This document shows, one piece after another, positions 1 through 64,000 of a stretch of DNA of 64,000 bases (within the stretch, counting starts at the first letter, position 1; each line of letters begins with the position of its first letter). The notes beneath the pieces are model-generated. The model did not search any database and had not been told where the DNA came from. It saw only the letters and a program-made list of their open reading frames with translations. The translations under genes were made by a program, and so were the position numbers. Source of the DNA: Perkinsus chesapeaki ATCC PRA-425 (Eukaryota; Protista; Perkinsozoa); NCBI GenBank assembly GCA_013115145.1, contig JAAPAO010000041.1, forward strand, positions 45,685 to 109,684, given 5' to 3'.

Positions 1-3000
1 CCCATCCTCTTCGGACTGGCGACAGGCAGAGGAGGTCAGCGATGACTTCTCATCGGATCATCTCATTTGTGTAGGCCGTCCGCTCTCTGGTTGCTGTCGA
101 TGGTGAGGAGTTGCTGGAGATTCAGGGAATTCAGATGCAGCTGCCACCAGAGGGGTACCGCCGTGCTGAAGTTGAGTTGCTGTATAAGGCCCAGCCAGGC
201 CCCTACTGGCGTACTTACCCGCTCTGGGCTCTCCGGGATGGATACGGACCACAGAGGCATGCCCTCAAACAGTGCTAGATGGCGTCCTGTTGGCTCCTAC
301 ACCTCTTCAAGCTACAGCGCTGGATTTGGTGTCTCGCTTATTGGCCACTGATGATCGGTGCCGCATTCTGCTGCGAGGGCCCCGAGGATCGGGCAAGTCG
401 GCTGTCCTACGCGGCCTAGTTGCTAGACATGTTGGGGAGTGCAGCGCCAACAACAGGTGGATCGGCATAGCTATTCTGGGAGCTAAGCCTTATCAGGTCG
501 GTAAAGAATATCGATGTCACCCGCGCGACCGACTCCTTGGTCATCCAGCGATGCCTAGAGGGAGGCATGTCTAGGCGAGCTCGAGGTGCTCCGTTGATCG
601 GGTTTGAGGGAATGGCCGTCTTGAGGTAGATACGTTGGTGCCTGCTGATGGTGCCGAAGGAATGACTATTGTGATAGAGGATCTGCATCTCGCAAAAGAG
701 GAGGATGGTGTCCGCTCTGCTGTGGAACTTTTGAGGACGGTACACGTGCCTTATCGGCTCGACTGGAGTACGGTTGATTGCAGGCCTCGAGCCACGGATG
801 GATGGATAGATCGACGTGGTGTAAGTTAGAGGTGGAGGGTGACCTACAGTGGATAGTCACTATGACATCGCTGGTGTGCTGGAAGCAGGAAGCCCTTGTT
901 GGCTTCGGAGTGCACAATAGGCTGCTTAGCTGCTTCACCGCGGTAGCAGCATATTGGTGTCTATCGGAGAAGCGTTATGGCTAGGTTAACCTTCCCGACT
1001 TACCAGATTCCACATTAGAGTCCATTTATTGCAAAGTGCTCAGTAACGTGATAGCCCCTACAGATGGTATTGCTGAGATACCGCTTACGCACAGACCGAC
1101 TCATTTTAAGATTCCTCTCATCACAGTGGCCATTTCGACTTTGCGGAAGTCATTCCTCGTATCGCCCAAATGTAATGGGGAACAGCAGTGCCATAAGGGA
1201 GCCATATTCCTCGCAGATACCGTCAGCAAGGCTCCTTCATTGCAGAGAACGGTCTATGGCGTTACGAAGTCGGCCGCCTCGCCAAGGCCCTGAGCTACAT
1301 GGCGGAGGGTGGCAGTGATGGTAGCCGAATCAAGCGTGACGTGCTACTGCGGGAAGTATGGGAGGACGCTGGCCTGGTGGCCACAGCGGACAGCGGTTCT
1401 GGAGGAGATGGGCCGGTTGATGCTGTGATAGATGGAAGTATTGAGATATTCGAAACTGTCGAGGAACTTCAACGAGAGATTCAAAACAGGATTGCTGGAG
1501 ACGGTATTGCTTTGTGGCCGGAAGCTGTATTTAACAACTGCTAGCTTTAGTCTGTTGATTCCCTTTTTTAGGTCAGCTACATTGCTCGGCTTACTCGTGT
1601 CCTGTCAAGGCCAGGCGGGCATGCTGTTCTGTTGAGTGAGCAGGGCAGCGTCGGCAAGGCCACAGGAGTGAGAATCGCCTGCACTCTAGCAGCGCTCCAG
1701 ATGCGGGAGATAGATGCCTTCCTCATGGAGGAAGCAAAGATCTTGAGAGAGTTGCAGCAACTCGCAGAGGTGCTATTGGAATGATAAGTCATTTTCCAGC
1801 GATTGCTTTCCAGAGTCCCTCAGAACTGGTGGTGCTGGTTGTACGTAACGCTCATGCGTTAAGTGACCTTGCTCTGCAGGAAATATCGGGAATCCTGGCC
1901 AAAGTTAGTTCCTATACCATCGCTACGTCTAGTGTGTACTCTTCCTTGTTTCAGAGTCAGTGGCATGATACGTGTAGCTCCGACGAGCATCCCTCTACGA
2001 CGCGCAGAAGGCAGGTCTCGCGCAACCACACAGTCGTGTTTCATCAGCCCTCTTGGGCAGATCACAGGTTCATCTTGCTTTGACTGTCGATCATCCGTCA
2101 GCTGAAGGCCTCCTAGAATCCTGGGCTGCTGGGTTCCCAAGGCTCATCGAGTCGTGCGCCAAGCTCAGGTGCTTCTTTAATGTCGTTGTAAGAGGGATTT
2201 GTCTATCAGAATACCTCAATGGGATGATAGCAAGCGTTGTATGGCGATAAGGGCGGTGCTGGAGAGGATGGGGAGCCCAGTGGGGGGTGCTGATGTAGGC
2301 TAATACTCAGTGTAACTATCAATCAAGTGTCTTCTGCCATCAGGTCGATCGACTGGTAGAGGTCTTGCTCCGGTTGCGGAAGGCTACTCCGATAGCTGTG
2401 AACGATCGATCACTGCTGGTGATGGCCCGGCGGTTTTGCAGAGTATACGAGGATAGGCGAAAGCGCCTTGAGGAAGTGGATGGAATCCCCGCCTTGTATA
2501 CACTGATGCGGTTTGTTACAGGCTGGGGCAAGGTTACGTGGTTGCTGCCAGCGTCTAGATGGCATTGCAAAGTGGATCGAAGAGAAGGAGAAGGTAATCT
2601 CCGTGGAGCTACAGCCTAAACACGATAAGCTGAAGGCGGAGGTCGACGCCATTGTGGTAGTGTATGGTACTCTTTATTCCCTACTGTGAACTCAACAGGA
2701 GCTCCTGGAAGCACAACAGGCTAATGCTTCTGAATATCGTGATGAAATAGAAGAGGGAGCGGCTAGGGCTGACCGTCGAGCCAGTGAAGTAGCTCAGCTG
2801 TGCCGAGAGGGGCCGCTTTTAGCTTGCCTGCTCTCTGAGGTGCGTAATTTACGGATTGAATACGAGAAGGAGCTAGGACCGACCAAGGAGGCTTTAGAGG
2901 AGTCAATAGCCGGGATGGCTGGCTATGCTCCAAGTGATGTTACCTTAACCTTTGCTGCTGATAATCGCCCAGTGTTCAGATGTTGTAGTAGAGGTATTAG

Positions 3001-6000
3001 AACTAGTGCCTACACCGGATGCCTCAATGGATCTACTAAACGCCTTGTACACCTTAGTTGCTGAAGGTATAGCTGTGGTAATTCTAACTGGCAGCTCTCC
3101 CATGTAGAGGACCATGTGGCAAATGACTGGGAGAGCACACGGGATGCGTTGATGGAGCTGAGCAGCTCGGGGAAGCTAGCATCCAGCTTGATGGGCTTGG
3201 ATGCCGAGAAGCTTACAGAGGCATCTCTGGCTGCAATGAGGAAGTTGGAATGCGTGGATTCAGTGAAGTATAATGTAGGCGAGCTGCGTGGTATCAAGCC
3301 GGATGCCCTCGCTCATAGGAAGCCCCGAAGATGCCATCGTTGTGGATGCACTCGCTGCACTCGCTTATTATTGCTTTATTGACTCATCAGGAAGCGCTCC
3401 ACCGCCTACAGCCGCAGCTTGCCAAGATCACCGAAGTCGAACAGGTAGCTCGCAAATGCGTCTCAAGTTCCAGCAGGAAGGTCAGGAACTAAGCATCATA
3501 AGAACTGATCAGGAGGTCCAGAAAGCTGATCTGGGCAATGCAGCGGGGGTGGGCGAAGATACCACCTCAAGGCTGGAAGCAGCTGAAACCGAAAGGGCCG
3601 AGACGGAGGCGTCCATCGCAGCCTTGACGGAACGGCTAGCGAGGGCTCGAACTGTATATGAGGTAAATTGTGGACGCCTCGGTTGGATCGTCAATGTGGT
3701 TTGGTGGAAGACGATAAGTGTGTATTTTCAGGCGTGCAAGAGGATGAGGGAATCTGTATGGGAGCCACGTTACTCTGCGGTAGAGGCTGAGATGTTGGCA
3801 TTGACGGGCGACGCCCTGCTTGCTGCCTTTTTCCTCACCTGCCTCGCCGGTGCTCCGCCCACCGATCGCGCGAAGAGTGTCTCTGTATGCAAGAGCATAC
3901 TTACCGATCTGGCTCTACCGTTCAGTGAGAAGTTATCCATATTAGATATCATATCACCTCACCCAGTAGAGGTAGGCGTGACAGCGTCTTGGAACCATGA
4001 GAAAGCGCTTGCACGAGCAGTGACGGTTTATTTAGGTCACGAAGTGGCGAGCGGAGAGAGTTCCGGACAGCCTAGTTGACAGCGTTGGCATTCTGCACTA
4101 CATAACCAACGTTGAGGGCAGGTTGGCGCTTATTGTAGATCCGCAAGGGAGGGCTTTGAAATGGATTAAGTCCCACTTGGTCTCGCTAATGGTGTGACAG
4201 CACCTTCGGCATGGTTCACATTGGCTGGTGGTTATTAGATAGTATCCGCTGCTTCACCTTCTGAGATCCCAACAACTGTCAGAGAGGCATCGGCGTCGAA
4301 GGGTGATATCTTGGTTGAAGACGACAGTGAGCCCTCGCGGACTCCTGCTGTAGCTCCCACCGCGGCTTCATTCGTAGTGTCAGAGGATGCAGTCGCCGCG
4401 GTGTTCAGAACGCTGGAGGAAATAAGAGCTAGGATGCCCAATGGAGAGAAATCGCCTCCGAGGTAAGTGTGATACTTTCCCTCCGACTACAGGATGTATT
4501 GTTTGTTCCGAACTTGTTTGTGTTTAGGATATATATCGTTACTACACAGCCCATGTCTCCTTATGTCAAGGATAACTGCCGAAGGGAATCGTTCGATGTG
4601 TTTGACTTCACTCTAGAAGCGAGTGGTATGGGCGCCATCGTCGTTGATGCGGTGAGCTGCCGCGTGCTTTGTGACGTTTCGTAGCGCTGTAGTTGCAGAT
4701 TGTCGATGAGATGGAGCCCCGTCTCGAGCTTCAGAGGCAAAGTCTTCAATTGATGAGGATATCGGATTCAACAAGATTAGATGAGTTGGAACGTGATCTG
4801 TCGAAGCAGCTACTTGCCCCCGACGCTGATGGTGGAGAGGAAAGCATTGTCATCAGCAATGAGGCCGTGACGTCTATCTGTAAAAATACTGCTTACCACC
4901 AGGAGATAGGTCGTAGTGGCCTTGGTATTGATAGGCCGGACGTGTGAGGAGATTACAAGCCTCAGGGAGCAGATCTCTGGCCATTGTAGCTTGCCCACAG
5001 CTATGGAGGAAGTCATTCATAAGTAGGCTTAGCAGGATAAGTGTCAATTGCCGACAGCAATTGTGACAGATACAGCCCATTGAGGAGCAGCATAACTGCT
5101 GTATTGAAAATCATTTCATCATTGACGAAGCTAAACCCTTCATACCGGTAGTCACATCATCTCGTGCAATGTCCCCGCATCGTCACCGGCGGACGGCTCC
5201 ATGCCGTTCTCACAATCACTCCAGCACATGACAGGTTCTCCATCGATGCGTTGACTAAGGGATGCTTATTTGCACTGCGCGACAAGCATGATAAAGATCC
5301 ATCCGAAATGGCAAAGTTGTGCACGGAACAACTCGTGAGAATGGCGCTGCTTGGATGCGCTGAGGTAGGGGTCCTCGCGTAGTGGACTAGTGCCGGCGCA
5401 CTGTAGGCCGATCGCTTTGTTGCTGCTGTTGGCTTTGCCTTCGCATTGGAATCGTTGGTCTCTCCTCGACCAGAGGCCTATGATCTGTACGCTGCGCTGC
5501 TGTGCAAAGGAACCATCTCTGACGAAGTGGACGGTAAGTCAACTCTCCCGAGCTGATTCCGGTTGCCGGCGTGGCTCTTTATGTCGGGTCTTGTCAGCAG
5601 CAGCAACATGCATGCCCCAGAGCCTTCAGACCGATGCACAGTGGGTTACTGAAGATATTTGGGACAATCTGAACAAACTGTGAGCCATTGAACAGTGAAT
5701 CGCGGTGGATTGTACAACTCCTATGATAGTCAACGCGCCGGTGGTTCGTTGTCGGACATCACGGTGAAGCTTATCGAGGACCCTGCTAGCTGGACTCGCC
5801 TACGAGCATCTGGCGACGATTGGCCTATTAATTTGAGTGCTCTTGAAAGAGCTGTTGTATCACAGGCGATCGAAAGCGACTTCGTCGTAAGCTAGATTCC
5901 TAAGACAACGCTGAGGCTTGCGCCTGTAGAGTCAACACCTGCAAGAGTTAGTTTCTGACAAGCTGGTCTACCCTTCATTATCAACCTATTATAATATGTT

Positions 6001-8139
6001 ACGTGCTCTTCGATCTTTGCCTTCGAGAGACTTTCCCTTTATGGTTTTATGCGGAGGAGCATTAAATATCCAATATCAGTTGGACGTCCTTTATCAAATG
6101 CTTGTAAGCTGCAGTGTAGCTGGTGTGCAATAGCTGAGTATCCAGGGCATTTCCCCGGAGCTCCTCGCGGGTGTCCTATCAGTCGCAGACGTCCAGGTTG
6201 ATACGCTCACCAGCGTCATTACAGAGGCAGCAAGGTGCGACTTCCGTGGGCCACGTGGCTTTGAAAGCTCCTTTACGAGTAGTCCTTTATCTCAAATACG
6301 ACCGGCTCCCTCAGTTCCGGTCGAATCGTTATATTACGCGACGTGGACTTCGGAGGTAGCGTAGTAATCGAGGTCTTCCAGCTGATACAGGGATATGCTG
6401 ATGATGGTGGCTCGAGACCGCTAGAAGGCTTCCGGATTATACTAGTTGTTGAAGATGTGTCGAGGCTGTCCGAGAAGGTGGCAAGTTGCTAATATTCATC
6501 ACGGCAACAATACTGACAGATACTTAGCTCGAGTGTGATGGTATCCGTGCCCGAGTCGTGGATCACAGATGCTACTCAACGACTGATGTAGGGGCTACAG
6601 ATTTAGTTTGATGGCAGACCGTCTGAGATCGAATTTACGATATCCTTGCAGATTTCCAGAAGAGCATGCCGCTGGAGGTCAAATCTCCGGAGTGGACGAG
6701 TCCAGCCGTCTCCAGCAGATCTTATTTCGGTTGGATCGTGGAAGATCACTTATGTACACAAGCCGGGGTTTACACGTCTCGAGCTGCTCGCAGCCCTCTA
6801 TAACTTAATTACCTCAGGGACCACAGGCTAGCTGCAAGAGGGCTCGCAATGGCTATAGGTTGTGCACAGCCAAGCGGCGCTGAACTTACGGCACATTTTG
6901 AAGAATTCCTTCTACGGGACGTGATCCTTGGCAGCAACAGTTGCACAGTAGCCGCAAAGGAAAGTACGAGTGGCCAGACATTCCGGAAGACCAAGGCTGC
7001 ATCTGTCAGGACTCGACCTGCTTTACAATGAAGCTTTAGCAGCAGCCCGACTGCACCCGTGCTATAGCGAGTAAATATGATGCATCTTATTCCTCAGCAA
7101 GTGCCAGCAATTTAGGACCATACCAACGGAGACGAATGTCGCATGGGACGACAAACAACGTAGGTCGCAGCTAATCACGAGCATCATTAGAAGTTGGCTT
7201 TTATAGGCTATGGGCTTATGGCCCTTCTCGGCGTCACGCCTCTTACTTCTTCTCAAACGAGTTCAGAATCGGCCACTGAAGTTGTTTTACTCAAAGCACT
7301 TGCCTCTTCAGCTCTAACGTGAGTTTTTTCGAAGTTTCATCTTTGCTCGCAGTGATTGGATAGTTTGTGTAGATCAACGGACGTTAAAGAACAAGGTTTG
7401 GTACACGCTTTGGCGGCCGAGTGCTCTTCATTGAACCGCACCATGGCGGAGCTCCAAATGTCGATGAACTATTCAGATTTGGCAAAGCACCTCCAGCGGA
7501 TACATCTGCAGAAGGAATTCCTGCAGAGCTGGTAGCCACACTTATTTTTACATTTGATTGATAATGAACGACCAGGATCGATCAGGGCCTGCCTACCGTG
7601 TGGCCGTTGAATCTCTTTTCACGTACCAGTCGATTGCTACTGTCTTATCTACAAAACACAGAAATCACAGAGGCCGAGGGATTAGTTTGGAGACTAACGG
7701 CGCTTCCTGCAGGGACGGAGCTCCAGCAAATGATGAACGACTTCGTGACTGTAAGTGTCAGGGTAGGGAATACCGGAGGAAAAGCCTGTAGGTATCTGGC
7801 CTACATGTTGTGAAGGGCGAATGGATTAATGGTGCTTTACGCTCCTCCGCATCAGTGAGCGTCAGTCCCAACGCCTTGCCCATTATGGTCCTCTCTGCCA
7901 CCACGCGCCACCTCGTCGAAGGCCGGGAGCCATCGCGGTATACTTGTATCCCACTTTATTGCGGCCCAGAGTGGGTTAGAGCGCATCTTGTTTATTTTAA
8001 TGGTATTTCGCTCAGCCCTATTATCGATGTTGCGGTACCGGTGGAGGACGAGGAATCAAGAGTCCAGTTGGCGGCGAATGAGGCTCGCATTGTTTTGCTC
8101 GGTTCATGTCGTCATGACGCATGTCACGTAGTCCGATGA
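1..8139 (+). CDS. Highly divergent dynein heavy chain, 5'-partial (AAA3 to C-terminus), multi-exon
   Basis: Exon translations follow dynein order: P-loop ILLRGPRGSGKS (~365-402), IVIEDLHL...ELLR (~670), degenerate AAA4 HAVLLSEQGSVGK (~1620), stalk-like coils (~2600-3700), VDPQGRALKW (~4135), FDFTLEASG...EMEPRLELQRQ (~4600-4740), C-terminal YTCIPLY...ARIVLL ending at stop 8139. Many short GT-AG introns. Confidence 0.78.
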
Positions 8140-8209
8140 TTATCTCTTATGCTTGGTTGTCGAGTTTTCACAGTTGTGCTGAGCGTAACATCAGGAAATA
8201 TTTTTCATC

Positions 8210-10132
8210 ATGAGACCGCATAGGTCACCACTACAACCAAGTCATCGAACTGAAATTGCACTGTTGGTCGATAAGGCCATTTCTGTCTTACAGAGTGAGC
8301 CTTATTTTGGCTCCATAGAGGACACAGTGTCTTGTTCCAGTGACTGTATCGGCTTTGGCCCGTGAACGCGACATTCTCGATGATGAGTGGCGACGCTTGG
8401 AGGAGGCCGATCAGAGCGATATGGCAGGTGTCCACGATCATTCTGTGTCAGCGGATCGTTCTGGTGAAGCTGGTGGCGTGCCATCAATTGATGAGGGAGC
8501 GGTAGGGACACAAGTTGTTCATGTACACGACACTTACTCATCTCTCGAGTAATTGTCAGGTTAGTGTATCGGACCTTATCCCTGCGACGCCCCGAGGGAC
8601 CGATCCAGTAGCAGCTGCAGCGGCTGTTGCTGCGATGGACTTCGACCCACAAGCCGCTATTTCACCGATGAAGGCTGCTCAGGCATCTCGGCATCTCCTT
8701 CCTCGGGGAAGAGGGAGCCGTCGGTCAAGTGGAGTACCTGGCGTGAGTTGGCATTCTCAAACAGGTATCTACATTGCTTGCTTCATCACTAGTGAGCTGG
8801 TATTTCAGGGCGATGGGTTGCGCGATGGACTGGCGAAGATAAAAAAGAGCATTCAAAAGGCTTCTCTGCTAAACGCCACGGGGATGCCAAAGCCCTTCAG
8901 ATGGCTGTTGGTGAGTCGGCTAGTCCGCCCCCTTGTGGGCCTCCTGATAATGGTGTTTTCAGCAACTAGAAGAGCCATGCACGTTAGGGCATCTGACCAT
9001 CCCACGCCCATCGTTGGAGATACGTCTATTACTTCCCCTTCGGATGAAGCGGAACAGGACGAGGAACCAGCAGCCAAGAGGAGTCGGGACGAAGGCCAAC
9101 TTTGTATGGCCACAACATCTGAAGTGGCCCTGATATATTTGCCAGATGAAACCATATCAGCGTTAGCTCAACTTGCAAGTGATCCGGCGCTTGGCCACCC
9201 AGGACCACCTGATCGTATTGCCAGTGTAGAGGACTGCTTGGCTCTATGTGATCTCGGCACGGTATCGTATTAGCATTAGCGTGATCCTCACTATTCTCTG
9301 TACTGTCAGCTGGGGTCACACCCCCTCAGCCCTGAAGGAGAGCGAGAAGTGGCCGAGGCAGTACTACCGCCCCTCCCTGAAGGGGTTCATGCCAGTTCAG
9401 ACCGTCCCAGTGGTGTAAGAACTTGCTTTAGTCTCGACCATGTCTCTGTCATCGTCATCCTAGGTACAAGGCATAACTTGGCACCCGCTCAATCGAACAT
9501 GGGCAACACGGTGGCGCGAAGCCGAAGGTCAACAACGAAGCAAGAGCTTTGCCGTGTCTAAGTATGGCGATGAAGGGGCTTATAGGCTCGCTATACGCTT
9601 ACGGAAGGTATAGTGATTAACACTTGGCAAAGCTAGAATCGTATTGGTTCTTTTTCAGTTGTTGGAAGAGTTAGGTTTTATCTCGCCTCATCTTGGGCGA
9701 CCATCAGATCGAGGCACGCCACCGATGTCGGCTCTACCGAGCACTGAGGCTTGGATTCCGAGTGCTATACCGGTCCCTGAGGAGCAGGCTTCAGAACTGC
9801 AAGTCGTACCACACCGTGGCCCTGGCAACAAAATGAGAAGTGGTGTTCCTGGTGTAACATGGAACGAGACTTATCAGATGTGGGTAGCTCGTTGGCGAGA
9901 AGAGCCCAAAGGTGAGCTTTACTAAGTGTTAGCCGATCAAAACTTAAGATTTTTGTTAGGTCGGGAGAACAGCAGAACGTTCTCTGTCAAGCAATACGGT
10001 GCTAACGAGGCTCTGCAAATGGCAATTGATTATAGAAGAATGATGGAGGATGTCGGTAGAGTATGTCTCCCAAGAGGAGCTACTCCTTCCAATACCATAT
10101 CTCATCACAGTGATGCAGCAGATCATCAATAA
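8210..10132 (+). CDS. ApiAP2-family transcription factor with three AP2 domains
   Basis: Spliced translations give three AP2 signatures: GVPGVSWHSQTGRWVARW..KGFSAKRHGDAKALQMAV (~8725-8900), GITWHPLNRTWATRW..KSFAVSKYGDEGAYRLAI (~9470-9610), GVPGVTWNETYQMWVARW..RTFSVKQYGANEALQMAI (~9840-10030). Confidence 0.87.
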
Positions 10133-10220
10133 TCTAATAATACTGCTGGAGCAAGCATATTTCTATGCTTCATGTCGAGTTCAAACGCGATACTTTTTAC
10201 AGCGATTTTGTGTGTTTTAT

Positions 10221-11062
10221 ATGTCTCGGCTGAAAGCGAGTCTGAGGATTAAAAGTGAGAGCTCAGTCTTATCCTTTGGTGATGAAAGCATCTTGCAGAT
10301 GACCCAATCGTCAATCACTTGGTCAACGCAGCCCCTTTCTTCGAGGACAATCTAGTGCCAGACTTCGCCGTCGAGACCAACACTGCAATATTATACATTA
10401 CGTAAAGCTGAGATGAAGTGCCGCCATATCGGCTCGGTATAGGTTAGGCACCTATCGTCGAAAGCGTGACGAGGTTTCGAGACGTGTCCGTGAGCTAAGT
10501 CGAGTGGTGCCTCCATATCGCGTTAACGTCTTGCTATGTCTGGTAATGTACATTGAAGATGCTGTCTTTATGTCCACTTGCATTCGCCTTAGGTTGACAT
10601 CCCAGCAGCTGAAGCAGGAGAGTGTCTTGAGTCTCTCAATTTGATAGCAGTCCAAACCGGTCTTTCTCTTATACTTGCGTGGTCTAATGTTGAAGCATCT
10701 AGATACGTTCAAACGCTATATAAGTACCAAGGTACGTGCAATGCTGTTGGACTGTATATATTTTATATTACTCAGGCAAAGAAGCTTCTATTATACGGGG
10801 CATACATCGTGTAGCAGCCGAAGATACTGTTGGTCGGGCCGAAGAAGCTTTAACGGCTGTTCGAGGGTCTGCAAGCAAGACTGATGTTAAGAATCTCTTC
10901 AAGCGTCACGGGTACGTAATTAATATGTTCTTAAGATATAGACACCATTTCAGGAGCTTCAAGAACATTATATCGGCTTCTAAGGGTGACTTAATGCAGA
11001 TACATGGCATTGGAGAGGCAAAGGCGCAAGTCCTAGACCGATGCTTCAATGAGAGATTCTAA
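10221..11062 (+). CDS. ERCC1: ERCC1/Rad10 DNA excision repair protein
   Basis: NDPIVNHLVN..LVPDFAVETNTAILYIT, LILAWSNVEASRYVQTLYKY, and C-terminal HhH2 SFKNIISASKGDLMQIHGIGEAKAQVLDRCFNERF match the ERCC1 layout. Confidence 0.85.
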
Positions 11063-11184
11063 CACAACTTCCAACCTTGCATCGACGCCGTACGTGTCGA
11101 GTTGCGTGGCGTATCGATCGACAGGGCGTGCGCGTTATCGCTTCCTGTAGAGGGCTTTTTACGTGCAGAATTTCGTTCTTGACA

Positions 11185-12945
11185 ATGGCTTCTTCTCATT
11201 CGTCTCCTTCACCAGAGTCGCCTTTTACTGGTCATACCGTATCGTTGGACGATAGAGCTAATATGTTGGGCTCACCGTCCATACGAGCTAAGTCAGGTGG
11301 AGTATCTACTAAGACCGCTGATGGATTTGTCAACGCCACATCATCTTCAGCGGCTGATGATTGTGTGAATGGTACATCAGCGGCCGTGGCATTTGGTGTA
11401 CCACCGTCCCAGTCATCGCCTTATCATGGATTCGTCGATGATTCGGCGTCGTCTACCTTTGGATATCATGATAGCATATTCTCGGATCTCAATCTAAGAG
11501 TGTCTATGAAAAACTCCTTCTTAAATATCGATGAGCCAAGCGCTGGTGGCCTCGATGATTTGGCAATGCCAGAACTTACTCGTGGCCAGACTGCCCCAGG
11601 TATCTTCCCTTCTGGCAGACGTGACATTGATTCACAGATCCCTAGTGCCGATTCTCAAGTACCCCTTATTGGTCTATCCTGGTCACCAGTTATGCATTCG
11701 CTTCCAGAGGAAAATGCATGTTGTGGCAATCTTTCTTCTGGACCGCATGGATCAATGGATGGTCACTCCGACCATGATAGCTCGGATTCCCATGAATTAG
11801 CTGCTACCATATCTGCCGCATTGGGACTGGAAAGCAGTAGGGATTCTGATGTTGCTTCTATTTTGGGAGCTGCCGCTGCCAGAGCGGATCAATCTGGGCA
11901 AGATATGGATGCATTAAGACTACAGAATCAGATATTAACCAATGCGTTATTTTCTATCGCAGCTGCCAACGAAAGGAGACAGCAGCAGAATGGTGTTGAT
12001 GGTGGTGGTTTGCATTATGGTCGCTCACATGATGATTTACAGCTGGCTCACGGCAAATCCGTAGCAGCTCAGTCCCCTTCTTTCCCTTGTAATACTAATT
12101 TTGCACCCATTGCTCCTGGAAGCAGCAGCTGTGGGAGTAGTACTATAACTCATAGTTCTGGATCTCCCCCTATGGGTGTTGCTGTGGGTCCACCCCCTCC
12201 ACCAGAGGAAGGAGATGACGATATCAACAATACGACGGTTATGCTTCGGAACATTCCTAATAAGTATGATACTCGGTCACTTATAGAGCAAGTTCATCTT
12301 AAAGGTTTTGAGGACACCTTCAACTTCTTCTACTTACCGATAGATTTCAGAAATAAATGCAATGTGGGATATGCATTTCTAAACTTCAGGCAGCATTCGA
12401 GAGCTCTAGATTTTAAGCGAGCGTTCTCTAATTATAGACTTCCGGCTCAGAATTCCCATAAGATATGTCAAGTCTGCTGGGCTCGAGTACAAGGATTTGA
12501 TAAGAATGTTGAGCACTATAGAAACTCGCCTATTGCTGAAGAGTATAGGCCTCTTATTGCCGACAAGGAAGGTCGGTGGATTCCTTTTCCCAAGCCCGAT
12601 CCTCATGTAGAGGAGATTATTCGTGCCCGTATAGAACAAGAAGAGATGGCTAGAGCATCAGGAGGTAATAAGAAGGGTCATGGTTCAGCATCAACTAAAG
12701 GAAAAGAGAGTCATAAGATATTTGTCGGAGGCTTGGCTCGAAATACTACTAGCAGTGTACTTCGAGATCACTTCTCTAAGTTTGGTGACGTTAAGGATGC
12801 TTCAGTAGTGATGGATCGTACTTCTGGGAAGAGCAGAGGTTTTGGGTTTTGCCTCTTCGACCACGATGTTCCCAAGTCCGTATTTGAGACATCTCACGAG
12901 ATCGATGGAGTGCCAGTTGCCGTGAAGTACTATTCGTCCAACTGA
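11185..12945 (+). CDS. Intronless Mei2-like RNA-binding protein (Mei2-type RRM followed by a canonical RRM)
   Basis: Single ORF, first ATG 11185. TTVMLRNIPNKY..FNFFYLPIDFRNKCNVGYAFLNF is a Mei2-type RRM. KIFVGGL..KSRGFGFCLF gives RNP2/RNP1. Confidence 0.9.
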   Translation: MASSHSSPSPESPFTGHTVSLDDRANMLGSPSIRAKSGGVSTKTADGFVNATSSSAADDCVNGTSAAVAFGVPPSQSSPYHGFVDDSASSTFGYHDSIFSDLNLRVSMKNSFLNIDEPSAGGLDDLAMPELTRGQTAPGIFPSGRRDIDSQIPSADSQVPLIGLSWSPVMHSLPEENACCGNLSSGPHGSMDGHSDHDSSDSHELAATISAALGLESSRDSDVASILGAAAARADQSGQDMDALRLQNQILTNALFSIAAANERRQQQNGVDGGGLHYGRSHDDLQLAHGKSVAAQSPSFPCNTNFAPIAPGSSSCGSSTITHSSGSPPMGVAVGPPPPPEEGDDDINNTTVMLRNIPNKYDTRSLIEQVHLKGFEDTFNFFYLPIDFRNKCNVGYAFLNFRQHSRALDFKRAFSNYRLPAQNSHKICQVCWARVQGFDKNVEHYRNSPIAEEYRPLIADKEGRWIPFPKPDPHVEEIIRARIEQEEMARASGGNKKGHGSASTKGKESHKIFVGGLARNTTSSVLRDHFSKFGDVKDASVVMDRTSGKSRGFGFCLFDHDVPKSVFETSHEIDGVPVAVKYYSSN

Positions 12946-13841
12946 AATGTAATGCTCCTACTTTGTTCACGTATCTGGGGCATTTGTCATAATTACTGTC
13001 TATGGTTGTTGCCATTATTGTCTCTCTCACGCACAGGTAAGCAGCCTATTGTTGCGAGTGAGAATTGCTGTACTTTGTATTTTTAGGGTATCATAGCATT
13101 GCCAGAGTGAGGCCATGTGTATTTGGAGTCCTCCGAACTTCATAGCTTTTACTCTGGTCACTCACTAAGTTGTTCAAGAAGTTGATGTTCATGCTGAAGC
13201 GGCTTACAGGCAATATTATTATGGGTAAACTGTTCCACTACGAGGTTTAGTGCCTATCTGGCAATATGCTGTTATGTATACCCCTTTCATAACGTTTCCG
13301 ACTGAGAAGGTTAGCCCATCACGATAAGTTAGTTGTACACATTTTCCTGTAACATATCACGAAGTTCTCAGTAGTGGTTAGCAGTGGTACACTGAGCGAT
13401 CAGCTTTCCGCTTTGCTGCATAGTAGGCCGCCGATCCCCACCATGTGGAGGAACTGTGGTTGATATGCATTGGAAAGCGTCTTGAAGAAGCTCTTTTATT
13501 CACATGCGTCAGAATCAGGGCATTCTACTTGTACAGTTTGCTCTGAGTGTCTATGAAGATCGCCGCAAGCCTGCTACTTGTTTTGACATATGATGATGAT
13601 CTCTACCGTTTTACCATTGTCTTATCAAAGCCATCGATAGGCTTCTGCTGTACTGCGTGAGACTCGTCACATACCCGCCCAACTGCTTCCACCGTTTGCT
13701 ACTCCACTAACATCGCCCTATTCATTATAATGCCCACAATGTCAGTGTTGCGTAGTAAACAAAGCTAGTAGTAGTAGAAGCAGCATACCGACTGCAACTC
13801 CTTCATCTCAGCGTTCCCCAAGTGTCAGAGCATTTGTTGCG

Positions 13842-16800
13842 ATGTCAATAGCGGCTGGCCTACGAGAGATAGTAGACAGGTTGAATGGACATCCCTTTAA
13901 TATGGGAATGTCGCTAATACAGTTCGATGAGCTATCACCGTAATGACGTTCAGATGAGATGTGATGCTGTATCTTTCACTTCCCTAAGAGAACCGACCCT
14001 TCGTTGCGCGGACAATATCTTGCCGTCGTCCAACAGTTGTCTCCATCCGCTGTAATATAGGCGAGTTTCAGGTACGATCTGTTGCTACTAGTCAATAAGG
14101 TTATTATTACGTTGGACGCGAAACATAAAGTAAGTGGGTTATCCATGCTGTTCTGAGCTCTCTATGCCAACAAGTGTAGGTCGATATGGAGAATGAAAAA
14201 ATCGATGCAACTTACCAACGTATGACAGAGTTCATCAGCGTGCTTGGATATCCCAGCGACTATGGCCAGTAACGGACGCCCTACCGTGTTTGTCACCCTA
14301 GTATCTATCTTGGGGTAGATCCTTTCGGGATGGCTTCATCAAGGGCGACAAACGGGTCCTCCATCCCATTCTATATTGGCTCCTAATCAACCTATCGCAG
14401 TTGAAGGAACGGGCTTATTTGGCAAGGTGCGTACTTATCTCGTTGATCACGTGCCAATCTGCTATTATTGCAGAGATGGTTTAATATGGAATAGGTACCT
14501 TGTCGATTTTGGGGTCCCACAAGAGTTCATGCAAGATGTGGGTGTCGCTGAGATGTATGGTAAATTTAAAGAGCTCCAGTCGACTTTCAAGGTAAGGGTC
14601 TCTAAGCTGGACCCAGATGACCTGTTAAGGCGACACATTCGGCGTTACAACAACAAAAGGCGACAGCGGTACTTCCTAAAGATCTCCGGCGTGATATACA
14701 GCAGCTGAGTGTCGAGAAAGATCAACTAGTGGTGAAGATTAAGTGTAGACTGGGATCAGATTACCTTACCTTGAGGAGCTTTCATCTATCCTATCAGCCT
14801 TCAAAAACCGTACTTCTGGCAACCCTGACTTCAGTGCACTTCTTGAAGTAACTTCAAAGCTTCGGAATGAACAGGAGGAAGAGGTACTTACTCTTGGTTA
14901 CCCTACTTAACCACCTTCACTCACTTTACCTACGTTACCTTACTATTTCGACATACCGACACGTTCGCAAGCCCGTAGTGCGTGGTGGTGTTAGGCTCGG
15001 CTTAGTGAACAATACAGGCAACAGAAGCATCAGCTAGAACAGGCTGAGAACTTCCATCAAGCGGCGAGTCAGAGGCTACAGGAGATGCGCCAGGCACGGG
15101 AGGAGGCTGAAGAGAATCCAGGGCGAATGCTGGAGGTACTGGTAGTGAACAGGAGGGGCCTTTGGTAGCCTTGGGAAACAGGTCATTCGTAGTGATGTGG
15201 AAACTACAGGAGCTCGGCTGCAACAGATGACATCTGATCATGGTATACTTTGCCAAGAACTGGATGCTGCTGAGAGGCAGCTTAGCGTTCCTAATGTGAG
15301 CTAGCGGCTATCATGCTGATGCCGAGGTAATTTCGCAGATCGATGAGGAGACACTACTCGACGCCGAGGAAAAACTATCAGAGCTCCAAGATGAAGTAGA
15401 TTCCATGGAGAACAGTCTCAAGAGCCAGCTTCAAGTGAGGATGCCTATACAAGGCGGACCATAAGTTGAATGTCTCTGATGTCGTGTCAGGCGCAGGCAT
15501 CACTTGATAGTAAAAACGCTAGCGGCGGGCTTCAAGTAATTAGGATGGTTGTTAATTGAATTGACTGACCAGAATACAGGTATATAGGCAACAGGCCCAG
15601 CTGGTAGCTAAGAAACACGAGGCATTATCAAAGAGGGTAGAGGCCATCGAGGTAGAGAGGAACTCGGCAGCTTTTGAATTGGAGCAACTGGAAGCTGACT
15701 ATGAACAGCGAACAGGACATCGGTAATATTGGGGACCTTTAGGGTGAGTTATCTCCTCGTTTTTACAAGATATCTTCACCGTGAGGAATTCAAGGAGTAC
15801 GCAGCGACACTGCGAGACAAAACCAATAAGTTTAAGTTGGCAAAGAACGAAGTGCAGACCCTGAGGTCCGAAGTGTCTATATTGAAGAGGACGGAACAGC
15901 TGCTGAATGAAAGGTGAGGCTATCGGGGCTAGTGGGCAACATAGCGGACTTGCAGGCTTGGCAATGCTGTCGGACAGCTACGGAGTGTCGAGGAGCAATA
16001 TGGTGTTGTCGGGCATGATGAACTAGAGTCAAGGCTGATGGAGGTAAGAATAATAACTGTGGATGGTCGTGATTGGGAGACAGGCCTCGGAAGCTAAGTC
16101 GATAGCCGACTCGAAAAAAGGGACACAGATGGAGGAAATATCTGCATTGGTGACAAAGATCAACTTCTTACTTCGTGAGAAAAAGAACGAACTGGCCCCT
16201 AGCATTAAGGTAGGTTCTACGGAAATGGAGAATTACTCAACTGCCGCAGATTCTTAGAGCAAAGAGAGAAGAGCTAGCGGAGGCAGAGGGGGTGTACTTA
16301 ACTAAGAGAACGGAGTAGTTGCCCGGATTGTAGATTGATAGGTGCCAATTTTTCGAAGGTACGAAGCAGTGGAAGCAGATCTTAGCAAGGATGTAATGGA
16401 ACGGAGAAGTGTTGTAAACAAATTGCTTGAAGAGACCGAATCACTAAGGAGCCGAGCAGAAGAAATCAAATTACGAACTATAGCGTATCGAGTCATCACC
16501 GCCCACATTTCCACTAGGCTCCATTCACAGGACGGATGCTCTAATTGATCGAGCTGAGCGTGAAGGTAAATGCCTAAGCGGCCAAGCCAGGTTCTCGGAG
16601 GAGTACCCGTCCTTGAGCTCGGCATACACGGCCAGGATTGGGGAGTTGGAACAGGTAAGCTCCGTTCACTGAATTCCGGCTTAATTGGTCAGGGTTGCCA
16701 TGCTTCGCGGAAGCAACAAGCCGATGTACAAAACTCATACGACTGGCGAATGCATCAGAAGCAGCTGTTTCAGCGATTGAACCGTTTGCTTGAAGTCATA

Positions 16801-16941
16801 TTACATTTATAAAGTGATATTTATTATTGTGTCCAGATGAAGCTACGGTCAGTAGAGTCATCATCGGTAGAGGTTGAGGGTCCAGGGCATGTAGAGCACC
16901 TAGCTCAAGGAGTTAATCGCCTCGTTATTGAGGGCAATTGA
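13842..16941 (+). CDS. IFT81: Intraflagellar transport protein 81
   Basis: N-terminal LREIVDRLNGHPFNMGMSLIQFDEL, then ILYWLLINLSQLKERAYLA, VPQEFMQDVGVAEMYGKFKELQSTFK and long coiled-coil exons, ending NRLVIEGN*. Confidence 0.9.
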
Positions 16942-17072
16942 TAGTGTGGCATGAGTTCCTTGTTTATTCATTTCCCGTGCACATTCTGTGTTGTATCGTT
17001 AGTTGTCACATTACCTTGCTTTACTCAACACACTTTCAAATTGAATATAGTAACAAATATGGCAAGTTCTCC

Positions 17073-19327
17073 CTAGCTAGGATGGGATGGCCTTAACCAG
17101 CAACGATCACAGCAACGTGCAGTCTCGGGAGACATAAGCATGTTCATCCTATTCTTACTGCATCCATCACATACAGCCTGATATCGATATAGCAGCGCTG
17201 GGGCAAGCTCCGGCTTACATTGCCGCAACTATAACAGTTGTGCCGTGAAAGTAGTCTGTGTGCTTCAGACTTCAATACGGAGTTCCATAGGAAGTCTGAT
17301 CCACAGCAAGAGCAGCAAGCACTGGCAGATTGAGGTGTCCATAACGGAGTTCTCCCCCGGTGTTTGGGGTCAGTGGCGACGAGGGCTGCGAGCTGCTTGA
17401 TTGCCTATGAGAACACTCTTCCTTCGTGATAGTTGCTCTAGAGTTACCATATAATATGAGCGTCCAAAGTGATCATGTAGCATACCTGGCTGGAGCTGAA
17501 CTTGCTGGAGACCACACCAATCTCTTGGAACGTAAGAGCATCGATTGCAGCCATCACGACGGTATATGTGGATAACTTTGCCCGGAACTCGGAGCTCGCT
17601 GGCGTGATGCAATGGCTCGACTTGCGAAATATCAGGGGGGACGTCGTGTATGCTCGACAAGCCTTCAACGGCATCATCTGTTGGCATAGATATATAAAAT
17701 CATCAACACATTAGGTCCGACCTAAAACTTGCGCTTCTGCACGCTCAGCAGCCCAACGCCATGGACGACCAACAGCAGCCGTTACGCCAGAGAAGAACGA
17801 ACCTAGCGTATCAGACCATGCCCGACTGCCGTTTGATTGAGGACTGAGATCTGGGTATTCCGCTTCGGGATGCCGATGATCACTGGGAATGGATCCACTA
17901 GCTTCGGCCGTTACCTAATGAAGGTTCACACAAATGATGCTATACACAGTAATTTACCATTATAGCATCACCATCATCTGTGTGAGCGTGATCACGTCGC
18001 CTCTTTAGTTGGGTAAGCCGTTTGATGTCCCTTAAGGCTGCCGCGTCTTCGGCTAGGTACTGCCTTGTTCGTGCAACGCTTGTGGGGTCAGCAAGTCGTT
18101 CGATAAGTTTTCTTGCATTGTGCACCGATGCTCTCGGTACCATATCATCCCGATTGACAACGGAGATCACTCCAAGCCTCTCAGCTGCAGAGGCAAGTGT
18201 CTCGTCCATACAGGCAGGAGACCCAAACCCGACACATCTGAACCAAAATGTTGCTAGCTATCCCTTGGAGCGGCAGTGCTGCTCACGTAAGTGTATCGCA
18301 GTTTGTCATGACATCTTGGCGCAGAATCAAACAAGCCAAGGAAGCAATGCCGGCCCCTAAGGAGTGTCCAGTGAGAGATATACGATATCCTTCAGAGTGC
18401 AACCGGGCTAGGCAACTGCCAACCTCTCTTACGAGATGCTGAGCTGCTACGAGCATACCTGATCAATGCGATGGATACAACGCTGGATGATCCATAGGTT
18501 ACCCATATGGCAGTGTCCCATGGTACCATCAGCCAGATGAAGGGTGCCTTGAAATGCATTGAGATCTGTCACTGAGTCTCCTATCGTAGTAGTTCCAGGT
18601 AGTATAAGAACTGCCCTTTTATGGGTGTTGCTATTCGAGTAGCCGTCACCGCCTCTGCATGCCAGATAAAACGTGTGGCCGAACTCCCTGTACCGTGAAT
18701 AATGGGGCTCCGCCAATACCAACGTCCATCCCTAAGATCCCAAATCTATCGTCAATCATTAGTATGCTAGTAACACACTTGCAACCGCAATAGTCTCTGA
18801 GCATCAACGGGTGTCGATTCTGCTGGGATGTGAACCGCCAAGCTACACAGAAGCTCCACTTCGGATAGACTGGCCTTCGACGGCACGGGAAGTCCTGCGT
18901 AGACCGTTCAACAGGCACCACTGTGGAGCCTTACCTTCATGTGTTTTGGCTTCGAGCATCGGGTCATTACCGCGCGCACCATAATCCTCGCCCATGAGGT
19001 AGTATCTGATTCAATCCTGCAAGTACGGATGGCCATTATTATGCCACATTGCTGCAGCCACATCCGCTGTATTAGCCGTCCATCGGGAGCCAAGGCCAGC
19101 ACTGCTGGTGAGCTTGGATAACATCCCTATCGCCTCGACTATCTCGCTACCATATATACACAATGGGCCATAACGGAATAAATAATAAGCTCCAGAGATG
19201 TATCTGAGTCAACACTACAGAGTGATATGATAGGCATAATAATCAACTTGGCGAAAGCTCCCATAGGCAGGACTGATGAAGCAGCTCTCAGAGCTTGAAG
19301 AAAGTTACCACCCAGACGATAAACCAT
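17073..19327 (-). CDS. Class 3 lipase with C-terminal FYVE-like zinc finger (may be the 3' part of a larger fused gene)
   Basis: LILPGTTTIGDSVTDL, nucleophile motif LTGHSLGAG (18355-18369), VNRDDMVPR (Asp) and MLHDH (His). C-terminal WTPQSASACCSCCGSDF..SRHNCYSCG..CCDRC. Confidence 0.85.
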
Positions 19328-19329
19328 GG

Positions 19330-21435
19330 CTACGCTCGTTTCCGGTGCCGACTTGTAGGCTGGCAGCCGCCCTCCTAGGTACCTACTCGAGCATTAGGCC
19401 ATGTGCCTCTCAGTTCTATCTCACAGTTGTATCCTCTCCTGTCTAACCTTAACACGGTCCAATAGCATATCCTTAGAAGCTTCACTTAAACAGGCATAAC
19501 ACAGCATCCCGCTAAGCTTATTGAGACCCTTTCGGACCTCATCTCGAGTGCCAGAGTCGGCAGCCTGAAGGTAAATGGCTTCCCGCTATGGCCGCTTTCG
19601 ATGCCCACATCAAGGCCTAGTTCCGCATCATCATCACCATCGCAGGCTTCATCACGCTCCTCCTTCCCTCCCATGCTTTCTTGCTCTTGTCGACGTTGAA
19701 GGTCGCCGAGAGTCGGGCGTTCGGCGGCTTCCACAGAAATGCCTGATAAAGGACCTACCACCATTCAGACCACTCGACCAGTCCTCACGGTTGGCTCGTA
19801 TAACGCTTTCCTGTAGAGCTGCTGGAGTGAGGGCAACTTCACCAGCGGCCTCAGCGAGGCATGCCTTACAGAATGGATGACCACACATTGGGCATTGCCG
19901 TGGCCTAGCCGAGGAGGAGGCTCATAGGAACAGCAACAATCTGGCATACCTGTTAGTGAAGGTAAAGTCTATCGTGCACTTCCAACAGCACGGTGGAGGC
20001 CGCGGCCGCTGATTAGCTTCTTCAGTATTACGGTCGTGGTTGGGACTTGCTTGTTGAGATGTCCCGTCAGAGGGCCCAGGAGTAGTGTTTGAGCGCCGAA
20101 ATGACAGGGCATTAGCCAAGCTGGATACCCAACTTCGCCTCTGTGGGCTCGGCCCAGATTCGATTCCACTCTCTGGCTCGTGTGCCATCTCCTCCGCGTC
20201 GTCTTCATCATCTAGCTGAATGATTGGAGAAGAAGCTCTGCCCGGCGCTTCATCAAGCATAGTGGCATCCGGTGGGCCAAAGGCAGAGGAGCCAACAGAC
20301 GTGCCCACATTGGCCAGAGGCAACCTGAGGGCCGCCACTTCAGGGAGAAGCTAACAGCCTTTTTCACGTCAGTGGTTCTGATGTTTCCATCGCAGAAGCA
20401 TCCAATCCAGTCGAATATCCTCCCCTTCCGGTGAGGCGTTTAAACATGCCTAATAGTCCTCGGCCTCGAGCAGTGTAGTGTAAGGTCAAAACGCAGCGAT
20501 TGAGGGATCCTCGGATGACAAGGAATACAAAAGCCACGGACTGATGGTAGACTAAGGTCACCTCATCCAGACAGGGCTCAAACCAAAGCTTATACAAAGA
20601 CATGTAAGTGCCATACATCGGTTATGTCATGCACAAGAAGACTGTGTGGCAATTTTACAGTGAAAATGAAGATACAGAAGTATCTAACTGTCAGTCGAGG
20701 AGGGTTTCTCGATTGCTTTCTCCTTGCCGCGTGTGTGGCAATGCCTCCAATGCCGAGCTGCCCACGCCTCTACGAACTTCCATGGCTCCTCAGGCATGCA
20801 TACCAATAACTCGGTCATCATAGACTAAGGCGGCAAGATACTAATGTAGCTTATGCCATACCCTACCTCAATGCCATGTTGCAGTCGATGCTCCTGTATG
20901 TAACTGGCCGTAGCCGCCACTACTCGATGACCGCCAATGGTGCTCTTCCCTCCCAAAGACTCTTCGAAACTATTCTCGTATTCAACATCCATATCCTCCG
21001 CATCAGCTCCACTCCGCATTGTCACCTATCAATTTGGGCATGAGGATTCCTCCGGTTAGCAAGTAGATACTTTGGCCACTCCACTGGAAGTCGGTGGTAT
21101 TGCTAATGTACCCTCCATCACTGGGGCAAATATCTCAACCTTCACTCGAGGTGGAGCATCCTCTATCAGTACTGTACTTGTTGAGGCACACGGGACGTAT
21201 CTTGGACCGCACTCGATAGGTTTTTCTAATGAGTAGAAATCACGGCTGCCTACCTGCTCCTTTTCACAGGAACATCCATATCTGTAACGCGGATGAATGA
21301 GCCCGGTGGGGCCGATATCAAATCCGAGAATTTCAGACGGGTCTTCACACTTGGAGCGGGCCCGAGCCCAGCTTGAGCCGACGACCCAGCTACATCATCT
21401 TTACTCGAACGTGAGGCCTTAGGGCTCTTACTCAT
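19330..21435 (-). CDS. Protein with RIIa/Dpy-30-like dimerization/docking helix pair and a split FYVE-like zinc finger
   Basis: YIQEHRLQHGIE|SMMTELLVCMPEEPWKFVEAWA (D/D-like). Spliced CCWKCTIDFTFTNR|PRQCPMCGHPFCKAC, an acidic insert, then LCYAC. Middle exons uncertain. Confidence 0.58.
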
Positions 21436-21584
21436 ACCGACAATTGAAGCTGGAAAGTAATATGTGTTGTGCTGTCATAATTGTTCGCGTGTTCCACTTT
21501 GGATGAGCTAACCACTGCCTAATGACCAACTCAACACGTCTAAAAGTATCACAAGAGACGTTTCATAAATAGTAATCACAAATG

Positions 21585-24218
21585 TTAAGCAGCTTGCTCC
21601 TCCTCCTCCTCTTCATCATCATTGGAATCCCCTCCTTCTAGCGCCGCCAATAGGTCATCCTCATCCACTGTTAGCCCGCCGACAAAGCCTTCTTCACTGC
21701 TACTGTCCACCTCAGTGCCACCACCAGTGCTATTGATACTGCCAACGTGATGCTTGTGCCGAGGGCTGCTCTCTCCATCACTTTCGTGAGGGTCTCTGGC
21801 ATACAACTGCGGTGCTTGCCAATGGACTCGCATTGGAGTAGATTCCACCACACTCAACTTGAACGGTCCGAACTACGATTAACACCAGATGCTTCACAGT
21901 AGGTGCTCCTTTAGGCAATACCTTCGGCCGCTGCCACGTTGCTAAGGCGTGGAGGAGATACCAAACATGGACCACCGGAACTCCCATGGCCATAGCCTGC
22001 TGAGCTTTCCTCGTCTCCATATTACTCGCTACTAGTACGTCTATTGGTGGTCCACCTACCAGAGGCATTAATACTCACATCATTCCGGGCCGCTCTACCT
22101 GATGACCCAGCAGCAGGGTGGGTTATGTCCGATATTATAGTAGCACCTAGCCTGTTCAAAAGGCGTATAACTGGGTGCTGCTCTGAATCCCAATAATTGC
22201 TCGGTACTAGACCAGAGTGCCCAACTCTAAGTCCCTGCGAAAGAGCTGCACTATATATCCGCACCCTACTACCTCGAGTGTCTGCTCTCGAATCGCTGGT
22301 ATTATTGGGCGTACGTCTAGCTTGTCAGGATCGAGATCGTCGCCAACACTAACTTGTCCAGTAACTCCCCATCTCTCAGATGGATTACCTAGTGGCCAGT
22401 TGAGCTGCAGCGTAAGTCCTAGCATGTATATTCCGCAGCATCCCTGTCACATAATGGAGCTGCTTATCAGAGTCAGCCATCTCCAACCACCTTAGGTCTC
22501 TAACCAGACAACAGTCACTCATCCCGTGCATCATCACTAACCGTGGCGGAGCTCCCTCCTCTGGTGGGGTAGGCGCTGATGAACTGCTTGTATCTGCCGG
22601 ATGATGGTACTCAGCCAGCGGAGCCATCGCCCTCTTGCCGGACCCAGCCGCTATTATAGCGTTCAATTGACCTGTTTATTAATAACGCTACCACGTTCCC
22701 CAATGTGGAGGACCTTCCAGAGAGACTCTTAGCCTCTCCGAGTCGGGAAAGAAAACATAAGGAGTGACCTTGATAAGGCTGTGTTCGTTATCTTTAGGCT
22801 CCCAAACATCATCACGGTCATCTACTATAACAGCCAAGCGATGATTCGATGGGAAGATCTTAGATAGCATCTACAACATGGTAAGCCTACTACATACGCG
22901 ACAGCGAAGCTATCTACCTTGCATGTTAATGCCGATTGTGTTGGACGAGCTATCAAACGAGGTGGAGCTGGAAGGGTGATAGATGACTACCTTAGGTGGT
23001 ATTGCCTACATCCAAAGTAGCGACATGTCGGATCCAAGGCTTTAAGTAGTCTAACAGCATATTCCCTGGTGCCATGGGTGTAGAGGTATAACTCATAGAG
23101 AGGCAGGATATCCTCAAGAAAGGTGTAACTGGGATACAATAGCCCTTGGCCCGTTCACGGTATTATTATTACAATCCGGGCCTCAATTTGAGATAGCAAC
23201 AGGTACCCGTCCTACTCCCTCTATTACCGATGAAAAACTGGTAAACCTACGATGAGCTGCTGCATTATTGGGTTCCCCTACGTACCCGCAACACTACCTT
23301 ATTCTCATCCAGTCTACCAGTCTCCTTATTAGGCGCCAAGTTATAGCATGTAACATCTGATTCGAGGATAATAGCCAATATAGGTGTATTGGACTACTCA
23401 CCAGGAAACAATAGATCAATTCTCTTATTAGTGACATGCAATATAGTATGGTCTATATCAAGTACAGCTACAAGCCTTCTAGAGGATGCTAATGTACGTA
23501 TAGTAGACGACTCCAAAGATGCAGCCAACGCCTAATACATCATCAACGTCTGTCCAATCACATCGGCCTTCCGGGAAGGCCGATGTGATGTAGGGAAGGC
23601 CCTTCCCTACAGCCGAGACTCTAATTCCTTCATCAGCGCTTAGGAACTCAGTAGCGTAATAGCCCCCCTTCTGCATCGCCAATCTTCGCTCTGAAGACAC
23701 GAAAGATGGGAAGTCCTCCTGTAGGGTATCAATACCATCATCGCTGTCCAATTGCTCGCTACCATCGTCCTCATTATCATCATCCTCTTCATCCTCATAA
23801 TCATCTCCCATGCTCAACGGTGTATCCGTCCAAGGGCTGGCTGAAGATTGCCCTCCATTGGGCCCACCCTCGTTCACTTGGTCCACTATAGCGCAGCAGT
23901 TGGCACACATTCCTTGCCAGACCAGATCATGTGGACACTGACAAGCCGGGCAATCACAACTCGACCCCGACCACTTTCCAACACTACATCCCCCTTTTGC
24001 TGTTCCAGTGCGTCTGGTGACTTCCCCCCGATAGCCTGCCGCTTCGGAGATGACTGCTCATTCCCATCCAGATTATCCATCACACCCATCCCCGCTTTAC
24101 GCTTTGTTGCACCCTCCTTCGATGGTAACGGCGGTAAGATATTCTGACTGCCATCACTTGACGCTGCATTATCGCCAGGCGAGTTGGAGACGGATGATGA
24201 TGGTGATGATGATAACAT
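21585..24218 (-). CDS. FCP1: RNA polymerase II CTD phosphatase FCP1-like (FCPH + BRCT)
   Basis: LVAVLDIDHTILH (DxDxT, ~23450), AVIVDDRDDVW, LIKVTPYVFF, BRCT-like GLRVGHSG..LGATI..VPVVHVWYLLHA, N-terminal LCANC, acidic tail. Confidence 0.9.
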
Positions 24219-24409
24219 CGGCCGGGTGTCACACTAGGAATAATGTGGTGCGCCGCCCAAACTGGACATAAACACTAAAAGAAGGAATCGCCCGTTCCTC
24301 CCTTTACAAATTTCACCAACACTTAGCACTTCTGAAAATTCTGAAACAAATTTACTGAAACCGCATCAGCCGCTCCACTCTGGTTCGTGAAAAGACCGAC
24401 AGAGTTGCG

Positions 24410-24453
24410 GTCACGGCGAGGCAGTATCGATATTAAATAGTCAAGTAGTCACG
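24410..24453 (-). promoter_or_regulatory. Two CGTGAC motifs upstream of FCP1 (one of several oriented copies)
   Basis: GTCACG on + at 24410-24415 and 24448-24453, inside a non-coding gap. The same hexamer lies upstream of other genes (see findings). Confidence 0.35.
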
Positions 24454-24474
24454 TGAAGTATTATAGTAACAACT

Positions 24475-25785
24475 TTACCGTGGGCTTATCCTCACACCAA
24501 GAATCTCCTGCCTCACGAGCTCGTAGACATAGAAATTTATACCGACTGCCGGTATAACTTTAATTAGCTCTGGTACCTGTGAGAGTGGATCCTAATTTCC
24601 TGAGCTACCCCCTGCTTCTCTTAACCTACCAACCCCCTGTAAAGGCCTCTTATGGACTCCTTAGCGATTATCTCTTTTGCCACGGCAATGAAACTAGGAG
24701 CTGCCATACCAACACACATCTGCTGTCGCCGTCGAATTAAGTCTAATGGGAATATGATAGTCGATGCTGTAGTGCCTAGGGAGTGTTGCAAGCTGACATA
24801 GAGTGCCCGGTGAACTCTACTACCAGCCATAGCACCGCACAGCAAGCTTGATACCCAGGTCCCACGCTGCTTATCCGACGCATTAAACGACTGTATTCCA
24901 AGAACTTGTCGGAATATCCACTTCTCCATTTCTATGGCTCTAACCTACCAATAGAACTCTACAAAGTGCTCTTCTTTATGGCCTTACTTGCAGCGTCTCG
25001 TATATCGCAAAATTGATAGCTATGTTAAGTCCCTGGCACCATATTGTTACGCCAAGCCCTTTAAAGAGTGAACTTAAACCCTCCGTACGTGAAATCTCAC
25101 GGAGCGTTGGTACAATACCCCAATTACGGACGGTATCATTGGTAGCCAGCCGGGTCCGGACCAGGTCGAGAGGGTATGTCACAACCTGATAACGTGAAAA
25201 AGTAAATATAAGACTAATCTTATGGCGGGCAGTGAGCCCCAAATTACATTGGCTGCGCAACCTCCCATGAACCCAGCAATAAACCTGCAAGAGATGCCAG
25301 GATCCGTGGGGGAAGACCACAAAGGATGCATTAGAAGTTTGGCTTTCTCATAGACATAATAGTTGATGGCACCGCAAGGGAACTTGTGTATTACTGATAC
25401 TAAATTACCTGACAGCTATATTAGTAAATAATGTAGAACTCCTTATCTTAGGTTGATTCGAGTAAGATACAAATCAGATCAGTTTACGTTAACCCCCTCC
25501 ACACTACCTCTCCACATACTGCTCAATCCTTCTTTTTCTAATATGTTCTTCATTGTTTTATATATAGAATCATGCGAATGTACGGTTTTAGTAGCCCCCA
25601 TAGAGCTCACCTAAACCGTACCATATCTCATTCCGCCCCATTCCTATTATTACCTGATAAAGTATCGTCAGCCTCGACAACGGTGCTGTAACGGTCTTAG
25701 CGGTAGCGCTACCACATGACCCTCCCAGTAGACTGGCCCAAACTTTATAGTCCTGCTGGCTGTTAGCAGTCATGCTCGATGCCAT
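24475..25785 (-). CDS. Mitochondrial carrier (SLC25) protein
   Basis: Three carrier signature repeats: TAPLSRLTILYQ, TYPLDLVRTRLA, IFPLDLIRRRQQ; also GLYRGL|VPELIKVIPAVGINFYVYE. Confidence 0.92.
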
Positions 25786-25872
25786 TGGCCTGGAGTTCCC
25801 CAAAAAAATTCCGGAAAATCTTGCGTACTTAACCTTTCCTAACGATTACCAGCGTTTCCCGTCATTCGAGCG

Positions 25873-26939
25873 TCAATTCAGGCTTTTGGCAGCCCTTTCT
25901 ACCATGAACCAAGCTTCTTCGTCCCGAGTAAACGATAGCGCTCGTTGGACCGACACACGCTCTCGAGTTTTAGGAGTAAGCAGGCCACTGTGCTCGATTA
26001 GCATCGGATCATAGGTGGAAGATGCCACTTTGGGCACCTTTAATGCTGGCGGCAGACGAACGAATAGCTCATTAAAGGGACGCAACCCTCAGGGCGAGTG
26101 AGCCTCTTCTCGGGTTTTTGGGTTATTAGAGGTCTATAAGATACCAACCGAATAAATCGGCGATTCCTAAGCACCACGAGTGTTTCCCCTACACTGTGAA
26201 GGGTCAACATATACTCCATTCTGCCTGCAGCGAAGTGAAGGGTCCTGCTGAAGATTATCGTAAAGCAGGCGGTCTATCGAGAAATATTGCTGGTAGTAAG
26301 GGGATCACCTAAGTCAGGAATCTGGTAGGAACAACTTAGCCATGTCTACTAGCCATTCCTATACCATGAAGCTTCCAACATGCGAGGCCTGACCTTTCGT
26401 GACCAACGATGGGGTTTTCTAGGTGACTGCACTATAAAGAATGACCTCAACATGTGGTACTATGGGCATAACAGGAATTACTATGGGGGACATGTTGGCT
26501 CTTTTAATACCAAGCTTTACCGTTCTGAGGACATGAGACAATAGCGTGTGTTCATACTCGGTGTTCCCACTCACTCTCGTTTGAGTTGTCTGAACGTCTG
26601 TTCGACTGCAGTGATACTCGTGGGCGAACAGTTGTACTCGATTTCTCCTGTTAATGCATTCGTCCTCAATCGCTGCACCGGAGAGATCACTTGGAGCCCG
26701 GTCTGGTGTTCTAAAGCCCAGTGCTTCCACCAATGCTTTAGCAAAGGGTAGGAATGAAGGGGCGCACGCGCAGCCCTTAGGCAAAAGTAGGAGGGCGTAT
26801 ACCCTAAAGTCGCTGAACTGATAGGGTCAGGTGTCTCGGCTCGGGAGCTAGGCGCTGATTTATTAACCGTTCTTAATGCACAAAGTGTTCCTAATGAGTG
26901 TTTGGGAAGAACAAGGTAAAAGTATATCGGAGCCTTCAT
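25873..26939 (-). CDS. Hypothetical basic protein, multi-exon
   Basis: Open exons can be joined by short GT-AG introns (TFRQLKRE|TVKLGIKR; YQIPDL|DRLLYDN; SQ|PLITQKPEK) to stop 25873. The only ATG in the first open exon is at 26939. No family recognised. Confidence 0.52.
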
Positions 26940-27910
26940 TTGCCGACTCGCATACTCTCAGATTCGCATCGTGGGGCTCGGGACCGCCGAGGGCGGGAAG
27001 CACGCGCTGGCGTCGTGACGTCAGACTTGAGAAAAAATGCAGGATTTTCGAATCTAGTGGTCATCCCGCGACACAGTTTAAGAAGATGTACGAGCGAGGA
27101 GATATCCCGATCATGATAAAGCATGGTAAGTAAGGGACTCCTTGAGCAGAAGAGCCTTCTGCCGGAGTCGAACCGACGACCTCCCGCTTACTAAGCGGGT
27201 GCTCTACCAACTAAGCTAAGAAGGCTTAGTTCCACTACTTGTCCATACTCGGTCGTTCTATCAGGTACAAAGAGCTACCTAGAATGGAAGGTTCCTATAT
27301 CTAAGCTCGACTATCAGCATTTCCTGCCCGTCTTCATCGACGGTATTCGAGAGAAAAGTGAACCGTACGTTCTGTGTCTTATAAGCTCTGGCATCTTCAC
27401 CCAATTCAAGGTACCGGTTTGTCGCTCGAGAGGGTTCCCTTACACTTCTTCGCGAAGGGACTGAGGCTAAGATACTCGCTGCTGTACCGCAGTGCATCAC
27501 ACCGCTCAAGCTGGCTCTTAATACAAGGGACCCAGATACTGTGGTGAGGCAGCAATTGAAACAAACTTCCGGAAGACTGCGCAGGTCAATGCACTTCATG
27601 TGCTCCAGCTGTTGGCCAAGACTTCACCGTTGGTCGGGGAGTCGCTAGTGCCGTATTACCGGCACCTTCTTCCCGTATTGAATATATTCAAAGCCAAAAA
27701 ACGTAACACTCGTGATTCCATGGACTATGCCCAGCGGAAACAGGACTGGAGAAATCTGGGTAACTGCCAGCATACCACGCTTCCTCGACTTAGCTGCCAT
27801 TAGGCACTCTCATCGAAGAGACACTCAACGTATTGGAGCTCACTGGTGGAGAAGATGCCTTCGTTAATATCAAATACATGGTTCCGACATACGAGAGCTG
27901 CGTCTACTGA
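26894..27910 (+). CDS. PACRG: Parkin co-regulated gene protein (axonemal inner-junction protein)
   Basis: [14 protein letters not shown]|[68 protein letters not shown]. Confidence 0.95.
27153..27225 (-). tRNA. tRNA-Thr (anticodon AGT), antisense inside a PACRG intron
   Basis: Minus strand folds to a full cloverleaf: acceptor GCCTTCT/AGAAGGC, anticodon stem CCCGC/GCGGG with loop TTAGTAA, T-loop TTCGACT. Confidence 0.97.
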
Positions 27911-28045
27911 GAATGGCATGACGTCTGTTGTTCTTCCGATGTCCTTCAGGAATCTGCGTTTGGTTCTTATTGATTATTGAACTCCCGTGTACACAACAAA
28001 CCGTTAATGAAACGCACTCAGTGTATCCCCTCTACCGCTGCAACT

Positions 28046-29983
<1,938 letters not shown>

Positions 29984-30451
29984 AGTATGATACTTTTACA
30001 CAAGGAGGAGGACGAAGAAGAAGATAATATAAAGGGTCAAAAAACCTGCAAGAGAATGCCAACAAGAGCCGATAACACAAATACTGTTGATTGGCGATGA
30101 CAAGGCGAGCGCCCTGTTAATAAAGAAAAGGCCAGGGGTAACAAAGTCAGCTGGCAAACTGTTAGAAAAGTCTAGAATTATCCCAATCGAAGGATCGATG
30201 CTATCTCCTCGACTCACGATATGTTTTGACGATGAAATTGGACAGGCGCACAACTCCAGCAGCCAGACAATGAAGTATATGGCATACTACACCACGTCCA
30301 TAACAGGATCGATGCGGCTGCTGCCGTTGTTGCCAACTGTCGTGGATTGCTCACTGAGCTTCCTGGGCATGCCACCATCTATGACAGTGGCAGGCTGACC
30401 AAAGTAACTGCAAAGTAACCAATAACATGATACCATTATACCCAGCAGCCT

Positions 30452-31620
30452 CTACGTGTTGAATGTCATTGATCCCATACTCATATTAGCCTGGCTGCGT
30501 GACGATCTGAACCTTCTCTGGGAGTTTAAGAGCTCTCGGGAACGCACCTATTAGAGGTCAACCAGCTGCCAGGTGATATAGTTTAGCTCCTACCTCCGAC
30601 AGCATCTCTTCTTGATGAGCTCTAAGCCTCTTGGGCCACCATCTCCAAATGTACATCTAACGATGATGATACGACGATATAACAATTGATGATGCCTTTG
30701 TATTACTTGGAAAAATAAAACAAGGGCGAACAGAGCCAATGCCAAAATAGAGTGTTTAAGCCCATAAAGCAGCGCTCTGATAGGGAAGAATTCAGAACGT
30801 AAAGATAATGGCGCCTTACACCCCACAACCCAGGCCACAGATCAGGCTAGTGGCACTGGTAACAAACCAGAATGCTGGCTCTCGGAAAAACATCCAATAG
30901 CGTGCTGACTTAAGCTCCGCTACGAAACGTGGTAACATCGGATAAGGAACCTAGAGAGGAATTCAAGGGGAGCAATAAAGAAATATAGTACCTTATTGAA
31001 CGCCAGACTGCGGGCGTATGATGCAGTGACGCTACACAAGCCAGATAGTCCAGAAAGGCTCATGAACGTGACATATAGCGGTGCTACCACCATCGCGTAA
31101 CCAGTAGACCTCTCGAGCCAATCAACGGACGGCACCTAATAGATGTTAAAGGTTACTAATTACTAAATTGTGCCCACCATTAATCCAGCAAATGCCACTC
31201 CCATCAAAAGAGCACTTGCTATGGCAAGCTGCTCCGAGTCATGTAGAAGTCTTTCCGATACCCACATAGTAGCTGGTCTTTGATCTATACAATCATTGGC
31301 GAGCTCTATGACTTGAAGCCAGCTCCTAAATATTCAGCACCTTCCTTGACACTATAGCTACTCTTATTACCCAAAGCTGAAATCATCAACATTATTTTTA
31401 ACACTCGATATGGCTGATTGGGTGGCTACCAATACTGAGTTACGTCTGATCAGACCATTAACCTTCTAATCGTCATTAGTTTATACCTTTTCAGCTGCCC
31501 ATCCCCCTCGGACCCTGTCCATTCGTCAGATCTTCTAGTCTCCAACCGAGCTGTTGTTTCTCCAGTATTCTCGGATGGTGGAACAGGAGGCGTTCCTGCC
31601 CGTCGTGGAGGAGATCTCAT
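30452..31620 (-). CDS. Hypothetical multi-pass membrane protein
   Basis: Spliced model from MRSPPRRAG through hydrophobic segments (LAIASALLMGVAFAGLM; VVAPLYVTFMSLSGLSGLCSV; ILALALFALVLFF) to MGSMTFNT*. Confidence 0.65.
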
Positions 31621-31694
31621 CCAGTTTTAATACGTTAACTAAGAGCGATGCAGTTAGCATGTGACGTGTCACGCAGTTTTCTGAAAACAAAAAA

Positions 31695-31765
31695 TGGATA
31701 TGCCGGGGATAGAACCCGCAACCTTTTGGTTCCAACTCTCACTTGGGCGCGCGCTACTACCAAAT
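31695..31765 (-). pseudogene. Degenerate tRNA-like relic in a divergent intergenic region
   Basis: Minus strand reads ..TAGCGCG..GGAACCAAAAGGTTGCGGGTTCTATCCCCGGCATATCCA followed by T6. The T-arm is recognisable (GTTCTATC), but there is no pairing 5' acceptor strand. Confidence 0.35.
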
Positions 31766-31852
31766 TAATAGCTTGAGCACACACAACGTGTGGTTACTTG
31801 GCGTGACTCTATCTTCTTAACACAGTTCATATCAAGCTTTATATCTTACAAA

Positions 31853-32422
31853 ATGGTTCGCGTTAACGCTGATGTGTCGCAAGACTGGAACCCTGTTGTC
31901 CTCAGTAAAGGTCGACCGAAGAATCCTGCCAGCAAAACTGCCGTGAATGACGCCAGGAGGTGTGAGGTTAAATACTACGGTCAAGTAGTTAATATGGATG
32001 CATGCTTAGGACCGGTCAAGGTGTAGAGGTCACCCAGAAGTGGCGAAGTGGTCAGAACATGAGCACTAAGGAGGGGCTTCCTGCCAATGCTGCTAAGCTC
32101 GATCAGGATAATGCCGTAAGTTGATCTAGTACTGTTGTGGGTTAATGCCGCTGTCAGGTCTACAAGCATGCTCATGTTAGTACCGAGTTCCGTCATGCTC
32201 TTCAACAAGCCAGACTTGCTAAGAAGATGAGTCAAGCGGAGCTTGCCAAGGCCATCAACGAGAAGCCTACTGTCATCAATGAGTAACAGGATCTCTCAAG
32301 GTAAAAATCATCCGGTCTATTTTAGGTACGAGTCTGGCAAGGCTATCCCCAATGGTGCCATCGTCAGCAAGCTTAACAGGGCACTCGGCACCCGTCTGCC
32401 TAAGGCCAAAGCTGCTAACTAA
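31853..32422 (+). CDS. MBF1: Multiprotein bridging factor 1
   Basis: SQDWNPVVLSK, LQQARLAKKMSQAELAKAINEKPTVINEYESGKAIPNGAIVSKLNRALG (HTH). Confidence 0.95.
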
Positions 32423-32687
32423 GTATGATTATGACGTATGTTCAGCTAGATGCTAGTGGCAGAGGAACTTTACACACTTCTGTGCGATCCTTGTGGGCCT
32501 CAGCACCAGCAGCAGCATCATCATTATCGACTACTATACAGTTTCTAACATTATTTACAAGGATTAACGTTGGTATAGGATGCAACCATTTCTCTCTAAG
32601 AACACCCTTGTACACCTCCTCCCTTTCCCTGTAACCCCTTCCGTTGTGTTCCACCGCAGTGCTGTCAATATATCCACTCAGTACCCC

Positions 32688-33410
32688 ATGTCGACACCAC
32701 AAACGCCAGGTCCTTATTTACCTATTTTCATTGATCCACCGGAACCAATAGGCCATTCGAATGCCGCGGTGCCTCCCAAACCAGAAGGCATGACTGTTAA
32801 AGAGTTATTAGTGATACACCACACTGCGAGGTACCCTCCGTGGCTCCGAAGCCGACGGTAACATCGTTGGCTTCAGGTTTATGAGGATACATGGAGACCA
32901 AGCTGAGATTGTATGTCGGCTAAATCCAGCTATGGAGGCTTATGTACCATTTCTGTCACCAGAGCATCCATATAATGCATACTACTCGTAGATCTACTGC
33001 TGCTTCGAAGGCTTAGATAGTCCTTATTTCAGGTACGTTAAAAAATACAATATAACCCTCAGTCAGATGCTAGACTCTACACCGGCTTATGGTTGCCTCC
33101 TACCTCCCGGATGGAAAGAACAGGACAAACAACTGTAACCATTTTGCACCGATCCAACAATATCACTTTCCCCTCTTCAGACGAGAGTACATCACAGCTT
33201 CTTCGGAGAGTTGTACGTCTCAACCCAGCGCACAAAAGTGAGACTATCTACTCATCTTTACGTATTAGTTCCTTCTGTATCAGAGCCCACCCTGTCAGCA
33301 TCGATTTGACACCACTATCATCTACCTCTGGACCACACGGTCCATTACTAACTGATGCTTTTAGCGGTGGCCTCGAAGCCAGTGATGATGATGACTCATT
33401 AGTGTCCTGA
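32688..33410 (+). CDS. SURP (SWAP) domain protein
   Basis: Spliced VIHHTAR|FMRIHGDQAEIVCRLNP..VPFLSPEHPYNAYY matches the SURP pattern; acidic C-terminus DDDDSLVS*. Confidence 0.7.
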
Positions 33411-33646
33411 GTGCTGCTGTTTGTTGTTGTATACCATTCTACCACACTATGACCGTGTTCATCTTTGTTACACTTTGCCTTTTACTACATGTCATAGCCT
33501 TGAAGTTTGTAATTATGCATTCACACAGTACTCCAGGGTTTATCCCATCCTCAACAGGAGTATCCTAGCTTCACCCGTGCTCTCTGCACTGGAAATGGAG
33601 GTCCGTATAATATTTAATTTCGATACCAACACGGCACTTACGTAGA

Positions 33647-35951
33647 TCATGAAACACTAATAACATCAGAAACATTGTCAATTCGCAGATCTATGAGGAA
33701 CAGTCCAGCAGCAGTCGTCTCGCTTACTACTGTTAGGCCCAGTCTTGCCTGCAATACCTCTGCCACTTCAGCATGGCTCCTCCCATTGCCCAACCTGGGT
33801 GCCCCGACCTCCGCTTGGACTAGCTGCTTGAGCGTAGCTAATGGCAGAGTTCGAAGGTCTCTATCTTGGGCACTGACCAGGGCTCCAAGAACTTGCCGGC
33901 ATCCTGCCTTGTCCAGCTTACCGAGGGCTCTCATTACAGACTTCGGCAGTACCCCAGTGGCCATGGCCACCGCATGGGCAGCTATAGAGAAGGTATAGTT
34001 GTTTTGGCCTTGTGGATTAACCTTTGCAGCCTCCATCAGACTTACTACCAACCCTTCCCATAGGGCTGTAGTACGATGCACTAGATCAAGACGCACCAAT
34101 GCGTTGAGGCAAGTGTCCAGTTGTTGGGCAGAAGTGTCCCAACTGATCCGAGACCAGTTAGGATGGTTGAGCAATTCCAGTAGAGACTTCTGAGGTGGGA
34201 AGTCTAGCAGAGCGAGGGCGTTCAACACTGCAGCAACACAACGAGTGTCCCCGCTGACCGGAGCGAGTTTGGCAGACAGCTGCGGCACTACCAAGCTGGC
34301 AAATTCCGTCGCCTGATCGTGGTAACATCTGGCAAGGCCAAGGAGGAACATTGCCAAGTGACCGGTGGATAGCTTATCCTTAATTAACGTTGCATCATTA
34401 TAGAACAATTGAACCAATTTAGACAAGAACTCGGCAGCTATGGTCTTCTGGTGGTCCGATGGTCGGCCGTCAGTCAAGTAAGTGGCGATGTCAGGAGCCA
34501 GCATGGCCATAAGCTGTGGATGCTTACCAAGAGCTCCTAACCGGCTGGACAGCATCCCAATAACAAAGACCTCGAGGAATACCCAGTCAAAGTACCCTAC
34601 CTTGGCCATGGCATGAAGACTGTAAACTGCGTCCTTTGCCGAACTACTGCCTTGTGCCCCTTCCATCAACCTTCGGGACCCAAGCTCGAATACACCCTTT
34701 ATAGATGGTAGAGGAACATCCAGGTCTGCCAGTGCTCCCAGGACCAGACAGACCGCTTGGCTGTCAAATTCACCAATACGCTCTGACATTACTGTGGCCA
34801 ACCGCTCCATGAGCCCAGACGAGGGACACCCACCGAGCTTCACGATTCCATGGCAAAATAAAGATACGTCTTGAGGGGACCATCTGCTTATATCCGTTGA
34901 TCCCTCTGCCCACCGCAGAACCTCTCCCACGAACTTAGGGTCTACGAAGTTGAGCTTGGCCATGGCGTTCACCGCCTGTGTTACCGCGCGGCTCTTGCCG
35001 TCATCGTCCCCTCCCACGAGAAGATCCGTAAGCCGCTTGCTCAGCCTTCGGAGAAGGGCCTTATCCGCAATTTTGAGGCGCGCGAATGCATTTAATACTA
35101 TAGCGCAGTCTATCTTGGTAAATTGGCCACTTTTCGCGATGATATTCGGTACCAAGAATCTCAGCAGCATATCAGCTTCCTTGGACGCCGTCTTAGCGTA
35201 AGCATTACACAGCATAGCCAGACCCTGGCAAGTGAAATCCTTGGACACCTGCACGCTCCTTTCAGCAATATCGGCCATCAGTCTCTGGGTCTCTGGACTA
35301 TTGCCAGACTTCGCCATGGCCCCAGCTGCCATAGCACAGTCCTGAGCATTACTATACGAGAGACTTCGAGAAGCCTGAGCGAGACTTCCTCGTGGAAGCT
35401 GGACATCGGCTCCACCAGCATTCCTGATGGCATCCTATCATATTACCACACTCCCATCTATTACTTGGCCAATGCATGAAGACACCTCGCTACATCTCGG
35501 GGATCTACAGCGCTACCATTATTCCCTACGATCATTCTCTGTGCCACTAGTGATAGGACATCCTTCCTTAAAGCAGCATCGACTGCCGATAGAGAGGATA
35601 CAATGTTGGCTGTGAGCCCCAGGTGAGTAGGCCCCTAAACGACGCCCGTTCAGAGAGGCTTTGATGAAACCACTATCCCCGCCCTGCCGTTAGTACCATA
35701 TCGTTCAGACGTCCTTTTAATTCGTTGGCCGCGGCACTCCAAAAGTCCTCTCTTCCTCGGCAACCTCCACCTGCAGCACCCAGCTTATTGAGGGCAAACA
35801 CCAAGTCGTCTGTGCAAAGCCGCCTGAGCTGATCTAGAACTGCTGTCGTTCTAGCAGGCCCGCGGCCCAGATTCCGATAAGCTGACTCCAAAGCCAACAT
35901 GCCAGTCGCTGAGCCTGTCATTGGCACGATTAAACCAATTTGCTGCCTCAT
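33647..35951 (-). CDS. Helical repeat (HPR/OPR-like) organellar RNA-binding protein with partial RAP-like C-terminus
   Basis: Repeated ~37-aa units such as FTCQGLAMLCNAYAK, FTKIDCAIVLNAFARL, WSPQDVSLFCHGIVKLG, FDSQAVCLVLGALADLD. The end HAEVAEVLQARLG..LFLIDL resembles the start of a RAP domain. 5' exons join in frame. The 3' end is uncertain. Confidence 0.72.
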
Positions 35952-36218
35952 AATGACTAAGACATTGAGCAACCCAACAGAAGCTATGTGAGCGACCTTT
36001 ACAGGTACAGAGTAACAAGAGCAAGAGAGATGATGGGCACATCTAATGTTGCGGATCAGTCTCCTTGGATCTGTCCTCGGATGCTAGCATGCCTTCCGAC
36101 GATATCCCTACCAACAACACACCATGTTGTAAGATCTGATAGACGACTATCAGTGATAATCTATAAGCAAATACATTAGTTTCCAGCAGCAGCTCACTTC
36201 TATAAATATATAAGACAC

Positions 36219-37075
36219 TCATTTAGCTGGGCATTCAACAGTGGAAGGTGGTGGAATCAGCGTGATTAAATAAATGATACGATATTACCTGTCTCAGTCA
36301 ACGCCCTCCGCGAATCCTCGTCGTAGCTGTCCTCCAAATGCCCTACTTTACGCCGATCTACTTTAAGCTTCCGACGGACAGTACTAGAGCCCACAGGCGG
36401 ATCCCTCCCTTCTGACGGCGTCTCGGGTGGCTCCTCTTCAACATCTGCGTCACACGGACTCTCTGCAGATGTCAAGTCCTCAGGCTGGGACTGGCGACTG
36501 GCATCGCCAGCGTCTGGATAGACTAGCACCCCGACTTTCTCATATTTCTCATACTTGTCGACCCATTCCTAACAATCACCCATTCACTAAATGTAAATTG
36601 TTATCTCTCATGAGCACCTGGAGTGCTTGCCAGTTCTCCTCTTGGAATCCTTCTGTACTTGTGGAGTTCTCGATATCTTCGGGCTTGAAGCTCATCAGAG
36701 CAAAAGCTCTTGTAGCGTCTTTTCCCGCGAACAAATGATATCTTCCACCGGGACCATAGAGATCTCGACGGTCTAAAGGTGAGACGCATACCGATGCAGA
36801 ATGGCCTACGGCCATGGTTAGTTCTAATTTATCCAGAACACTTCAAACTCCCTGATAGCACTCGACGGACCAATGAACTCATATTTGAGCGGTGAAAGTG
36901 GTATAATCTAGTGGCATCGCGATGAATTCACCTCATTCCCTAACTTACGAGTTACATCATATACGATGCCCTTAAGTGCAACATATACTTCTCCTGTGGT
37001 TTCACCATCATACATGGAGAGGAGCTGCGGTCCGAAGACTTTTGAGGCGTCTGTAGGTTCATGAATTCTCTTCAT
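36219..37075 (-). CDS. Cytochrome b5-like heme/steroid-binding (MAPR) protein
   Basis: LLSMYDGETTGEVYVALKGIVYDVT|..LYGPGGRYHLFAGKDATRAFALMSF..WQAL|..W.DKY. Confidence 0.87.
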
Positions 37076-37201
37076 TCATTAGTGGTTGCGTGACACTGAG
37101 CAGTATTACACGATCGTAAGGTGGGTATAGACGTTTAGGTTGCAGAACTTGCAGAAACGAGCGGTTAAGGCGAGCAGGATAATCAGGAGAGAGAGTTAAA
37201 A

Positions 37202-37281
37202 TAACAGCTGCGGGATTCGAACCCGCGCCCTTTCGGACTAGCGCCTGAAGCTAGCGCCTTAGACCTCTCGGCCAAACTGTC
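37202..37281 (-). tRNA. tRNA-Leu (anticodon CAG)
   Basis: Minus strand GACAGTTTGGCCGAGAGGTCTAAGGCGCTAGC-TTCAGGC-GCTAG, long variable arm, GCGGGTTCGAATCCCGC T-arm, followed by a TTTT terminator. Confidence 0.97.
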
Positions 37282-37448
37282 GCTGAAAATCTTGATTCAA
37301 AAAATACCATACCCCACCGTGTGCATACGTGCATTGATCAAACTGAACTCTAAACCTGACAAAACATCTCAACTAAGACTCTCCGGAGAGGTAATGTCGG
37401 ATATAACATCACTGAAATAACGCAACAGACTGGCTGTAGAAATGCGAA

Positions 37449-40277
37449 TTAGTGCATGTTTAATGGTTCCAGTGTCACTGGAGCATCATGAACATATCGA
37501 ACATTTGTAGGCAAAGCAGATCGCAGTGTTGCAATAGTAGATGCGAGAGATCGAGGATCACCACGAGTGCTATCCTTTAACGACTTCCTATGACTTCTGC
37601 TGTTTTTCACTGAGAGTAAACGCCGTATGTCTTCCTCAACCTCAGCAGTTTTCTCGTGCGCAGCGTTCAGCTCGTCGCGAAGCCGAGAGACCTGGAAAGA
37701 TCTCCACTGCCCGAGTTACACCAGAACATCTCCCCTACTTCCGCGTCTGCCTCCCGCAGTTTTGCCCGATGTTTAGCAATCTCCAGATCTCGATTCCTGA
37801 TAATTTACATCCCTCCAGTCCAGGCAGTATTCGTCTACTTGAGGCTCTCCGCGATGTACTGCTGCGGTCTCGTTGCTTCGTTGAACCTGCTCGTTGAAGC
37901 CCGCAGCTCCTCACGCAGCTCCTCTGATTCCTTCGTTCTGGAACAACCTGGCACACCCTAGCACGAGAAAGGCGCTCCTACGCTCGCTCGTATTTCTGTT
38001 TGTAGGTGCTGAGCTGCCCGGCAAGGTCCTGCAACCGCCGAGTGAGAAGGAGGTTCTCCTGCACCCTTCGGCGGGATGTGATCGGAACAGAGCTCAGAAC
38101 TTGCGACATCACTGCGTCATTCTCATCACCAGGCTTGCCTACAATACACATTTAAGCCGATGAAGGCGTTTAATGCCAACCTGCGATGGACTCGATGGAT
38201 ATAGCAGCCTGAACAGCTGCTGTCATATCATCTTCCATTTTCTCGTACGCTGCTAGCCTCTCCCTTAGGACTGCCATCTCTGCCCGTATAGAACCCAGCT
38301 GCTGTACGCCAGACGATCGCCTTTGGTCAAGTTCATTCCGCAATAACTGTTTGGGAAGGCCGCAGTGGAGCAATCAATCGGTCATATCTCACCTCAACCT
38401 TTTCCCGCAGTATCTTGCACTCCCGTTGTAGCTCGTCAGTAACAGTAGCACGGTCCTCAGCGAGATTGGTTGCCCGATCGGTCTCGAAGCGCTGCCAGGA
38501 CTCTGTCCCAAAGCCTCCTCCATCCCCATTTACCTGCAGCTGAAGCATGCCTTGGGCGTCCACCAGGTCTCGCTGAAGTGCCGACGTTGTTCGAGCGTGG
38601 GCTACCTAGCAGCCCCAAGGACCAGACACCAACGCGTTACTATAAACCTTGAGCTCGTCGCAAGCCGCCTCGAGTTCCTCGGCCTTTCTCAAAGCTTGTA
38701 GGCGAGCAGACTCCGCCATGTCGAGCTGTGCCTATCAGTAGCCGTTGCCTCAGTATACTAACATACCTTACTCTAAGCCCATCCACCTCCCTTGAATGTA
38801 GCTCCATCAGCCTCTCTTTCACAGCTATCACCTACAACAGTATTCGTACATTTCCCTTTGTAGGATGCATCACTACTCACCTCAGCCTCCTGCTTCTCAC
38901 TAAGCCGTCCAATCTCTGCGTCTACCCTCCGCTGTGCCTCGGCCACCATCGCACCATTTTCCCTACAACGCAAGAGACTCATCCCGCCAGCCGCTTCGAC
39001 TAACCTCTCCATTGCAGCCGCCAGCTCCTTCTTCTTAGCCTTCACTAGACTCAACTTCGTTACCATCGCCTCCAACTCCCTGAGCTCATCCCCTCCAAAG
39101 CCTCACGAGCCCAAGTTTACCTATCCTTCCTATCACATTCCAACTCCAAGTGCTTCACCTGCCGCTCCATTGCGTCCCTGTCCCGACGGGCCAGATCTCG
39201 TTCAGCCTACAGTGACAGTCCACCACGATCCACGCCCCCTCCACCGACTTGTGCCTGTGAGAGCGCTTCCGCCTGTGCGCTCAACTCAGCGGCCAACTTC
39301 TGCAGGCCATTCGAAGATGAAGACGCTGTCTCTCGAGCTTCCTACACAACAACCCCAGGAATGCCTCCACACAACGTCTTAAAACTGACGCGCCACCTCA
39401 AGCTCTCGAGTGAGCCGTTTGACATCATCATTCAGCGCAGCGTGTCGCATACCATACCCCTCCAACTGTGCCCGTTTCTCCACAGATGCCCTCAAGGACT
39501 CAGTAAGTGACTGCACCCTCGATTGAAGTGAATGCTCTGTCATCTCTGAGAGTAGATAGCCACCACTATAGAAAACCAGAAGACCGTCTACCAGAATCAG
39601 CCTTATATTCCCTCAGCTGTCGTTCAGCCTCGGCAGCCCTCCTCTGCCCTCGCTCCCCTATCGCTCGGGCTTTACCAAGCTCCTCTACCAGAGATTCCCG
39701 CTCAGCTTCCAGCCGCCGTACCTGAGAAACCACAGCTGAAACGGCAGGCAAAGCCTTCATCACACTTCTGCCGTCTGCAATGCAAGGCGTCGATTGAGCT
39801 CCTGTAGTGCTGCATCCCTGAGGCTCAGCTCGGCTCTGCCACACGATGCCACCTCATCGCCCAGTCGTTCCGTTAACTCTCACCTTACAACTTCTTCCGA
39901 GTACCCTTGGAAGGAGGCACCAGGCAGCATACTAGGAGCCTTCATAACATTCCCAACCGGAGGGCTCGGCATTATAGCAGCGGCCCCCGCTAGGACAGCA
40001 TCGATGTCGACGCTGGAGACATGGAGAGACGACGCCTCTAGAGCGCTGCTGGCATGGCTATCTCCATTAGAGTAGTCCATGGAAGATTGAGTACCGATAT
40101 CCTCTTCGCCATCTACCATATCACATTCCAGCCTCTGCACATCCTTTTGCTGCCCTGCTCACCTGTACCATCGTCAGATAGTTGCTCCTCAACATCACTG
40201 GAGGAGATAGTCAATGGGCTAGGCAGCAGAGGCGACGATGTTGATGGATGCTCCTCAGTGGAAGGAGAAGAAGCCAT
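37449..40277 (-). CDS. PIBF1: PIBF1/CEP90-like centriolar coiled-coil protein
   Basis: Long coiled coil. QRFETDRATNL..LQRECKILREKVE, RLAAYEKMEDDM and VPITSRRRVQENLLLTRRLQDL recall the conserved PIBF1 C-terminal blocks (recognition from memory, not a search). Confidence 0.62.
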
Positions 40278-40421
40278 CAACTATAAACAATCACTCTCCC
40301 AGAATCTCCTGTGCACCTCTTCAATCGCAGCGGCGGTCGTGTCCTATAACCCAATCCGACATGCATTAGAAATAACAAGTGCTGCACCACCATGGCTGCT
40401 GCTGCTGCTGTGATGATCATG

Positions 40422-43400
40422 TTATATATCCGTCTCCTCAGCATCCGGGACAACTTGCTGTTCTTGGAGCTCATGGTCATTCGGATCCTCCTCATCAATG
40501 ACTATCTCCGGTATAGCTTGTCCCTCCCTCCATATAGTAGCTGGATCGCATATCTACCAATCACCCAATGAGCCCTAGCAGTATCATCCAGCAGCCCGCC
40601 CACCTCCTCAGCTCCCTCCGCTGCTGCAGCCGCCTTCCTTATATTATGAACTAGTGCATCATGCTCCGCGTCCAACAGACAGTGGCAGAGGCTTTCCCCG
40701 AAATAGCTACTGCGCATAACATACCACGCATTGCCGGCCGTCTTGGAGGATTCTGAAAGCCAGCTCCCGTCCCACTTCACTCAGCAGCCTCAGCCACCTT
40801 CGTTCGAGGAGTACGGCTTGCTCTCAGTGTACTCTGCCAGGCCAGGCACTCCAATGGCTGCTGATGGATCTGGGCTCTCCAGCGCGGTGACTTCAGCGTG
40901 CCGATCCTAGGCAGCATCCTCCCAGCACACGTAGGCTCAGCACCTACTACCTCCGAGCCCCATTCGCTGTACTTAGGCCCAACTAGTGTCCATGCTGCTC
41001 TAGCCTTCTCGATTAGTGTGTACATCTTACCGAGCTTCTTATGAGCCGTTGCTATATGTTTCTGGGAGTCTGAGAGGCACTGAGCTCGTCGGTGATTACC
41101 CCCAAGAGCAGCCTACCAGAAGGGTTGATTTGTTCCAACTTCAAGACATCCTTATCTCCCAGGATCTTCCTTACCTCCTTCTTGTTCGTTGCCCATATCC
41201 TACCACAGCAGCCTACTGCCCAACCTACCTGTTGCCCGCCACCTACTCTCCCATAAGCTTCGAGATGGATTCCTCTATTCTATCAGCCAACCTTAACAAT
41301 GCTTTCTTAACAACCCCCGCCGCCCTCAGGGCATTGGTAGCTCCATCGATCCTCGACACTAATACTTGGTATTTCACCAAAAGTATCTGCCATGGCATCT
41401 TATCGCTTCACCGCCGCCCGACAGGTCCGACATCCTGTTGCTCTTTAAGATTCTCCTTAGGATTCTCATCACTCTTCCGGATAGTATCCTCAGTCATCGG
41501 GACCGACCCTTCGACTGTTAACCGCACTTCACTAAGATCCTTCTTACCCTGTTCACCACAAACCTAACACCACTCCTTCCCCCTCCTCACCTCCTCAGCG
41601 CTTCCTTCCCCTATGCCCTCACCAAGCCCCGTGATGTCATACTCAGCTGGAGAGGCATCCTCCTGCAACGACCACCTGCATCCCCACAGAGCAAACACCA
41701 CCAACGCTTACCTCGCCCTCCTCGTCCGCAGTTGTCTCACCCTCCCCATCCTCAGCCTGCTCCGTCTCCTCTCCTTCCTCATCAACATTCTCTCCCTCTT
41801 CACCCTCATCTGATGGATCAGTCTGGACGAAACTTCCCGGGACCGTGGCGGCTGCTGCTGCTGCAGGGGTGTTGACGGCGCTGGACTTGCCGCTGTGTGG
41901 TTGGGCAGCAACCTTCTTTTTATGGACGAAGCTGCTCGAGCCACCTGCTGCCCCGGCATGTAGCAGTCCATTGTCAATTATCCTTTCCTCACCTTCCTCT
42001 TCATACATTTCCTTAACACCATCCAACTCGCTATACTTCTCCCCTACACACAACAGAGTCAACAACATGTACTCTCCTAACACAACTGCCATCTACTTAT
42101 AGACTACCGCAAACCCCCTGAGCCTCGTCACAGGCTTCCCGTACCTCCACTATCACCCTCTTCTCCTTCGTCATCCTCTTCATAATTATGTCTACTCGTC
42201 CCCACATTCTTCACCCCAGCTGCCTTAGTCCCTCCCTTCACTGAAAGCTCTTGGTCTGCCTCTGCCTGACCATGGGCTAGCAGCATCTACGAGCAACAGT
42301 GTCCTCTCTTTCCCACTCACCACAGCGCTTCCTGTCTTGTCCAAATCAGCAGATACCTCTTCCTCCATCTTTGACAAGTCCAACCCTCGTCTAACCCTCC
42401 TCCTCCTCTTCACCTCAATAAAGGAGGCTTCCTCCTCCTCACCATCATCGACGACCGCACCATCGTCACCATCTCCCCCCTCATCATCACCAGTGCCGCC
42501 GCTGCTACCTGTCACTGCCGCCTTCCCTTGACTGCCGTACTTTCTAGGGAACACTTGTAGCTTTTGAAGCCTCTCCTTCCTATCAGTATAGTATGCCTAA
42601 TGCCAACCCATACACCCCCAACACCACTAGCAGCAGCAGCAGTGGCCCACCTCCTGATCGGCAGTTCCCAGCACTGACGCGTACTTGCCAAGGAACGCAC
42701 TCAAATGGCTCTCATCCTGTTGCTCATCCTAACCAATGCATCCTCTCCTTCCTTCCCGTCGCCTCCGTGCCTCCTACCGTCTTTCCCTTAGCCCACGGCA
42801 TCGTGAAGAGGTCCTTCCCCACGTACGTCTGCAACCTCATCGTCATCGCCGTATCCTTCAATAATACTAACCAAATCCCCCATGCCACTCCCCCAGGTCC
42901 GATATTCTCACGGTGCAGCTTCGCAATCAAATCCATGAATCCATGAATGTCATTGGCTCTCGAGACAAAGTCGTGGGTGCTGAGCGACCACTGTATGTCC
43001 CCCATCCGCTCCGGTTCATCGACCATCCTGACCAACTACCATCATCCTCCTTGCCTCTCCTTGCTTCACTCCCTACTTGTCATTTGTCGGCACATAAGCT
43101 CTCATTTGTCCTATCAGTTCTCCAGCCACTTTGGTGAACATCTCTTCATCCCTAAACCACGACCATAGCCTCATCCACCACCCCTCCACATGCGTTACCT
43201 CTCTACATTCACGCCGCTGATCAACGGGCTGGCTCTGAATTGAACCACACCATTAACTCCCCACTTTCCAGATGCTCTCCTTACTTAATAGAAGTCAGCT
43301 GCGTCTTAACACTTTCACTATTGCCTTTTAGTATCTCCTGAGCCTCTCCCTCCGCCGTCGCATCACCTATATCGATCACCACTCGCCCCTCCTGCCCACC

Positions 43401-44472
43401 CCACCAGCCATACTAAGTTTGTCCCATTCCTGGGCCACATCCTTCACCATCCTCGCGCTGTCCTCCGTCATCCTCTTGCCTCGATCGCTGTTCGCCAGCT
43501 GTCACCCAAACACTTCCCTCTCTTAACCACCCCACCCCAGCCCAGCACTCACCGCTTCCGTCTTGTAGTTTTTAGCCATATCATTCAGCAACTTCAGTTC
43601 AGCATTGAAAACTTCCATCAGTGCCTTCAAATCCTCAATCATGCTGTCTGAAGCAGCCCACCGATCCTCGGTGCTCCAACTTATGCTACTTTCCCACCTC
43701 CAACCGTCTTTTCCAGCAAAGATGCAAACTGCTCTCCCAGAATAGCGTTTTGCTGCCGGAGGTTGCCGAACATATCCTGGCCGGCCATGTCCAAGAACTT
43801 CTTCAACTTGTCAAATCCTCGTCGTATCTTTACTTCTGGATAGTAAGCTGAGGGATAGCCAAAAGGCTCTCCACCAAGCGTCCGCTCCCAGGTTGCTTTA
43901 ATGCGCCATATTAATTGAATAATAGTCACTGTCATCCACAAAGTAAGACCACTACAAAAAAGTGCAAGCACTCTTCGATGCATCATGAAGAGCCAGCTGT
44001 GGATGCCTCAAGAGTTTCCAAGAGTATTAAACCATTGTACCCCTACGCTTGAGCTCCCCCTGTTCATGCTCCTCATAATGAGAGTCATCGAACCACTTGA
44101 GGAAATGGGAGTCAGCCGTACGCTCTTCCTCCAAATGCTTCTGCATTGCTTGCTCATCTCTATCCTGCTCCTCTACAGCCTATAACCACTGTAATCGAGG
44201 AAGCAGCGCATTACCGCCCACTTCGATGAAGGATGATCCCATCAAAGCCGAGATGACCTCCGGATCGAACATCCTGGTCTGTTCCTCCAAAAGGGACGTA
44301 GATAGCCCATCAGGTATCTGAAGTCGGATCCTATGAGTTATTCAAGTCCAAGATGCAATAAGACCACCCTCGCTCTCCCAACCCTCTCCAAGGCACCGCT
44401 CTTCCCAGCCAGGATTGTGGGGGTTGCCCAGCAGTATAACAGAGTGCTCCTCATAACCACAAAACCTTCCAT
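40422..44472 (-). CDS. Large hypothetical multi-exon protein (possible signal peptide/TM, acidic linkers); could be more than one gene
   Basis: A chain of open exons with GT-AG introns, a hydrophobic VLALFCSGLTLWMTVTIIQLIW segment and Glu/Asp-rich stretches. No family recognised. Confidence 0.45.
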
Positions 44473-44553
44473 CCAAGAGATCCTCCCACCGCACTGAATT
44501 TACCACAACCCAACAGAAGGTAAAGCGGTAAAACGTATTAAACTATGTACTTC

Positions 44554-47177
44554 CTATCCCTTGAAGCCAGAGCGCTCACTGAAGTAGTCCTGGGATGCCC
44601 CCTGCTTCTGCGCCGCTTTATGAGCTGCATCAATTGCCGCTGCCCGCTTGTTCTGGTTCTCCGTCGTACGATTAGGGTCAACCAGCTCGATGCCCTAAGC
44701 ACCAAAGCATACAGCGGCGCCGGTTGGTAAAAGGAACAAAGACCAAAACTACCACCAACAATTGAGAACGAGACTACTGTCGATGACAACAATCACTATC
44801 CCCGATGCAGGGACACTCAAATTTAGTGTTACTGTTAAATCTAAGATGGCCCCTCTTCAATATATCATTGCTGCTGCCCCTTCCCACAAGCACCAGTCAC
44901 AACTGCCGCGAGCACGGCAACTAGTACCCATGGTACTTCCTATGTGAATCACCTCACTGTATCTTACAATAATATATAATGATGATACTACGTATAAAAT
45001 ACGCACTAATGCCTTCTAGTTCTATATCACTTGGCCTTTGTTTCACCCCTGTTCCCTACCTCAAACTGTGTGAATGCCAAACTACTGGAAAGCCCGCTGT
45101 TGCCACTACTAGCAGCCACCCTCTGCCGTCGGCTAGCACTCAGCTTTTGGTTGTGGAGCATACTCTCCATAAGCTGCCTTCGTTTCTTATCCTGTTTGGC
45201 TGCACTCTAACAACAGTACCAAGAACTCACTACTACTGCAGCAGCAGCACCAGCTATCAACACCCTACCTGTCCCACTCGTCCGATGCCCTCTAGGCCCT
45301 GACCAGCCCCTTGAGCCGCCGCTGACAGCATGCCCAACCCCTTCCCAAATGCCTCATTCATATTTAACTCCTCTTCGGCCTCTTCACCAAACTAATTAAC
45401 CAATTTCACGCCCCCCCCCACACTAAGCCAGTATAACCTTCATCCTGTTAATCTGTTTCTTGGCTTCACTCATACCGTACTTCTCCTTAATGGCTCTATG
45501 CCTCTTACCACCCCTCCTCGGCCCCGGTAGCTCATCTGGTCTCGGAAGAGGCTTCTTCTCTCTCGCTTTTGGAGGGGCCTGTGCCTTCGCCTGCACAGCA
45601 GCGGGGCATCCACAAATAACAGAGTCGACAATCCAGCGCCTCACCAGCGCCGCCAATAGATCTTCTCGAAGCTTAACACCAACTTTACCGAGGCGAGCAG
45701 ACTCATCCGCGGCACCAGCGTTGATGTGGAGGGAGTTGTCAACCCTGAAAAGCGATGTACACAATGGGAGACAACTGTCCATCCTCCTTCTCCTCACCTA
45801 GCACATATAGCGGCCTTGCCAAGCAACAGCCTGACAGCCTTCCTCTTAAAGTCAGGGGGTGTCATTACCACTACATCACTTTGCCATATAAGCCCCTGCT
45901 TAAGAGCAACCGCTGATGATGCCCCCATACCTATCACATCCTCCTCCTCCTTCACAGCCCTACCCCTACGGTACTACCGCTCAATTGTTTCTTCTGTGCC
46001 CCGACATGCTCGATATTCTGACTCGGCATAACAGCCAGCTTATCCACTCCTCCAGCGCTCGATATCAGCCTGGCCGCCAGCGGAGCGCCCAACAATGAGT
46101 TGAGATTCGGTGCGTGCTTTGCCATCTGTCCCTGACCAAGCCCCATCACCATCTCCTCCTCCTCCCCATCCTACTTGAAGGAATATCATTATATCATTTT
46201 TGCAGTCAGCCAGATCATTAGCTGCTTGTATGTTCGCCAAGAGCTCGTCGTTCTCCTTCGCCGGTAGCCTAACTCCACTACCAGCACTAGATGTAGCTGT
46301 CACCGTAACAGCCACAATGACGTTATTAGGGAGCAGATCGGAGAGATCGACCTTCGACATGTCCAGGGTGGCATTAGGACCTTCAAAGGAGCAGCCGTCA
46401 ACTCCTCCCCTTACATCGCCCTTCACCTACCAGAAGCATTGCCAAAGACGCCAGCCTCCTCCTTCTCAATAAGTCTCTGGACAACTCTAAGATAGTCTAA
46501 TGGCATCGACACTATGCTCTCTAGCTCCGGGAACTTCCTCGAATAAACCTACAACCAATCCTCCGCCCTATTACTGCTCTTAATCACTACCTTCTTCACG
46601 TGCCGATGCACCCTATAAATATCCTCATCGATTGCAACCGCCACAGTGTTGCACTTGGACAAGAGCTCGTATTCAGCCTTCTTGGCCACCGAACCATCAG
46701 CTGTTGCGGTCGAGGGCGTCATTGCCTACATTTACAGCCGTGAATGCCGCAGCAAGCCAAACATCTCACATCAGAATCCTTCATGGTCTCATCCTCCTCC
46801 TCCCCGCTCTCCTCACCCATCGCTGAGGAAACATCTCTTATTCGTTGCATAGTCGATAAGAAGTCCTCATCAGCCAATAGCTGCGACACTCCAACTGATG
46901 GGCCTTCCTCCTCCTCCTGCAGCACCTCATCACCATCATCGTCGCCTAAGTACCGCCATCCACTTCCCACATCCACAGCCGTCCAAGTCCTACTCTTAAC
47001 AGCCACTTTCTCGTCCTCCTCCTCTCCGGTCTGGAGCCCCTCTTTCACCTTATCACCTTCAGCGTCCTCGGCCGATGGTCGAACATCCTACCAGCAACCC
47101 TCCCCCATCGACCAACATCCTAACCAACCTACCAGAACATCATCCAGATCTGCCAAGAAGGAGTCGGCTAAAGACAT
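44554..47177 (-). CDS. PRPF31: U4/U6 snRNP protein Prp31
   Basis: MSLADSFLADLDDV start, APNLNSLLGAPLAARLISSAGGVDKLAVMPSQNI, KPLPRPDELPGPRRGGKRHRAIKEKY, C-terminus SSLAFTQFE|GIELVDP..QDYFSERSGF after a 365-nt intron. Confidence 0.93.
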
Positions 47178-47385
47178 GACGCTCTTGACAACTGTAGCGA
47201 CTAACACACCTCACTTCAGTCTTGGATATGTTACCCGGTGGAAAAATCTGGCGCAAGTACCCGGAAAATAAAGCGGATTTTCAATCCTTATACTCCGCCC
47301 TGGGGAAACTAACCCCACCCTGCATTGAGACCAACTACAAGCACGAGACATGAAAGGGTAGGGAAACTGAATAAACTTGATACTA

Positions 47386-48677
47386 TTACTGGTGCTCGGC
47401 ATCAGCAGCGACCTGCCATGTCGGCAACCCTAGGCGACGCACCGTTGCCACTGGCAAAGCCCACACTGGATCCACCGTCTGCAAATTAAACGACCCAGCC
47501 TTGTCCAGTAAGCTCAACCCAGCCAATCCAAAAAAGGTATGGAAAACATCCGGTACATCCCCAGGTCTAACGGAAGATATCGACCGCCATCCCGGCACAA
47601 TTACTACCTATCCGCGATACCACCCTCATCCTTCTCTTGTGCCCGCAGTATGAAACCAATAAGAGCATCGTAATCTATCCAGTGTAGCTTGCCCAGGACC
47701 GCCAAGGCCGAGGTGATCCACCACGAGTAGCACACATCAGGAGCCTGCCCACCATCATTCTTCGAGCCATCGTCCGAGGCCTTACCTTCTCTGGCCGGCC
47801 ATTGAAGCCTCCATGCTTGGGGATCTGACGTTCGGCCAGCCAATGCCCCAACCGCCAATTGTCGTTATCATCTGCCTTCTCCCCTAGTAGGGCCAATGCA
47901 GCCACCGCGCAGAAGGTGTAGGCAGCATGGCTTTCAGCGCCCGGGATGGATCCGAACGCTCCATCATAATTCTGGCATGAACGAAGCCATTGCACTGCCT
48001 TACACCGGTCGATATCCGTTTTAGCGTCATCTGTGAGATGCACGGTTGGCCCTAAGATACCAGCTCATCACGTACCTGTTGTCTTTCCAACAGCATCCAG
48101 TAGTGCCAAGATAGCCACAGCTGAGTAGGGGAAGCGGCCATCCACTTCACCGCTATAGTCCCCCTGGAAGCCCCCATCATCCGTCTGAAGGCTCTTAACA
48201 AACATCCTTGTAGCCGCTACATCCTCTGCAGACAGAGTGTCCAGGGCATCGACCTCAGCCAGCACCAACAGGGCATAGTGGGTCGAGTTGATATGGGAAT
48301 CCATCCCCGGGAAGAATCTAATAAATTGGTTATCACTGCAGTGTCCTTACCCATTACCCACCCATAGCCACCATCATCCCCCCTACAGGCCTTTATGAAG
48401 TTGATGACATCATCCCTTCGACTGTACGTATGGGCATCTAGTCTACCCATAACATCCAAGGCTGTTATACCCCAGTATCTGTTATGGATACCTTATTATA
48501 AAAAATAATACCTACGCTCCGCCCATTCTGATTGATTCCGATAGGACATAGTCCATCGATATCGACCTAAAGATATCAATTAACACCCCAGCATCCAGGT
48601 GGCTACTTCTCTGGAGTGTCTAAATCATATATATATTTTTCATGCTTATCCAACAATAGACCATCATCACCCTCCAT
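47386..48677 (-). CDS. RABGGTB: Rab geranylgeranyltransferase beta subunit
   Basis: [70 protein letters not shown]. Confidence 0.93.
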
Positions 48678-49171
48678 TATTGTTATACAAACTAAACCAT
48701 ACAAATGAGCGCTTTTGGTAGTTACTAGTTAACTCAAAGCAGATTCGGGCAAAAGATCTTCAAGTGCAGGACGAGTACGATGCCGACTTTGGTTCTGTGA
48801 AGCGCGCGCGCCCATACAATCGATGCTTTGGAAGGGCTGCTGCGTTCGTTAAGCAGCTTCCACTTGCGCGCGATCAACGAAGGTTCCTAATTGGCCAACT
48901 TAACTGGCCAAACTACATCTATAAACCTTATAGTGAGTAACCGCTGTCGCATGATTCTCTTTTTAGATCATAAATTCGACTTAACGCTAGAGCTTAGGAT
49001 GGATTGATCGCAGAATGATCGCGCTCGCTAGAAGAAAATTGAAGTGGGCTGCTACTGGACTGAGTTATTATTGTTACTTTCAGGGCTTGATTTTGAGTCG
49101 TCGTCCCGCCACCGGAAACAACACTCAACTTCGGTCACTGACGAGTCTAGATCTTGCCCAGTTGGGGTGCC

Positions 49172-52100
49172 ATGTCTACAACAGCAAACACAAGTATTAA
49201 TCAGCAACAACATCATCATCAACAATCATCTATGGGAGGAAATAGCGGAGTATCTTCAACGGGCGGCGGGCCTAAATCATCAGGGCCACAACCCAATAGC
49301 GCTCCGAATACCCGATGGAGTAACACTGGCAAAGGAAGTGCTGGGAACACACCATTACCACCCCCTCCCACTGGTGGTAATCAACAAGGGCTCCCCAGTA
49401 ATATGCCACCATATCATTATCAAGGAGGTGGTTATTATCCTCCTACTGGTGCTGGATATATGATAGAGGAGATGGGAATGCCTCCACAATTTATCCCTCA
49501 GGTAGTACAACTCATCAACCTACTTCACCAGCCGCTCGAAATTTCGGAATTTCCGCCGGCGGTCGCAGCGCCTCGTGAGGAAAATCAGCCTATTGAAGAT
49601 GATTACGACTTAGGATGTTAATGGGATTACCCTTTATTGCTTTGCTTCCTCAGGGTTACGGATTTATGATGTCACCATATATGGCTTATGCTGGCCCAGC
49701 ATCCCAACCTCCACCACAACCCCCTATGATGCCAGCTTATGGTTATCAAATGGTCCAAGGCATGGGTCAACCTGGTTACTATGTACCAGTTCAAGGTATG
49801 CCACCACCGTATGGTGGTATACCGCCACAAGAATATGCAATGATGCCCCCGCCTCCTCCACCGCCACAACATCAACAAGGTGGCTATCCTGGCATGTATG
49901 GTGGTGGTAGTGGTCCACAATATGGTAGTCCTATGGACTCTGGTGGCCCTATGTCGGCCCCACCTTTACCAAGGCCTGGTAGTGGTCCACAACCTCCTCA
50001 CAGTGGTGGTACTATCAGTGGCGGTGGTAATGTTAGCGACTCGGCATCAGGTGGTGCGATGGGTGCGGAGGAACACCATCATCAGCTCCATCATCCTACT
50101 AATGACGATATTCAGCAACATCAACGTCCTCGTACTGCTTCAACTTCTCATATGCCCCCACAGTCTTCAGCATCGAGCGGCGGTGGTCCCTCTAGCTCTC
50201 ATGGAGGTATGGGAATGGGCTCTGGCGCGCGCCCTTACCCACCACCACCACCTCAACGAGAAGGTTCAGCAGTATCGGTTCCGGGCGGGCGGCCTCGGAA
50301 ACCTTTGACTATTATTGATCCTAGCACCGGCCAAGAAGTTAAGTTGGTCGATCATCCTACTACTAGTGATAAACAGCAGCAGCAGTCTAGGGCAGCAGCT
50401 GCTGCTGCACCGCCACCACCCTCAGGTCAGGCAGCAAAGCGGCAAGAAGAGGGTAGAGAATCTAGCGAGTCCCCAGGTAAGAGTAGCGTCGGTGAAACTC
50501 GGCCCACCACGGCTGCTACTACTGGGCGACCTAGTTCCCGGCAACCAGCACCACCGTGCTTCGCGGCAGTGGCTGCTGGTGTTGCTCCTACTTCTGGGAG
50601 TTCGACACCCGAGGGTGCTTCCGAGGGTGCCCAGCCTAGAGCTCCGTTACCTTCACCATCCTTATCATCGGTCTCTGCTGCAAATCATCATGATGATTAT
50701 AAGGGCATCAACGATAAGAAAAAGCTATTGAACGCTGCATTGCGGAAGCCAGTGGCCGCTAAGCCCCCACTAATCGACTCCAAGCATCCGAAGCAACAGC
50801 AAACTGCCACTGCTGTCCAGCGACCAGCACCAGCTGCTGCTGCTAAGGAGGAGGAGTCTCAAGATACGAGGGCCAGTGAGATGGCTAAGGTTAATGGTGA
50901 GGCCTTTGAAGAGCATCAAGATCTTTCTGCTGCTGCTCAACAAGGACTTCCTCAGCAAGGGCTCTTGCCGCCGGGTGGAGCTCCGGCAATGATGTATCCT
51001 ATGGGACCAGGTATGCCCCCCTATGGCGGTATGCCTCCTCCTTATGGTGCACCTTATATGGGACCACAGTTTGCCGCAGGGCCGATGTATGGTCAGCCAC
51101 CGCCGCCGCCAGCTATGATGATGCCTGCATTCCCTCAACCAGGGATGGAGCCTCGTCATGATGAGGACCAGGCAGCGGCTGCTCCGAGTTCAGAGCCCGC
51201 TCTACCTCAGCAGCCTCTAGGAAGTGGTGAACTAACCAGCTCCTCAGCAGCCCCTCAAACATCGGCAAAGTCGGCTCCACACTATGGTGGTAAGAAGCTC
51301 GCCCTCAACAAGGCCATCACTAAGAAGGCGCCTCCGCCGACTGTGGCAGTAACTTCTCCTGGTGATAAGGAGGCCTCTACGGCGCCAACAAGTGGTACAG
51401 CAGCGGCAGCTAATGAGCCAGCTCCTCATACTGAGGGACCAAACCATCTTGGGGAGACCTCCGCAGTGACCTTGGAAAGGAAGAAGCTCTTCAGTCGTGC
51501 CATTGGCAAGGCCAAGCCGGCTCCTCCAAGTCCAGTACAGCAGCCATCTGAGCCTGTTGTTCAGCGGTCACCTGTGGAGGAGGAGACCAAACCGGAGGAG
51601 GCTCAGGCTTCGAAACCCGCTGAGCCAGTAGCAGCAGCAGCGCCTTCTGTAGTGTCACTCGCCAAGAAACGTGGATTCAAGTAAGATTCAGAATCTCCTT
51701 CACATCATATTATTATTATTTATTGTCAGGAATGTGGCCATCGACCGTTCTGCTGTGCACCCCAGCCCTGCTGTGGTACCTCAGCAACCAGAGCCAGCGG
51801 TCGAAGTGGAGCAGCAGCAGCACTCTGTTACTGAAGAGCTTCCTGCTCCTGCCGTCGTCGGTACCACTCCAGAGACAGACACCACTTCCAAGGACAAGGA
51901 TACTTGGGAGGAGACCAGCTCATCTGGGGAAGCACCAGAGGCAGCAGGATCTGAGGAGTCTGTTGAGGTAAGCTTAACCAAGGCGTGGTCATTATTAATG
52001 TTTCACTGTCAGCAAATCACCATTGAGCCTCTGCCTTGTGACGGCCCGCTGTCCCGTAGCGAGCTTCTCAGAATGTTCTTGGTGGCCCCCGCTACCGAAG

Positions 52101-54536
52101 CATTCCGTGGTGACAGCCGTCCCATTGACTTCGCCGATGAGGCTCCCCCGGCCCCTCTGGTCAGTCTATCTGTAGCAAGCACTAGCTTGGTACGACAACC
52201 CGGCAGTGGCTCGGCTGGTGGCCTCAGACGTCAGACCAGCAAGGGTATGATGGGCCAACGGCAGCAAGGTGGTGGTCATCAGCACATCTCTAGTGGTGAT
52301 TGGCGCAAGGAAATGCTCGGTCCACAAGCCCTAAGAGAGAAGTACAACCGGCAGCAATCTCGACAGCAATACAAACGTTCGAGTGCCCCAGTGGTGCCGC
52401 TGAAGGTCACCGAGCATGGTTACAAGGTTGGATCCAGTCTAGAGGAGATGTCCCCCCAGGACAAGCTGCATAGGCAAGTGATGTCCAACCTTAACCGTAT
52501 CACTGCTGAGAACTTTATGCAAGTCACTGCTAGCTTGGCTGAGCTGGATGTAATATTATCAACTCTCGTTCGGTCGACCCGCGTATTATTCTTTGTTGTT
52601 TCAGATTGATGAAGGATGGAAGCTTGAGCTGGTTGTTCGTACCATCTTCGACAAGGCCATACAGGAGAGTTACTACTGCGAGATCTACTCTGATATGTGT
52701 ATGCAGCTGAGGCGTGTCCTGCCCGAGTTTGAGGGGGATGACAGCAGCAAGCCAATGACCTTTACAAGAGCTCTGATCACCAAATGCCAAGAAGAATTCG
52801 AGGCATTACCGGTGGACTTGGATCCGACTCCTGAGGAGAGAGAGAAGGCCAACGGTGATGCTCAGGAGCTTGAGATCATCCGGTCCAAGAAGAAGGAGCG
52901 TATCTTGGGTAACATGAAGTTCATTGGTCAACTTTTCCTGAGGCAGCTACTAAGCGTGAAGGTTATTAAGGAGGTTGTGAGCCAGTTGGTGTTCCGATCT
53001 AATGAGCCTGAAGAGCACTATATCGAGTGTGTCTGCATACTTCTTCAGAACATTGGCTCAACATTGGACCAAACTGAGCGTGGACGAGCCCTTTGTACGA
53101 CATTCTTGGGCCGCCTGAGAGAATTTAAGAGCTTGAACTACCCTAGCCGACTGAAGTTTATGATTCAGGATCTCATTGATAATAGGGCTAGAGGCTGGAA
53201 AGATAGACAGGGTAATCCTGTTGGTGGTAGAAGCAAGAATGCGGTAAAGGCGGTCACCATACAGGGCCAAGAGGACAGCAAGCGACAGGCTAAGGTTGAA
53301 GAGGCAAAAAGGAAGATGGATGAGTTGGCTATTGAAAAGAGAGAGCAGAAGGAGGCCAAGGAGAGGGAGTTGCAAGAGGCTAGGGCCTTCAAGGTGGATA
53401 AGTTCAAGAACTCTAGGGACTACTTCCACGAGGACGGTGACCTCAATTCTTTCCTCAAGGACGTCACTGAGATGGTTCACAACGATCCCGGTTGTCCCTA
53501 TAAGATGGCCGAAAATCTGGTCAATTGGGGCGCTGAGGATCCCCGAAAGGCTCCTAAAGATGCTGAACTTCTGGTGGAGCTCGTCCGGCACGGTGCAGTT
53601 CCCTTCAAGACCCTCAACGTTGTCTTACGTGGCTTCTTGGAGGTCATGGATGAGGTGGCTGTCGATTTCCCAAAGGCACCAGAGTTTTACCATCGCCTAT
53701 TTGCTCTCTTGCTCACAGCTGACTACTCGGTTGACGGTGGTCCCGATGAATTTGATCCACAGCTCGTGCTCTGTTGGAAGGTTCTAGGCTCTGATGATCG
53801 ATCATTTGACTTGGCCATTAAGATTCTAGAGCAAGTAAAGCACATTGCAGGGGTTCCTGGTGTAGAGAAGGCCCTACACGACTTGAAGCCACTAATGAGG
53901 AAGATGAAGCAGACAGATGAGGCCGGTCTGGACAAGCTACTGGACCAGGCTGGTCTTCTAAAAGATGAGACTGATAGTTTGATCGACAAGCTCAACAGCG
54001 CTCTGAAGAATAAAGATTTCGACGCAGCGACTCGGCTGGTTACTGAGGACGCCCCGGGTGATTTACTCGGAGGTAAAAATGCTTTATTTGAACGGCGGGT
54101 GATAGCAACCCTTATCTCTAACCTTCGAGCAGCATGGGCTCGAGACTCCTGGACGTCGCGGCTCTCCCCTGCCGGGAGTCTGCTTCGGACAGTGTGTGGT
54201 ACTGGCACCGAAACTGGCGTTAGCAGCCCCAATAATAGGGAACTTCACAATCAAAAACAACTTGTGGACTCAGTTGCGAATGCTGTATACGATGCTCGGC
54301 TACCAGTTAAGGACGTAGTTGGTGTTTTCCAAGCCTTCCTTGACATGGGACTGCTACGACAAGTGGTGCTTCAGAATTGGTATTCTCAAGCGTCGTCAGA
54401 TACCGGTGGTCAAGAAGCTCGCAAATTTGCAGCTGAAGGCGTGAAGCGTGTTCTTGCTGCTACTCGGAGCAGCGATGGTGATACACCACCTGAAAGCTCT
54501 GCAGGCTCGGTGGTGTCACCATCCCCTTCCCAGTAG
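49172..54536 (+). CDS. EIF4G: Translation initiation factor eIF4G (Pro/Gln-rich N-terminus, MIF4G, MA3)
   Basis: LNRITAENF..IFDKAIQESYYCEIYSDMC..LITKCQEEFE..RILGNMKFIGQLF (MIF4G), MA3-like DYFHEDGDL.., and RKPLTIIDP resembling the PABP-binding site. Confidence 0.9.
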
Positions 54537-56400
54537 CTACCGGTGGTGGTGCTGCTGCTGCTTTCTCTTATCGTTTATATCTAGCAAATCGTACCATTGC
54601 TCTCGAGTCGCAGCTTCAGCAGCCTCACCATCCTCCTCCTGGTGGTCCTGGTGGTTGCTGCTGTCGATGTTACTCATTTAAAGGTTGCCTGCGTATTTTT
54701 TGTCTTATATTTCATCGCTGATGATGCTGTGGTCGTTAGTCTATCTGGTCTCAACAACAATAACAGGTGCCGGTGTACAACAACGTCTGCTGGTGCCACT
54801 GCCGCCCTGTAGAAGTACTTAGTTATCATCATCCTCTTCCTCGTCATCATCATGATGGTATGTATTGCCGTTATGTTATTATTACTGATATTCCCTATGA
54901 CGCTGCCTCCTTAAGGTGATGGTTATGGTAAGCAGCAGGTTCAGCATGCTCTCTATGCGCCAATATGAGAGCTTATTGCTGCTGCTGCTCTTCTTATATC
55001 ACCATTGGAGCATTTTTCCGTAGGACAGCAGCAGGAGTGTTAACATAACGGTATTATTATCTATAATGACGCTGGTGATGATGATGACTATGGCCTAGGT
55101 CGGTCATTATGATGATTATTATTACTAGTCCGCCCCCTAGTAAGTCATCATACCTACTCATATAATATTAACCTATTAACAACGATCATCTACGTCATCA
55201 TCATGATGATGACAACAGCAACAACAACGACCACCTGCTTTCTCCTCTACCGCCGCCTCCCTGTTCTCCTATCTACACTAGTAGTGGTGATGATTACTAT
55301 AGTAGTAACAGCAAAAGGAAAGAGAACAACAACAACAACGAGTATCATGGTAACGGCAGTATGCCGCCTCATCCGGCTGATGCTTGACCGCTCTGAACCC
55401 TCTCTTGGCGGACAACGTATTGGTAAATGCACCGGCCGGTGGTTTACTGGTGAACATCGCTAAGGGACTGGGGCCTTTTTTGTCGCTATCTGCTTTGGTG
55501 ACTGTGCTCCATTAGAGCTGCCATTAGCCCCGCTGATGATGCCGCTGCCGCTGTTGGAATGATTGCTATGGGAAGGGGGTAGCTGCTGTCGCTGCTGCTG
55601 CTCCCTTTCCTCATAAGTTGCTGCTGCTACTGCTGTTGTCTCATTTTCCTTTTGCTTCGTTATAGCCCCCGTTATCGTCGTTGATTATTGCTACATCTAT
55701 TTATACTATGATAATGCTATGATGGTGGTGGTGCAGTCAATATACCCAAAGGGTCGATAGAGCGTTTAATTAATCCAAACTCCCTCCTCCCCCCTCCCTC
55801 CCCCTCAGATGATGATGATGATGATACTCGCTGATAATAATACGACTTGCTGTTTCGGGCATGGCCTCCAACTTTTATTACCTTAAATGATCTTTTGCAT
55901 GGTTAATGCATCAACAACCAACTGTAAAGAGGTGAGGATAGAATGCTATTAAGGTTGAAGAAGGCGAGCAAGAATAACAACTTGGTGTTTATCACTGGTG
56001 GTATCCTTTTTGAGCTGTACTACTACTGATGTCAAAAAAAACAAAAAAACAGTTGTCGTATATACTATTGGTGATTATTTTTCCATTAAGGTTGATAAAG
56101 ACTGGATGAGGTGGATGCTAGGGTCACTATTGTTGCTTCTAGCACTACCTTATTATCATAGTTGTCATATCCATTTTACCGATATACCAGCCGCCGCAGC
56201 CCTCATCACCTCATACAGGTGGCGGTGATGGCTCTATATCCCGTATAGTTGTGGTAATATCAGTACCGATGACGGGTCTCCTACTACTACTTGATCGTTT
56301 GTTGCTGCTGCTGGCGGCGGCGACGTTGACCGTCATCATTGCTGTTGTTGCATATAAGCGATGCTTTTTGACCCAAGGGTCTACTGTAGATCAATATTGA
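54537..56400 (+). repeat. ~1.9 kb non-coding low-complexity tract rich in short trinucleotide runs (GCT, GAT, AAC, TAC)
   Basis: Repeated gctgctgct, gatgatgat and aacaacaac runs; ORFs here are repeat-encoded with no protein signature. Confidence 0.7.
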
Positions 56401-56482
56401 TAATAATATATTGTTAAATAGACTGTTGAGTTGTGCATATACTACGCCAATAGGGGAAGGTGATGATCAGATAGCTTCCATT

Positions 56483-57205
56483 ATGATCCCAATACCGTCA
56501 GCTGGTGGCCCGAGGATACCAACCGAGAGTATTCGGCAGAAGTACCGTCCGGCCCTACTGGGCCTCCTCTTCCTTCACATGGCAGTAGCAGGCATCAGGA
56601 TGTAATAGGCTTTTGGATGGCGTCTGAGAGGGTCAGTGCAGTTACCAGCTTCAAATAGTTAATGGTGTAATGAGCTTGCTGTGGGTTGGTGGGGCGTATT
56701 ACGTCATTATCAAGTGGGATATGATGCTTCATTACATCACAATGGTTGGCTTCCTATTCGGCTTCAATGGGGTAACAGCGGCCTTCACAGTACTGCTGTC
56801 TGTGATTAACTCTTTTAGTTCGTCCATAGCCTTTATTTGGTGGAGCGGCTTACCAAGACAAAGATGATACCGTTCTTCGCGTTCCCTCTGGAGGACTCGT
56901 TACTCATCGCTCAACCCATTTTAGACGCTCTAGTTGCATTCGTCTGTTGGAGGGTAGCAACCACCGCTGCTCACTTGAGCATTACTGGTGCCGATCAGGT
57001 CTATGAGGCTGATAAAAACATGGAGGAATACGTTCCACCATCGCGGTTGGGCAGCCGGACGTACGGCAGCAGCTACACGGTAGCTGGGGGGCGGGAAATG
57101 TAATGGGCTCATATGGTCAACCCTGCAAATCAGGCTCCTGGGCCTTCCTTCACAGCATTCTCCGGTCGAGGCTCTCGGTTAGGGGATGACAAGGGGGGTG
57201 TTTAG
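56483..57205 (+). CDS. Small multi-pass membrane protein with C-terminal SHP box (p97/Cdc48-binding motif)
   Basis: Hydrophobic segments. A phase-0 intron at 57080-57133 joins GSSYT|APGPSFTAFSGRGSRLGDDKGGV*, an SHP-like FxAFSGxGxRLG tail. Confidence 0.65.
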
Positions 57206-57298
57206 GGCCATGTGACACCATTGCCGTTAGAGTGTTGTCTGACGAATGGTAGTGTTGTGTTAGTAGTAGTGGAGGGCAACAGTATAGAGCCTTTCAAT

Positions 57299-60200
57299 AT
57301 GGTAGGCAGCTCTCCTGAGATAGCCGAGCTCCCCTCGTGTGACCAATCTGTAGCACTGCAGCCATTACCAGTGATAGACCCAGGCCAGGACGGTGTAGGC
57401 AAGGGTGTGGCCATCGCGGTATAGTAGTATGGGTGGTAGATACTTGTCGGCTCCCCCACTACCTTCGATGAGCGTATTAAGAATCAGAGCAGCTCCACCG
57501 GACATCCAAACCTCCTGGCTCAGTACTCCCAGCTGGCCGAGTCCTATCGGTACTGGCGTGCAGTGCGAGGGGACGGCAACTGCTACTATCGAGCCTTGGC
57601 CTATGGCTTCGTGGAACACTCGGCGCTGTTTTGCCCGGAAATGCTGACGAGTCTTCTGAATAAACTGGCTGGGATGTCGGAGAAGGGCCGGCAGAATAGC
57701 ATGTTTCCAGGTAATAAGGGGATGGTCAGTGTTGTGGTCGGCAGCTCATGGTCCAGGCTCCTACAGGGCGCTGTCGATCCTGCTGCCCTCCTGGCAGACA
57801 CGGCTCATGGCCTATAGAGGAAATGAGGATAAGGAGAAGGCAGTGCTTATGGAGGTAGCCCCTGTGGTAGTGGTAGGGGAGTCCTTTGATTAGATCCATA
57901 AAGCATTCAATACCCCCGCGATAGACCAGGCCTTCGTAGCGGCCATACGCCTTCTGGTAGCCGACTATTTAGCAGTTCACAAGTCAGAGCCCTGTACGGA
58001 CAGTGCAGATGCCGATTGCTCCTTCACTTGGGACCAGTGGGCCTATGGCATGATGGACGCTGGTAGGCTGTAGGGTTTGGAGCAAGCCTACTGTTCCAAG
58101 CAGGCATCGATGGCCCCGGAGGCTTCGTTGACTCGGCAGTCCTCAGAATGGGAGAGGATGCCTCTGATCTTGTACAGGCAGCTGCACCGAGGGCGCTGCA
58201 CTGTTGTGTCAGAATTACAATGGTTCACAGGTAGCAGTGTCTGATGCTGGGCGATGCTTCTATCCGGATTTAGGGACCGGACGGCTCTGCAAAATATCGA
58301 CTACGGCAGCGCGTGCCCAGTAAGCCTCCAGGCCACCAGGCTCGGGTGTACCGCATCTCACTCAGACCCCACAAGTCCATCTGCTCTTCCAACCTGGCCA
58401 TTACGAACTTCTAATACCCAAGGAGCCCGAACGGTACAGCGTCCTGCCTATAATGGAAGATGCAGCATTGGTGCCGAATGGAGTGCCGGTCCAAGGGCCT
58501 CCACAGCCCAACTCGGCGGCCAATGAGTTCGAAGGTTTCATGCAGCAGGTAGCCGCCATCACCGCCGCACCACTTATCTCAACGGTCTGCCGTCCTTCAG
58601 GTGCTGTCGAAATACCACACCCTTTGGGGTCAGGCCAGGTACCTTAGTGGGGTCCTAGACCAGCTCCTGCCCCGATTGGATGCTCACGCTAGCCCCAACA
58701 TAGACACCAGCCCTGCCGATGCTCGAACAGAGTTCACTGAAATGCGCAATACACTGAAGGTGGGCTCAAGGCGGTGTCCTCTAGTAGGCAGGATGATATC
58801 TTTACAGAATATGATGGAAGCACAGCGACAGCTATGTGCCATGCCAGAGGACCCAATGGACGAGGCAGCAGCTGCACCACCGCCACCACCACCGACTTTA
58901 GACGGAAATGACGATGACCAGTACCCCATGCCGAGGTATGCCTTGCGGGCTCCATTGAACTAGCTGGACGAGCGGCTGCAGATACTTGTCGGCCCTTCGT
59001 GAAATGTCCCAAGTGGCTCCGCCACCTGATGGAGGCATCAGTCTAAAGGTGGAGGACGGTACCGAAGAGGCTTTGATGGACTGGCCTGAGCTGCAAAACT
59101 CAACACTTCCTGCTACCACAGCTGATGGCATTTTTGTATGCAGCTTGTGTAAAAAAGATGGTCGTATTGGAGACCAGGAAGGAGTTCGAGCACCATGTGG
59201 TGACAGAGTCCACCAGGAATGCCTTCGGCAGTATATCAGCGGTGTGATGGAGAAAGAGAGTATCCCCCTCCAGGATGTCCGGTGTTGGCAGCATCATCGA
59301 AGGTACGGCAGGTCTAGGCGCCGAGACTCTGCTGTCCCGTGTTATGATAGCTTATGGTGAACCCCTGTTTAGGTTCGGCCTGGCATTCCTAAAGGCCAAT
59401 ATGCAGGAGCCAGAACAAAAGGCTGACGATACCGACATGCAGTCCGACGACACTGGTGCAGCCACAGCTGACGAGCCCGAACACGAGGAGACTGCTGAAA
59501 CTTGTCCAGTGTGCCGTCGGAGTGTCCAAAAGGAAGATCTTTCAGTCACGGTAAAGTGTGGCTGCCACTACCACAAGGCATGTCTCAAGGATAGCGTAGA
59601 AGCCTCTATTAAAGCCGGCATGGCCCCAGCCGAGATAGAATGCCCCGAACATAAGGGAAAGAGGTGACCAACACTCCATTCCTTCTGATATACAGCTTGT
59701 CGCAGACTGGGCGCTGCCTTCCTGGAGTCTACAGTGCCTGAGGCCCTCGAGCCTATACGCTCTGTTTGGGGAGGATTCTCCTCCCGTGTTGCCGCAGCAG
59801 CTGGTGCCAGCGGGAAGGCCGCCTCCTCAGGTGAGCTCACGTAATCCACCATGCGTCGATATCCAACCTCGGCAGGCCCACCGCGTGGCGGCTCTCATGT
59901 GCCGGCTAGCAACGCGCCTTCCCATCAAAAGGTGAGCAATTAGCAGTATGCTGCTCTCCATGCTCCTATCAGGTCGAATCAGTGAAGGCCCCAATGCCAT
60001 CGCGAATGGCTCCCTGGTCCGCAGGGTCAGCCAGGTGTGATGCCTGTCGCGATACCCTGTTAAGTGCTGATAGTGCTCGTCTTCCATGTCGGCATCGATT
60101 CCATCAACGCTGTGTCGCTGATGCCTTCACCAAACAAATCACTGAGAATAGCGATGGACTAAAGTGTCCCATTTGCCGTGAAGCCGTTCCTATCGAGGCT

Positions 60201-60728
60201 AACGATACACTGCTCAAGAGTTGCTTGGATCCTGGCGCCTACTACAAGCTGCATTCCTTTCGCGCCCCGCCGCGAGTAGTGCCCCCTGGCAAGCCCTCTC
60301 GGAGCCCTGATATGAGCAAGGCCACTACAAATGACAATAGCAATCTCAGGCAGAAATTCGATCGTGGTTGGCGCCCGTGTCCCAAACACTGCGGGTATCT
60401 TGGAAATTTTCCCAAGTCCGGCCATCCCGAATCCATAAAATGCCTATGCGGTTATGAGTACTGTAGCGGCTGTGGTGTAGACGAGCATGTCATCGCAGCG
60501 CATGATGGTCGATGGCACCGACCCTCGTGCCCTTACTTCGAGAAGTACTCGGCCTTCAAAGGATCACCTCATGCATCTTCCCAATGCCCACAGTGCACAC
60601 AACTCCATCGCTGCTGTCCTTTCCCCAAAAGCGATGGTTATCCTGATAAACTAATGCGATCACTACTGACCGGCCCACGTCCCGAAATGGAGCACCCTCC
60701 GAGGCCAGCTCCGTGGGCACGGGGATGA
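57299..60728 (+). CDS. Otubain-type OTU deubiquitinase fused to three RING-like fingers and an IBR-like Cys-rich domain
   Basis: RAVRGDGNCYYRALAYGF (catalytic Asp/Cys, ~57570) and LLFQPGHYELL (His, ~58400) continue in frame into downstream exons. GT-AG introns at 58585-58633, 58936-58981, 59303-59372, 59664-59705 and two more keep one frame to stop 60728. Confidence 0.8.
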
Positions 60729-60868
60729 AGTGCCACTAACAACAGTGCAACTGTTCTGTACTGACTTTCGTTATACTTGTTTCTATCGTGTCCATATTAA
60801 CATCGTTGCGTACTCAGTATGATGGGACTCGACTCCACAAGTTTGTTCGGGCTGAAACTAGCACTTGA

Positions 60869-61401
60869 TCATTTATCATCATAAAAAGGTTCATAAGCTC
60901 CTCTCGCAGCTCCTCGAGGCTTTGGAATGGCAGAACTTTTCGCCAGGAATTCATCATACTCTTTATTCCTATGCTGATCGTTGAATCTAAATTTAATCAT
61001 CAAAAACAGTACAACTGCCGTTGCCAAAGTGATACCGCCGACGATCATACTTTGTCGCCTAAAAGACAACATTCAACCAAACTGTTCCATAAATTGTCTC
61101 ACTGATATGATATCCTTTGGGGATGCAATGACCTATAATAAGACGGTGTCCCTGGCTTTCCTCGGGTATGGATGCTTCCCCCTCCTCCTTTATAACATGC
61201 TGGATTCTTAATGTAAGCGTCGTAAGCCACCTGCTTGGTATGGGTCCAGCTCTCGCTCACTTTTGCTCCAGTATCGGTTCTCTTCAAAGCATTAACCTTC
61301 TCCTTTACCGAGTCCGGCACTTTAACGCATCCTCGAACTCGCCTCGCCACCGCTTCTATAGTATGGCCCCCTATCTTCGGGTATCTTATTTTTATCCTCA
61401 T
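60869..61401 (-). CDS. Small hypothetical single-pass membrane protein
   Basis: Basic N-terminal exon joined (YYR|RQSM) to IVGGITLATAVVLFLMIKF TM helix and a short tail. Start uncertain. Confidence 0.5.
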
Positions 61402-61536
61402 AAAGGAACTTATCCTTACTAGCCGAACATACGGTGCTTGGGGGCAAGTGAATGATAACATACAACTCAACACAACCGTCAGTGTGAGAATGACCCACCT
61501 TTACGATGTTGTAAAAAATACTGAATAATAATGATC

Positions 61537-62772
61537 TCAATACGGTCCAACAGATTCAATCAACGTTGCTATCAAGGAGCCGATGAAGATGCCGTCAATA
61601 AGGGCGAAAGCCATTGCATATCCAGCGACTTCTTGTTCTTCTTGCCGATCCGCGGGCACTTGAGTTGGACCGTGTATCATGATCCATGTAATGCATGTAC
61701 CATTCGTCAGAGACATCAGTGCCATCAGGACGAACCGAAACCAATCCTGGTTGAACGGCGGGACGTTGATATGTACACAGAAGAAGAATAACGGTATAAA
61801 GATGGCACGCGAGAGGGTTGCCCATGTCACTACTCTCTTGCTGAGTCTTACATTAAGACTGGGGGCAAGTCTACCAAGAGTGTCAAAGACTTGAAACGTA
61901 TAAACCATATACTGGCCGAAATTCGAGATACTCAGACTCGACGGACGCATATGAAAAACCAGCCAAGGGAAAATTATGAACGTTATGACGAAGTTAATCC
62001 AAGCGTTGAAGGCCTGTGGCAGTGTATCTTTCAATATCAATCTAAAAGGTCTCTGCAATGACTGGGTTAAGGTGAACTTCTCTCTACCCGCCTCGACTTT
62101 AAACACGTGCTTCATGTAACGGTGCTTCATGGTACAACAACGGAACATTGGGACGACCAGGTAGTTAATGACCATCGAGATTGCGAAGAATACAATAAGT
62201 TTAGCATATGGTACATTATTAACTCCTATAGATTCAAGAATGACTTTGACTAGAAGATTCAATGGTAGTTGGATGATACCAGCGAGGCCTTCGCCAACCA
62301 TGATCCATGTCATGCATCTTGAGTCGCACATGGCTGCTAGGCCAAACATAGAGGACTCCATCATCGCATTGGAAAAGCCGAAGATGCCGATAAGGATACA
62401 CCCCAAGACGAAACCGGCAGTCTGATTGCTTTGAGCCCAAGTTGCTGCCACAATGGCGATGAGAATCTGTGAAGTTCCCATGCCGATACAGCCCACGTCA
62501 AACCGTGGAGCGAAACGGAACTTATTTCCGACAAATACGAGTAGTAGTTGACCGATATTAATAAGGAGCGAATAGCACATTGATACCCAAGTACCATAAG
62601 AAGATCCGAAAGCATCTAATAACACACCAAGCTCGCCTAAGACGAAGTTCCAACCAAGAAGTGCCACTAGTCCAATAAAGCAGAATTGTGCACACAGCCA
62701 GATGTCAACACGGGCCTGCGCGCGATGGTCCGGGTCCTGGTCTGTAGTACTGAAACTGGTTTTGCTGGACAT
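61537..62772 (-). CDS. Equilibrative nucleoside transporter, intronless
   Basis: Many TM helices; GLVALLGWNF, GEGLAGII, FVITFIIFP, FQVFDTLGR, SLTNG are ENT family hallmarks. Confidence 0.93.
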   Translation of the reverse strand: MSSKTSFSTTDQDPDHRAQARVDIWLCAQFCFIGLVALLGWNFVLGELGVLLDAFGSSYGTWVSMCYSLLINIGQLLLVFVGNKFRFAPRFDVGCIGMGTSQILIAIVAATWAQSNQTAGFVLGCILIGIFGFSNAMMESSMFGLAAMCDSRCMTWIMVGEGLAGIIQLPLNLLVKVILESIGVNNVPYAKLIVFFAISMVINYLVVPMFRCCTMKHRYMKHVFKVEAGREKFTLTQSLQRPFRLILKDTLPQAFNAWINFVITFIIFPWLVFHMRPSSLSISNFGQYMVYTFQVFDTLGRLAPSLNVRLSKRVVTWATLSRAIFIPLFFFCVHINVPPFNQDWFRFVLMALMSLTNGTCITWIMIHGPTQVPADRQEEQEVAGYAMAFALIDGIFIGSLIATLIESVGPY

Positions 62773-63214
62773 GATGATGATCAAACGGACATCGAGGACC
62801 TCAGGAAACCCTGAATGTAGGGATATAACCTCCTGAATATCAAACTCAAGCACGAATAGGTGACAGGATAAGCGTTACACGTAAAGCGGACGTGTAAGTA
62901 CGAACCCAAAGGATACAAGAATACTTATAACTTAGTAGTTCTGTAGTGCGTCCGTTCACTAGCTTGAACCACTCAGCTTAGCTTGCAGCACGTATCCTAC
63001 TCAGCGGACAGAGTTGTGTTAGAACCGAAAATCGGGACAGGGGGACAACTTTTGTGTCACGGCACTTGCTAGTACAACATTCCTCCCTACCAGGTTCGAA
63101 CACACTCTGGAGCCGAAGAGCGGACAGTACAAACTTCACAAAATCAAAATAAGAACAGAATAATACGTTAATTCAACGGACACACAGTGTGTCGTACGCA
63201 ATCATCATCATCAC

Positions 63215-63797
63215 TTAATCAGCCACTTCTTCAATATCAGCGGACATAGCACGGCGAGACCGGAAGCGAGCCAACTCCTCATAGAACAGAGACAGATCTC
63301 TCACCAAATGATCATAAGAAATCCTGCCTGACCTTATCGCGTCGTGATAGTAAACCGGAAACTCATTACGATGACGAGCACGGGCAACTTCAGCGGCTGA
63401 TGACCTTCCAAAGTAGCGGACAACATAAGGTCGGTGAGCAGAGACAGTAGCGGGCAGGTTGCGAGCAAGGGCAGTCGGAGAAGAGGATTCAACAACCAAT
63501 AGAGCCAGAGCCTTCAGCTCTTCAGCTGTTAAACCAGACCAGCGTAGATCAGGGCCTAAGGAGTCACCAGATGGCAGGTAAAAGCATAACGATCAGAGCG
63601 GGCAGGACGAGGAGTCGGAAAGTGTTCTGAGGATCGTCTGTTCCACAAACCATGGTCATAAAGTGCTTAGTCTGAGCGTCCAGAGGGGCCAAAACCAGAG
63701 CGTTGATGCCACCTTCAACTTCAAACCTTTCAGGCGCAGCGGACGTTGACATAACCTCGCCGTACACATCTTGAAGAAGCGGATGGAAATAAGACAT
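63215..63797 (-). CDS. Orphan hypothetical protein, two open segments in different frames
   Basis: MSYFHPLLQDVYG.. (63797-63564) and ..LTAEELKALALLVVESS..EEVAD* (to 63215). Joining them needs an intron or a frameshift. Confidence 0.42.
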
Positions 63798-64000
63798 CGG
63801 CTGATAACGATGACAATTCACTGAATGCGAAAGTCGAGCATAAAACGATACAATAATGCCTGGATTACTACTCAGTAATCTTCAGCAATAACGGGCGGTG
63901 AAACAGCTTCACACGCCGAGAAATTTGGCGCACGCCGAAAAATGCATTGGTCACGCGCCACGAAATCAACTTATCGGAAAGTTGTCGAAATCAGTAGTAG

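What the first reader, a model, noticed from the sequence alone, without database searches (positions are those of the whole stretch)
57299..60728. Putative ubiquitin-editing enzyme: otubain DUB fused to 3 RING-like fingers + IBR-like domain
Seen: an otubain-type OTU with intact GDGNC and GHY motifs whose His exon runs on in frame. A manual splice path then reaches three RING-like units (CSLC..CGDRVHQEC..CWQH; CPVC..CGCHYHKAC..CPEH; a complete RING-H2 CDAC..CRHRFHQRC..CPIC) and a Cys-rich CPKHC..CLCGYEYCSGC..HDGRWHRPSC block. Established: otubains are normally stand-alone ~270-aa DUBs that also inhibit E2~Ub, and A20 is the classic DUB+E3 editor. No RBR RING2 GCNHM-type catalytic Cys is visible. 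Inference: a chain-editing or E2-regulating enzyme in a parasite lineage.
Basis: partly seen in the sequence, partly recalled or inferred. Interest (0 to 1): 0.8.

Follow-up and report, generated by a model that had tools for sequence, protein, structure and literature searches.

The report
Otubain fused to a dead RBR ligase
This is one 14-exon Perkinsus gene encoding an apparently intact otubain deubiquitinase fused to the remains of an RBR ubiquitin ligase; dinoflagellate relatives keep the ligase complete, but Perkinsus has lost its IBR domain and active-site cysteine.

Summary
A hand-built model of 14 exons and 13 GT-AG introns (39-70 nt) gives one 941-aa ORF from 57299 to 60728. It aligns end to end with Perkinsus marinus XP_002778068.1 (964 aa, 63% identity) and with the P. 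olseni locus.

The OTU-to-RING bridging exons are 74-85% identical, against 76% for the OTU domain, so one protein is far likelier than two.

The same collinear architecture is found in at least 13 other proteins. Those that carry an organism name are dinoflagellates. It is: otubain, two RING1-like fingers, RING1-IBR-RING2, and a conserved C-terminal Cys extension. Several of these proteins are complete ORFs from transcriptomes.

All non-Perkinsus full-length members carry the motif E-C-D-H-V-T-C there. The three Perkinsus species have Pro, Ser or Ala at the Cys position and lack the whole IBR. The domain is nevertheless the best conserved part of the last exon (77% identity, synonymous sites saturated).

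Most likely function: an active otubain deubiquitinase carrying a non-catalytic, RBR-derived scaffold. A true DUB-plus-E3 editor is less likely here.

No paper on this fusion was found, and no RNA data exist for this organism. The scan holds two untested notes of OTU-plus-RING genes elsewhere in this genome.

The parts
57299..60728 (+). Whole coding region, 14 exons, 941 aa. Exons: 57299-57394, 57440-57710, 57757-57854, 57894-58062, 58104-58230, 58274-58319, 58366-58548, 58601-58759, 58808-58935, 58982-59302, 59373-59663, 59706-59830, 59876-59931, 59973-60728 (TGA).
   Evidence: Hand-built model with 13 GT-AG introns of 39-70 nt and one open frame. End-to-end 63% identity to P. marinus XP_002778068.1. 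Collinear tblastn hits on the P. marinus-like contig L001 and the P. olseni locus L002.
57461..58428 (+). Otubain (Peptidase_C65) domain, aa 40-290, split over exons 2-7. Asp77 and Cys80 (57581-57583), His281 (58399-58401), Glu283 (58405-58407).
   Evidence: Pfam Peptidase_C65 38.2 bits on exon 2 alone, and 13.6 bits on exon 7 at the profile's last 16 positions. The orthologue P0065 scores 59.8 bits. Best PDB sequence matches are OTUB1, OTUB2 and other otubain-type ubiquitin thioesterases. The OTUB1 motifs DGNC and GHYD align with GDGNC and GHYE.
58429..59138 (+). Conserved bridging region, aa 291-478 (end of exon 7, exons 8-9, start of exon 10). It links the OTU domain to the fingers.
   Evidence: Identity to P. 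marinus by segment: 85% (aa 291-330), 74% (exon 8), 52% (exon 9), 69% (aa 427-477). The OTU domain is 76%. The region is alignable across the dinoflagellate members.
59139..59409 (+). RING1-like unit A, aa 479-545 (spans intron 59303-59372). Ligands read from the motif: C479, C482, C498, D500, H503, C506, C527, H530.
   Evidence: Sub-threshold RING/PHD Pfam hits of 17-18 bits. hhalign against unit B gives probability 97.8% (E 1e-12); against family RING1, 93%. Conserved in all full-length family members.
59503..59751 (+). RING1-like unit B, aa 577-645 (spans intron 59664-59705). Ligands read from the motif: C577, C580, C595, C597, H600, C603, C623, H626.
   Evidence: zf-RING_2 24.8 bits, below the cut-off of 27.3. 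hhalign against RING1 gives probability 90.7%. Conserved across the family.
60036..60260 (+). RBR RING1, here a complete RING-H2, plus its helical extension, aa 712-786. Ligands: C712, C715, C729, H731, H734, C737, C755, C758, followed by Arg759.
   Evidence: zf-RING_2 32.3 bits, above the cut-off of 27.3. The AF2 model has mean pLDDT 85. Best structural match is HOIP RING1: Z 11.4, rmsd 1.7 A, 81 residues, 24% identity. It aligns with RING1 of the canonical family members.
60261..60365 (+). Low-complexity linker, aa 787-821, occupying the place of the missing IBR domain.
   Evidence: In alignments A1 and A2 the IBR columns are gaps in the window and in P. marinus. This is the least conserved stretch, 42% identity. 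pLDDT is below 50 at exon residues 101-110.
60366..60542 (+). RING2 (Rcat)-homologous zinc domain without a nucleophile, aa 822-880. Pro842 (60426-60428) sits where relatives have the catalytic Cys.
   Evidence: Pfam IBR 23.3 bits, against a cut-off of 24.3. Gap-free alignment to the family RING2, where E-C-D-H-V-T-C corresponds to H-P-E-S-I-K-C here. The position is Ser in P. marinus and Ala in P. olseni. 77% identity to P. marinus with dN 0.14 and dS saturated. The only PDB and ESM Atlas structural neighbours are RBR IBR/RING2 domains.
60543..60677 (+). Family-specific C-terminal extension, aa 881-925, with the motif CPxC..C.FP..DGYP.
   Evidence: C205, C208, C215 and D221 (exon numbering) are invariant across 34 sequences. 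The extension is modelled packed on RING2 with mean pLDDT 90.8. No Pfam family matches it.

Best explanation
The region is one protein-coding gene of a Perkinsus species. It is orthologous to P. marinus Pmar_PMAR018507.

The protein belongs to an undescribed family found in dinoflagellates and Perkinsus. In this family an N-terminal otubain deubiquitinase is fused to two RING1-like fingers and a RING1-IBR-RING2 (RBR) ligase that carries a special C-terminal zinc extension.

What is shown:
- The otubain half keeps its catalytic Cys and His.
- In Perkinsus the ligase half has lost the IBR domain and the RING2 active-site Cys and His.
- The remaining zinc scaffolds are under strong purifying selection.

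What is inferred:
- The otubain half works as a ubiquitin thioesterase.
- The protein can no longer form the E3~ubiquitin thioester that defines RBR catalysis.
- The protein therefore acts as a deubiquitinase whose RBR-derived module serves as a non-catalytic docking, targeting or regulatory scaffold. It may bind E2 enzymes, ubiquitin or substrates. It is not a ligase.
For: Single gene:
- One open frame runs across 13 consensus introns.
- It is 63% identical end to end to a 964-aa P. marinus protein and collinear with the P. olseni locus.
- The bridging exons are 74-85% identical, as conserved as the OTU domain.
- A second P. marinus model (P0071) also spans the OTU and RING parts.

Family:
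- Peptidase_C65 plus IBR occur on one chain in P0015, P0003, P0020, P0025, P0027 and P0073, and in P0074-P0080.
- These include complete ORFs from MMETSP and Trinity transcriptomes, and genome-derived proteins of Durusdinium and Breviolum.

Otubain intact:
- Pfam score is above the cut-off.
- The Cys and His align with the OTUB1 catalytic motifs.

Dead RBR:
- The IBR columns are deleted, and the catalytic Cys is Pro (window), Ser (P. marinus) or Ala (P. olseni).
- All 13 other full-length members carry ECDHVT plus an IBR.

Still functional:
- The RING2-like domain is 77% identical with dN 0.14, while dS is saturated.
- The ORF is intact in three species.

Fold:
- RING1 matches HOIP RING1 at Z 11.4.
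- The C-terminal domain's only structural neighbours are RBR IBR/RING2 domains.
Against: - There is no transcript evidence for this organism. No run holds the stretch, and no Perkinsus transcript fragments were found.
- DUB activity is inferred from residues only. The third triad residue is Glu, where OTUB1 has Asp.
- RING1 is a complete RING-H2 with an Arg after the last Cys in two of three species. A RING-type, thioester-independent E3 activity therefore cannot be excluded.
- The scaffold role is inference. No binding partner is known.
- Structural matches for the RING2-like domain alone are weak (Z 2-3, Foldseek E above 0.06).
Confidence: 0.6

Rival explanations
1. A true two-activity editor. 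The otubain removes chains. RING1 has become a canonical RING-H2 in Perkinsus and, perhaps with units A and B, recruits E2~ubiquitin and promotes direct transfer without an E3 thioester.
For: - zf-RING_2 scores 32.3 bits, above the cut-off, and all eight ligands are present.
- The closest sequence matches are active RING-H2 ligases, Arkadia and RNF165.
- Arg follows the last Cys in the window and in P. olseni.
- Units A and B keep a hydrophobic residue (L or V) in the first CxxC loop.
Against: - The residue in the first loop of RING1 is Ile in the canonical members (C-x-I-C). It is Ala in the window and P. olseni and Ser in P. marinus.
- The Arg is Gly in P. marinus.
- The domain descends from an RBR RING1. 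From general knowledge, that type binds E2~Ub without activating direct discharge.
- The loss of the IBR and the catalytic Cys suggests relaxed selection on ligase chemistry.
Confidence: 0.25
2. Two separate products. A stand-alone otubain of about 360 aa ends at the stop at 58645-58647 when intron 58549-58600 is not removed. A separate RING protein is made from the downstream exons, for example after spliced-leader trans-splicing.
For: - Reading through the unspliced intron reaches a TAG at 58645-58647.
- No RNA data are available.
- Perkinsus uses spliced-leader trans-splicing (general knowledge, not tested here).
Against: - The spliced frame is conserved at 74-85% identity on both sides of that intron.
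- The P. marinus-like contig changes reading frame between the same two segments, which is consistent with an intron at that point.
- The whole architecture is collinear in at least 13 relatives, including complete transcript ORFs.
- An unspliced isoform could still exist beside the full-length one.
Confidence: 0.08
3. A decaying gene. The ligase half is a pseudogenised remnant with no function.
For: Loss of the IBR and of the catalytic Cys and His.
Against: - The ORF is intact through 14 exons in three species.
- All zinc ligands of RING1, RING2 and the extension are retained.
- The RING2-like domain is the most conserved part of the last exon, with dN 0.14 and dS saturated.
Confidence: 0.03

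Closest known systems
Otubains OTUB1/OTUB2 (MEROPS C65, Pfam PF10275)
   Same: The N-terminal domain passes the Pfam cut-off. It aligns with the OTUB1 catalytic motifs DGNC and GHY.
   Different: The protein is 941 aa with a large zinc-finger C-terminal half. The third triad residue is Glu rather than Asp (OTUB1). E2 binding and linkage preference are unknown.
RBR E3 ligases (HOIP, HHARI/ARIH1, RNF216, parkin, HOIL-1)
   Same: RING1 with its helical extension superposes on HOIP RING1 (Z 11.4). Every top fold match of the last exon is an RBR ligase. The dinoflagellate relatives have full RING1-IBR-RING2 with a Cys-x-His active site.
   Different: This gene lacks the IBR and the catalytic Cys and His. 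It has two extra RING1-like fingers and a C-terminal Cys extension that has no Pfam model.
Uncharacterised dinoflagellate otubain-RBR proteins (e.g. Durusdinium trenchii 'ubiquitinyl hydrolase 1' P0080, Breviolum minutum P0027, MMETSP ORFs P0020 and P0076) and the Perkinsus orthologues XP_002778068.1 (P0065) and the P. olseni protein P0072
   Same: Collinear domain order along the whole length. The Perkinsus entries are direct orthologues, 63-67% identical.
   Different: The dinoflagellate members keep the IBR and the ECDHVTC active site. The three Perkinsus species do not.
A20/TNFAIP3 and the LUBAC (HOIP)-OTULIN pair
   Same: An OTU-class DUB is combined with ubiquitin ligase function, in one chain (A20) or in one complex (an RBR with an OTU). 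This is general knowledge and was not tested here.
   Different: A20 uses an A20-type OTU and zinc finger 4, not an otubain and an RBR. OTULIN binds HOIP non-covalently. In this gene the ligase part appears inactive.
Chlamydomonas Otu2p (PMC8894339)
   Same: A long multi-domain protein with an otubain domain that has demonstrated DUB activity.
   Different: In Otu2p the otubain domain is C-terminal, and the paper describes no RBR or RING module.

Membership tests
Otubain (Peptidase_C65, PF10275) | Profile HMM score above Pfam's gathering cut-off | tested here: met
   Exon 2 alone scores 38.2 bits against a cut-off of 24.3. The orthologue P0065 scores 59.8 bits.
Otubain (Peptidase_C65, PF10275) | Catalytic Cys in the D-G-N-C motif and catalytic His in the G-H-Y motif | tested here: met
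   Asp77/Cys80 and His281 align with the OTUB1 motifs DGNC and GHY.
Otubain (Peptidase_C65, PF10275) | Third triad residue two positions after the His (Asp in OTUB1) | tested here: inconclusive
   It is Glu283 in all three Perkinsus species and Asp in all dinoflagellate members.
Otubain (Peptidase_C65, PF10275) | Isopeptidase activity on ubiquitin chains | not testable with these tools
   Needs a biochemical assay.
RBR E3 ligase | RING1 of the RBR type with a helical extension | tested here: met
   HOIP RING1 match: Z 11.4, rmsd 1.7 A, 81 residues. zf-RING_2 32.3 bits.
RBR E3 ligase | IBR domain between RING1 and RING2 | tested here: not met
   The IBR columns are gaps in the window and in P. 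marinus. P. olseni also has only a short linker in that position.
RBR E3 ligase | RING2 (Rcat) zinc domain | tested here: met
   Gap-free alignment to family RING2 domains with all zinc ligands conserved; phmmer E-values to relatives reach 1e-23. Pfam IBR is 23.3 bits, just under its cut-off. Fold neighbours are only RBR IBR/RING2 domains, and the matches are weak.
RBR E3 ligase | Active-site Cys (and neighbouring His) in RING2 that accepts ubiquitin from the E2 | tested here: not met
   Pro842 and Ser844 stand where relatives have Cys and His. The Cys position is Ser in P. marinus and Ala in P. olseni.
Otubain-RBR fusion family of dinoflagellates and Perkinsus (unnamed) | Collinear order: otubain, unit A, unit B, RING1, RING2, then the CPxC..C.FP..DGYP extension | tested here: met
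   Full-length alignment with eight members. Motif survey of 21 proteins.
Canonical RING-H2 E3 | Eight ligands in C3H2C3 spacing, plus E2-contact residues (a hydrophobic residue in loop 1 and Arg after the last Cys) | tested here: inconclusive
   The ligands are complete and Arg759 is present. Loop 1 has Ala instead of Ile/Val, and the Arg is Gly in P. marinus.

The most novel reading that the evidence does not exclude
The otubain-RBR family is a natural single-chain writer-eraser, in which otubain's E2-binding ability is wired directly to an RBR ligase. In Perkinsus the writer was switched off. The protein would then work as an E2~ubiquitin trap or brake: three RING1-like docking sites plus an otubain, extending the non-catalytic E2 inhibition known for OTUB1. 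It would therefore be a new kind of pseudo-ligase regulator.
Probability: 0.15. Interest if true: 0.8.

Novelty: new variant of a known kind. Interest (0 to 1): 0.5.

Why it matters
DUBs and E3 ligases usually pair up non-covalently, as OTULIN does with the RBR ligase HOIP. A conserved covalent fusion of an otubain with an RBR ligase gives a natural system for asking how an E2-binding DUB and a thioester-forming ligase cooperate.

Perkinsus supplies a built-in natural mutant. The ligase chemistry is gone, but the scaffold is kept under selection. This separates the catalytic roles of the RBR module from its structural roles.

Perkinsus species are important parasites of oysters and clams, so this divergent DUB, which has no described counterpart outside dinoflagellates and Perkinsus, is also of practical interest as a marker or target.

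The work also corrects two public annotations:
- The P. olseni model is fused to the upstream gene and lacks the last exon.
- The P. marinus model probably retains part of an intron.

Tried and rejected
- RNA evidence. The run search listed only two small runs with the same species label, and they held none of the words. Laying them gave zero depth. Splice junctions therefore could not be confirmed by reads.
- A word search with the P. marinus bridging segment (aa 250-560), aimed at transcript-derived fragments, found nothing.
- A word search with full-length P0065 found only Perkinsus copies and one Logan protein. The family appeared only with the exhaustive search and the profile search.
- Foldseek and VIA-align on the C-terminal domain alone gave no significant match (best E 0.064, best Z 2.9), although nearly all listed neighbours were RBR IBR/RING2 domains. 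This is supporting evidence only.
- dN/dS could not be computed properly because dS is saturated. I used dN and amino-acid identity instead.
- Literature searches were made on otubain+RBR+fusion, Perkinsus+otubain, Peptidase_C65+IBR, otubain+RING-between-RING+alveolate and otubain+dinoflagellate, and I checked the Grau-Bove 2015 ubiquitin-toolkit paper. None describes this architecture. The single Peptidase_C65+IBR hit matched an author name.
- Downstream synteny with P. olseni was not detectable.
- A first acceptor choice for intron 11 (59695) broke the frame. The acceptor at 59705 restores it and matches the orthologue.
Full report
**Observation**

I joined the open segments through GT-AG introns with consensus donors (mostly AG|GTAG or AG|GTGAG) and acceptors. 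This gave 14 exons and 13 introns of 39-70 nt. The result is a single frame of 2826 nt, 941 codons, from the ATG at 57299 to the TGA at 60726-60728.

One first choice of acceptor (59695) broke the frame. The next AG (59705) restores it.

Pfam results on the window's own exons:
- Exon 2: Peptidase_C65 38.2 bits, cut-off 24.3.
- Last exon: zf-RING_2 32.3 bits, cut-off 27.3, and IBR 23.3 bits, cut-off 24.3.
- The two upstream fingers: sub-threshold RING/PHD scores only.

**One gene or two**

No public RNA run holds this stretch, and the two runs offered gave zero depth. The question therefore rests on comparison.

An exhaustive protein search with the last exon found a 249-aa ORF at 60% identity. 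Its 90% cluster contains Perkinsus marinus XP_002778068.1 (Pmar_PMAR018507, UniProt C5L005, 964 aa). My model aligns with that protein from residue 4 to 940 at 63% identity. It is also collinear with a P. marinus-like genomic contig (L001) and with the P. olseni locus (L002).

The segment that links the OTU domain to the fingers is as conserved as the OTU domain itself. Identity is 85% for aa 291-330 and 74% for exon 8, against 76% for the OTU domain. Synonymous sites between the two species are saturated.

The window is therefore from a Perkinsus species other than marinus or olseni (63% and 67% identity). Upstream synteny with P. olseni is kept.

If intron 58549-58600 were retained, the frame would stop at 58645-58647. 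A short otubain-only isoform is therefore possible, but it cannot be the only product.

**The family**

Nine of the longest hits were scanned against Pfam. Five carry Peptidase_C65 at the N-terminus and IBR hits at the C-terminus. A profile search added more, including Durusdinium trenchii, Prorocentrum cordatum and Breviolum minutum proteins, and MMETSP and Trinity ORFs marked complete. Fused transcripts therefore exist in relatives.

A full-length alignment is collinear throughout. The order is:
- otubain;
- a helical linker;
- finger A;
- finger B;
- RING1;
- IBR;
- RING2;
- a C-terminal extension with the motif CPxC..C.FP..DGYP.

Profile-profile comparison shows that A and B are duplicates of each other (probability 97.8%). 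Both are related to RING1 (93% and 91%).

A Vitrella protein (P0070) has the same RBR and extension but gave no otubain hit.

In alignments of 14 and 34 sequences this block aligns without gaps to the family's RING2. There, the non-Perkinsus full-length members carry E-C-D-H-V-T-C, the Cys-x-His active site of RBR ligases.

- The window has H-P-E-S-I-K-C. Pro842 (60426-60428) replaces the Cys, and Ser replaces the His.
- P. marinus has Ser at the Cys position, and P. olseni has Ala.
- The true IBR, about 45 residues in relatives, is absent from all three Perkinsus species. A poorly conserved linker takes its place.
- All 13 non-Perkinsus full-length members checked keep GDGNC, GHYD, the IBR, ECDHVT and the extension.

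The simplest reading is that the losses are derived and specific to Perkinsus.

**Structure**

AlphaFold2 with the 34-sequence alignment gave mean pLDDT 85 for the last exon.
- The Foldseek hits with E at or below 0.001 are all RBR ligases: RNF216, HHARI, HOIP and parkin. HOIL-1 follows just below that threshold.
- Residues 18-101 superpose on HOIP RING1 with Z 11.4 and rmsd 1.7 A over 81 residues.

The C-terminal domain alone gave pLDDT 90.8.
- Its PDB matches are weak (best Z 2.9, best Foldseek E 0.064). Of the 12 chains with Z of 2 or more among 48,161, ten are IBR or RING2 domains of RBR ligases; the other two include EMI1.
- All listed ESM Atlas neighbours carry IBR families.

**Is the degenerate half still used**

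Between the window and P. marinus, the RING2-like domain is the best conserved part of the last exon: 77% identity and dN 0.14, with dS saturated. All zinc ligands of RING1, RING2 and the extension are kept in the three species. This is not decay.

**Mechanism**

Shown:
- The otubain has its Cys and His, aligned to the OTUB1 DGNC and GHY motifs. Glu stands in place of the Asp two residues after the His.
- The RBR module has no nucleophile and no IBR.

Inferred:
- The protein is an active deubiquitinase.
- Its ligase-derived module now serves as a scaffold for docking E2s, ubiquitin or substrates.

A RING-type E3 activity through the RING-H2 cannot be excluded.
- For it: complete ligands, and an Arg after the last Cys in two of three species.
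- Against it: the loop-1 Ile of relatives is Ala or Ser here, and the Arg is Gly in P. marinus.

**Novelty**

The sequences are in public databases as hypothetical proteins or as auto-named 'ubiquitinyl hydrolase 1'. Six literature searches and one targeted reading found no description of an otubain-RBR fusion.

I file it as a new variant of known kinds (otubain, RBR). The Perkinsus form is a pseudo-RBR derivative.

The scan's notebook lists two other OTU-plus-RING notes on other pieces of this genome. I did not test them.

Noticed in passing
window 56411-57103 (+); L002 4001-5416: A small multi-exon gene for a likely membrane protein lies about 195 nt upstream. The public P. olseni model P0072 fuses this gene to the otubain gene. 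P0072 also ends inside the last intron region, so it misses the whole RING1/RING2 exon, which is intact at L002 8180-8902.
   Followed up: partly
window 59303-59372; P0065 residues ~533-548: The P. marinus model carries a 16-residue insertion exactly where the window has its longest intron (70 nt, which cannot be retained in frame). This is probably a partly retained intron in the public annotation.
   Followed up: partly
window 58549-58647: If intron 7 is not spliced, the otubain frame runs on to a TAG at 58645-58647. That would give a stand-alone otubain of about 360 aa as a possible minor isoform.
   Followed up: no
window 57395-59972 (introns): Introns are very short and uniform: twelve are 39-52 nt and one is 70 nt. 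Donors are mostly GTAG or GTGAG, and many are preceded by AG.
   Followed up: partly
P0070 (Vitrella brassicaformis CEM26322.1, 1231 aa): It has the same RING1-IBR-RING2 and C-terminal DDGWP extension but gave no Peptidase_C65 hit. This RBR subfamily may therefore predate its fusion to the otubain.
   Followed up: partly
window 60814-61473 (-): Several minus-strand ORFs start about 100-150 nt after the stop codon, which suggests a convergent neighbouring gene. No similarity to the P. olseni downstream methyltransferase gene was found, so synteny seems to end here.
   Followed up: partly
window 54000-54530 (+): Strong similarity (about 80% at the protein level) to the end of the P. olseni MIF4G-domain gene. 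This shows conserved upstream gene order.
   Followed up: partly
same genome, other pieces (scan notes s1-226108, s1-235058): The scan holds first-reader notes of another otubain plus RING-like finger and of an OTU plus C3HC4 RING elsewhere in this genome. They could be an allelic copy or further DUB-RING fusions.
   Followed up: no
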